64,000 bases of DNA from Raillietiella orientalis (lineage: Eukaryota). The notes below the pieces were generated by a model that saw only the letters and a list, made by a program, of their open reading frames with translations, was not told the DNA's origin and ran no database searches. The stretch spans positions 372,001-436,000 of the forward strand of contig JAYWIR010000034.1 in NCBI GenBank assembly GCA_036172245.1. The letters run 5' to 3'. Positions 1-64,000 of the stretch are shown here, piece by piece (position 1 is the stretch's first letter; each line of letters starts with the position of its first letter). The translations under genes and the position numbers were made by a program.

Positions 1-830
1 AGGTGACTGACTCGCTGCCCTTCGGATTGGAGGCGTTATCGAAGGAGCCAGGCTGTTGCTGATGCTGCTGTGATGACCAGTCCACGCCGTGGCCTCCCGC
101 CGGCGTCTGGCAAGGGGAGGGAAAGCAGTAGGAGGAGCCACTGCCAAGGAAAAAGTGGACGAGACCTCTGCGTTTCCTGGAAAAGAGGGGCCACGCGCCT
201 TCGGTGGGGTTCCTCGCAGCGCCGCCGACAGCCCTATGCTAGGGAATCCACTGCTCCAGAAGGGATCCCCATCCATATCCGGGACCTTCCTCCAGACGGC
301 CCAGGTCCACCCGCGAGACGACGTGGCGAGTAGCGAAGATCGCACTGCGCCCACGAAGACGGCCGCAAGGAAGCGCGTGCTAGCAGGGAGGGCGCCCAGC
401 CTGGCTACAGAAAGCTCCAGAGGACCTGCCACGTTTCTCAAGGGGTCCATCGAGAGGGCAAACACCGTTGCCGACTAGTGCTTGCTCTCCCGAAACGAAG
501 AGCTCGGAAGCCGGGGCAGAACCAAGGACTCAGTCTCCTCCTGAATGCTGCAGGAGAGACGCCAACTTCCCGGTCAGGTTGCCGGGCAACGAGAGCGCCG
601 AAGGACTGAATGTCACTGCTAGTGGTGGCGGCAGTGGTGCTGTTCGAGCTCACGGCGGCCATCTGAATCCCTCTACAGTCAGCTGTGAGCCCAGAATCCA
701 CCTGTTGAATTCTAGTGACCATCTGAAGTGGTGGTATATGAAGAGCACGGCGCTTTAATCCTCTCAGGTGCTAACGCCATCAGAGTTCAGGAAAGCACTG
801 GTTGCTGGGCGGAGCACGGAAGTTTAAGAA
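1..830 (-). mobile_element. degenerate L1/Tx1-like LINE reverse transcriptase remnant (runs off the window start)
   Basis: Colinear decayed RT motifs on the minus strand across frameshifts: RPATSAFLNSD (RPIsLLNxD), HIPPLQ, SDIQSFG (xDxxKAFD), SATVFALSMDPL (PLSxxLFxLxxEPL), FVGAV at the YADD position. Confidence 0.55.
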
Positions 831-859
831 ACCACCATGAAATCAGTTTGAAGATAATA

Positions 860-2280
860 AATGAGGATACACTGGAGCTGTTCCATCTTTGATGTCCTTC
901 TCTTCCGTGAGATGGAGCACCATGAAAAAGCATTCCGGCCTCACCTCTCTGCCTTAGGAGACTCACGCTCTGTTCTGTTGCATATTTCTACCAAACTCAC
1001 TACTGAACTCACTACATCTTCTGTTCGAGTTGTTGTGCTGCATCCCCCAGTGGCCGCCTTTCACAAAAGAAAATTCTCCGAGACGATTTTTTGCATAGTG
1101 TAGATTACGTCCACCAGGACCAAAGTAGAGCAGCTTCCTATCGAAGCACAGAAAGAAGGAAAATGGCTACTTTGCGTGCAAAGAGCCATCAAGGAAGGGG
1201 ACAAACTTTTTGTTTTTTGCCGGAGCAGTACTGGTCTTCCCCTGAAAACTGCCTTCTTGAAGGCTTCGTCGGTCTTTTGATGTCGCGAATTGATCATTCT
1301 GGTTTCAGATACCGGAAAGTCCTTAAAGAGTACTCTTTACCGAACAAAAAGATCTCTTGCAGTTTCTTGGCAAGACTCTAGGTTTTGTGAAATGTTGCAT
1401 TCACCGGAAGCTCTTCCTCTGGGTATTCTTTCTGCCAAGGGGGCTGACATCTTTAAGAGATCGACCACTGGCATCCTCTTTTGAAAAGCACTTGATCCAA
1501 GTTGAGGGATCGAGGCACAAGCATATCAGATTCGAGCAGCAGAGCGGGTGATGCCACCCGGGTGCCAGCAAGCCAGCATTTGAAGCTCCTCGCTCTTAGT
1601 TGGTTCAGGAGATGCTTTCACCATATCCAAGCATCCAGTTGCTCTCTCCAAACTTCATCACTTCCTAGAAAATGTGCCAAAGTGTAAACTAGTGTAGTTC
1701 TTTCATTCCCAGACCGAGGATTTTTCGGATTCCGTCTCGAGAGTTCAGCTACAGAATGATCCTAACCTCAGCTATCAGCAATTAAAACATCTCTGTTTTC
1801 CATTCATTCCTTGGTCCAATGGTCTGGAGAATCTCTCAGTCAGAGAGGAAATTTGGAAGATGAAATGATGAGGGAATCGAAATCAAAAGCCACTTTTAAT
1901 GAAAAAATCCTCCTGCTACTTCTTTCAATAACTTTTTAATTCCAGTTTCAAATCTTATGAACCGGGACTGGAATAGCTGTGTGGAGGCAGAGTCTGGAGC
2001 GATACACTTTCTTTTCCGTTCATTCTCTGAAAGATTTTTCTCTAATTCTCGGAAACAGTCGCTTGAGCTTCTATTAAGTGAAAAAATCTCCAGAAAAATC
2101 TCGAAGACATCAGGTAGTTGAATGTCCCTTGACAAGGGTCATTCGAGGAATTTGCAAAGCAGGAAAGGATCGAAAAAGCGACAGAGCGATCATTTGGGAT
2201 GGTCGAACTAAACGAAAGAGCCCGTTCTTTCCTGCTCTCAACGAAGACAAGGAAACCGAACTCTTCTCAGGGATCCGTTG
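860..2280 (+). mobile_element. degenerate L1/Tx1-like LINE ORF2 remnant (RT to C-terminal zinc knuckle)
   Basis: Motifs in order: EKAF; FSETIFCIV; YFACK (YADD position); FCRSSTGLPL (FxxxSGLxxN); LQFLGKTL..KLFL (LSxxGK..KLxY); SCVEAESGAIHFLF (zf-RVT); IIWDGR. Confidence 0.65.
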
Positions 2281-4259
2281 ATTGCAGGCATCAGGTGTAG
2301 CTGATCCTAAAGACGGAATTGTCCCTCGGTCACGTGTCTTTGTCACATGAGATGGAAAAACACGAAGGTCCATCCGATTTGTGGTGTCAGTCGTCCCGAG
2401 TGACCGCTCAAGTAAGAGGCAACTTTGCATTTCGCGGGTAGTAGGAAGTTGGTATCCTCGCTTATAGGCACATGGAAAGAGGGTAGGAGACGGGGAACCA
2501 TCCATGATGTCATCGCGACGGGAAAAGGCATTCAACCACCCTTAAGAACGCGCCTGCTGTAGCAATCAGAACCTTGTTCGGGAACCGCTGCTTTTGGGGC
2601 AAGATATGACCCCCGAGGCATGAGCGGGGCAAGCAAGCCGCCTGTTCTCACCAAGCCAGGTAGAACGCGAGTGATTGGATTGTCTCCAAGTAACACCTCC
2701 TCCTTCAAGGGAATGTCGTGCTGATCCCAGGTGGAAACCGCAAGTGTTGGTTCTCGCGCACGGCCTCGCTGCGTTCGCAACGTTTCTCGAGCAGAACTAC
2801 CCTCTCCAGATGAGAACAGGACAGAGACTGAGATCTCATCCTGCGAAGAGATAGAATTTAATTTCAGATCACGGGGTCCACGGTTGCCGAGTAAGAAAGA
2901 CCTAGGAAGAACCACATCGTCAGATGCGTCCCCTGTCCCCTTCGTAATGCAAGCGTTTGCACACAGTCACGTGAACTTCAAAGACAGCGCGATGGTCATG
3001 ACGGTATGCTGTGGACGCGTCGTCTTTCGCGTAGCATTTTCCACACACACAAGGCGGGTGGAAAGAGCAGCGGTTTAGATGGAGATGGATGAATGCGTAC
3101 GAATCCTTACAGAAGCTAAAGAGTTCTTGTCTTTTTTTTCTCGTCGCGTCTCCTCTCGACAAGAAAGTGGCTGCAGATAGCAAGCGGCGTGTGGAGCTGC
3201 TCTCCTGTTTCATGTCACAAAAGTGATCCTGAAGTCAGAGGAACAGAAACGCGTTTTTTTAGATCCAGCGCACTGCAACCGAGACGAAACCTCAAAGTTC
3301 CGTGCACGGGAAAGGAACTGGGAAAGAGGATCAATTTGAAGAGCAAAGAGTCAATGTCCAGCAACAGATTGATATTGGCAGAACCAAGAGGACGTCTCAC
3401 ACCTTCTACGCTTCAGTCCCCCTCCCCTCTCCTTGCCTCAAGAGCTTTCCCGTGATCAAAAAAAAGTTCCATGATTCCCTGGTCTGAGATGAGGAGGGCG
3501 CGTGAATAAGGGTGCCCTGAACGCCTTATCATCCCAGGAGGCGGAACTGAATTCTTGTGGAGGAGCAGGACTCAATGAAAGCAGGACTCAGTTCATCGGT
3601 TCTGACATCTCTTACTCGAACACTTCTTCAAAACTCCGTTTCCATCTCTTCGACTTCGCTTCCTTGACGGAGAGGAAAACAAGAAAAAGAAGTGAGAGAG
3701 GGATGAGGAAGATTTTCCTGGGCTGCACCAGCTGCCCTCTCTCATTCGGATGCTTAACCGGTTTTATATTCATTAAACTATCGGCAAAAATGAGAGCTCC
3801 AGAGCGTCCTTCTCATCTCGGAGACACACAGTAGCCCATCTGCTTTTCAAAGGATGAAAAATTCTCCCTTCGTGGACCCATCCAGAAGAAATAAATCGAA
3901 TCTATTCCTAATTTCTGAGAGAGAGAGAAAGAGAAAAAGGAACACTAGGAGCAAAATGGGCAGGTCCTTCTGAGGCGGATTCCCCTGGGGAATGGGTGCC
4001 TGAGCAGTGACCCCACGAAGAATTCATCGGTGCTCCAGGGAACAAAGATGTCGAACGAGGGTTCGAGATGCTACCAAACCTGAAGAATGGAAATTCCGCA
4101 AAGAGCACAACCCGAGCAAAGACAAATCGAAAATCGCGTGGGAGTGTTTTGGTCCTCCCCTCCCTCCTACTTCTCGCCGGACAGGAAGTGTCGAACGTGA
4201 GAGCGCGTCAGCTGCTCAAATGTCCATGCATCGCACTCCACCGCGGACTGCCGACTCCC

Positions 4260-4960
4260 CTTGAGAGGAACGCGCGCCTACCACATGGAAGACCACCAGC
4301 AAACGCCAGTTCTAAGAAGCAGGTGGCTCTTTTTCCAATGGACGAAAGTCGAAGGACGAGTTCGTCGATGGCAGCGTGGCATGCAGCTACCTGAAGGACG
4401 AATCATTTTGCCTCATCAAAAACTGCACCGTAAGATTGGACGGGACGCAGCATCACTGCAACGAAACGCAAGAACCTAGAGAGCAAGCTTTCTCAGCCAC
4501 TCAGCGGGAGAAGACGGGAGAGCATGGATCACAGTGGGTGAGGAACGATTTGTGATCCCTGTTGCTGCCCTTCGGAGCACAAAAGACGAAGAGGATTCTT
4601 GCTGAGTTCCTTCCCACAATTTAAACACTTTGGGGACTGCTCTTGAAAGCAGAAGCAAAGACGTATTGGGGGTGCGCACCGTTTCTGTGAGAGACTCCTA
4701 GATGCTGAAGGATGAAGTCGAATGCATCAAAGATCTTCCCTCAAGTAGGACGCTTCATTTCTTCTCAACGCTCTGAGACTCCCTTCTAACCGTGGCATGG
4801 AAACTGTGGGATGAAGCGCGTGCGATGCTCATCCAAGGGAAAAAATCCTCGAACCGAAAAGGGGATGCTGGAACGGATGAGGCTTTCACGTGCGAGGACT
4901 GCGGCACTCGCTACGCTCAAATGCTGAGAATCCACGAAGCAGCTTGTTGCGCTGTCATCG
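4260..4960 (+). mobile_element. RTE-like LINE 3' remnant
   Basis: LRGTRAYHMEDHQQTP resembles LRWxGHVxRMxDxRxP. The basic stretch followed by FTCEDCGTRYAQMLRIHEAAC resembles the terminal C2H2-like finger of RTE ORFs. Confidence 0.4.
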
Positions 4961-5389
4961 GGAGACTTCCTGCACTAATTGGGTTGCGGCGAAACTGCCT
5001 CGGAAGACAGCAGCATGGCAGTGCGAAAAGTCGCCCTTCTTGCAGAGTCCCCCCCCGTTGATTATCACTCGTGCGCCTCTCGCGCGAAATCCCAAATTGT
5101 CAGCAGGAGTGCCATCGAAGAAAGAGAAACAAAGAGAGAGAGAAAGGGACGAACTCACAGCAAAGCAAACCAAATCAGTGGAATCGATCTGTTTAATGTG
5201 GATTGGCTTCCGACCAATGGGAGCAAAGTATGCCCCGCATCTGTAGACAATGATTTAGCAAAGTTTAAGTTCTCCCATGTCCAGGGGCATCAACCAAAGG
5301 TGATCGGGTTGTTCAACTTGGCGCTTGTCGCCTTGTTAAGTCAGTCGTTTCTTTTTTTCCTTCTCACTCACGTGGGCACGTGAGTAAGA

Positions 5390-5690
5390 GGTCCGATCCA
5401 GTTTGAGATCTCTTGAAACGCAACTTCGTTTCACTTTTCGCTTGAACCCAGAAGGAATTTTCGCTAAGGGGCTTAAGGCACGAGAACAGACTCGCGTCGT
5501 CAACGGGCGACTCCCATCTCTGGATAGCCATGGCTGATTCGAAGTTGCCGTAATTGGTCTTCGAACTCATTACGCCGCCGTTTCGTCCTTTGCCAAGCTG
5601 ACCTTATTTCAAAAACGGATTACAGAGGTCTGACGACCGAACGCTGAGATCTCTGGACCGCTGCACTCCTCCTCAACTGCCAAAAGGATC
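5390..5690 (+). mobile_element. degenerate LINE RT fragment
   Basis: QTRVVNGRL followed by LP*LVFELITPPF matches the VxVNG...PLSxLLFxLxxEP segment of L1-group RT. Confidence 0.4.
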
Positions 5691-6749
5691 CATCTGAAAA
5701 AAGAAAACAGTGAGAAAAAGAAAACAGTGCTCTCATCCGAACTGCTGAACGAACTATCCGGACAAATCACTGGAATGCAGTTTGTGCAATCCCTGTATCC
5801 CGATGCAGGCTTGGAGTGTGCATGAAGAATCAGCTCGTCAGATCCTAGAAGCCTGAGCAGAAGAACCTACTTTTAGAATAAGAACGATGGATAGAGCGGT
5901 ATGCGTTGTTTTGTTTATTTTCTAGACAGTGAACATCAGAGTCCGGTGGAGTGGTGGAAGTTGGAGCTGTTGCTGAGAACTGGAACAATAATAGCAGATC
6001 ACTCGTAGTAGTCAACTTTATAGAACGAACACTCATGGATCAAAGAGGACTTTCCTCGTAGCTGCAATAAATCAAGATTTAGAAGGCAGTGGTACAGCGT
6101 GCTTCAAACTAGAAAGTCACTGATCACCACCACTTCATGATACCAGAACGCCATTTCGGATACAAGGCGTTGTGATGATGATGTCCGATAGGCATTCCAC
6201 CCACAGTCCTTTTATGATCAAAAGTTTTGCTTTTCCTTTTTTTTTCCTTGATTTTGAGCTTCATCATCCACTCTGGATCTTTGCTCGCTACAATGGAATC
6301 TCGCGAGAGTGGCCGCTAGGAGGTGAGCACACAAGTGAGGCGCTCGAAAGCAGACAAAGCGCAAGACGCTTGCGCATCCCTGGACCCAATTGCTATGCGT
6401 GCAGAAATACGATGTTGTCTTGCTGCTTTCAAAGGTAAAAGATGACCCTCCCAATAAATGCATGGAAGAGAAACGAACAACTCTGAGATCTTTGACAATG
6501 AAGAAATGCCGTGGAAGAGCTACATAAGAAAGAGTTAGCGCTGCTATGTGCAAAAGTTAATTTCTTCTCCAAAGTGTCAGTGGGAAGCGAGGAGGGGAAT
6601 GAGAGAAGGAATGAACAAAAATAGCAGTCTGATAGAAGATCACTCTTGAAACAGGAAGAGCAGCACTGAATAGCCAGCAGTACTGAACATTTGCAGGGCA
6701 TACTCAAGAAAGGAAGTCAAGGACAGTACAGTCAGGAATTCTTCAGCGT

Positions 6750-7520
6750 TGGCGATCGTGTGGCTGTGGTCTCTGCGTGTCCCACCAAGCTCTGCGGGTT
6801 CGAATCCCACCCGGGGAAGGATCTATGCCGAGAAATGGGTGAGTCATGGGTTTTGATCCCCCCCCCCTTCCGCAGGATGACGCTGGTTGGCCTACAGGCT
6901 TAGGGGGCCGCGGCATAGGTGGAAGCCGGAAACCAGATGCCCCGTTAGCTGGTCTGTATTGAAAACTGACCCTCCGGGGTCATTCTAGGGGCAGAATCAA
7001 GGAGTTTGGCTTCCTTTGGGGCTCTCTCCCGGTTATGCAAAGGAGCAGTCTTCCTCCCTTCCCCCTCCCCTTCCATTGCGTACCATCGAGCCGGTCAGAG
7101 TCTCAAGAAGTGCGCTGCTCCCTTCGGGAAGTGTCCCTTCAGAGAAATCTTGAAGCGTCTCTTCGGGTACTCTTCAGAGACAAAGAGCGTTTCCCTTGCA
7201 GGTTCCTTTCGAAGAGAAAATAATAGAGCTGTCCTCTTCGGAGGATCCCTCTGGGTAGAACAGGGAAGAGGCACTCTTCGGGGTTCCCTTTGGAGACAAC
7301 CAGGGCAAGAATCTCCTCAGGTATCCCCCTACCAAGAGTAAGAAGAGCGAATACTTTCCACCAGAGCCTTTCTGGATTAATAGGGTAGTCCCTCCGTGGT
7401 AACCCCCTAACTTGAGGAGTTACACGCACCTTCGGATGGTGTGTACCAGTGTTAAAGAGCTTCGTCAGCCTTCACTAAGGAGGCGAATGGTTCTTCAGCA
7501 CTTGGTGAACTAAAAAAAAA
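6750..7520 (+). mobile_element. tRNA-headed SINE-like element, copy 1 (~770 bp, A-tailed)
   Basis: Pol III B-box GGTTCGAATCC near 6797, A9 tail at 7512-7520, colinear similarity along its length to 40270-40850 plus 41936-42090 (minus). Candidate TSD tggctgtgg (6761-6769 / 7526-7534) or cgttggc (6747-6753 / 7523-7529). Confidence 0.8.
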
Positions 7521-7859
7521 TACGTTGGCTGTGGATTCACACATTCGAGTATTCACAACTACCCTGGATAGTGTGGAGTACTGGCGATGCAAGTCAAAAC
7601 TCTTGTCCGACCCAACAAACCTGCCGGTATGCAACTGTTGAAGTCACAGGTCCAAAGTGGTCACAGGTTTCATTTCGAAGGAGCTTCTTACGAAAGGTGG
7701 ATTTAACATTTCCGCGCGATGTGCGAAAGGAAGTCTACAGGACAGAAGCACCCTCAGCCTCGGAATCTTTTGGGGTCCATGACAACCGCGTACCAATAAG
7801 TAACGTCCAACTTTCTCTGGGCTTCCGACTGGTGTGAGCTCACTCATTCTTACCCGTAA

Positions 7860-9450
7860 AAATGAAACCACAAGCTGTGTGCACGGAAATGCTGCGTGAC
7901 AAACCAGAGCTCAAAGAGGCGTCCAATTCAAAAAGGCGAAGTAAGGAAATTGGAAGCGGGAACAGGGAGCCGAGGAAAGTAGCGGCAGCACGTGGTTTTT
8001 TTTTTTCGGAAAGTTTTTTCGCTTTCCGGAGGCACAGAGGTAAGTTGGTTGAAAAATGGGCCAAGTGCATTAAAGAAATTACACCGGTGTTCGTTCCACC
8101 CTTGAAGGAGCAAAAAAGTTCCAACTTGTCCACACTCGAAACTCCCGTTTTCTGGTCAATATTTATGGTGAAGAAGTATTCAGTGGAACAGTTGCCTCTA
8201 TGTTAAAGGAAGATTATGAAAAATCGTTGAAGCACTCACTGCCGCACAGGTGCCCAGCGTCAGGACCTCGTTATCGAACTTGTCACTTTGCACAGTTTTT
8301 AAGTTCCCTCATCTGTAAATACGACAAAGAAAGGCATCAAGGCAGGTGATTTTTCCGCTGGAGCTAACTTTGAAGATCAAAACATCATTCTCGGCCTCTT
8401 TCCGTAAAGAACGAATGTAATGAGCCGGATGTGTTTCCGAGGTATTCCTCCCTGTTTTCCGTTAAGGGATTCTGAAAATCCTTCTCCAGCAATTTCATCT
8501 ACCTTCATAAAAGAGTTCGAGGATCCCACTGATGCCAGAAGTGGAGATGAATGCGCTTATGTTTTTGATCTCCAGCGCGTTTCGAGGAAAACATTGCCTC
8601 CGAGGAGGAGTTACCGTCTGGGCTGCCCGTGATGGTAAAAGTCGTCGGGTCACTGAGAGCGACACCCAAAAGATTCGCTTTTTGTGAGTATTCTGGAGTT
8701 CTGTGATCTGGAATTCCCTGATCAGTTCAGCATTGAGTCGTTCCATGCATCCCCGTTGGCGTTGCCCCAATTGACACGATCTGCCACTCCTAGAAGATTG
8801 CTTTGGAATTCGGTGCAGCTCCGAAATGACGTTCGTTTCTCCTGGGCTGAAGTGCGTGAACAAACTCCAACCTGTTTCCCTTTTTTTCTTCACCCAATGA
8901 AAGAGCAATCGACGAAAGGCGTAGCGAACAAATCAAGAGCGCTTTCCTGAGACGCCGGGAGTTGGTAGCCTCCGACTAGCTTATCCCAGGAACGAATGCG
9001 TATCTAAAAACACATCTAGTGCTTCAGAGAGAAGGAAGCTAATCATTCTGGACGTCGCGTGCCCTTCTGAGTACTCAGCAACGGTACTAGGAGACTCAAG
9101 ATAGGAGGAGAACAAGTATCAATTACCCACCATCCGCTTCTCCTCCAGAGGAGTGGCCGTGTCAGTAAGAGGTTCTCTGTGATCATGGGAATCGGCGGAT
9201 GACGAATTAATGAGAGAATTGCCTAGGAGATGGATGGACAGAGCTCATCAAAAAAGGGATGGTGTGCTCGAGCATCCTTATCCCCAAGACGTACATTGGA
9301 AAGATCTAACGGGTCAGCGCTCCTACGGAAAACATCCTCTAGAACTACGGCTTCGTGACGAAGAGGAGTCGAGGGAAGCTGAGAAGACAGTGGAAACCTC
9401 TTCTTCATATGCTTTAATCCCCATTCCAAAATTGCGGTTTGAACATTGCT
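7860..9450 (+). mobile_element. degenerate L1/Tx1-like LINE ORF2 remnant
   Basis: RKVAAARGFFFSESFFAFRRHRGKL (KxPGxDG..EFYxxF), QLPLC*RNYEK (RPIxL..DYK), later RT-like segments and a decayed zinc-knuckle-like segment near 9300-9420. Confidence 0.5.
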
Positions 9451-9866
9451 TTTCCCTTTTAAAGGTTTCGCACATGCTTTCGGTTCATGCTTTCAGTTTC
9501 GACAGTTTGTTTTCGGTGCCATCTTGTGCTGCTCCTCACTCTTTCTCCAGCCTGCGAGGGAGAAAACAAAATGACAAGCGAGCTGTGTGTGCTTTGGCTG
9601 GCGTGGGGCAGGAACGAAGAATGGTCACTGTGAACGAAAGTAGGTGGACGGCGCAACTAGCCACTTCGACCCGATTACTTTCACTATCTTCAATGCTCAG
9701 CTGCAACGAGCTCAGGTGCTCTTCTTGTCTTTCTCCGGTTGAAATTCCACGCTTTCACGTTTCGTGCCCGAAACTCGGTATTCTACAATAGCAGTACAGC
9801 AACTTTCATCACGACGACAAAAGGTGGTTAAGAGAGGAGCTCGAAGTGTGTCGTCCCTTCCAAAAA

Positions 9867-9888
9867 CACACACACACACACACACACA
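9867..9888. repeat. (CA)11 microsatellite
   Basis: Directly visible. Confidence 0.95.
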
Positions 9889-10699
9889 AGGACATCATTT
9901 TCCTTTCCATAACCGAATTCCAGGAATAAAGGACTGCGGGAAAAGATCGCAAAACATATGATAGGATCTAGGAACGTCAAAATAAGAAAATGAAAATCTT
10001 CCACCGCTGGCTTCTCCATCACGCAAGCCACAGGAAAAATTCCGATAAGTCTGGATTTCTAAAGAATTCCCTCTTAGAGATTTCCGATGTTGCTGTTTCG
10101 ATTCTTCAGAGATACTTTGACTCATAGTCGTCTCACGAAGTAGTTCCGTGAGAGACAGAAATTTCACGATCAGAGCTCTTAAAAGGAGCTCATCTGACTA
10201 GAGGCTGTTGGACTGTTGATTTTTCCAAATGCTCACCTTGTTGAGAAGATGGTTTCCTTTTAGAAGTTTTTCTGGTATAGACATCCGAAGAGATGTTGGG
10301 CCGTTAATGGATCAAACTGCGTCAAAGTATCCATTGATTGAGAGTGAAGATCACAGCTGCAATGCGGTGGAAGCAGTGCACTCTCTTGCGAATCAGCTAC
10401 ATTGGGATGCACTGCTCTGCAACTGATAGAAAACTATGACCTATGGCACACAGTTGGATGTGTGCAAGAGAAGTCTCAGTCGTGAAAGATTGCCACTCAC
10501 CATCCATCTTATTCTCGTATTGATATGCATGTGGAAAACACGCCGCCTTGTGTCGCCATCCTAACGACGAGCATCTCTGTTTATGCACACCACATCGGGA
10601 TCTCAGACGCTTTCAAAGAACCCAGTGATGGATTCCTGATTTCTATGGCTGGAAGCCATTATTTTAGCAGAGATAATTCCATCCCTTGTGGTGCCGACA

Positions 10700-11360
10700 G
10701 CATGAGCTGATCTAAGACTCACTAGGAGGGACATGTCTGCTCAGAAGAGGAACACTTGGCAGTGTCTCGATGATCCAAACGTCTTGCTTGTAGAGCAAGC
10801 GAATAAGAGGCAACTTTGGAAGATGAAGGCACTTGTGTGGCTTTTAGAGATTGGACTGAGATAGCTACCAGTCAGGCACAAGATTCAGATTCATGAGAGT
10901 TGCGTGTGTGTCGATCAGGTTGGCTACATTTCCACCCGGCTGCTAAGGGGAAGTCTCCCATTGTGGCTAGTTCGATACGGGATCCTGCAATTTCCGTCGT
11001 CTGGCTCGACAGTAACGTCGCCGAACTCTTGGTGAAGCGCTCCAGCGCGTTCGCAAGTTTTCCATAACGTCAAAGAAAGCTTGTGGTGCAGGAAGGAATT
11101 GAGCTCCACTTCCCTGTAGAGGATTTCATTTCGTACGCTGCTAAGGCTACCTCTGCCAAGAATGGTGGGACCTCCATCTTGTACTGACTGATGAGAGCTT
11201 CCTCCGTGCCGCACTTTCTGGTGGAAGGATGTCTTCTCATCTCATGAATTCTCTCAATGTTTTGTTGCTGCCTAACCTGAGAAGCCATTCGGGATCTTTC
11301 GAAAACCAAACTGATTTTTTCCATCCGATGGTGACCAGCTTGAAAGACTTTATCCTCCAA
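10700..11360 (-). mobile_element. degenerate LINE ORF2 remnant (EN-RT linker and RT start)
   Basis: PPFLAEVALAAYEMKSSTGK (P..xEVxxAxxxM..KSPG) followed by NGRLPLSSRVEM (NWRPISLLxxDxK). Confidence 0.4.
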
Positions 11361-14300
11361 AGGTTCTATTTTTCCTTTCCAGTATTGCCTTCTTCCTCCT
11401 TGGAGAACGAGTTCTTCGGAACACCGCCGGCACTGATCCTTGGAGAAGTCCCTATGGAATGATCTCCCTAATTTTCGGCGTACTTATAAAAGCCTTCAGA
11501 TGCGAGCAAGAAAAGATGAGAAGTGTTGTATCAGTAAGTGAGATTACGCACCCTGAGTCTGGATGAGCTCCTCGATGCTTTGACTTCCGTCAATTCTTGA
11601 GATAACTTGGATCTGCCTCACACTGACGCCAATCAATTCATAGCTCTTTTCCTTCCCAGCTTCCCACGGAGCCTTCGTGTCAAGTGTCTGGAAGTTGTCC
11701 ACTGATAGCATACCGACCTCTTTTTATTAGATGAGGAAATGAGGTGGGACCAACTGCACCCACCTCTTACCGGTCAGAAAGGAAAAATGCCTCGATCTTT
11801 ACTTAGGAAGCAGGTGAAGCATTCAAGGATACAAGACAGAAAATTCTGCCGTTCTTGCAACTTCCTTTTCCGTCGCGAGTGCCTTAACGCTGGATGAACG
11901 GAAAACAAGTCGACTTTTTGCTTCTTGCAGTTGATCATTAACTTTTCATCACACCTTTTCCGGAAGCGACTCTAGCGCGAATATTCTTCCGGGAATCGTC
12001 ATAGTGCAATGACATGGTCATGCGCTCTTTTCGGAAGATGAATGGTGTAGGAACATTCGGACTGAACCTGATGAAAATGGAAAGCTCCTGGAAAAAGAAA
12101 TTTCCAGGAACCAGTGAGATCTGGACCTGTAGTCATTTCTCCTTATTCGCCATGCTTTTGAAAGAAGCAGAAAGACGATGGCTTCCCTTTCGTAAAGCTG
12201 AGATATGGAGCATCCGATGACAGCATGAATTGCAGCGAGATGTTTAACGGCTCTCTCAGTGGAAGTAGATAACTCTCAAAATAGATTTCCAGATTTCAAA
12301 TTCTGGAGCAGCTCCCCAGTTTCTTCACACAGTCCAAGGACGTATATCGTTTTGAGTTTCCATAAGATGATATTCCCTTCGCTTTCCTTGGAAGAAAAGA
12401 GCAGTTTGGATCCTACTATTGTTCAAGGGTTCGTCAGCAGATGCCATGCTTTCAATTTGCTCTCTTTTAGTGGTTTTTAAAATTCTTCTTTCATCTTCTG
12501 GTGGCCCCTGATGGCGGGAGATTCTTTAGAAAGAATTGCTGAGCATTTCGCTCCCATTTCTTTCCTTATCTCAGAGATATGAAACTGCAATGGCAAAGAT
12601 ATGGCTGCTGCTCCCTTCTACGCAAAAGCATGCTCTTCATCGCATTTTGTGCATACAAAGTGTTCCTACTGTGCTGCGCCTCTCTCCATTTTAGGGGCGA
12701 AGCCAGAGAAATATCTTGACCTCCTCTGGGAAGTTTTTCTTTCCACTATTTTCCTCCTCCTGCAGACTAAATAGTACTTCTTCCTGAACCTAATCTGAGC
12801 TATCTGGTCTTGCAGCTCAACATCACTCCAGGATCTTCCAAGCTGCCGCCTGAAATTAAATCTGTATTTTTCTCCTTTATGAACCTAGGTGTGAGTGCAG
12901 GGATCGGACAAAGGTAGGTCTACGATGGGAAGAAAATCTTCGGCTACCTAATGGCATTTATCCCAGACTTCCCTTGGACCTTAATCCCTTCCGTGTTTGT
13001 CATAGTTTGCACTCCGTCGGAAGAAGAACGTGAGTGGAGACCTCGAGATTCAGGAAGGAAAGGTAAATAAACAGAATTCCAGGATGCATCAAGCGATCAT
13101 TCCGCAAGTTCCCCAAAGAACTCCACTTTCATGCCACTCTTAGTTTATGTGCCTGTAGTTTTCCTTACCCACTCTTAAAAGGATCAGCAGAAGGTATCAC
13201 ATTTGCCAGGAAGGGAGAAGGAAAGACTTTCAAGAAGAAAGAGTTTGAAGGGTTATTTTCCTACACAAGACTGCTTACTTCCTCTTCTCATGTAGTTATC
13301 GAGGAAACAAGAAGTGGTCTCATAATTTCGTTTTCTTGACTTTTTGTCATCTCTCCTCCTCCGTTGAGCATATTGAGGGTCACCATGGATGAGGGTCAAC
13401 CCCCGAGAGCTGGACGCACACACCGAGCAACGTAGCACGGCTGACGAAGCAATAAAATAAACGTGGGCAAGGTTCGGACACCCGACCTTGGACCCACAAG
13501 CTATCGAGACCGTTTCATGGAGGTCCGAGCTGCTCTCCAGGGAACCAAGACCGCATCCTGATGGTTTATCCTGGAGGGATCTCCCAGCATTGGACAGGCA
13601 ACCCGAACGACGTGGGTTGCCCCGCGTGAGGAAGCACGGAAGATCAACTTCATTTGTTCACCCGCAGAACCCTCCGCCTGGACCGGAATGTGGTTAAACA
13701 GGCGATGGGATCGCCATCCGAAGCCGGAATCGATCTCTTTCGCAGACTCTTCTGTGGCAAAGGCATCTTTCCTTTGTAGAATCCCACGTTGAGGACCACA
13801 CTGGCCTTCTTCGTGAGAAGCCTCCTCGCTAGAAGGACGGAGCCTTGCAAGAGCGTACAGGTGAATGCAGGCGAGATATTAATGGATGAGAAATGGGTAG
13901 ATTTCCAACCTGGATCATCTCCTACCCTCTAAAGAAGATTCAGGAAGTCGAAAGGCTAGAGCTCGGTGCAGTGGGGAGCCAAAGACACAGTGGCATGCGG
14001 TGAACGGTCCACCTTTCCTTTCCCCTGAAACCCTTGTGCCCTACACTTCCTCCCCCCCTCCCTTCTCTATCTTACATCCGTCCTCGCATACGAAAGCAGA
14101 AACTTCATCCGACGGAGATAACCCGAGGAGTTTCAAGTCGGCAATGTACAGTGTACTGTTGTTCCGTTGCAGTTTTCATCGATTTGCAAGATTTTGAAAG
14201 AGAACTGAAATTCACCCCACTTCGATTCGGACCGGGGAACAACAGCAAACAGAGTTGCGGCTATTCTCCATCCTTTGTCTTGTCCTTGTCGGCCTTCTTC

Positions 14301-15199
14301 TCGGTAACTTTTCCGAGGAGGGCAGCCTTCTCGGAAACGACTGTTCTCGTATGCGCGGTGAGAGGATGCTGCACTCCTAGAGATTACCACACTTCCCAAG
14401 TCAGCGGATTGGTCTAGCTCCGAGCTTCCGTTCTGTCTTGATTCCAGAAAGGCAAAGAAACGTTTTCCTCTCGGTCAATCGACATATTATTTAGAAACTG
14501 CAGAAAGTTCCCCTCCCGTCACTCTGCGACATGCGTTTCCTTGCGTCATTGAAATACCACGACAAGGACTGCACGATGTGCGATGATTAAAGAAGACACT
14601 TAAAATCCTTCCAGGAGAGGATTCGTTTCCTCCAAATTGCTTTATAAATTGTATTTAGGCATCCCATTCTAGAAGGAGGCCGATTAACGATGGTGAAATC
14701 ATGCATGTGGAGCAGAGATGGCGCCATAGAACCCTGAAACAGAAACGTGATGCCTTGCCAGGACCAAAAACAGTTAACCAGTACTCGTTCTTCTATTTAC
14801 AGACTTTTCTATTACCCTGCGCTCGTTTGTCTGTTAGGCTCCATTGAGGTTTGCGCCTTCTTGTTGGGGAGAGGGAGATGCCTAATCCATTCTTATTGTT
14901 TTGCTTTTTTCTTCCTATTTTCCCATTTCCAGATGGACTGGCATTCTGGAGTGAGAAGGTGGCACTGACTCCTCCCGACGCTGCTTTCGATTGCAGTTGT
15001 GGAAGCTTTTGTAGCGGACTCGGACTGCCTCTTAGCAGTTTCCTTTCTATAAGATGTCGCGTAGCCGACTCGAGGCAGACCCAATATCTCTTAAGCATTC
15101 ATCTGTTACAAAAGCCGAATGGTCCGAAACACCGTAAAGTCCACTCCATAACAGAGTTGTACCGCTCGCTATTGCACTCTTTACGTTTATTGCACTCAA

Positions 15200-15520
15200 A
15201 GCATGCGGAAAGAAATCCAGAACTGCATCTCTTGTCTCAAATGGATTCAGTTTTTCTTGAAATGCAAGTGCAATGATCGCAGTTCATGGCAACAGAAACG
15301 CATTCCGGCCTTCCTTTATTTTGCAGTTGTCATCATTTGCTGCTTCGACAACAGTGTGATCAAGTACTGCACAGGACGACACTCTCCGCACGCTCTCCAA
15401 ATGGTTAAGACCTGCCTCCTCATTCTTTGCTTTGTAATCAACAACTGAATACTCTTTACCATAGACATCACACCTGTCAGCCTTCACGCCATGACGTCCC
15501 CTTAAGATCAACACTCACAC
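15200..15520 (-). mobile_element. possible Penelope-like GIY-YIG endonuclease remnant
   Basis: CDVYGKEYSVVDYKAKNEEAGLNHLESVRRVSSCAVLDH has the spacing of CxxCxxxYIGxT...RxxEH......SAxxxH, but is heavily diverged. Confidence 0.3.
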
Positions 15521-16315
15521 CCGTTCTTCAAGTACGCCCCCTCCTGCAACTAACAGATGCTTATGCTTTATGATCTAATGCAGCCTGCGTTGCCATGGCA
15601 AGTTCACATCGCAGAGGGCCATTCATGCGTCGAAGTAGGACATCGGCGCCAGGTATGAACCCTCATCACAATGACCACTAATAAGTCCTCAGGTTTTTTG
15701 AAAGTCAGACCGGAGTGGTGAGTCGGTGGAGAGGATCCCTCTCGACTTCTAAAAAAAGGATGGAACGATTGGTATTCCAAAATCACCGTGTCGATCTTTA
15801 AAGTCTAACGGAAAGATCCTTTCGCACAGATGCAGCTGTTTCCATCAGAGTGAAAGCAAAAGTGAACGCTCTCTCACTGTCAGAGCTCATCCTTTCTTGA
15901 TCCTGCAACCAACCATTATCTGTACTCGGATAAATCAGCCCTCTAGTCATCGCTTTTGCTTATTCTCGAAAAGTCTGGAGATCCACTGTTTCGGCCATTT
16001 CTTCTCTCTGAGCACTGCGGCGAGCATTCAAATCCAAGTGAAAAAAAATCTCTTGAGTTCTTCATCTTCGACGATTCCTTCTTTGGCGAATTTAATTTGA
16101 GGTCTTCTTGTTTAAGCAGTGCGTAATTTTGTGGCGTGCAAAGATTTCAATTATTTGCAGATTTTTTGTTGAAAAGATGCAATAAACTTTGGCTTCAGCA
16201 AAAGCATCTTGAAAAAATTATGCAAATGCTGGTCCCCGTTACGTATTTTGTGCTTTCTAATTAGAGAACGCCTTGGAGCTGCCTCGAAATGAGTATTCTG
16301 AAATTGATTTCCGCA

Positions 16316-16800
16316 CTAAATCTTGGGTAGCATTTGCCTTTCCATTGAGCCACAATTAAAAGCAAAGAATGCGTTAAAAGATGGCATCTTGAAAGAGGAT
16401 GCGCTAATAAAGGAGTATTGGTTATTCTCTCGAAATGTATGGAAAAGATTCTTCAGCAGATATGTTGGTTTATGAAAAAACAACGTGCAGGATGATTTTT
16501 CTTTGGACGCATATTCGAGTTGCAACTTCATCCCAGCTCACTTTCCTGATCGTTTTCCTTAAAAGGGAAGCTGTGTCAATTTTTTGAGGTTCTTTTAACG
16601 TTCGGCTGGTCAGTCGCACGTTGAGAAAGGTTCGAATCATTTTCATCCGGATGAGAGGCGGCGTGAAGAGAATTCGTTCATCTCAGTGTTTATGTTTTCA
16701 CAGCCAAACGGAATGTGGCAAGGAAATGAATCGTTCAGAAAAATCAATTAGGAATTTTGTCTTAATAGCTCTCGATGAACCAACTGCGGAAGTCATCTCA
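16316..16800 (+). mobile_element. RTE-like LINE thumb-region remnant
   Basis: ILGSICLS...ILKEDALIKEYWLFSRNVWK resembles YLGSxIS...RIxKAxxAFxxLxxxVW. Confidence 0.3.
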
Positions 16801-17589
16801 TGCTCTCAACGATAGGAAAACTATAGGACGGAGACATCGAATTTGACTCCATCCAACCAACTTTTCATGCCTCCACAGAAAAAACCTCCATAATTCCAAT
16901 CTTCAGTTCATCCAGAAGCGAGAAAATTGTCTACGTAAGCTGCTTGCTTTACAACTTGATTCTTTTGCTCTTCTCCTGTAACCTCTCTGGAGGTTCAGAG
17001 TGAATACTTTATGATGGGAGCACTCACACGGGGGAAGATTTCAAATCCAACTGTTTGAAAATGTTGGCCGTGATGGACCTTCCCTACTGGCTATGCGATT
17101 TATTAGAGCTCAGAATTGTCTTCATCACGAACATTTTCCAAAAGTTGGTTTGGGGTATTTTGTTTAAGGGAGGACTCGCCGTCACTTCGCCTTGTTTTCG
17201 GGGTTTGCCAACGCAATAAATGCAAATGCGAAATTGTCGGAAAGGATAAACTGAAACCGAGGAGACTATGAGGAAGAAGGGAAGAGGATTGTGTTTGCCG
17301 TAAGAGATAATGACATTTTGGATGAAAATCAGCAATCCCGAATGAGTATCAGATCACATGCTTTTGCTGATACCATATCCACTTGACTTCGATCAGGGCT
17401 GTTCCTACTCAGCGTTGCTTCTTGATCCACAGCATCCCTCTGAAAGTTAGATGCCCCTTTCGGCATTCAAAGGAAGAAAGACTAAGATGTTTCTGAGTCG
17501 TTTCAAGATCCGCCATAGCTTTTTTCTGAAGCATCTCCAGCAACTCAACTATTGAGAAAATGAATTTTCGTTCTCCTTTGCCTCCAATC

Positions 17590-18440
17590 AGGAGGGGGAT
17601 CCTACAGACGGCGTCATTTTGGAAGCTGCAAGTATTAATTCGCCGGTGATTTCAAAATGAATTGTGATCAAGAAATTAGCATTAAACGCATTGATTTTCT
17701 CGATCAAACGAAGTGCGTTTCTTTATGGACGGCGAGACTTCTCAGTTGGAAATTTGTTTACAGATCAGAGGATTCCTACCTGTCCTCAGTGTCTCAAGAA
17801 AAGAAAAATTGTATCATGTCACTTTACAAGGACACTCTAAATACAATTCTAATGACATTCGTGAATCGCAGTTCCGATAAGTTACTGGAAAAACAAGAGA
17901 CTTCACGTCATAGGATCAATGTGATTTGCTTCCTCCAAATGCTGTATTTACGAAAATTGCTCCTCATCCTTGAAAAATCGTAACGTGATCAGATTTGCAT
18001 CTAAGCAACCAGTCAATTTCGAAGTTAGATTCGTAATACTCTCTGATCTTAAAGAATGTTTGGAATTCAGAAAGGGCTTAATATCCTGGTATGTAATTCG
18101 AGTTGGCCGGAGAAGAAGCAAAGCACTTGCTCTTCTGTTAAATTCTTGGTCCCCTCCGTACACAAACAGCCCTCATTCACTCCTGAATGGGACCTTTCCT
18201 CTCAAACTACTAGGGTACTATCCATGGAGAGACATGGAACTTTGCATAATAGTCCCTACGCATGCACTTATCAGACCACGCATCCAGAATACAATATCTT
18301 GATGCTTGGCGACACTCGGCCTCTCAACGGAACCTGAAACCTTTCCTGCTGCCGAGTACCACACGGGTTACGGGACTGGTTGCGCAGCGACCGTCTGAGA
18401 CGCACTGCTTCCTCGATGAAATCGTGGTATCAGTGGATCT
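17590..18440 (+). mobile_element. possible CR1/L2/Jockey-group LINE remnant
   Basis: YACTYQTTHPEYN and DWLRSDRLRR resemble LYxxxVRPxLEY and YxxRLxxL; weak. Confidence 0.25.
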
Positions 18441-21400
18441 CTGAAAGATGTCTATGAAAAAGGGAAGCTGGCCACATGGAGGGGCCTTTTCTCTTTGTAC
18501 TTCAAAGCACTGCAGGGATTCTGCAACAGAGCAATGATTTTTACTTAAATTTGCGCATTCTTCAAGGTAACTGATAAGAATTGAGGAAGATACGAAAGCA
18601 TACGTGACTGCGGCTTCAAATTAACTTTAGCTTGAAAGCACCGTAAAAATAGTAGCTTTCAGAAATTCAGATTATGGCTTTGGAGTAGCAGCTGGTCCTG
18701 GAAAAATGTTGCTGCGAATCCATGTTGCTGGGAAGAATAATGATAGCTATCCATTAGAGTTAGAAAAAGTTAATGAAAGTAGCTCGGCTTTCCTGTTTCG
18801 AAAAAGACGGGGGGGACACGTGTTGATTCATAGTCCACAAGCATCATTGCTCAGCAGTGAACGCCCGAACTGGAAGTAGAGAAAGCTGTGAGTTTCTTGC
18901 TGCTCATAATGAAAGAGCTAGATGATACTCAGAGCATGAAATGGTCCAGGTTCCTGAGCAGCTCCAGTAGCCTATGCTCCGCTCGAATTCTGCTTCTGCG
19001 TAAAAATGTCTTTCGCTAAGTAGGAGGAGTCATCCAGGTGACAATCCGCCTGTCTTTCCAAGCAAAATAGTGATATCCAATTAGGGGTGCCGTTTGCAAC
19101 GAGATCGTATTAGAAATTTAGGGAATCACTGAAAAGTGAAAACCCTACTTGCATACTACCACCTTCAACAGCCTTCACAATAACTCCTGATATATCATGG
19201 ATTGTCAAAGACATCATTCCCTTTATCATTGAATAAATTATAATCATATCTTTGTAATATAATATAACTTCCCTTTAATATATATATGCTATAACGTTGG
19301 TGTTTGATGGCCAGTGTTCTAGGGTTACTACATCAGTGGAACTATAATAAGTAATTTTTTTTGGGTTTCTTCAGCATTTTTCTGTGATTTGATCAATTCA
19401 TTAGCTATTGTGCAGCAATATCTGGCGAAGTGATTAAAGCATCTCTGAGAATGGAGCGAAGCATCTGCAACTCCGTGTTTCTTAATGGTTGATGTCTGCT
19501 CATTTCTTGCATTTCTACTTGCGGTGGCAAAGGCCAGCAAGAGTGCAGACACCTAATAGCATGCATCAAACACTGTGTGTTCAGCTCTTTTGAGCCCACG
19601 GTTTCCACTGATAAAATTGCTGTGGAAGAGATCTCGGGAGAACAGTCAAAAAAATTCCCTTGAGATACTTATTGAGATTTCACGCGAAACGATTATTAAG
19701 CATTAATGGTGCTACAGATTAATGAATTCTCTACTTACTCATTCGATACAACTGATCTAAAGGTAAAATCGAGAACACGTTATAATAGCAAGTTCTTGTA
19801 CATTCTAACGAACATGGAGTTCTTAATGGAATTATACATTTGGACGTAATTCAGATCCCAACATTCGTCATTAGCTCAGGCTTTATCTGCATATCCGAAA
19901 ACTTTCCATAAATTCAGCGTTCCTGTTCTATAAAATCTCAATCACAGCAAGACATGATTTAGAGGAGGATAGATTAGAGCAATTCTAACGTATTGTAACC
20001 CAAATTGAGATTTGCAAAGTTAATGAACGGAACGGAGATGAGATTTTCTCAGTACTGATGAAACAAGGATGGCAATTCGAGAGATGAGTTTCTGAAAGAT
20101 TCACAGCTACTGATATAAGGAAAAGGAAACTCGGATGCTCCAGGTGGAAGCATAGAAACAAGTCAGCAGCATTCGCTTCTTACTTAGGAAATTGCTTACA
20201 CTTCATTACTTGGAGAGGAGGGGGCAAGTGACCAAGTAGTATTACACAGACAAGAGCAATTATCTTTCGAGTGAAGCCTGCTTTTTTCAAGGATTTCTTG
20301 GAGTAACCCGAGCGGATCCGTAGAGTGCCTAGATAGGAAAAAAAACAGGGGCGCTTTAGAAGAAGTGCTTTTCTTGTTGCTTAAAAATGAATCATTTGGG
20401 CTTTGCTATTTCTTAAACTGCCAATGCTTTATTGGTTCCTTCAGAACGAAAAAGTGCTGCTCCAACTAAGACCACTGGGAAGCACTTAGTTTGTACATTC
20501 AACTCTGACCACGATTAGAGCAGATGCTTAGCAGAGGTAGCGGAAGAGTTTCATCCGAAAAGTAAGATCTTTGCCTGGATAAATATACCAATGTGTAATG
20601 CAGCAGAAAAACTTCCTTCTACTACGTAGTACTCCTGCACTACACTCTAACCGCAGTGTCCTCTAATTTAGATATGGAGGCGGCGTGACTGGAAGTCTCG
20701 AACTCCTAATGAAGTGTGAAATGAGATGCAGTGAACTTTTCAAGTTAATTTTTTCCAATGAAGGGTCCTTCTTTTCTCCTCAATATCGAATTCTCCATTT
20801 TTGTTTCAGAAAGAGAGTGAATCGTCTTACAAAAAGTCTATGGTGCATCCAAAAAATGAACAGTCGACTGGTGAACCTCATTTCCCACCCCTCATAGGGA
20901 ACAGGAAATTTTGGATCAAGATTTGTAACGGTGCATCTACTATTTCTGCCTGAGGCTCTTTATGCATTCAAGGTGCAATTCATATCATTTTGGCGTTCAT
21001 AAGAATTGCAAATTAGAGATCTTTAAATAACTATTTCATTTAGCTTTAATGCATACCCGACATCCGAAGCAAATAAAAAAAAACAAGAAACCACTGATGG
21101 ATTCTCGTTCTGAAAAGAATGAGGGGTGGCATACGATGCCTTGATGTATTTAATTTGTGAACTAATGATAATCCACTTCAATTGGCTTTCAATTTGCAAG
21201 AGTTATCACATCATGCTCGACCAGTCACCACACTGTTTGATCATTAATGATTATTAATAGATCATTAATGTTGAATGGTCGCCTAAATTCGCTTACTGGA
21301 AGTAATCTTCAAGCATCTTCAGTCACTGCTAGCTGTGCTAGCAGTGGGGGTAATCTGGAATCCCTGGAAAAGCATCACTACCCCAAAACATTGGTGGGGA

Positions 21401-24299
21401 GAGAATGAGAGATCTTGACAGAAATTTCATAAGTCAGTTGGTACCGAAGTCAGCAAAAGTCTGTAGACCAGTTGATGAAACTCGTGATGCACAAAAGATG
21501 AGGACTGATCACTTTTGTCTTCAGCATGACATAGATTTCGAAGTAAATGAAATGCTATTAGAGCTGTTTTCACAAATGTTACAGATACCATATCTTCCCA
21601 GAATCAGAACCAGCTCTAATCAGGGGTGCTGACGATGTGCTGCAACCACAAATACTAAGAATGAAGTGGTTTGGAGTTTCCGAAGTGGGAGATGTTTGAC
21701 ATGAAATTAACACCAACATTTTTGCTGCACTGAGCAATAAGAACTTTGTAGTTCCATGTGCTTTGCACCGATAAAACGCACGCTCTTAAATTTACTCGTG
21801 AATGCCTGAAATCATCATTCATCTTCATTACTTCTGGACGTCCATAGAGAGTATGACGTCATTGCTTCTAATGGGTTGCCTGGTGACGAGAATATTCTTT
21901 GCTGGGAGAATCCTCGGCACTTATTGTGAGACGATAGCGATTTCTGGAAATTAAGAAACAGACAACCGCTAAAACTGAAAGCAGAAACACATTCTGGATG
22001 CTGTATTTTTAATCTGCAACGTATCGGAACCTAAGAAAGGAAATCAAGAAGTGGAGACGCTGCACGGTGGACAGTGCTTTTCGAGTTAAACTCGATTAGT
22101 AAGGAAACCTATCGAAAATTCCCAGTGCTGCTCCGAGCCCTAGAAAAACACTTTTGTAGTTTGCATTTTACGATCAGCGGTCCAAAAATCGAAATATGAG
22201 AAGCAGAAGCATAGCATTGATCCCTGACGTTGACGGGAATGAAAGTTGCCTCCTTTTCAGCTGTCTTATGCATCTCCCTCCCTCCTGGATGTGAACTGCA
22301 CTATCAGAGTTCTGGGGGTTTTTGGTTGGGCGCATACGAACGCAAGTGTTGGTTTCCCAGGATTTCTGGGGGAACCCGTTGAAAGACTTACCGTCTACAA
22401 ACACCCATTGTGGATCGTGGAATCGCAACGTATGTATTCCAACAACTGCATCATGATCTTGATGAACCTGAGCAGGCAACCGTGTGAGTCTTGCAGCAAA
22501 GATTAAATCATGAACATTTCTTAACTGCCTGCCAGGGAAAATTACTCCTTTCCACCAAAGCTGCTACAATAAAGAAAGAACACAACTCTCCCGATATGCT
22601 CCTTGTAATCGTAACACTTTCGCCCGTGGAACTGATCAATTATATCAATTAATGATTTCAAAAAAAAAAAAAAAAAAACATTTGAGTAAGATTTATACGA
22701 TAATCGATGCTCTTCAAATTTGAATTTTCATATACTTTTAGGCTGAATTCAGTTCTTCTGAGAATCCTTTATGCACCTTTTCCCCGCATATCAATTCCTA
22801 CAAGCTTTTTTCAAGATTCACGTGTTATTCGAAGAACCGAGGAAAACCCTCAAACTGCATGAATAGGTGCGATGAACAAACGGGAAAGTGATGAATAAGT
22901 AAACTTCCGGAGTAAGAGCTCCCATAAGCTGATGTTCACATGAAGAATACGGCTTCCCTCTGAAACTTCGGCGATGCTTTCCAGCTGCCAACTCTTAAGG
23001 AATCTTCAGCGCATGGCATCCCGAAATGAAATTCTCAAGTAAACTGAGATTGATGAGCAGTAACAAGAACATCAACCTGATTCAAGATCATCAGGAGTTA
23101 GCCTTAATAAGATTTTTCGTGAACTGTGAAAAAAAAAAAAAAAAAGACAGGAATAAAAATAATGGAGACAATCGTCACTCGCAACGGTAATTCTTCCTGA
23201 TACCAAATTTCGTGGTGTGAGCAGCTGAAACCCAAACGCACACTCTAGACGAACAAAAAACGGATTCTGTAAGCAATGGATACTGCGTCTGAGGAGAGAT
23301 TCTTCATGGGAGCGCAAAGGGAAGGACCGTATTTCATTCCCTGTCGTATTTCTTCCGCCGCAAACTCATGCCACAGGTGGTTGCGCTGAGGCAAAACTCT
23401 GAACGATAAAGGAGTTGAGGAATTTGCGAAATTTACCCTGGTGAACAAGTTGCCTTCAGTCTTGCGCAATCGGTCTGAGGACTTCACATGATTTCAGCTT
23501 AAATCATCCCACGCGTATGTGCATTTCCATATTGCTGACATTCACCTGGGGAAGTTCCAGCAATTTTTGACTCGAGCACTCTGCACTTGCTAGTTGTCTT
23601 CTAAGCACACGTGACCCTGGAATGATTAGAATAATTGAAGATGTGCATGAGCTCCAGAAGAGACGCTCGGAACAAGGACTGGCAGGGCTGAGCAACGTTA
23701 CGAAGATTTCGAAATGTCTGATTTGGACGGCCTCTCATTAATTCTACATCCGCTGAGAGGCTACGAAAACTAGTGGCATCTGCGCGCCTGCCACATTGCC
23801 ATCTTCAGAATGGACATGGACATTTGGGAGGTGCACAAACCCATTTGGTACGAATTAATGAATGCACTCTTAACGGAAAAGAGTTGATCTTTGACTTGGC
23901 TCGCTTTTTCTTTTAACTAGCTTTTGCTTCTTTCTCTTCCACCAAAGGCGTCGAGAATCAATTTTCGGAAATCGAATCCTCGTTTAGAGAAGAACTGCAG
24001 AGCCTCTCTGCAAGATTGTGAGATTGATCCTTCCCACAAATTTTGCATCAGTAATTTTCAGCTCGAGCTCTTTTATGAGTTGTCGTTTCCTAAGACAATC
24101 AGTAGCAGTTTCCAGAAGTACTTTTTGTGCTTCCGTTCTTCCTTCCGCTTGCACTGCAACTTATTTGAGCAGAGCAAGTTTGAGGTTCCTCGCCCTGCGC
24201 GTAATGTACACAAGGATGAGATCATCTCCAGTACATAAGAGTACAGATGCGACGGGACCCTGCATTTCTGTTTCTTTTAGGGAGATGATTGATACGGTA

Positions 24300-24700
24300 G
24301 GTCCGAAACACACTAATCTTGCTGAATGTGTGGATGGCTAAAGTAAGAACGCGGTCGTGACGGAAGATTCCTGTTTTCAATAGTCTTCTTAGCACCAGGA
24401 AACGAAAGAGTTAAGATGACATCCACCTGATACGCGCTCTGCACTGAATCATGAACCGATAGTTATGCTTTCCTTTCGGGATTATCTGGAGCTCGTCCAC
24501 TGCATCGAAAGAAGGATAGTGCTTTCAGGATCGCAAAAGAAGCCACCCACAGTCCAAGACGTCGATTCCACGAATGTGTAAAAACTGACTGAGCGACTGA
24601 ATCCAAACGGATTCGTCTCACGACAGTTCGTGTTGAAAACACAACGAAGGAACCTGAGGAAAGCCTCTGAGGGAATTGGGAAGTGCAAAAGCGGAAATGA
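24300..24700 (-). mobile_element. possible LINE APE endonuclease remnant
   Basis: SFFRCSGRAPDNPERKA resembles the xxVYAPNxxxERK segment of L1/Tx1 endonucleases. Confidence 0.28.
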
Positions 24701-27700
24701 GTAATATAAAATAAGTAGTAGAATTTCAGTCATGCCAACTACTATTCTTTTTGCGATGATGACGCAACATAAGTGTTACTGAGTCACCCCTTCCCTTTTA
24801 AAATCTCCAATATAAGCTCCATTGACATCAGCTTCTGAGGAAGAGTATTCATGTTTCGGTAATGATTACAAAGCAGGCACCTAGGAAATGTAGTACAGTA
24901 ACAGAAGGGTGTAGTAAAATAACTTACTAATCTTGATCAGATCCTTCAGGCTTCAAATAAGATAGTGACAATTAAAACTAATTTACTACTACAGATGCCT
25001 TCTTATTTTTTCCTATCCTTATTTTGTACTTACAAAGATGTTATATGATGATCGATGCAAATTTTGAACGCAAAGGGCGCTGAGGAATTCACTTTGGCAT
25101 GGTTGTTGTTGCTTTTGCTTTCATTTTAAGTCGCTTTTTCCTTTCACCATCACAAAAAAGGACATCTTCTTCATGAATGTGATGAGGTGCCTATATTTAA
25201 TATTTATATTTCGATCGAAGAAATACCACCTGAAAGCACAGAGTTAGTGATGCTCACGCGATTACAAGTTTTGACGTCCTTTCTTTTGAAGGAGAAGACA
25301 CTGGAATAATGCAGTTTCCATGCCAATGATGCTCGGAATCTTGACAGAGCATCCATTTGTAATTCAGAACACTTCCCAATAGCACATGCTACCAAGCACG
25401 ACTGCACTCATTATCTGCGTTATAAGCAAACTGACACTGTATCCATCATGAACATGGATCACGGCCCCATTTCCAAAATGATGAATATAAATAATGAAGA
25501 ACTGTGGATTCAGTTTTCCGTCCTTCATTCATACGTGAAAGCAAAAGTGTCTCTCATTACAGTAATCGCAAAATCTGCAGTGTATGAGTGTTCAGTGGTG
25601 TACCAATAGGTCAGCTTCCCAAGAACGGTGTATTCCCTTGCTTGAAACAGAAGAATAAATGACGCACTCATTCACCAGCAGGCAGAATCATGAGGGACTT
25701 TTCGAATGACATCGTTCTATGGAAGAGATCGGGTTGCGACCTTCTTATCATTATAATGGCATTCCTGAGTAAAGCAAGCACACTTCGTTGCAGAATGTCC
25801 TCACTAATACAAAAAAAAAAAGATACGCATATCCTTCTGTATGTTTTTTCACTAGTCGGGATACAATAAAAGATGTACGTTCTAGGAGAGAGGGAAGTTT
25901 GAGTTACAAAGCCAAAGAAACGACTTACATTAAGAGTTGCAAGATATTAAAGAGTGTAAAATGACAATGTGGGATGCTAAGATTACTCGAGCTGTATGTA
26001 AGGCAGCCAGAAGCTGAAGAGGCGCATCGCAGAAATGAATCACAAATCCTCTCCCCCCCCCAAAAAAAAAAAAAAGTTGCAGTGATTGAATACACAGAAA
26101 ACTCATATAATGCTAAAGGAGGACCGATCTGAAGTTTCACTTGCAAGCCGACACTGAAAACACAGGACACACTGGGTACACAGGATGTTTCGCAATTGAC
26201 CAAAGTGCAGAGAGATATGAAACAGAAAACTGCATCCAATGCAATCCAAAAGTTGGCAGATAGAAAGACCGCGTAATCATCGACTGCGTAATTAAGACCG
26301 AAGGAAGGAGCAAAGCAACTGGAAAGGGACAGACCGACGATGAAAAGTGTGCGGTCATTCAAAAGATAATTCCAGATTAACACACTTCTCAAGTGCACTT
26401 TGATTCAACTCGAAGATAACCAAGAAACGAGAAGGCAAATGAATAAAATAAGCGAGTTTTTTCCGATTCGATTTCAACAAGATAGGAAAAAACTGATCAA
26501 TGATGTCCGTCATTCAAAGTGCATCAAGACGAAATTCGAAGATTAGAAAAGGAAAAATCTTCCTATGGACATGAAAGTAGCTGCAAACGCAAGAGACATG
26601 AGTTTGAAAATGGTTCCCCCGAGCATCTTTGGAGAATAATGCTCAACCGATTTCGTCGTGAAGTAGGTGCTGAGAACGGTGAGAAAACCATCCCATATAT
26701 GGAATACCAGGGATTATACCGTGGATCCTCCATGATGCCTCGTTGGAGTAATGAGAATGGATAGGATTCCCATTATAAGAGGAAATCCTTTTACGTTTGT
26801 AACTGATACACGAGAGATACTGATGTCCCATCTCAGCTTCACGCACAGTGTAAGAGATGTCAGCTCTACCCACAGTCTGAGTTTACTGAGTGCCAAAAAT
26901 TTCTTCCAGCTTTTAAGAATTCCCAGAAGGGGCTCGCAAATCCTTCCACAAGCAACGTTACGATAGATTCGCGTCAGTGCATGGGTGAAAAGATCTAATC
27001 CCGAATTGCGTAGTGTTTGCTCCCCAAACCGCCTTGCTTCATGGGAGTGAAGTGGAACTAGTGACAGTGAGAAAGAGTAAGCTTTTGTATCCTTGCTACA
27101 GACGAGGAGGATCTGTTCAACAGGTGACTATGGAAAACTCTTCAGACCGCTCAAGCTGCCGAGAGGGCATCGATAGAAAGTAGACTTGCTTTCATGGAGA
27201 ACAGCAGCTATCAACTTCTAATGATCTTTCTTCCTCATCCTTCAAGAGATCGTGATGCATCCAAATAGGGAGGGGGAAATTCAGACGCACACAACAGTCA
27301 GTAATGTGTCATTCCTACTCTGTGAGGACGTAGTCCACTTGTTCATAGGTATATCAAAGCATCTCGGATTGCAATTCAAGATGAGTGACATTCTACGAAA
27401 AATGGGAGTATTTTCTCCTTTCAGTTCCATGGTTTCCTTGTTATTCCGGAAGCTAGAAAGCTCAATCCTTCTTCATACTTTGGTTTGCTGTAGATGGTAA
27501 CTTCTTTTGATTCAAAATTCGATCAGTTTTCAGAATCAGGGACTGAACTTTACAGGACTTAATGAGGTAGCTCGAGAACAAGAGTTAATAGGGAGAATTT
27601 CCCTCAAAGTTCGTTTCCTTACACATTGAAAGTGAGGAGATCCTTCAGAAATCCTTCTGAAAATAATCGCTTGTGATAATCGTCGTTAACATCTTTCGTG

Positions 27701-30700
27701 CTGTGATAACGAAACTCGTAAACGGAGTCCGCATGCATTTTTTCAAGATGATAAGGGCCACGTGGAAAAATGGTGGTTTTGGCTGAGGGGCCTCATACCT
27801 CCTGAAGCCACATACAATAAGATGATGCAATTCGTCTCAAGTCAGCTTCCTGCCCTGAATGGAAGTTTTTCCACCAGATCGTCTTCCAGGATACGTTCGA
27901 TGTATTCCGAAGAGTGCAAGAGAAGCAATTGCTGATGAAACTTAAAAAAGGTCTGTGGAGCCCAGTTTTTCAATGGCAGGACCCACTTTCTAAAGGTTTT
28001 TCATCGGCCTTTGGAAGTTTTAACATAATTTGAATCCATAGGAAGCAGACAGTATGTAGAAACTCAAGTTAGGAATCCAGGGAGCAAACAATTCAAAAAA
28101 GCACTTCTAGCTGATCTTTATTTCCATGATATAGAAGGAATTAAGAAACTAGACTCGTGAGAGACGGCAGCAAAGCATGCATTGCGATCATTCCATTCTG
28201 TATTGAACTTCTTAGTTCTTGCGTGGATATCCGGTAGTAAAAGTATCAACGTGAGGGTTAAGTCTGAAGGGAAAAAAAGGCAAAAGAAAAAAAGAATGGC
28301 CAAAAGGAAACTGAATTACCTTTGAAATTTTCCCATTGCTCGAATTCCAGTATGCCACGATATGGCTATTTTATTTATAATAAGAAAGAAAAACTGATGT
28401 GATTGCTATATTGATCGACGACTTCGGAATGCCATTCTCCAGAAAATTGAACTTCCCTGAAAATTGAAAAAAAAGGCACCTACGTTGGAGAACATTATTT
28501 AGTGAGGATGCCTTACCGATAAAAACAGGTCTTGTACTGTACAGGAAACCAAACTTAGTAGAATCGAGTAGTAATCATAAATCAGTTCACATTTATGATT
28601 ATGAAACCAACAATTGTCTCATGGATTTGATAAACTTAGTCATAAAGCTCGTCACTAAGTTTGCATGATTTAGAATGAGGAAATAGTACTTTGAAGAATG
28701 TGTTCTTAGAAAGCGAGCCCCTCCGAAGGAACTCATCCTGATCTGGAATTCTTCGGATAATCCACGGTAAAGCTTCAGCAGCACATCAAGGCAAACCACA
28801 TCCATTTTCACTGGAGAAGGCGCTGCTTCAGGAAACCATTCTTTCGGATGCAACGTTCAAATTACCTTCAAACACACTGCAAATTTTGAAAGGTACTGAA
28901 CACCAAATACAGCGCTATTTTCTGAATTTCCAAGGGACATTTTGCAAGATTATTACGAGAAGCTAATGGGTTGGTGAAAAACAACTGATTGCCAGTCGGT
29001 GAAAGCATGGTATTTGCTGTTAATGAATTATGGTTAATCAATCGCTTGTTAGGGCACACTTGGCGTCCTGAACTTCTCGGTGATTAACAGATGGCACCAA
29101 CTATGGCATCCTAAACTCGAGATAAAATAACTTATTAAACACTAAGCGTGTCTTATGGCCAGATGTGGTATAGAAATTAACCTCTATACTATAATTACCA
29201 TGGTTAGAGTTCTCTCTGTTTTTTCGTATCACATTCGATAAATAATTCCATGATGATGCAGTGGATGCATCATCGTGGAATGAGTGAGGGGAGTGTTCGA
29301 AAGTCAGCACTTCAGATCCGCTGCCGTGAACATCGCTTGAAGATCATTGTGGATTTCCATCGGAGATCGACAAACTTGGAATCAGCTAATGAGACTTCAC
29401 AATTCATCACAAGGAAGTAACTAGTTTCCAAATCGAGTGGCCAGCAGATATGAAAGGAACACAAAAAGGATATGTTTTGCATTTTTCATAACCTTATGGA
29501 TTCTTCGATAGATTAAAAAATTGTATTTCAAGAACTGTGGTAATGTACTCGATCTGGTTCAACCCATTAGCTGTTTAGTAAAGGGAAAAGTTGCAAATTT
29601 TGCGAGTATGTATGCGGATCGATTCATTACTAGTCCACAAAGTCGCCAAGTCCTGATCAATTTCAATTAGAAAATGCGATCGCATTCTCAGAAAAGATGA
29701 GACCCATTGAGAGATGCTGGAAGAACTCATTGATCACTCATCAGCACACGAGGGAAAGTTTTGAAACTGACAAACAATTTGCTTCTAAGGCATATCTCAT
29801 GAATAGGTAGACGAAACGGAAACGCAGCTGCTACAGTTCATCTGGGCAATGCAATCAGCAACACACTATCAGCTCCTTAACACAAGATCATGACTGTAGT
29901 GTCGAAGCTCCGTTCTGAATCATCAAGAAAGATTTGAAACCTATAGCTGTGAACTTCCTTGATATTCGTGGGCGTTCACATTCACGAAACGTAAATGGGG
30001 TCGTCAAAATAACTGGAAACAAACGGCGGAAAAATACATGAGATAAGGGAAACTGCAGATTCATGATCATGAACGATCTGTATATCAGCAGTAATCGACT
30101 CCAGCTAAACAGCACTCACTGGATCGATGCAAGATCCCCTATGAAAATTTAATCTCTCATTAACACAGACCTTATCGTAAGAAGCGAGTCAGGTATGATG
30201 CTCGAACACACTTGAGGCTGTCTTCAGTACCGAGAAGTGGGGGTTTCCTAGACAGACTCCCAAGGCATACCGACTTTTCAGAATCATTGCGTAGTGTTCG
30301 AAACATTACGGTTCTGCACTCCGAATTGGATTTGTCACTTGTCTGAACGAAGTCAGAAGCCGTCCCAAGCACGCAATCGGGCTCTCTTTGATATGATGAT
30401 CAGGGGTAGTAAGAACTGCAGCCCGCTGGAGCACAAAGATGGGATGACTTTTCTGAAATGAACTAGACAGAACAAAGAAGGCAAAAAGTTTTCCAAGTGG
30501 TTTCTTGAAAATGAGAACCGTAATACGAATCTTCATGATTCCATGCTAGATTATTTATGGTAAGTAAAGACTTCATGTCAGCAGCTTCTTCATCAAAAGT
30601 ACATCAGAACGATCCTTATTCGACTGGAAGTTTCAAAGCAAGCATCAGGAAACAGTGCTGCATTATCTGAAGACTTTCAAGAGATTCACCTCAGAAAATG

Positions 30701-31149
30701 TCGCTACGAATCCAAGGAAATGGAGGAGTAAATAACAGCGCACTGGAAGTGAGGATGAGTTAAATGAGGAAGTATTTGGAAGACGTGTTTTCGCGCTCGA
30801 AGTCTGGATAAGTTTTAAGAAATGACTCGAGCTATTCGGAATGGTGACTAAAAAAAGGGAAAGGAGGAATTTCAGTCGAAAAGCAATCCCTTAATTCGTG
30901 CAGCTCTGGTGTTCACGCAGAGATTTTTCTTCGTTTGACTTGCTTTCATTTCAGGGATTTCAATAACTTGACTTTTTTTATTTTCTCAAAATTTGAACGA
31001 TGGAGTCTCATCACTCAAACTATACGAAAAACAGTGCTGCCTTAACGTACTTTAGAAAATTCTATTCCATTCCATAGCGTGTGACGGCCATGATCACAAA
31101 AGACATGAGGCGATTACGAGATGAACGTACGTACAGCAGGGAGTAATAG

Positions 31150-32100
31150 AAATCAAAAGAAAGTGATGCTTGGTTCAAAGCTTGCCGAGCAATAAAAACC
31201 GGAAACCCATTTTCCTTTAATGAAGATTGGCTGTTTATTGTGAGGATGCCGAGAACCTTGTCTTACACCAGTTACTTGCTGACATTTCGTGGAAATAACT
31301 CTGTCTTTAGGTGGCCGCTACATCTCTGTGTGGCTGTCTGATCTACCTGGGAGCACTGATCCCAGGACGACACGAAAAATAGAGAGCGATTGACTTTAAT
31401 CAGCATAATGCTGTCACTTGAAGAAAGTTCCGATTTCTTAGTGAAATATTTCGCTTGTCATTCTACACTTCCTTTAGCTAGTGCAATGAAAACTGAAGTT
31501 TCCAGTGTTCCAGGAAGCTGTTCCGCCGTTTCATCCCGCGCAGAAGGATTTTTTTCCTCAGTTTCATCTGGAAAACAGGAATGAGATTGAATTCATGAAT
31601 GAAAGCTCCTTTTTCGAAAAAAGACAAAAATCCTTGAGGGATGCTCTGTCCGGACTTGAGTACTCGGAGCAATACGTGATGGAAGGCTCTCGACGGAGGC
31701 CGCATGCCTGGGAATCAATAAGAGTTGGTGTTTCGAGTCCAAAGTTGGACTCCCTCGACTTTACGCTCTCCTTTAAATGCACAGCTCCAACGTGATGTTT
31801 CCGAAGAAAAGGTTCCGAATCTGCGATAACACGTTTGCAAGAACAGGGTAGTAAGCAGCTCATCACGAGATGGGCGAGGTGTAAGAAAGCAACAGCCAAA
31901 TATAAACGACTGAGATCTGTTGAAAACTCCATCCCAATCTGTGCTTGCCTTTGAGGACTTTTGAAAAGAAAATCTCTGAAAAGACTGACTCTCGAGAACT
32001 CTGGGAAAGCCGCATAAGTTTCCAGCAGTCTCGAAAGATGCATTTCGGCAAACCCTTTTCAAGCACAAATTGCACACTCATCTTGAGCGTGAGTCCAGAA
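31150..32100 (+). mobile_element. degenerate L1/Tx1-like RT remnant
   Basis: VPPFHPAQKDFFPQFHLENRN (LxxLIHPxQxGFxPxRxIxDN), then LEYSEQYVMEGSRRRP..WESIR at the W..LxxxLxxxGF position. Confidence 0.5.
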
Positions 32101-32999
32101 GTGAGCTAGAAGGTGAATGCTTTTACCGACCAGCGTACCTAATAAATACTATGTGTTGTTGTCATCAATGTCTATTCGCATATCTCATGTCTTTTACATA
32201 ATTTCGACGCTTTTTGCATTGAAGACACGTGAAAGCATTCCTCTAAGATGGTCATTCTTCTGAAACTCTTCATAAGAAACAAATGAGAATTCTGCATAAG
32301 ACATGAAAAGCTCCAGGATCGAATCCCATTGATATCAGAACGTGTCTTATGGAAGATTAGACGATGGTCCTCTTAATGGAGTTATTTTCTCTTCCAGCAA
32401 TTCAGCATCCAGCAAACGAACTTCTTAATATCAACTGAATGAGGCTTCGAGTATTTGAAGAAATGGACCAAACTGTAGGCAAGTACTAACAGTGCAAACT
32501 AAAAAAAGGCTCAACAGAAAAAACCTTAAGATCGTCTGAAATGGCATTATCCTTCAAAGATCCCCTAGATATGAAGATTTGAAAAGGAGTTAGGTGGGAT
32601 CCAGAGTGAATGGACTAAGGCAATACTGCTCTGTATTCCTTGCGCAGCTTGAATCCCCGCTACTTACTCTGGTTCAAAGGAGGTCATCTGAAGGAATGAT
32701 TGACACAGCATATAAACATATGTGTTTTAATGGCAGATGACCTGCAACAGTGTCTTGTGTTTGTTTCGCGTAGCGGTTAAAATTGCACTTTAGATAAAAC
32801 TTCCAAGTGACTATTGAAGCGCGAAGTGGCAAGGAATGTGAAATGAGAATAGATGAGAAAGACATGAACAGTGACAAGACAGGAAAGTATTTGCTGCTGC
32901 AATGAATCGAAGGAATGCAATAGCACAAGATTTGCAGCCTGGCGAAGAAGACACAAATTTCACATGTTTAGAGAATTTGTTCTGGGGAGAATCCCTTCC

Positions 33000-33310
33000 T
33001 TATTCTTGCTATGAGTTCCACAGCTCTGTTGAAGAAAAGATGGAATTTGTGGCACATGGCAGAACATCCTTCTGAGAGAGAAACCCGTGACAACGAGACC
33101 TCTTGGACTTTATTTTTTCGAGTTTTCTTTGCTTACTATCAGGAGTTCTCAGGAGCTTTATCGATGACTATGGAGATTCTAAACACAGCTCCCGGTTACG
33201 TGAGTAAAGATGAGCATTGGATTGTCGAACCGCACGGTACTCCAAAGTTGTCGCCCTCGGATGACTGTAGTCCAGGTGATGGACCCGAACTTGTGAACAG
33301 GAAGAAATAG
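33000..33310 (+). mobile_element. degenerate L1/Tx1-like post-RT remnant
   Basis: LKKRWNLWHMAEHPSERET resembles IxxxLxxWxxxxLSxxGR; downstream spacing fits the FxW...PxxxGG block. Confidence 0.33.
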
Positions 33311-36300
33311 CTCATTTTGATTCTGTACAGTGAGTTTAGCTTAAGGAAAGACGTTCAGAAAATATCCTGCCAATCACCTTACAGGCTTGACTGAATGACT
33401 TATAGTGCAAAATTCAATTACTTTCCATGTAATGAATTTTTGTTTTTGCTTTCATTTCTGTGGGTCAGACTTTTCATGTATTTTTTGCTGCTTTATTCTA
33501 AGGGAAAAGGACAAATAACTGGCCACATCACGTTAAAATCCTTAGAGTCGGAGGATGCCCACTCCAGCGAGACGATTGTCATAATTTTCGTTTTTGTTTA
33601 AATTATTAAAAGTCCTTTTGCCAAGCAATGATGCCGAAACTTTTATTGTGGATGAAACTAAAGATTATAGTGATTACTGTCATCTTTGTAAACATTGAAA
33701 GCAATGTTCAAGTGCACAGCTCGCTAGTAACTTTGTGTGTGCCTAGCAAACACGTATTCTCCTTACTGAAGAGTATTATGAATACATAGAGTATGTGTCT
33801 GTGGATACAAATCTTTCAAGGACGTGTCTAACAAATAGTTTGCAGTCCAACATATTCAGCACCTTGTGTTCTGTGTTCACGTGCACTACATGGATTTTTC
33901 CAACGTTCTATAGCATCCAACACAATCCGAGAGAAACGCTTCTGACATTAAAGGTTATAGAGGTTTTAGAAAGAAACATTCTGTTCCACTCAGTGGGAAA
34001 CATCCTTTATGTATTCACAAACCACAGTTGCAGTGCACATTTTTTCCTCCGTTCCATAAATTTCCATCAAATGCCCTTTGTCATGTAATACCGGAAGAGA
34101 CATCTAGTGACAGAGCGTGAAACTTCATTTCGAAGTTTCCTACAGCCTCTCTCTACCTTGTAAGAGCGATCTCTGCTGGCACAAAAATTCGATGACCCTA
34201 AAAATACTCCAATATGAACCACACTAAGACATTTTTTCCATGTTCGTTTCGAAAAAGATGTCCTACTTCACACGTCCTTCACTTAGACATAGTTTATAGA
34301 AAATTCAAGCCAAGGCAAATGAAGGTTTCTCTTGTCAAAATTTGCAAACACTTGCATTAGCAAGGTGCACACTAAATTTTCAGGAACCCCCTTCAAAAGC
34401 GAGTTTGAATAATAGGGAAAATTGTTCTTTCTCGAAAAGAACAAGAGGCAAATCGGTTTGCTTAGCACGAGAAGAATCATACGCTCAACCGAGACCTTTG
34501 TACCATCTCTGTCTCGCTAAGCTGTTGATGCCCAGAATCATGCTAAGCACTTTTAAAGAACCTGTTCTTTGATAAGTTCTTTGAGTGCATCCATAGGTCA
34601 TCCTTTTTTTCTTTTTTTGATATCAAGAAAGGTTCTCCGTCCCTTAAGAAAAGAATTTAGTTTTCAAAACAAATGGGATAAATTGTCTCATCGTATAATA
34701 ATAGCTGAGAATAGCTGAGAATATAATAATATAATAATAGCTGAGAATCTCCTTCATGAGAAAAGCAATTATCAAGAAATGCTCAATAACCACATGAGCG
34801 CAGATTTTTCCAATTTACAGTAGGACAGTTCATCTGCGAGAAGCAACTTTGGCGAACATTGGCATCTGACGACTCCTGATTTCGCCCAACAATTTTTCAT
34901 AAAATCGTGCATGAGAAACAACCGAGACATGAGAAATCCCTACTTCATGGCATGAAAGCGTCTTTTCAAGAAAGACCATTCAGAATTTAGTTCGAATAAA
35001 AAGAACATTATTTCATAGTGAACCATTATTCAACAAGAAGTGATTTTAAAAACGGCACAATAATAAGCTGCAACTGCATCTTCATACTTCTTACTGCAAA
35101 GGAAATCTCATTGGAAAGTACACTTCAAAGAAGATAGAAGAGTGTCGCTACCATGACTCCTTTTAATCACTATTCCCCTCAAATTCATCATAAGCGTTGC
35201 CACTTGTTTCATTCCAAGCATATATTCTAAGCATATAGTCTATCCGCAGATCTAACAGATCTAACAGATTTTTTTCGGTTTGAGTGGAAAGAAAGGTTAA
35301 GCACTGAATCGACAATGAAAGAAAGATTAAGTGATTAAATCTTCAGACTGCCAAAACCTAATTTTGCATTGTTTATGATGAAGAAATTAGATAGAAGGAA
35401 GCTGATTGCATCGAGAGGATATTATTTTCTGAGTTTTTTAAAAAACATTGCAAAATGTTTTGAGTGTTTCTAACAAAACCATTGGAAGAAAACGTCAAAG
35501 CACTATGCATTTGGCACTCATCTGTTGATCTCAGGAATGATGAGAACATCGTTGATCCATTCAGATGTTCATATCTATGATCTGATGTTCGCTGAATATG
35601 AGGCATGGCTTTATAGCTTCCAATACTTAAAGAACTTTATACTTTGAATTAGCATTAAGTGAGGAAAAACAAGTACGAAGCATATAAAGGGGTTGAAGGT
35701 ATGGATTATTGGGTATCACTGGCATCAGTCACAGTGACTAGAAAACAAAATTGTGATACACGAGATTCTGCATGTTTCCTCAATATGTGTTTATTTAAAT
35801 TAACGAGTGTATATCAAGCTTTTTCGAAACTTATTGCTTTCAGCTTCCGAAATCAGTTCTCTAAATAATGAGACGAATATTATTATGTAAAACTATTCCT
35901 CCATTGGTACTCTATGATATAATAATTCCACAGCCGATAATGAAGTTTACTTTCTACGACAGTCATATTCATCCGATTCAGTGTCCCGGATTTCTGGTTA
36001 AGCAGCTTTATAATCAGTGTTTAAATCTTCAGATTGCCAAAAAAGATTACCTAGAAATTGAAGTGGTAACAAACGCGAAACCCAAACAGGTAATTATAAC
36101 TTGCGAGGTGTTCATCAACAGATTGAATCAAGATGAGATTTCTTGCCTAACTTTGCACGCTTAAACATCGAAAATCAGTAATTTCCTAAATGAATGGGCA
36201 TGCATTTAAGATACACTCAATGCCAGAGCTCTCTGATATTCGAAATTCCCTTCCAACAATTCTGCAGTCAGCAAGGATAATTGGATCCAGAAGCGATACA

Positions 36301-36959
36301 AATGCACTTTGAAAGCTCGAGATGATGGACCGGAGAAGCCATTTTGGCAATCCTGAAGCAACCCTTTGAAATGCGAGTGGAAACGAATGCGTCACTCTTA
36401 AGGGCACCCTCTAAGAACGCTTCGGGTAAAGTTCTGTGAACGGATACTATCCAAATCCTCACATATCAATATGGTACACATAGCAAATACAGTTGTTGCA
36501 AGTACTTCATGAAAGAAATCGGAATTCTCTGATAATGTAAGCTAATATGCTGTTTATCAATAAGTGTCGTGTGTAGTAACATCAAGCTAAAACCTCTTAA
36601 CATCAACTGAAAACAAATTGGCAAAGTTCTAAAGCATATTTGCGAAACTTTTGTGAAATTACTACCCTGTAATTTGTGCAGGTTTGTCGTTACAATTCAA
36701 TCTGAAATGATTTCGAATTCTTACCAGAAATAGAAGTTGGCTTAAGTACTAGTGGGGTTAAGTTAATTTTTGGAATACATGAATTTTTTGGAAACTTGAG
36801 CATATGGATTATTTGAAAGGACTGAATAGGATAAAAGGTAGAAGTATGTCTTAAAAGAGGGAACACATGGAAGTTAACTGTTGAGAGGCTCAACAGTTCA
36901 TTTTCATCAAACAAACCACCCACCACTAAATACACCTTTTAGTATGTTGACTTTGGCTG

Positions 36960-37400
36960 TTATCGATTACATGCAAACCATCCAATATAATATCAGTTAC
37001 TCAAAGTTGATCAATTATCACGATCTGATTATGAATAGATAAACAACTGCATGGTACCTGGCACAGAAATTCAGATATTAGATCTTGTTCCATTAGCTGA
37101 TATTTTAATGTATGCTTGCAGCCAGGAAAACCATATAATTAGAGTTGGCTGATTGGTCTATTGGTTTGTTACAACTAAAAGGTGTTATGTTATATTCATG
37201 TAATTCATAGTTTTTTCATGATCACTTCATCAATGCTTAATATCTTTAATTAATTAATGGTTTTAAGGCATTCTGCTTTGATACCTTAATGGTAATTATT
37301 CAGAAAAGTTCTATCGAATCAAGTCATGTAATTGTAATCCAGTTTATCCTATCAATACAATTCAGTGTTCCAATTATTTTATTGTGTAAACAACCTTACA
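36960..37400 (+). mobile_element. AT-shifted L1/Tx1-like RT remnant
   Basis: NCMVPGTEIQILDLVPLADI resembles QxCxVPGRxIxDNLxLxRDII. Confidence 0.3.
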
Positions 37401-40269
37401 GTATTCAGGTTTGTAAGTGAACTTGTTCAGATGTATTATTGATTTTAAACAAATTAAGGAAGCACTATATCATAATGAAATCAAAATTTAACTTTAAGAT
37501 AAGGCAGAAATAATATTTAGTAAACCATTAGATTAAATGCTTAGAAATCATGAGGTAAGGCAATATTCATCAAGATTTCATAGAAATCTGATCTTAGACT
37601 TCGCCTCCGAGCAAAACTGTTGAACCATATTCAAATTATACATTTAACGAGCTGGAGGAATTTTTTATGTACCATGAATCATGCACACAAGTACTGAGAA
37701 AACAAATCGGGCTTGAAAGCATATGATTTAATTCTGTATTGGGTATTAGGCCTTTTCAATTGCTGCCTTGGATGACAATCTGTAAGAATAATGTTGTAGT
37801 GACAATATACCTTCGCAATTATATCTTGCAAACATCTGTCCTCAAAAATTTTTGTGAAGATATCAACTTAAGGTGTTTGAAACCTGTTGGAGGTTTACAA
37901 AATCTGTAAACTGAAAACTGAAACATTGACCTAACAAACACAGAACTCCTTCCTTGAATCATTCAGTCTTTGGAACTCATCTTTACCGAATTTATTAATG
38001 ACATTATTCGATTAAGAAACAAGACTTCATATGATTTACTGAATCTTGGCAACCGAATTTCAAAAATTAATATGCATTCTAATTTAGGTAAAAAAATGAG
38101 CTTTGCATTACATATTATTCCTTGCAACTCTTTCAACACTTAATTTTCCGTAAAGACAATGGGAACTTTTCACTAAAGAATTATAGATCTCACTTAATAC
38201 CCGCATGACTACCACTCACCAAGGGGAATGGATGTCACGGGTGTATCACTATGAAAGAATTTCATTTGTAAGCTCAATTTTTTATTAAAAAAAATGCAGC
38301 TTGCACACAGAACTCTAAATTTGGCTACTTTGGTTCAGATTTCAACAACTGTGAGTTATGCTTTTAAGCCATATCAGTTGATTATTGCTAAGACTAATTG
38401 TACAATTGCTGAAGACAAATGGATTTCATTATTACTAAATGTTCATAAATTTTTCTCGCAAGACATAAAATTACTTTTTTTGTTATGCTATATTAGAACA
38501 TTCACGTGGTATAGCCCCCTTTATGAGTTTCTTATTATGAATAAAATGAAGATCGTAGACATGTACATAAGCTCATGATGTGTTTTTTATTTAATAGATA
38601 ACATAGTGACTGAATTTTGATTTTGTATTATGAATTTTTTATAAATTTGCATGCAGTACACAACTTCTTGTAGCAGTTGCAAAATTTAGTAGCAGTTTTA
38701 GTGGAGCATTCATTTTGACTTCGTTCGAAAGGGCATTTTCAATCATTTGGAAACATGGAAAGCCATCTTAGATAGATGCACTAAGAAGCACTATTACAAA
38801 AATTACTCCAGAAGCAGTGCTTCTGGAGTAATTTTAAAATAAGGGAAACACATCACATAATGATACAATTGAAAATTTGCAAATTGTACAGTTACACCAC
38901 TGTTCCTTGTGACTGAATTCGTGTTTTTCGACTAACCCTTTCAGGTATACAGTTCTTTTACACAAGAAATTAATCTAGAAAATTATTCACAATTGCTATC
39001 ATTTGAATTTCTTCTCCATCTTATCAACTATGCATTATTTTCATCTTTGTGATCTGAACTTTGAACACAGATGCAGAGATTCCGTCATAATGACCTCCGA
39101 AGGGCATACTCTATTCACAAAGAGCTCACTCATATTCATACTTTAAAGCATCCTTTAGAAATCACTACGAAGATTTCAAGAGCATTCAAGAGCCTTCTTT
39201 GTAAATTAACACGAGACATAGAAAAAATTCCTGTTTATTTATAATGCCTGCTTTCTTAAAGAAGAAAACAGTTCCGAGTTTGATTTCTAACGTTAAAAAT
39301 GGAAGTTTCATGTTTGCCTTATTAAAAATATACGAGTGCACACAGATCATGACGGAGATCCAAAAATTTATCAGGTGACTGTCCTGTAGTAAAAACAAAT
39401 TTCATCATCATTCAAATATTCAGTGTTATACAAATATTCAATTCACGTATGCAAACGGGTACAGTGTTCGATCAGAGCTCGGGTCGCAAAAGTCTTCGAC
39501 ATGAGATCATTTTACACTGTAATCATTTAATTTCCAATTCACATATAGAAGACTACGATGAAGAAAGAAAAACATGAAGGGCTCTGGATGTATGATTTTC
39601 ACGATTTTGAACTTCCTTAAGAGTGAATGAACCATGCATTAGCAACCGATTTCAGCCTGTGAATTAACCCACATTTGCCTTCAATCCAAGAGGAACTACT
39701 TTAGATGTCTAAATTCAAGATGAATTCTCATAGATGGTGGAGCGAAGGTATAAAACTGACGTTCAGGAAAATTGCATAAGAAGTGAATAAATTATGTAAA
39801 GTTTGCTCTGCAGACGTTTTCCAACAAGGTCACTACAATTGGGCAGGTGAACTAGGTGACTTGGATGAGGATTCTTTTCAGAATTGCTTTTGAAGGGATA
39901 TCTCTGTCACGAAAGCAGATGATAAAACATGCAGTGGCAATTTTGGGAATCCTAAAGAGAATCAAAGAAACTCTATCATCTCATATTTTCTGATCAACGA
40001 GCAATGCTACTCTCTCTTTCAACTCAAGTTAAAGCATCGTCCTGAATTTCTATTAAATGCCAACCGAAAATTACAGGTATGTTTAGCCAATTTGCTGAAG
40101 TGCAGCCCAAGTTCATTCCGGAATGACTTCGCTGTAGCTGAGTCCATCCGATAAAAAATAATGCAAATACTCTTAACTCGTTGGTTTCCGCACGAATCAT
40201 TTGTGGAGCCTCAAAAGATGATGGAAATCTTTCTGGGTGCTTGAGTTTTCATTGCTTTCCTTGCAGTTT

Positions 40270-40850
40270 TTTCTTTTTGTTTTCCGGTTTTTCCTTGGTT
40301 TGCTAAGTGCCGAAGAAATGCTCGCATCCTTAGGGAGGGTTCACGAAGCTCTTGAACACTGTCCACGCCACCCGGGTGAGTGCAACTCTTCAAGTTAGGG
40401 GGAACCACTATGAATACAGGAAGGTTCTGGAGGGAGGGGCGCGTTCCCTTTAAGCGTGGTAGAAAATCCTCCCTCTGGTTGTCTCCGGGGGGGACTACTC
40501 ATTTCTTCTCTTAAGGGAACCCGTAAAGGATCCGCTGCGGGAATTCTCCGGAGGAACCCGCAAGGGAACTGCTCCTTGTTTCCTCCTTTCAAGAGAACCC
40601 TGAAGGGAGGCTTCCCAACTTCTCTGAAGGGCTCTCTCCAAAGGGTGCAGAGCCTTCTTAACACTCCGGAGAGACGGACTCGCGACTGGGGTATCAACCA
40701 CCTCCATGGTTTAGGCGGTTCCATTTTCACAACGGGAAGGGAACCTCGAAGGGAGCCGGGCTCCTTGATTCTGCTTCCTAGGAAGACCCAGCTTTCAATC
40801 CCGGCCAGTCAACGGGGACATCCGGTTTCCGGCTTCCACCAGTGCCGCCG
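40270..40850 (-). mobile_element. SINE-like element copy 2, body and 3' tail
   Basis: The reverse complement aligns to 6908-7520, e.g. ggtggaagccggaaacc, gcagaatcaaggag, ccccctaacttga, cagtgtt.aagagcttcgt; A-rich tail. Confidence 0.8.
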
Positions 40851-41935
40851 CAGAGTGGGACTCACGTCCTTCCTTGCGCGTCGTCCACGCAGTCTCATCC
40901 ACGGCGGACTGCACCTGCGGCAGGTGGCTGCGCTTGCCACGAAAAACGGGTGGATCTCGCGAAGAATGCATGGGCAAGCAGAACCTTCCTCGCCACTGGG
41001 CTGCCCTCCCTTAGGAGGCACATGGGCAGCAGCCTACGGCTAGATGGAAGGTTACTATGGAAATTTCCGGGAGGAGAAAAGGACTGGGCGAGTGGACGAC
41101 GGGCCAGCTCACTGACGCTGCGACCCCGAGTACTCGACCTCGTGGACTTTTGCGTTGGCGCGTGCTATTGGGTATTCCAGAGGAAAACCTGCAGTGGCCT
41201 CTGGTGCTCATGAACATCCGCGTGGAAAGTGGAAGGAGTCGGCTTTGCTGCTGCTGCATTGGAACCTCCCGTGCAACGTCCGCAGGCATCTGTGGACACA
41301 GGGTGTGTGTGAACCCAAACTGTGCAAGGTGCAGGGAGCGGGAATCCTTCCCGCACCTCCTAGTGGACTATGTTGCCCTCTGATCCCTTTGGGTACACTT
41401 TGCCACGACCCTCGGAACCCTCTGGGAGCAACGCCCGAGACGCTGTAAAGCGCTTCTTCCTGCTCGACGCCCTCACGCCAGCCTCATCCCTAGCAGCACT
41501 TTGCTGTCTACACAGGATCGTGGCTGCATGGAGCAACTCCAGAAGAGATCAGAACCAGAGGGACGCCATATATTTTGCTGTCCTCTTCATGAGCACAGCG
41601 TCAAAATGGCCCCATCTGGGAAGGATAGAAGAGGAATCTGCCGGCATCCTTACAAGGATGCAGGCAAGGACGCCCTTCAACACACAGTGATCCCTTCCCG
41701 CAGCCCTCCCCCCTACACACCATCTTTTTTGACTGCAGTTTTTTGTTTTGTTTTTTTCTTTTTGTTTGTCTTCCCTTCCCTTGTGCTGCCAAGGAGCACC
41801 TCTCTGGCCTGCGTGCCAGATCCCGGCAGGCTCCTTTTCGTATTCATAAGTAACATGGCAGGATCAAACGTCCTGCCACAGACATGTAGGTTTATTTTTA
41901 TAAATAACCGCCTCGGAGTGACCGGGTGTCAACTT
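40851..41935 (+). mobile_element. 5'-truncated Tx1/L1-like LINE 3' end inserted into SINE copy 2
   Basis: With frameshifts reads QWPLVLMNIR-KWKESALLLLHWNLPCNVRRHLW-RVCVNPNCARCRERESFPHLLVDY..LW (zf-RVT). Stop at 41690, T-rich 3' UTR. Flanked by gtgccgccg (40842-40850) / gtgcagccg (41936-41944). Confidence 0.75.
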
Positions 41936-42090
41936 GTGCAGCCGAAACCTATAAGGTCAACCAGTGTCATCCTGGGAGGAGGACTCGAAACCCATGACTC
42001 ACTCATTTCCCAGCGTCCCGTTCTCCACGTGGGGATTCGAACTCGCAACGCTTGGTGTCACGCGCGGAGCATTCCTATTAATCGACATTT
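41936..42090 (-). mobile_element. SINE-like element copy 2, tRNA-related head
   Basis: The reverse complement caccaagcgttgcgagttcgaatcccc...gaaatgagtgagtcatgggtttcgagtcc...caggatgacactggttgacc aligns to 6783-6905. Confidence 0.8.
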
Positions 42091-44603
42091 GGAATTCTGA
42101 TGTTTCAAGCAAGTCGGGGAATTGGAAGTGGGAATTCATTATTGAATTTTTGAAAATCTTTGCAATAAATTTTCGAAACAGATTCAAAAGCTTCCTCAGA
42201 TTTGAGAACGCTAGTAATACTTTGTATGCTTCTTCCAACTGCTTATCCTCATTCTTAACTTTCCCGATAGTCTCTCTACTTCATGTGAATTCTTGGCCAG
42301 GAGACTACAGAAACTACTGGTCGTATACAAGCATGCATATTTTACACATTCATGTTTGTGAGAACATCTTCCCATCCATGTTTGGATACATCTTTCGAGT
42401 CCTAGAGACGATACCTAATTCGATGAATGACCTCTGTTGTGTGCACGCTATCTCCGTTGCGTGGGAACGTACGAATCCTGTCTTATTCAAAGGAAATGAG
42501 CACATCTTGAAAACACCAAACAAAAGTTGCTGCTGCATATCATTTTGCAGAAGAAAAACTTCCATCTCTGCATTCTTGCCCAAACCCTTGTTTTCTTGTT
42601 TGCAGGCTGTCGACTCGTAGTTCTACAGATGGTATTCAGTTTTGTTCCGCAGATGTTCAAGAGAAGGATACGAAAATTTCAACTCTCTTAGTGATTTGGA
42701 ATCTAATTCCAGTTCTTCTGACGAAATTCTAAACCTACCTGATTCATACTTTCATAAATGCAAATGGTCTGTTCGGCCTGAGATTTTCGTGGTCCTATTC
42801 ACGCGAAAGAACAGGAGTCGTTTTCGTAAGATGACTCATCGATGTCGCATTCTTTCTGTAAAAGCTGCTCCCGATGTACCTGACGAGTTGAGTCGGATGG
42901 CAATCCTTCCATCTGCAGAGATCGTTTCCAACAAAACAAAGAAAGGGACGCACTTTTTTTTTGTTTTTTCCACCAAAGTCACGCGCGCAGCCAGGAGAAA
43001 AAAAAAAAAAAAACAGCAGATAATTCCGGTAGCGTCTGCTGCTTTCCTTTTGGCAGGCAAACAGCGAACTCATCACAACCTCAAAGGCTTTAGGGAACAC
43101 GATATGCAAATTTTCTGGAGGATATCGCAACGAAAACAAATAGCGCTAAAGCCATTCACGTTGCTTACTCTGCAGCTGCTGAGGTTGTTGGCTTATAGGA
43201 TTTCTTAAACGACTTTCCTTAACAACGGTGAGCGGAGAAGTTGAGCAACGCTGTTTTGAAACTTTCTGTTGGGATACCATAATACTTTTTGCATCTCCTA
43301 AACCATTAAGATATCGGTATGATTTTGCAAAAAATTGTCTGGTGGTGAAGTTTCTTTACAGATGCTGCATTCGAAATGCTGTTGTGCCTCATGGTATCTG
43401 TTTGTAAAAAAAAAAAAAAAAAAGGTAAAAATTTATTCGAAATTTCCTCACTACCACTTCGGATTCCTACGAGGACGAAACCCTCGAGTGCATTCGAATA
43501 GTAGAGAATGGATGAACTTGGAATTTCTGTTTCCAAAGAGACAGTTGGTCTCAGGGTGCCCAGAGATGTCTTATGAACGAAAGTTATTTGCGAAACAAGT
43601 CCCTGGTGAATCATGATGAAGTTTCAGTGAGGAATCGATTTCTCCGATGCCCAAAGATATCCCCGATCTGGTTTTTATTTGCCCTGAGCTGAGGTGTCTG
43701 TGGATGTTTTCTTGTAAGTGCATGCACACAGGAAATATATTACAGGTTATTAGGTGAGGCAGTATTAAGTATTTTATATGTAAAGAGAGCGTGTTGCCAG
43801 ATATCAAGATTAAATTATCGAGTCCCATGAAGAGGTCCTGTTAGATGATCTGAATTTGCAGTTCCGAGAATACCATGTGTCTCTCTTGAACGGACTTCCG
43901 AAAGAATTCCATAAGAAACATGCCAAAAGAAACAAAGATCGGCAAATTCAATTCTATTTAGCCCGATAAAACATTGATCATTTGAATCTGAATAGATAAG
44001 GTATTTGTTTATTTGATTAGAAACAAGATATCGAAATTATTTCGATTCTCTTTGAGACAGAGTGAAAGGGCGGAGTCTCACAAATCACCCACACCTCACA
44101 ACCCACTCGAATGAATGAATGGCGATTCAAGGATGCTCTTTCTAATCTAAGATCACGAGGTACACCCAGAATATTTATCAGCATACCGAAACTAAAGCTC
44201 GCTTCATTTGATGGGATTCACGCTTGTAAGTAACTTAAGAAAAAAAATGTTCAGAGCTTCCAAGAAGGTCAGGGCTTCGTGCTGAATTTAATGCAATGAA
44301 ACGACTGGGAGAGAAAGATCTAATCTGATTCCATAAACGTCAACTGATCACAAGGGTTTGCACATTTTGTCTTTGTGCTTGGTGAACTTCTGAAAGAGAG
44401 GGGAGGAGAAAAATGGGAATGTTACTTTTCAACAGCCATCCCAGCAATCCATGTAAATCACTCTGACTGAGGAAATGGAGAGGGATTTTCAGACAACCCT
44501 TCCGATAGATAACGTGCTGTTTTCTCCCACCATCTCCAAACTCACAGATGACACTGACTCCAAGTCCTACTTCAGTGTGCTATCTTATGTGCTTGCTATG
44601 AAT

Positions 44604-44609
44604 TTTATT
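44604..44609 (-). terminator. candidate polyadenylation signal AATAAA for gcm (alternative at 44008-44013)
   Basis: Hexamer about 85 nt downstream of the predicted stop codon; motif evidence only. Confidence 0.3.
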
Positions 44610-44693
44610 ATTCTGGCTCGAACGTGTGACATCGATGGTTGCAGACGGCTGCTCCGTAAAGCAGCTTCTGTAGAAGGACAACCAACTGAAGCT

Positions 44694-45250
44694 TCACAGT
44701 TCCGCAATCAGATGGTCTTGAGTTTGCTTCGTCAGGTTTTCCAGCCAAGCACCGTGGTTGAATTGCTGGAAGGGTGAGTAATGGGAATTGCAGCTAGCAA
44801 TTTGATCTGGGAACATCGTATTTGGATTAGGGAACAGGGACCATTCATGTTCTGCCGGGATAGTGAGAATCTCAGAGCTGGGGAAGCACTCGTAGACTCC
44901 ATTTAACGAGGGATCGAGTTCGTACTGTATCGAGGGACTCCACCTGGACTGCCATGTTTGATCTTCGCTCCCAGCAGATTGTTCGTAATGCGATTCTTCG
45001 GACGTGCCGTAAACGAGCAATTCGGGATTGCTGGGAATTTCCATGCAGTGGTTTAGTGCTGAGTCCCAGTCGTGTTGAGCGGCAATCGTGTAGTCCCAGT
45101 CGACTCCCTGGATCTCTTCTACATTGGTAGGCAAATTGTAGACATAGTTCTGACTAGAAGTGAAGTCTGGCAAGAGAACTTGTTCGGGACACCAGGAGTT
45201 GTTCTCCGAGTTTGGAACTTCGCACTCAGATGGGCAGGGGTATTCCTGTC
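44694..45250 (-). CDS. gcm: probable gcm terminal coding exon, acidic Pro/Ser/Trp-rich tail (184 aa + stop)
   Basis: 557-nt open frame after the acceptor aattacag|. Strongly non-random composition (29 D/E, 2 K/R, 7 W), as expected for a transactivation/PEST region. Same strand as and downstream of the GCM exons. Confidence 0.8.
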
Positions 45251-48200
45251 CTGTAATTCGACACATTTTTATTACCCATAATCTGGTAGGAGATCACTGA
45301 GCACAGCGACTAAGCTTGATGTATTTAGAGTGGGAGGAAAGTGCTCGAGAACTCTGTGTTTAGGGAGGTGCAGGGAAGCAACTGCACCGATGCAAGTTGT
45401 GGGCAAGTAGGGAGACCCAGAGAATTGCCATCTTCCTCTCTCGAGGAAATTCCCCTTTATTTTTCTCAATTCATTCAGGAACACGGTGAATAGAAAATTC
45501 AGCTATGTCAGCAATAGGCTCATGCTAAAGTCCTCATCACCTAAAGGGGTTTGTTTCATCGAGGTTATCGAGAAATAGCTTTGATATCGAAATGCCTCCT
45601 GCTGTCACTCAATGGCTCTTAGTACTTTTGAAAGAGAAGCAAATTCACCAACCGAAAAGAAAACTCTTGTTTCTATGCCACTGATGCGATGGTTCTTAGC
45701 AGGCGAAGCTCCTGAGGCTGGACTGTTAAAACTACGGAAAACGTTCCCGGAACTTTCTTGACAAATTTCAGAAATAGAGGCGGCGCTTGATAGGAAAAGG
45801 AAAAGAAATGCACTGGATTTACTTCCCACTATTTTCTACCTGCTTATTTCTTCTTTGTTGGTAGTTCAGATGAACTAGTTTAGCTCTTCCTACGAAGGAA
45901 TGCAGGAAAGGCGAACAAAGAATCGATTGCTTCGCCTTCCTGACATGGAAAACACCATTCTCCAGCTAGAGGCAAAATATTCGCAAAGTTCAAGATGATG
46001 AACACAAAGCCCATAAGCAGGTCATTCTTTAAGTGATCCTGGATTTGCCTGGATCGTGACACATTTGTGTGTACAAGGTCTGTTATCTACAATTGGAAGA
46101 GGCGAAAGAGGTTGCCATGGCAACTCACAAGACATCATGCGTGTAAGATTGCGGATCGTCCAACTAAACTTTCGAGAGAAGCCTTCTTCTTGTTCCACTC
46201 ATTCTGTTTTCTCATTCACTTCGAGTCAGTGCTGCAGGGTCGACTCCTCACGCTTTGTGTAGTTAACAGAAAATAGACCTTCCTGTATGGAAGAGATCAA
46301 GCAGGAGTTTTTCCATTGTACCAACTGTATCAGGATAGTGTTTCTGTTACGAGAAAGGAAGTGAATGTGAAATCTGTTCCTTTGTCCGCAACTGATATGA
46401 CATTAACTCGAAGACAGAGGAGTGAGATCTGTACGAAGTGCGTCAGAGAGAGGTAGAGCCGATGAAACTTGCATTTGTGAATCCCCGAATAAGATTTTAC
46501 CTGTTGGAGGTGGACTCTGCTCTAGTCGGAGTGCGGCATTCATCCTGGTGTCCGAGAAATCCAGCATCTGAAATGAGAAGATGACTTGAGTGGAGTCTTG
46601 TATCTCTTGAACACAGCCAACACCTGTGGCATACCATCGTCAGAGATGAAAACGAATTGAATTTTTAAAAAGTACCTTATCAAACCCCCATATTCGAAAG
46701 CCACACAAGCTAGCGTTATCGGATTCCTACTCGCTTATCCTCTCATTTCCCAACTGTCCAGTCGAAAGGCATGCACCCCTCCGATCTAGATTTTTCGGGC
46801 CTTCGAGCGTCTTCGCTTTTTGTAAGAAACATCATAATCTCAGAGGTATAAACGTCTGATGTGCTCTCTGGAGTTCAGCTTTTCACTGGGAGGGTCAACT
46901 ACCATTTCCTCCTCTCTGTATTCAGACTTTGTTATAATGGAGTGATTATAACAAAGTCGCCCGCGCAGATAGCGTGCTGCATCGAATAGTCTTAAGGTTC
47001 TTAAGAATACCCAAGAATACCTTTCGCCTGATCAACATATGATCTGTGAAAAAATCATATTCGAGCTCAAAATACTCAAGTGGTTTCCTCGGGATATTCG
47101 ACAGAAGATGGATGTAGGCTAAAATTTGAGAAAGCTTCTTGAGAAACTGGAAGGCTCTTGAGGAAGCGAGAAGGATGGTAGGACGTGCAGAATGCGAGAA
47201 ATACGAACTCTCCTGAAGTTGAACTGAGGACCGGACCGAGAAAACTCTGGAACATGCCTCGCACCCTTCCCAGCAATATCACTTGCTATTGAAGATATGA
47301 GCTTGGAGTTTCAGGAATGAAAGAGAAAATGATGCGGTGGAGTGAAAGAACTAAGGTTAGGTTGTGAGACTGAGGTAGACTGATCTCACTGGAGACATGC
47401 AATTTTTAGAATTCTGGTCAAAGGTCTTTGAACATAAGATGATAGCGCAACGGGGCAAGAAACGATCAATTTACAAGAAAATTTGATACAGTATTCATGC
47501 TGCTTACCACCTCTTTTGGACGCGAGACTCCTCCAAAACTGCGAGAAACTGTTGAAGGCAATCCTGTTTAAGATTTTAGGATTACTAGAACTAATAGTTA
47601 ACACTTCCATTGTCTTAGAGGAATTCTCTCTTCATTTTCTGTCTCACAAAACATTCATGTATTTATTTATGTCGAACACTTGAGTCAAACTGACTTTATC
47701 TTCTGTCCTCCTCGCCGTTTCCTGTGTTTTGCAAAGATACTCGAAAATAGGCAAGCATACAAAAGGTGTTCATTTTTGTTGCTGAAATTCAGTTTTGGTA
47801 TTCTAATTTTTCTTGAAACATTCTTTGGTAGATGTACCCAAACCCAGTGCTTGTAGAAGCAATAAAACCACACAGAAACTATTTGATGATGCTGCCTTCT
47901 TGTGTCGTTTACACGAGGGTCATTTCAGCTTCCATCGACAGTTCACTTTTCAGGATGTGCAGCTTTGGTCACGTTCGCTCCGAAACAGCCTGTCCAAGAG
48001 ATCTCGCATTTGCAGAGATAGGCTGCTTTTCTACTGAAGTCGCTGAAGAGTTTTGGGTACGAATGAACTGTGAATCTTATGCGACTTCGAGGAATTGCTC
48101 CACACTTGTAGCTGCTTCCATACAAGATTTCCTTAATTGAATTTTTCCGACTGAGATATCTTTATCTGAAGATTACTAAGAGACTATGCGACATAAGTTG

Positions 48201-51200
48201 ACGCCCCTTCCTAGTGATGCACACTTAAATGGAAAAGATTTAATCTATCTGTAGCGCTTGAGGAAACATCTGTAAGAGGGAAATTAGATGTGCTACGACT
48301 GCTTACTTCCTGCAAGCACGTATTTCAGGATCCATTATGAAGTGATTAAAGTCTCAAGTGCCCACGAAATCTATGGAAATCTATTAACAGCAAAATGCAT
48401 GCGCTGAAAAATCTATCAACCATTTAGGAGTGCAGACAAATGGATATCCCATTTCCAGCAGAAAATCTTGCAATAATAAAAGATACAAAAACACTGAAGG
48501 ATGGATCGAAGCCAGCGAAATAAAGTGGATACAGGAGATTTTCGCGAGTTCGTCCCCCCTCCCCCCCCAGTATTCAAAGTTCCTTGGAAGCGCACATTCT
48601 TGGCCAGATTTGGAAAAAAAAATTCTACGGGAATCGGTCCACTAGGACTCGAGAATGATCTCTGTCGTGACTCCCAAGACCAGACTCCCTCATCCTCTTC
48701 TGACGAGATCCGCTTTCGACGTAAAGTGTGGCATATATTCGGAGAGAGACGGTCAGCGGCCTCGTATGTGGTTCTCAGCGAAACATTTCCTGCTGAAAGT
48801 CACATGGAGACAAAGCCGAGTTTAGGGAGGAATGGGAAACCTCGTTTTTCCCTAGTCGATAAGGAGGAAGGAATTATAAATCTGTGGTCGGTGTTCCATT
48901 ATTTCTCAGCATTGGGGGATAGTTTTCCCTGATTTATCCAGAACAACAACAATTTATTGATTGAAACATTCGGAAGTGGCATTAATTTTCACTTTTAGAT
49001 CGGAGGTAATCGTCAAGGAAAGCTCACACGAGCAGATGAGATGATTCTTCGAGATGCCTTGTGAGTTTTCGAAATTGCTTTCAAATCCTTTTGCTGCTTG
49101 TTACTAAGTGATGATTCCGAAGAAACCGCATCGAGGCTACGTATTTCTTTTTTTTTTTTTATTCCACAATAGCAATCTCTCCCCCAAAAGGGAATTCAAG
49201 ACAGAAGTACTGCTGATTTTTGTCGTTAGGTAGCTTCAGGCAAGTAAATTCTTGCCGAGGTGGTATCCATGTTGCTACGAGGATTCACTTCCAACTGATT
49301 GCAGGATTAAAATTAGGTGCTACCAGGTTTTTTCTTTACCCTGTGTACCGTACCATTTATCGAATATCGCGATTTTCATCTGGAGGCATCGGAGGAAAAC
49401 ACGAAGGCATCCAGTGTCTTCTAGCCTCCAAAGGAAAGAGGATATGGAACAATTCGAAACTAATGTTCTAAACTCAAGTTGAGACTTCTTCTTTGTGCTA
49501 AGTTTGGAAGGAACTGCTGGTTCACGTGTGTTCATTTTACCGACTAACATTCATCAGAAGTCTCTCTTTCTAAAAGAATCGCAAAATAATAATAAAAAAA
49601 AAACTTTGGTGATCTGAAAGGGTAAAATTTCAGCCCTGGTCATTCGCTTCCAGTTTTAGCTAGTGTTTCTGATTAGTGTACGCATGACCAATTTTCTTGG
49701 TCTTTCTAGCAAAACGCCTTTTTTATAATCTTTTAAGCTTTTGCAGTTTTATTTCTTAACATTTTCTTCCCTGAACGGTTGCCAGGGGGTATCTGTAGAA
49801 GTTTTCAACGCCAATTCTTGGGAGGGTGCCACGGAAATGCTCCTGGATCAAAAAATCTCACTCTAAAAGGAATTTGTCCAAAACTTATGCAATGTGGCTC
49901 CTTGGTTTGGGAAGTATTGGAAACGGTGAGCAATCTCTCCCGTCATTCCATTCATGGATCCCTAACTTTCGTCAAATTTTGCTCAATCTCTTCGTACCCA
50001 ATGTGCGATCTTCTCCTCCTTCCGTGAGTGACTGGAGGTGCTTTGATAGATGCAGATGAGAATTCGGAGATTTTCACAACAGGCTATTTCGTCATTTTGT
50101 AAACACTGCAAGTGTGCAGACGGCGATGGCCTCTTGGTCAGTGAAGGCGAGATTTTTTTCTAGAGAAAGTCCTCAAGGCCGATTGAATCGAATTCTCTCT
50201 TCCTCTTTTTTTGCACTTGAATTTTGAGCATGTGTCGTGGTGTTTGCGAAATTGACCACTTCCGCGAAGTCTCCATTACTTAGACGTGATGCTTTTTCCA
50301 CTAAGTGCCGATTCACTTTTTCTTCTTCTGAAACTTCTGAACGTGAAATTTTTGCAATGAACTCAACATATTAAAGGAAGTATCATCTCCTTGACATTGT
50401 TTTCCTTCACGGACAAATTGCTCTTGGCATGAAATTTGCTTCAGTCTTCCACTCACAACATTCTCTGACGACACATCTTTGAGTTTTCGATCCGCCATCA
50501 GGGATGCCTCGATAATCACGAACTCTACTATCAGAGAGAGAGTTTGTTTTTCTTCCTTGATTCCTGTTTAGAAGGTCAGGAAGCGTAAGAAAAAGGAACC
50601 CTATCCCGCGGCTACATCCCCGCAGGACGATTCCGCTGGTGCAAATTTTTCTATCCTTACGTTCAGATGTAATTTAAGCGATAAGCATTCTAATCTCGGG
50701 AAGAAAGAGTAAAGTTCGAAGTGAGAGTTTCTCTCGTCAGACAACTGCGAGTAGCGTTTCGAGCGACCACACTTTCAGCTTTATGGTTTTCATCCACCCA
50801 GAATAGTTGTGGTTTCTGGCGGTCCAAACTTCTATTCCCAGCCACTCTTTTGCTCTGTACAGGTGATACGCCACCCAATTTCTACTGTTCGTTCGCACAG
50901 GCAGTTCCAAAAAAGGTTGCTTCACTTTTCGTCATGAGGGGCTGTTCGTATGTGCGAAACTCCAAAAGAGTGCAGCTCCTCGGTGAACTGTGATATCGGA
51001 GGAAAAACAGGTTGGCGTATTTTTCTTCAATCCCTGTTTGTTTCACGAGATCGTCTTCAGATCCCTGTGAGGCAAAAGCTTCTGTGTGGAGTAGACTTTG
51101 GAAAGTCACTACCACTTTCGAGTCGTATCTTTCCACTCTCCAATGCTTCCCATGCTTCTTTTAAATGGGCAGCCACCAGCTATCCCTCGGATGCTGTTGA

Positions 51201-53076
51201 TGCCCCTGTCGGGACTACTTTTCAAGCATTTCCTTGTGCTTGCAGTTGTGGTCTTCCTCGCACGCTGTGTTTCTGAATAACTGGTAGCTTCCATGATGAG
51301 TCAGGGCAAGTATTGAATCTTCACATCGAGATTCGTATGCTCAGCAGGGAACTATCACGGTTCATGTCATTACCTTCCCAGGATAGCTCCACTGGAATTT
51401 TCACAACTTACCCTTAATGGAGCTTCCTGAGTAACCAGTGCGAGTGATTTCGAATTTCATAATCACAACAGGGATAGGACACATTTTGGGAGATAATTAC
51501 TGGACGAATATTTGGATCCAAGGAAAGAACTAACGGGCAGCCATGAAGAAATGTATCAGAAAGTAAAGAAGCGCGTTCTGCTTGTGTGACGTTTGCCTTC
51601 ATGATTATTCTATGGGAAAACCCAAATGCGCAAAAGAGAATAGCAAGACCAAGAAGGAGTTGGGCCCCCCCTTCACCAACCAAGAAAAAAAAAAAAAATT
51701 AACAGAGTGAAATGGACCATTTGTGAAGCTGGCGGATTTTTCAGCTGGAATGGAATGCAGTCATCGAAAAAGTCATACCTTTTCAAATGTTTTCCTGTCC
51801 AGAAAGCTCGAGAGATTGTAACGTAATTTTTTGGATTCATTGTTTATATTTCTTTTTAGTTCTGCAGTGGACTTCGGTTCAGGTCTCGGATGGTCATGTA
51901 CTCCCTTTGCCTGCAATTAGACTCCATTTGATTGGATCTGGCTTTGATTTTCCAACTTGGTCAACTCTGAGAACAAAACACCGTGAACAGCAAGAAGAAC
52001 CCATTTTATCCATGAGCCGAAAAAAGTTGCGCATCCCAACCGTAGGTCCCAATGTGAAATTTTCAAACGATATGTAAGACGGCGTCGAATATCAACTCGC
52101 GTCATAAGAAAGAAAAATTCCATAGTAATAAATGAAATATTTTTTTTGCCTGAAAGAAGATGGCACTGCCAGCATGTCTCCAGAAATGAGTCACTGGATA
52201 TCCGCCGTGTCCACGACATTGCCTGATTTCGAGATGACCGCTACAACTGTTATTTGGACAAGATTTCCCTAGAAAAGTTGCAAAGAAAATAATAAATGAG
52301 TTATTTGATTTCATAACAACTTCAATGATACCACCTTGAGATCAGCTGATCATCTTGAATAGAGCTGTTTTAATTAATGTGTAATTTTATAGTAACTACC
52401 TGATGAAACTACTGTAAAAAAGGAGTCATTAAATAAAGACTTAATGAGAAACGAGGACAATCAAATCGAGATTTGAGGAGCAAACAAGTAAGATGTAGGA
52501 GATCGAGAATGGAATTTTACAGTGATTTCATGGATTCCTAAGCATTCGGAATTCTTTATACAACATGAATGGACGTAATTTTAGGAATTCCTCCAATGTT
52601 GACTGAACTTTAATCGCATGATATACATAATCAAAAATCGTTGATGACGAGTTCATTTACCTTGTTGTTTTTTACGTGCTTTGTCGCAAATAGCTGGCCT
52701 CAAGTGCACTTTATCTCCATCCGGCAAGGTACACCTCATGGAACAAACCAGTACTCCCAAACAGCTTTTCTTTAAAATGTTCACCTGGAGCATTGAGGTA
52801 TGCGAAAAAATTCACTGCTTGCATCTCTACTTACGTTGTGGTTGTTTGTGTTTCTCATTGCCCAACCAGAGGAATGTTTTCTCGCTTCTTCACATTCTGA
52901 AGAATAAACGAATCGGCAATGCCCATCAGCCCATTCCTGATACTCATCGTAGTGGTTGACCTGCAAAAGTTTTGAAATTTCGCCGATCTCCATTTACGGG
53001 AGTGCTTCTTCACCTGAGGGATGGCGCTATCATTGATATCCCAGTCGTGGTAGGGAGAGGATTTTATGTATGACAT
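44694..53076 (-). CDS. gcm: Glial cells missing (GCM-domain) transcription factor, spliced CDS join(53076-53014,52960-52835,52784-52661,52268-52150,51910-51779,46567-46501,45250-44694), ~395 aa
   Basis: The spliced translation contains the complete GCM domain: [147 protein letters not shown]. All exon phases are compatible. The start Met and the last two exons are inferred from splice signals and phase, not from homology. Confidence 0.95.
46111..46124. promoter_or_regulatory. perfect palindromic RFX X-box GTTGCCATGGCAAC in the last gcm intron
   Basis: Exact match to the optimal 14-bp RFX-binding palindrome; function not demonstrated. Confidence 0.5.
46501..46567 (-). CDS. gcm: probable gcm exon ([23 protein letters not shown]), 67 nt
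   Basis: Acceptor tcttctcatttcag|, donor CAG|gtaaaa. Phase 0 in and phase 1 out bridges the flanking exons exactly. No homology support. Confidence 0.7.
47880..48930 (+). mobile_element. degenerate LINE ORF2 3' remnant inside the long gcm intron
   Basis: FKVPWKRTF...[15 protein letters not shown]...[17 protein letters not shown] follows the W..(K)..W..H..LP..CxxC..E..H layout, decayed. Confidence 0.35.
50700..51560 (-). mobile_element. degenerate L1-like RT/thumb remnant inside the long gcm intron
   Basis: [19 protein letters not shown] (RPISL..DYKI) and [17 protein letters not shown]...VWTARNH...IKLKVW (LP..KYLG...N....I..W). Confidence 0.4.
51779..51910 (-). CDS. gcm: gcm exon ([13 protein letters not shown]...TFEK), 132 nt
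   Basis: Acceptor ctaattgcag|, donor AAG|gtatga; AKGxHDHPRPE completes the GCM domain. Confidence 0.96.
52150..52268 (-). CDS. gcm: gcm exon (KSCPN...[15 protein letters not shown]...IFFQ), 119 nt, ending at a GC donor
   Basis: Acceptor acttttctag|; [14 protein letters not shown] motif; donor is CAG|gcaaaa. Confidence 0.96.
52661..52784 (-). CDS. gcm: gcm exon ([11 protein letters not shown]...[13 protein letters not shown]), 124 nt
   Basis: Acceptor gctccag|, donor AAG|gtaaat; ILKKSCLGV and [10 protein letters not shown] motifs; preceded by a 50-nt intron. Confidence 0.97.
52835..52960 (-). CDS. gcm: gcm exon ([10 protein letters not shown]...[10 protein letters not shown]), 126 nt
   Basis: Acceptor ttttgcag|, donor AAC|gtaagt; carries the invariant [11 protein letters not shown] motif; preceded by a 53-nt intron. 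Confidence 0.97.
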
Positions 53077-53098
53077 AGACTCCTCGATGTTATCATAC
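53014..53098 (-). CDS. gcm: gcm exon with candidate start ATG at 53076 ([21 protein letters not shown])
   Basis: Acceptor tgctttcag| at 53099, donor CAG|gtgaag. DWDIND marks the start of the GCM domain. The frame is open upstream of the ATG, so an additional upstream coding exon is possible. Confidence 0.92.
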
Positions 53099-53199
53099 CT
53101 GAAAGCATTATATGATATGCATTGAGTCTCTCTCACGAGGAAAAAGTGCTTTTCTCTGAAAGAGACAGAATCAGATTGGCAAGAATTTCGGCATTTAGA

Positions 53200-55990
53200 G
53201 CATTTGGGAACGCAATCACTCTAAAGCATTCGTTCCGTAATTCTTTCATCCCATACATAGACAGCAAGAACACATGGACCACGGGATCGTCACACTGTCA
53301 TTATCCCACGCAAATCCCGAACGCATTCCGTTCCAAGAACACGCTTCAATCCTGGGCTGCTCTTGCTCTTGTTGTAGGTGATACCGCTATTACTCCTGAG
53401 AAGAACGCAAGAGTAGGAATGTTTCTAAAATATATTAGGCGTGTTTCAGGTGCTTTAAGTGTACATCCACCAGAAGGCATAAAAAAAAAAGGCTTGGGCA
53501 AGCAGAAAGAGTGCTTTCGCAACACGGAAACGCTTTTGGATTCCTGAACACAAGTCTAAAGCCCTCTCACGATGAACACCCCCCTGTTCCTTACGGATCC
53601 ATTCAGTGACCTGAAAGACTCCTCTGTCAGGGAGCTTATTCGGACCGGAGATGAATGAAATCCAGCTCTACTCCACAATATCTTTCCTTCAGGTTTTCTT
53701 GGTCCAGAAAGATATATAGGATTTGCTTCCCACTGGATACAACGCTTGGGAGTGAACTGGGCAACATGATTGGATTACAAGAGATGAAGATTCGCAATTT
53801 CGTTTCCGATGCCTACCTCATTCACGGTCTCACGATGATGCCTGGTTTTTAGCAATTCTCACCTCCTGTAGACGCACTTTCCTTCCGAGAAGTTCAATGG
53901 CAGAGAATTCGGTTTGCAAAATCTTTGACTTTCATTTCCGAGAATGAGTATCGGCTATCTAGCAAATGAAGCAGAGATATACCTCATCTTCGAGACGCGA
54001 AATCAATGCCACTCCATATTGCGAGACGACCATCCAGAGCATGTGGATGGATTTGGGCCTTTTTCCATGAGAATATGAGTTTCATGGAGACGACACATAT
54101 GACCGCGTTTGACTGACAAGGAAGGGGAAACATAGATTCACAGTGAAGAACGCCCTAACGTACCCTAATTTTCTATTCTCGAGCCGTTATAGCTTGGAAG
54201 AATGTGACAGAACTGCAACCAAAAAAGATTCCATTTTTCCAAGAAATGGGTAGACTCCTGTTGCAAAGCAAAGAGTAACTCATAATGATGCCTGGATGCC
54301 AGAAAATAGAGTCAGCCAGTAAGATCTTACAAACCATGTGCAGAATGAGAAAAATAAGGAAGGAGCGTGAGATTTTGGGGGGAGGATTTAACCATGTCTT
54401 GTACAAAGTGATCAAAGAGACATTGCAGACGCTTCGGTCTTATCGGACCAGAAACAACTAAAGTACAAGGCCCCTGAATAGGAAGGAGTCCTGAACGTCT
54501 CCAGGAAGAATTTCAATCTCTCTTTCTAGATTTTCTTCGCTCCGTGGCTCGGCTGCAATTCCCCTTCATGACGATTTCGTTCTTAGCACTAACCGGCTGG
54601 AGAGTCTGAATCCCCCCGGCAGTCGTGCCTACAGGTGCCGTCCACCCCACAATGCACGAACATTCTTCGGATGAATTCGATGCGCCACGCTAGACGCAGT
54701 CTGGCTCCACCGGTAGAAACATGCGCAATTAGCCATTCCTGGGGGATCGGCCTACTGGAACACATCCGGGATTCGCCCCTGTCTTTCCTGTTTCGAAAGG
54801 CTTCGTACGAATAAACTCCATGGCTCTCTCTTCCCTGGTGTCTGGTTCTGATTTGGAAGTCGTTTTCTCGACTTGAGCAAATGAGAAGAAATAGTTCTCC
54901 TAGGAGACGATGAAAAAATCCTAAATCGATCTTCGAAAACGAGTTGCCAATCCAGATCATTCTTCCTTTCGCTACTTTTCCTTCCTACAGGAGGATTTCA
55001 TTGGAAGGAAATCCTTCTTTGTCTTTCACTGGAGGGGAAAACGGGGAAGTCCTCTTTGTACCGACAGAGACCACACGTTTCACTGGCGCGAATGCCGTCA
55101 CTGTGACGACCAATCGCGATGCAGAAGAGTGCTGAGAAGAAAACCATGGTTGTCCATCTAACACTAGAGGAGGTTTAACTTCCCATTCCCGTTCCGATTG
55201 TCTTGTACATTTTCCTGCGCATCACGTACCGATGTAGTAAGCAAATTACGCCTGCCTGGAAGACTCCATGGCCAGACGGAACACCAGCCTTACGAACTGA
55301 GAAGCAAGTTTCCCTCAAAAGAAGTGCTTTCCTTCCAGCGTTTCTATTGGGGAGTGGGAATTTTTGAGGCTGAAAGGTGGTCGATAATGGCCTGTACCCT
55401 CCTTCACAGACAAACCCTTGTTAAATGTATTCGAACGGACAATATGCAGTCGTTTTAGTAAAGGGAATCTTCAAGAACTTCCACGAAATGGCATTCACTG
55501 CTCGTCATCAAGGTCAATTGAGGTTTCGCGACGTAGAAATTTTCCTTAAGTACACTGAAAACCTTCGAATAATGGAGTGCTCGAATTGGTCTGGACCAGT
55601 CCGCGTAAGGTCCATTTCGTCTCGAGCTCGGGACAACAAGGCTTTCTCCTTGGCCTAGTAGTGTACAGACAGAATAGGTCTGAAGGAAACGATGCAAGTA
55701 AGAAACAATCTTTTTATCCTAGTTTGGTTTCTCTCATCTGACAGATCCCCAAGATAAGGTTCCATAAGGAACCCATCGCTTTCATGAGTCCTGTAATAAT
55801 ATATCCCTCCTTCGTCAAATCCCTGTTTCAAGTCTGGGTAGGAGTTCTTATATACTTGAAATGCAGCTGAGCAAGTGAAAACTTTCGTGATTCCCAGGAA
55901 TTGTAAAATTGTTCGGGAATGCTCTCCTTCTCCTGATTTCATCACTGGCGTGCTGCTTACGTCAGGCTGTGAGCTCTCCTGTCGTTTTCG
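53200..55990 (-). mobile_element. patchy LINE RT remnants upstream of the gcm coding exons
   Basis: DLKQGFDEGGIYYYRTHESDGF (DLxKAFDxV...GF) near 55780-55840 and FGICVG**QCDDPVVHVFLLSM (GxRQGDPLSxxLFxL) near 53250-53330. Not one continuous element. Confidence 0.35.
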
Positions 55991-58599
55991 CATGTGGTCG
56001 TTTGGAATCTGGCAAGGTTGAAAAGATAAACATCGTCTTAGGACACGCGGTCTTTTTCAAGCTTCCGCCGACAGTTCCTTATTCCTTCGTACCTAGCATT
56101 CATCCCGTTCCGATGTGCACTCTCCTTTTCACCTTGGATCCTCTTTGGATCAAGCCCCAAGCAAAGTGTGAGAGGCACTTTCTTCCGTCAGACCTCAGTG
56201 GCGCGTCTCAGCTTTTACCCTGGAATGTTGTAAGATACTTCGTTATCCAATGAAGAGAGGGAGGTGCAAAAAGCATATCTCGCAGGGATCGTCTCATCAT
56301 GGCTCCTGGCTTCGTACGGAAAAGCGTTCGTTTGGAGAAGGAAGAGAGGGGTGCTCGTTTTCGCGGCTTTTCAAGAATGGTATTCTCTTGACAACTCGCA
56401 CAAGGGATGCTTCCAACAAAAGTCTTCTGCTGCCACCACTCGGTGAGATTCCGGCATCCCGATTTAGCGACACTCCATTTTGTTTCCTCTTTTATCTCAT
56501 TTACGCCAGGAATTCTCAAGTTGCAAGCAGATTTCGACTGCGCTTCAAGCAGATTCTACTCGTCTTGAGTAGATCTGCCGTCCAAACACAAATAGGATGC
56601 TGCAGTTTCAGTTGAAAAATCCAAAGCCTTCCTATGAGAGCAGTACAAGGGTTATCATTGGTTACCGAGAAGACATACGTAGATTAAGATAGGAATCTCA
56701 GAGCATATAAGAGATGGACGGTGAGGAAACCAATAAGGAAGGTGAAATCTTACGAACCAAGAACAAAGTGCTTTTCTCCGAAGGGAAGATAAGTAGCATG
56801 TGTGTGTCAGCCTTGCACATCTTGAGAATTTCGAAGATTTCCTTTTAAAAGATTAGATAAACTCGAGAAAAAGAACGGGAGTTTCATGGATAGGAAGAAT
56901 TTCATGGGATATTTGTGCCTAGTCAGAGCTAATGGGAACGCAAATGGTTGCACCTAGATGGGATTAGAGATTAGCGTTATATCTTGCACTGAGAATGGTG
57001 AATCACCATCACCTCCCTGGATATTTCCCTGTGCACACGAGGACTGAGTTTCGACATTCGTGGATCGAAATGGTTGCAGGCTTCAGTGACTTGCAGCCCC
57101 CTCTCCGCTGTATTCCGAAACTTTCCTTGTCACGGAAATCTGCTCGAACGTTCCTGATTCCTTCCTCCGAATTGGAATCGTGCTGCTCTTCAATATGGTG
57201 CTGTATCTCCCTGCTCGTTGTTCATATCGAGCATTCTTGAAACATTCCTCCAGGATGAAAGCATCGTGTTTTTCGCTGGCCTTTGGGGAAGGACATCCCA
57301 CACTCGCTCATGGACCAAGTGCTTAGTGAACCGCATTGATAATTTTCAAGTGATTCTGCTAGTCATTTACTTGCAAAGTTCTTGGGATAAATAGGTCTCA
57401 TCTCAAGACGAGGCACTTCGAATTCATTGATCGGAATTTGATCCTGATGTGCAGCCTCTAATGTTCTTAAGGAAGATTTGAAATTCAATGTGCTAAGTTC
57501 ATTGCTGATGCACTCGGATCATCCTGTGGTGAGGGAGCGATTTCTATTCAGTATGAAAGGAGTGAACATTTTTGCCCAGTCTTAAAGGATCAATCTCAAG
57601 CTTTCCAGAAAAATTCCACTGTCACCAGGGTTTCGATTTCATGCAGTTGTAAACGATTTCCGAGCTTTCGGCATCGGGAATGGTCTCTGAAGATGCTGGA
57701 TCGCTAATTTATTTTAATCTGCTCACAAGAAAAGTGGGAGAAATTTCCGGCATAGCATCCTGAACTGGAATATGCTGACATTCTTTCTCTTTACAACCAC
57801 ACATTCCCGATTCAGACATTATGGGAACATTTGGAAGCTGTCGAAGGAGCATTCCATCATCCACACGTTTGTTTGCTCATTCATAATTCGAGTTTCTGAG
57901 GCTGTGAACAGGCAAGGTGGCAGTTTTGAACGAATGACCTGCAAACAACATTTGCTCTCAGAGTCTGACTTTTTCTTGCCTCAGCAATTCCAGCTCAGGC
58001 AAGAAATCTCGGCCTGTGGCTTGGATCCTCTTCCTTGCATCAGCTATGGAAGCTGTGTAAGGAAACATCCTCTCTCTTCCTATCTTGCGGCAACTGTCAT
58101 AAAAGTCTTCAGCTTCATTGTACCTTCGTTTCGAAGTTTCCTTCGAATGATCATTAATTCTTGATTTATTTTTAGAATTAACCTATTTGCTTTTGAGGGC
58201 GCAAGCAAGGAGGGTGGGAGAGATTTCAGTGGAGAGATCCTCTCGAATAAGCGGTACATCTTGAAGTAGACGAATAGTGGTATACGATGAGTCAAAGGAG
58301 AGTTTTGAGGATCAATCTCTTGTCTCCGAAAGATGAATCCCAAATTTTCTGGAAGTCCCCACCTCAAGTTTATGATGTGATCATGATGATCCGAATGTCT
58401 TTTTATCAGAGGATGCTTTCGCCAGAAAAAAAAATACAAGCGAAGCTTCCCATTTCAAGTTTTCAAGCTCTTTTCTATACAAGGATTGCTGACACTTTGG
58501 GAGGTCGTGACTTGATTGCGCGTCTTTCGTTGAGCATCTCCAACAGACCTGAGAAACCATTTCGCATGTGGAAGCTTGAAAATAGTGGGGGGTCGCGCG

Positions 58600-59100
58600 A
58601 ATGTTTTTGAAAATGCTCGCTCTCACAAGCCCTCAAGAGGTCTGGCCGCATCGTGTGAGAAGTGATGAAGTTTTGCCCTCAGTTGCAAGAACGTTCCCAC
58701 CTTAAGGCAGACGGTGCTCTCCCAAAAAGCAGCAGCAGCTTGGAGATGGAACATCCTCTTAAGAACGCAAGGATGAACTCGAGAGACGACGTAGAGATCG
58801 AGAAATTCGCGTGCGCAGCGGCTCCTAGCGAAAGGTTCACTTCCTGCTCTCCGGGTCCCTTCCGGGAGTCTTTTCGATGGAAGAGGGAAAAGCATCGACT
58901 TACTCGTTTCATCTTGCAGGACTCAACGCTACACCGAGGATCCGGAAGAAACGTGGTGAGCGTGCACGGACCACTGATCCGAGAAGACAAAGATGACTCG
59001 ACAGTACCGCGGAAGTGTTGGAATCCTGAAGAACGCACGCAAACATCCCGATGCGTCTTCTCAAAGGAACGATTCACTTATCCTAGGAAAACAACAGACT
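58600..59100 (+). mobile_element. degenerate L1/Tx1-like post-RT remnant
   Basis: FRESFRWKREKHRLTRFILQDSTLHRGSG matches FxFxW......R..L..P...GGxG. Confidence 0.45.
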
Positions 59101-60589
59101 CTTCTGCGGCCGGTTGAGATATGCGAGGGAGAGGGAGGAGGGATAAATCAATCCGTGTTCATCTCTCAACATGCATGAGATGCAAGCTCACTTCATCAGC
59201 GCGAGCGTGACAGAAGACTTCCTCTCGGTGTACACTGTCACATAAATCATTTCCTTGTCCAGCAGCAACACCCTGGTCTGTTTGCTACTCAGACTCGGAA
59301 GATTGAGTTGTCTGATAAAATGTTATCTGTGCCTTCGCATGACGGAGCGGCTGCAAAAATACATGCGGTGTTCACGTGCGATGCGGACTGCCTTAAGGAG
59401 AGGATACGTCTGCAGCACCCACCCCCGTTGGTGCACGCGTGCAGTGACACGGAGGATCAAAGGGTATCCAGCGAGCAGCCGCACCGCGGCTGCATGCAAA
59501 CGAGCAACGCGGAAGCAAGACTAATTGCGCAGGCGGATCGGTTCTACGGAAGAGCAAAAAAGGAAAAACTCGTCAGGCGCGCTGGGAGAGATTTCGAGGA
59601 ACCTCCCGCGTGACATTTGCTTGCGGCGGGTTGCTTGGTGGCGAGCGGCGCCTCACGCCGGTTTCAAGGGAAAGAGTGATCCGGAGAACCGAACAGCCAT
59701 TGAAGATTCGGGTGCTCGTTCCATCTTTTGGTTTGTGCGGATCATCCCAAATGGTCACTCAAGAGTTCGTGTTCAAGCCGCGCAGGCGCCCGCGTCCCTC
59801 GCGCAGCCGCAGATCAACCAGTCGTGCACCCTTGAACTCGTCAGATATTCCCCACCACAGGGGGACACCTCCGGCTGTCGGAGTCACCTGCGTCCTCTGA
59901 TCCTCCAACCGAACGCGACTATTCCGTGGTCCGAAACCCTGCAGCATCACCACAGAGCGCTGTCGGCAGACGCCGTGAAAGCCCGTCCAAGATGCCTCCA
60001 TAGGTACGAGGGACTCGGGACTTTGGGGGAAGTGATTAGAGGGAGGTGTCCGTTGCCGCTGTTCAGGCCAACGGCGGACCGAAACTGCGGAGTGCGGAGA
60101 GGGCAAGCTGATCTGGAAGTCGCTCTTCGTAGGCATGCCAGGGCCTATAGAACGCTTTCTTTCAGTTTGGAGATCTGTGAAAATTTCCCTGTGAAGAAGA
60201 AGCGAGGTTCCACGATGCAACTTGTAAGTTAAGCTCAAGATAATGCATTGCCATAGGATCCACTGCTCCAAGCGATAACGACGGGACCAACAGAGGAAGA
60301 TGAATGTGTAGGAGGTAAAGGATATTTGCCCAGTGACTGCAGAGAGAGAAGGAAATGAATACGAGGGTGATGTTACTGCGTTTCAAATAAGATGCAAAGG
60401 AAACTGATAACCTGGTCAGCATATAAAAACGCTGCATCCCGAATTCCGGAAGAGGAAACGAAGCTTCGGTAGCACCGTGCTCTCGAAACGCGGACATGCA
60501 AAGAGAAAGAGTAGAAGATTCATTACTCTGCCGCGAGTGTTTGTTTTTGCGCAGCGTGCCCGGTCGGCATGGATTTGTGCAGGCAGAGA

Positions 60590-61700
60590 GAGAGAAGCGC
60601 TGCCCACGAGCCCCGCGGTTTCCCCTTCCCCAACTCTTCCACCTCGATCCTCTAGGGAAGGATGCTGACACCAGGAAGTTCTTGATGGACTCCCTTGTCC
60701 GGAAAAGAGAGGTGCTTTATTGAGCACGGGTACAGGCAGGGGAAAGCAGCATCGGGAAAGACAGATCTCAGGAGCGAAAGAGGTAGAGGTGCTCAATTGC
60801 CTCTTCTTCCACAGCTGAGGCGGCCTTTGCTAAGAAACGTGACATCAGTAGATCTTCCAGGTGCGACCCCGAGGGTCGATCCTGAAATCCAGTCCGATTT
60901 CATAGTCGGAAGGGTTTGCTGTAGTGGGAGAGACCTAGAGCACCTCCCCACATCCATCCCGATAGATGACCCGGAAGTGACCTCAGCTTGGGGACTCCGG
61001 TTATCAGCGGCCCGGAACGTTCCTCTGGGAGGCTCATCCTCCTTATCCAAGGGATGCGGGAAATCAGGTTCTCTCCTTCCCTTCATCACTGCTCGCCGAG
61101 TGTGGTGCAGGAACGCACATTTAGGGGAATGTGAGCTTCTCGCCTTCGGTGCGTTTCGTTGATCCCGTCCCTCGACCGCTTCCTCCACCTGTACGTCATC
61201 CGCCTCCTTCTCTTTCTTTTCACCGCATCCCATTTCCTATGGATCGAGAGCGGTCCACCGGCCTCTGGGGACTCGGAACGCTCGGGACAGCTGGTAGCGG
61301 TCCCTCTCTCCCCCTTTCGGTCCTCTTTCAAAGGGCTCCGATGCTGAACTTCCTGCGTGGTTCCCTGTAGTTCTCACCCTCACGTCCTGAATCCTCTCGC
61401 TCGGGGATGGCGGGTGCCCTCGAGCCCTACAACCCTGGGGCACGGAGCTCGGAAGGTAAATTTTACTCCCTCCTCGCTTCTTAAGAAGGAATGGTCCTTC
61501 TTAAGAAGCCCGAGCATCGGCATAGGGACGACACGCTTGTAAGAGGAGCAGTACCCAACCGTTCTTCCTACGGGATCCTTTGCCCTACAGCATATCCTTG
61601 GTTTATGCGCTGTCGTGCAGTGCTCTCTTAGTGGCCAAGCAACGGCAGCTCAATAACTCCGTGGGGTTTCCAGACGCCTGCTAGGAGTCCCTATCAGCCG
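60590..61700 (+). mobile_element. degenerate GC-rich L1/Tx1-like RT remnant
   Basis: Colinear: LPQLFHLD, RKFLMDSLVRKREVL, KTDL, FIVGRVCCSGRDLEHLPTSIPIDDP (FxVxRGVRQGDPLS..IxIEP), SSFKG, SLLKKEW. Confidence 0.6.
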
Positions 61701-61749
61701 GCTGGTCCCACTCCTTGCCTCTGCCCTTCCTTCGCCCTGGTTCAGGAAA

Positions 61750-64000
61750 GTGAGCTGAAGAGGAGCTCCCCTGCCCAGTAAAGATCACGTGTTGCAGGGG
61801 CTTGCGGAGGTTGTCAGGAGCTGCCCGCTTCTCCTGTGCTCACCTGCCGTGACCGGAGGCCTCAGCAGCAGAGAATCCGAGATGCGTGTCGGGATGAACG
61901 GTACCCCGGAAACCGGGCAGACAACGCTATCCTCCAATCTCCCTCCCCGCCCTCTGCGGTCCTCGAGAGCAACTTGAGAATGAGGGCGTCCCTACTCCCA
62001 CTTGGTATCAGGGAGCTGGCAGACGCTTCCAGCCTGGACACTCCGGGGAGACTGCCGCCCGGTCCTCGAGAAGCCTTCGCTCTCACTCGGCAGGGCGTCC
62101 CGGATGCTGCGTATCCGGAGCCTTAGGATTGTGCCTTCCTTCCTCCCCCTCCCTCCCAGCTACCCGCTCTCCGGACGCGATGGACTCCACTTCCTCCTCC
62201 CTTCCGCGGTGCCCTGGGACCCGTGAGAGAAGAAGAGGGCTCAAGCTCCCTCTCTCCCTGCTACCCCGGAAGGACGACCTCTCGGAACGCCAACGAATTC
62301 GGAAACGCCGCTCCCTGTTCCTCTCTTAGCGAGGCGCGGTTAGCGTAGGGGCTCCTACCCGTCCTGGATTGTGGTGGCTCCGCAGTAACCAGAGCAGTAA
62401 CCGCTGAATTGGCCACGGATCCATGGCAACGAGACGTGGAGTGCGTTCGTTCCTTCATCTTGGACGAAGGGGATACCGGGAGAGTGAGCAGCTCAAGCCC
62501 CAAGACCCTCCCGCCGTTCCACCGTCCCTCCTCCTTATTTTCCCCGGTATCGGTGTTGCGCGCTCCCGGAGGGCCAGTACAAAGTGGGGAGCTCCAGGTT
62601 GGCGACCGCCTCCCAGCTCTGCACCAAAGAATGCATCCCAAAATCTTCTGAACGGACCTGTGGGCATCCGTGGGCAACAAGGAGAGGGAAGGAAGGAGGG
62701 GAGAGGGAAGACGTGCCTGGAGTCCTCCTTCCCACTGATCTTGCGGGAAGACGTGCGGGCGGTGGATAGAACGCGTGCCCTGCCGCAGCGCTCGAGGCTC
62801 ATGCCTTCCCTCCCCTCCTGGGATGTTCGGTACCCCCAATCTGGACGCTCCAGGAGAGCACGTCCTTGCCGATGGGGTGCGGCTCCAAGTAGTGGAAGGG
62901 GCACTCCAAAGGGGGGGAGCGAACGTCCCGGGTTCGCAGGAAAGGGGAGGAAACGCCAGGAGGGGAAGAAGCTGGGAAGCGGAAAGCGGCGCTTCCGGGA
63001 GGGGACGGGGAACCTGCCCCGTGGGCGCCCTTCAGGTGCACCCCCTCGAGTGGCTGAGGGGAGAAGCGGATATCCGTCCCGGACCCCTGCATGTGCATCC
63101 CGGACTGAGTCACCTGCAGGGGAGGTGCGCCCGGGAGATCCTCTTCCTTGGCAGCAGCGATTCCCTCGAAAGGAGTCAACCCCTTCCTTGGAGGATCGGA
63201 GTGGAAGAGTGAGGGAAGGGGCACCCGCGGGGCTCGTGGGCAGCGCTTCAGATTGGACAGACGAGACGGTGCGGCAGAGGACGCTCTAGGAGGCCGAGAA
63301 ATGGGCTGTTCTCCCGGAGGGCTCGTTCCCGGTGAAAAAAAGGGGAAGGAAGGAAGCGCTCGTGTCCGCGCCCCTCCCTACGGCGAAGGTCTCGTGCCCT
63401 CCCTGGGTAGAAGGCGGAGGGGGTGAACGGAGTCCCCTCAAGCGGAGGAGGAGCGCCCTCTCCCTCCTTTTCCCCGAGAGACACCCCCCGGGGGGAAGGT
63501 CATGCGTACTCACGGGGCAACCATGTCCGGTCCATCGGAGCCGCCGCTCGCCTCCGCTCCTCGCCCCGGTAACCGCCAGCTCGGGGATGGCACTGGCGCA
63601 CGTGCGCAGCGTCCTCCCGCATTTTGGAGCTCCTCGGCGGAAGAGCCGCGCGCCCTCTCGCGGCTTCCGGATTGGCGGCCCGGCCAGGAGAGAGGCGGGA
63701 TCGGCTGCCGTCTCCCCGCCCTTCCCGCGCAGTGGCAAGCGGTCCCCCTTTCTGGTTCGCTCCAGCTCCGCGCTTCCGGCCTCGAGTTCGGGGCCGAGGC
63801 CTGGCCGTCGCGTTCGCAACGGGAAGGGGAAGGCCCGCTTCGGCTCCTCCCCCCCTTCCCCTCGCATCCCCGGATGCCCTCCCTCCGCCCGCGCGCGCGG
63901 CTCCCAAAGGTCGCGTTCCCATGAGTTGGGTATCCGCGGATCCGTCGTTTCCTCCCTACTTTCCACCCCCACCCACCCCCGTCCTCTTCCCTTCCCTTCC
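61750..64000 (-). mobile_element. degenerate GC-rich L1/Tx1-like ORF2 remnant (linker, RT, thumb, zinc knuckle); runs off the window end
   Basis: Colinear: RARAE..GEEPKRAFPFPLRTRR, QPIS, LPSLFHSD, SSPFLRTRDVRSPPLECPFHYLEP, KILGCIL, W....YRGK, SLREEQG..FPN, LQHVIF. Confidence 0.65.

Follow-up and report, generated by a model that had tools for sequence, protein, structure and literature searches.

The single gcm gene of Raillietiella orientalis, a cell-fate gene, is interrupted within its DNA-binding GCM domain by an intron that begins with GC and ends with AG, and this intron is probably an ordinary, somewhat inefficient U2-type GC-AG intron that arose by a GT-to-GC change at its donor. The gene lies on the minus strand of the window, the whole 64,000-nucleotide stretch of contig JAYWIR010000034.1 (assembly GCA_036172245.1, positions 372,001 to 436,000) that was analysed. 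No other conserved genes were found among 137 selected frames of the window.

The gcm gene and its fourth intron

The features of the gene are as follows.

53014..53076, minus strand: first placed coding exon (MSYIK...)
52961-53013, minus strand: intron 1, GT-AG, 53 nt
52835..52960, minus strand: exon 2, GCM domain (Pfam PF03615 positions 1-40)
52785-52834, minus strand: intron 2, GT-AG, 50 nt
52661..52784, minus strand: exon 3, GCM domain (PF03615 positions 41-80)
52269-52660, minus strand: intron 3, GT-AG, phase 1, at a position found in other animals too
52150..52268, minus strand: exon 4, GCM domain (PF03615 positions 81 to about 120)
52144..52152, minus strand: GC donor CAG|GCAAAA, without +5G and +6T
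51911..52149, minus strand: intron 4, GC...AG, 239 nt, phase 0
52102..52104, minus strand: in-frame TGA met when intron 4 is retained
51967..51991, minus strand: candidate acceptor, stronger-looking (61st percentile), out of frame, 56 nt 5' of the acceptor fixed by homology
51916..51920, minus strand: CTAAT, possible branch point, 10 nt from the intron end
51906..51913, minus strand: acceptor and start of exon 5, second copy of an 8-nt repeat (first copy 52145-52152)
51779..51910, minus strand: exon 5, which completes the GCM domain and includes HDH (51890-51898), its 3' end placed at a presumed GT donor
44697..45293, minus strand: 199-codon open frame, putative last gcm exon

An acceptor before 53098 makes a further upstream exon possible, and the frame at 44697..45293 matches neither a Pfam family nor the GCM homologues. 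The PF03615 profile recognizes three of the exon frames at 61-70 bits (cut-off 25), while exon 5 (profile positions 121-140) scores 18.9 bits. In the alignment to mouse GCM1 (PDB 1ODH) the zinc-binding Cys/His set is intact, including both histidines of HDH, which we take to be zinc ligands in the GCM fold. Compared with 19 homologues, each longer than 200 residues, the protein has 73-79% identity and preserves 94 of the 98 near-invariant GCM columns, and one of the four changed columns (C to G in RGHGG) agrees with mouse GCM1. The gene is the single match in the 210-Mb genome, where the search recovered neither a paralogue nor a retrocopy. Its likeness to the GCM family (PF03615; mouse GCM1, 1ODH) takes in the full domain, the Cys/His residues and the motif FFQ-[AS]KG-x-HDH, whereas other GCM loci carry GT or no intron at the site at which the R. 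orientalis gene carries GC. With this degree of conservation gcm appears to be a working gene; the GC site must then be usable, unless the assembled base or allele is unrepresentative.

Intron 4 starts with GCAAAAAAAAT and ends with TTGCAG; exon 4 ends at 52150 (...FFQ), exon 5 starts at 51910, and the minus-strand base at 52148 is C in the assembly. The junction FFQ|AKG is fixed because exons 4 and 5 align to mouse GCM1 without a gap, exon 4 ending at Q147 and exon 5 resuming at S148. FFQAKG is uninterrupted in 21 of 22 homologous proteins, the remaining one showing FFQ followed by GT. The sequence CAGGCAAA starts at both 52152 and 51913 on the minus strand, and none of the nine equivalent positions reached by sliding the junction (-3 to +5) gives a GT donor. 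The first GT inside the intron, at 52096, lies downstream of the in-frame stop at 52104-52102, which leaves no alternative GT donor ahead of that stop. A micro-exon or other acceptors within the intron were likewise rejected, since they meet stops or fall out of frame. The central claims of the preliminary description hold up on this evidence: homology to mouse GCM1 does force a GC-AG intron that splits the GCM domain, the same sequence does stand at both intron ends with no slide yielding GT, and retention does remove HDH, with translation stopping ahead of the motif.

The reading frame sets both the GC at +1/+2 and the terminal AG, as expected of a U2-type GC-AG intron. Against the consensus AG|GCAAGT, positions -3 to -1 and +3/+4 of the donor agree and +5/+6 differ. 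The branch site of U12-type introns resembles TCCTTAAC, and a U12-type intron was rejected, as nothing like that motif occurs near the intron end and the donor GCAAAA fits neither [GA]TATCCT nor GCATCC, the latter given as a U12-type donor motif in PMC1557818. The acceptor scores at the 32nd percentile of this genome's survey, and its pyrimidine count at the 8th; the candidate acceptor at 51967..51991 has the better pyrimidine tract.

Donor strength in this genome and elsewhere

Donors were surveyed in 12 dynein heavy-chain and 11 myosin gene regions, with junctions resolved against 40 dynein and 14 myosin IX homologous proteins in a manner that did not favour GT. The 665 junction groups (659 distinct after merging) divide into 276 with GT, three with GC, 15 unresolved and 365 below the score filter. 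At 3 of 279 strictly resolved junctions (about 1%), the GC rate is close to the usual one, reported as 0.37-0.87% for five model species (PMC1557818, Sheth et al. 2006). The three strict cases are AAG|GCAGGT (less certain, with a GT 4 nt on), CAG|GCACGT and CAG|GCGAGT. Below the filter (n=365), 213 groups favoured GT and nine favoured GC, three of these nine being judged credible (AAG|GCAAGG, AAG|GCAAGC and AAC|GCAAGT). All six credible survey GC donors have +5G, as does GAG|GCCAGT in a citrate synthase gene. A further GC candidate lacking +5G, in a myosin, gave way to a GT located 18 nt further downstream. With +1/+2 ignored, the gcm donor stands at the 73rd percentile of the 276 GT donors and five of the six survey GC donors stand at the 89th-99th. 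The gcm donor is weak for the GC class, and gcm is an exception to the usual +5G compensation in the small GC sample of the survey.

The same survey bears on two broader claims made for the species, namely that four of five GT donors of the gcm gene lack the AGT tail or +5G and that the species may rely on the exonic AG. Four GT donors could be placed, and three of them deviate (GTGAAG, GTAAAT, GTATGA). All four are normal for this genome, falling between the 53rd and 83rd percentiles of the 276 GT donors, among which +5G occurs in 66% and both +5G and +6T are absent from 72. The trend behind the second claim is real, with +5G in 83 of 147 AG|GT donors versus 53 of 65 donors without -1G, and only its species-specific part falls away. 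Less frequent +5G after an exonic AG is a general compensation in U2 introns.

Several incidental features of the surveyed introns may be recorded here. The AAC|GCAAGT donor, which has no -1G, belongs to a 50-nt dynein intron (L189, G000:C13 about 2240746, plus strand) with one supporting homologue. The citrate synthase intron (L228, G000:C1 about 122256-122296, plus strand) is a 41-nt GC-AG intron in which a GT 4 nt beyond the donor would shift the frame. Surveyed introns span GC contents of 0.29 to 0.65 (10th-90th percentile), and in the window GC content is 0.51-0.66 at 59000-64000 and 40001-42000 versus about 0.42 around gcm; the genome is compositionally patchy.

Weak GC donors have precedents in other species. 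As described in PMC1557818, U2-type GC-AG introns share with gcm intron 4 the GC...AG ends, AG at -2/-1 and AA at +3/+4, but most GC donors compensate through +5G and +6T, which the gcm donor lacks. GCAAAA itself is absent from the 500 natural human GC donors of PMC3167603, whose whole supplement was searched. By a count by eye over about 284 rows of that table, about 12 human GC donors lack +5G and about eight (some 3%) lack both +5G and +6T (e.g., DAZL AAG|GCAAAC, ACADVL CAG|GCAACC, AARS AAG|GCAACC and FUBP1 AAG|GCAATG). These four share the AG|GCAA core and the missing +5G/+6T with gcm; the human donors are transcript-annotated, whereas the gcm donor is predicted from genomic sequence. Combining about 1% with 3%, and assuming on the order of 100,000 introns, tens of such donors are expected per genome, so that meeting one in a scan is expected.

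Origin of the GC donor

A scan of metagenome contigs yielded 66 other GCM-like loci. GT follows directly after FFQ in 23 of them (the next exon was found within the locus in 18), no intron occupies the site in 42 (41 scored plus L074, re-assigned), and one is a doubtful match. GT is present in every one of the 23 intron-bearing loci, which collapse to 14 distinct sequences at a 90% identity cut, so the GC is not conserved; these loci come from distant animals (51-78% identity over the exon), with no close relative in the set. The position of intron 4 is ancient.

These observations fit a course of events in which an ancestral exon-dependent GT donor, CAG|GTAAAA, would have changed to GC in this lineage, the GC site still being spliced sufficiently to keep gcm working. 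U1 would pair in the standard way with CAG|G and with AA at +3/+4, leaving a mismatch at +2, and the exonic AG would compensate for the absent +5G. Splicing would be slower than at a GT site, and retained transcripts, carrying a premature stop, would probably be degraded. Points that count against a GT-to-GC change are the +5G of every credible survey GC donor, the pyrimidine-poor acceptor, the missing human counterpart of GCAAAA (PMC3167603) and the few GT>GC changes that are tolerated: according to PMC8375439, in which minigene results for GT>GC sites were at odds with those of full-length assays, only about 15-18% leave any normal transcript, and those sites that still give transcript tend toward better nearby pairing (PMC13129441). 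A GT-to-GC change also leaves the exact 8-nt repeat at the intron ends to chance, with an estimate of roughly 1%.

The C at 52148 could instead be a consensus error beside a run of eight A residues (A8), or a rare damaged allele in a species whose donor is GT. The uniform GT of the 23 other loci accords with this, as does the use of CAG|GTAAA as a donor in this genome (7 of 69 CAG|GT donors in the survey), and the base adjoins the homopolymer. The assembly looks accurate, however. Across 31,921 codons of aligned dynein sequence there was no clear frameshift of 1-2 nt, detectable where 10-residue blocks flank it on both sides. A comparison of two dynein copies gives four mismatches and one gap in 11,220 nt, although shared polishing could hide errors in it. 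From these figures, a weak GT donor turned to GC by a T>C error is roughly expected in at most about 2 in 100,000 introns, whereas a real weak GC donor is expected in about 3 in 10,000 (1.1% x about 3%), some 20 times the error figure. Moreover, the other non-GT donors that were checked carry +5G as compensation, a pattern not expected of random errors. An error or damaged allele is therefore unlikely, and its probability is kept from falling lower because the A8 run adjoins the base and a damaged allele is possible. Systematic polishing from spliced reads was also considered and is unlikely, as intron 3 still has GT despite a near-repeat and a GA donor in a NUBP2-like gene has no copy of its next exon. 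The two dynein copies, 11.2 kb long and inverted relative to one another, represent one part of a dynein gene (G000:C13 about 2227001-2238219, with the inverted copy in L218-L219; 99.96% identical) and are either a recent duplication or an assembly artefact.

A different origin would make the donor a copy of the first bases of exon 5, produced either by a short conversion with spliced mRNA as template or by loss of the intron followed by re-insertion; in the latter form the old intron would have been lost and a new insertion of 231 nt would have duplicated 8 nt of target at the original CAG|G site. Such a templated origin covers the GC, the absent +5G and the repeat at once. The intron ends are identical at 8 of 8 positions, whereas no GT intron of the 276 in the survey matches its downstream exon start at all seven positions compared (nine match at six), and one of the three strict GC introns, in a myosin, has a 7-nt end repeat. 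The poor pyrimidine tract of intron 4 is also in keeping with this origin, and the 42 of 66 loci that are intronless at the site indicate that intron loss is common. While the 8-nt repeat resembles a target-site duplication, it is largely expected: the splice consensus, together with the codons for Gln, Ala and Lys, accounts for most of it. Against re-insertion, intron 4 occupies an ancestral site, with intron 3 retained as well; a genome search, which skips very common words, returned for intron 4 only itself, and no terminal inverted repeat is evident by eye. Intron 3 has a similar near-repeat and yet keeps GT, and the NUBP2-like GA donor shows no copying from its next exon. A donor templated by exon 5 is accordingly improbable. 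The lack of further copies in that genome search and a position common to 23 loci count against an introner-like, transposon-derived intron.

Possible splicing tolerance, possible regulation and the meaning for gcm

The gcm donor could also be one product of mildly relaxed +2 recognition across the species, a faint form of the situation in Eurytemora affinis (Robertson 2017, PMC5714493), whose GA/GG donors likewise depart from GT and combine an exonic AG and +3A with a canonical U1. Consistent with such relaxation, a NUBP2-like gene (L234, G000:C52 about 299072-299215, plus strand) contains a 144-nt GA-AG intron, AGG|GAAAGT, that is needed for agreement with the length of its paralogue, and the AAC|GCAAGT donor occurs in a dynein. 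The GA donor fits a tolerated site better than a random error, because it has a full AAGT tail and no copy of the next exon. On the other side, the 294 filter-passing junctions (15 of them unresolved) include no clear GA/GG donor, the GC rate is normal, and AAC|GCAAGT is found in the human table as well, in GNB2L1 (PMC3167603). In Eurytemora, GA/GG donors reach 12% and the affected introns amount to 10-12% at new positions, whereas in R. orientalis such donors are rare and the gcm site is ancestral (PMC5714493). No GA intron was found in the one stretch of citrate synthase tested. The 5' end of U1 and the ACAGAGA box of U6 are canonical in the best copies. A species-wide relaxation is thus extremely unlikely to account for the gcm donor.

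The genome holds 42 U1 (RF00003) and 48 U6 (RF00026) matches, many of them truncated or decayed, which suggests active retroposition of snRNAs. Nine of the 30 U1 matches fetched, out of the 42 found, have a different 5' end; these nine were rejected as U1 genes compensating for GC, being U1 3' parts behind LINE copies and not suppressor U1s. Tandem LINE copies stand behind a complete U1 gene at several loci (L099 at G000:C51:1014000-1022386, L100, L012-L016, L019 and L022-L024), and each is followed by a U1 lacking about its first 22 nt. Endonuclease and reverse transcriptase are recognized in these copies by Pfam, and a 1177-codon ORF2 is open in L099. The element looks like a Tx1-like LINE aimed at U1; Keno, for U2, and U1-headed elements are named in PMC4494074.

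The preliminary description proposed that the weak donor could act as an on/off or dosage switch. In that case selection would have kept it so that a retention product without the HDH zinc ligands sets the gcm dose by tissue or stage. Retention does delete HDH and brings in a premature stop, as a retention/NMD switch requires, an out-of-frame competing acceptor is present, and GC donors are reported to be enriched in alternatively spliced genes (PMC2490688). However, loss of a downstream domain is expected from retention of nearly any internal intron, GC occurs in none of the 14 distinct other sequences (23 loci, distant animals), intron 4 has no stable fold (z +1.66), and neither AATAAA nor ATTAAA occurs within it. 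A literature search outside most subscription journals, covering titles and the starts of abstracts for retention, found nothing relevant joining gcm with GC-AG introns or intron retention. The proposed switch is not supported by these comparisons and is very unlikely. It is highly unlikely that a donor templated by exon 5, species tolerance at +2 after an exonic AG, and dose-setting regulated retention and decay hold jointly. Under the preferred GT-to-GC change, any lost output would be constitutive leakage rather than regulation.

For genome annotation, the consequence is that a GT-only gene finder would truncate the only gcm gene ahead of HDH, giving it the appearance of a dead gene. The donor would be of wider interest only if regulated retention or species-wide tolerance at +2 proved true. 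If it is real and spliced, gcm intron 4 adds a further case at the weakest end of the GC donor range, within a gene that purifying selection maintains.
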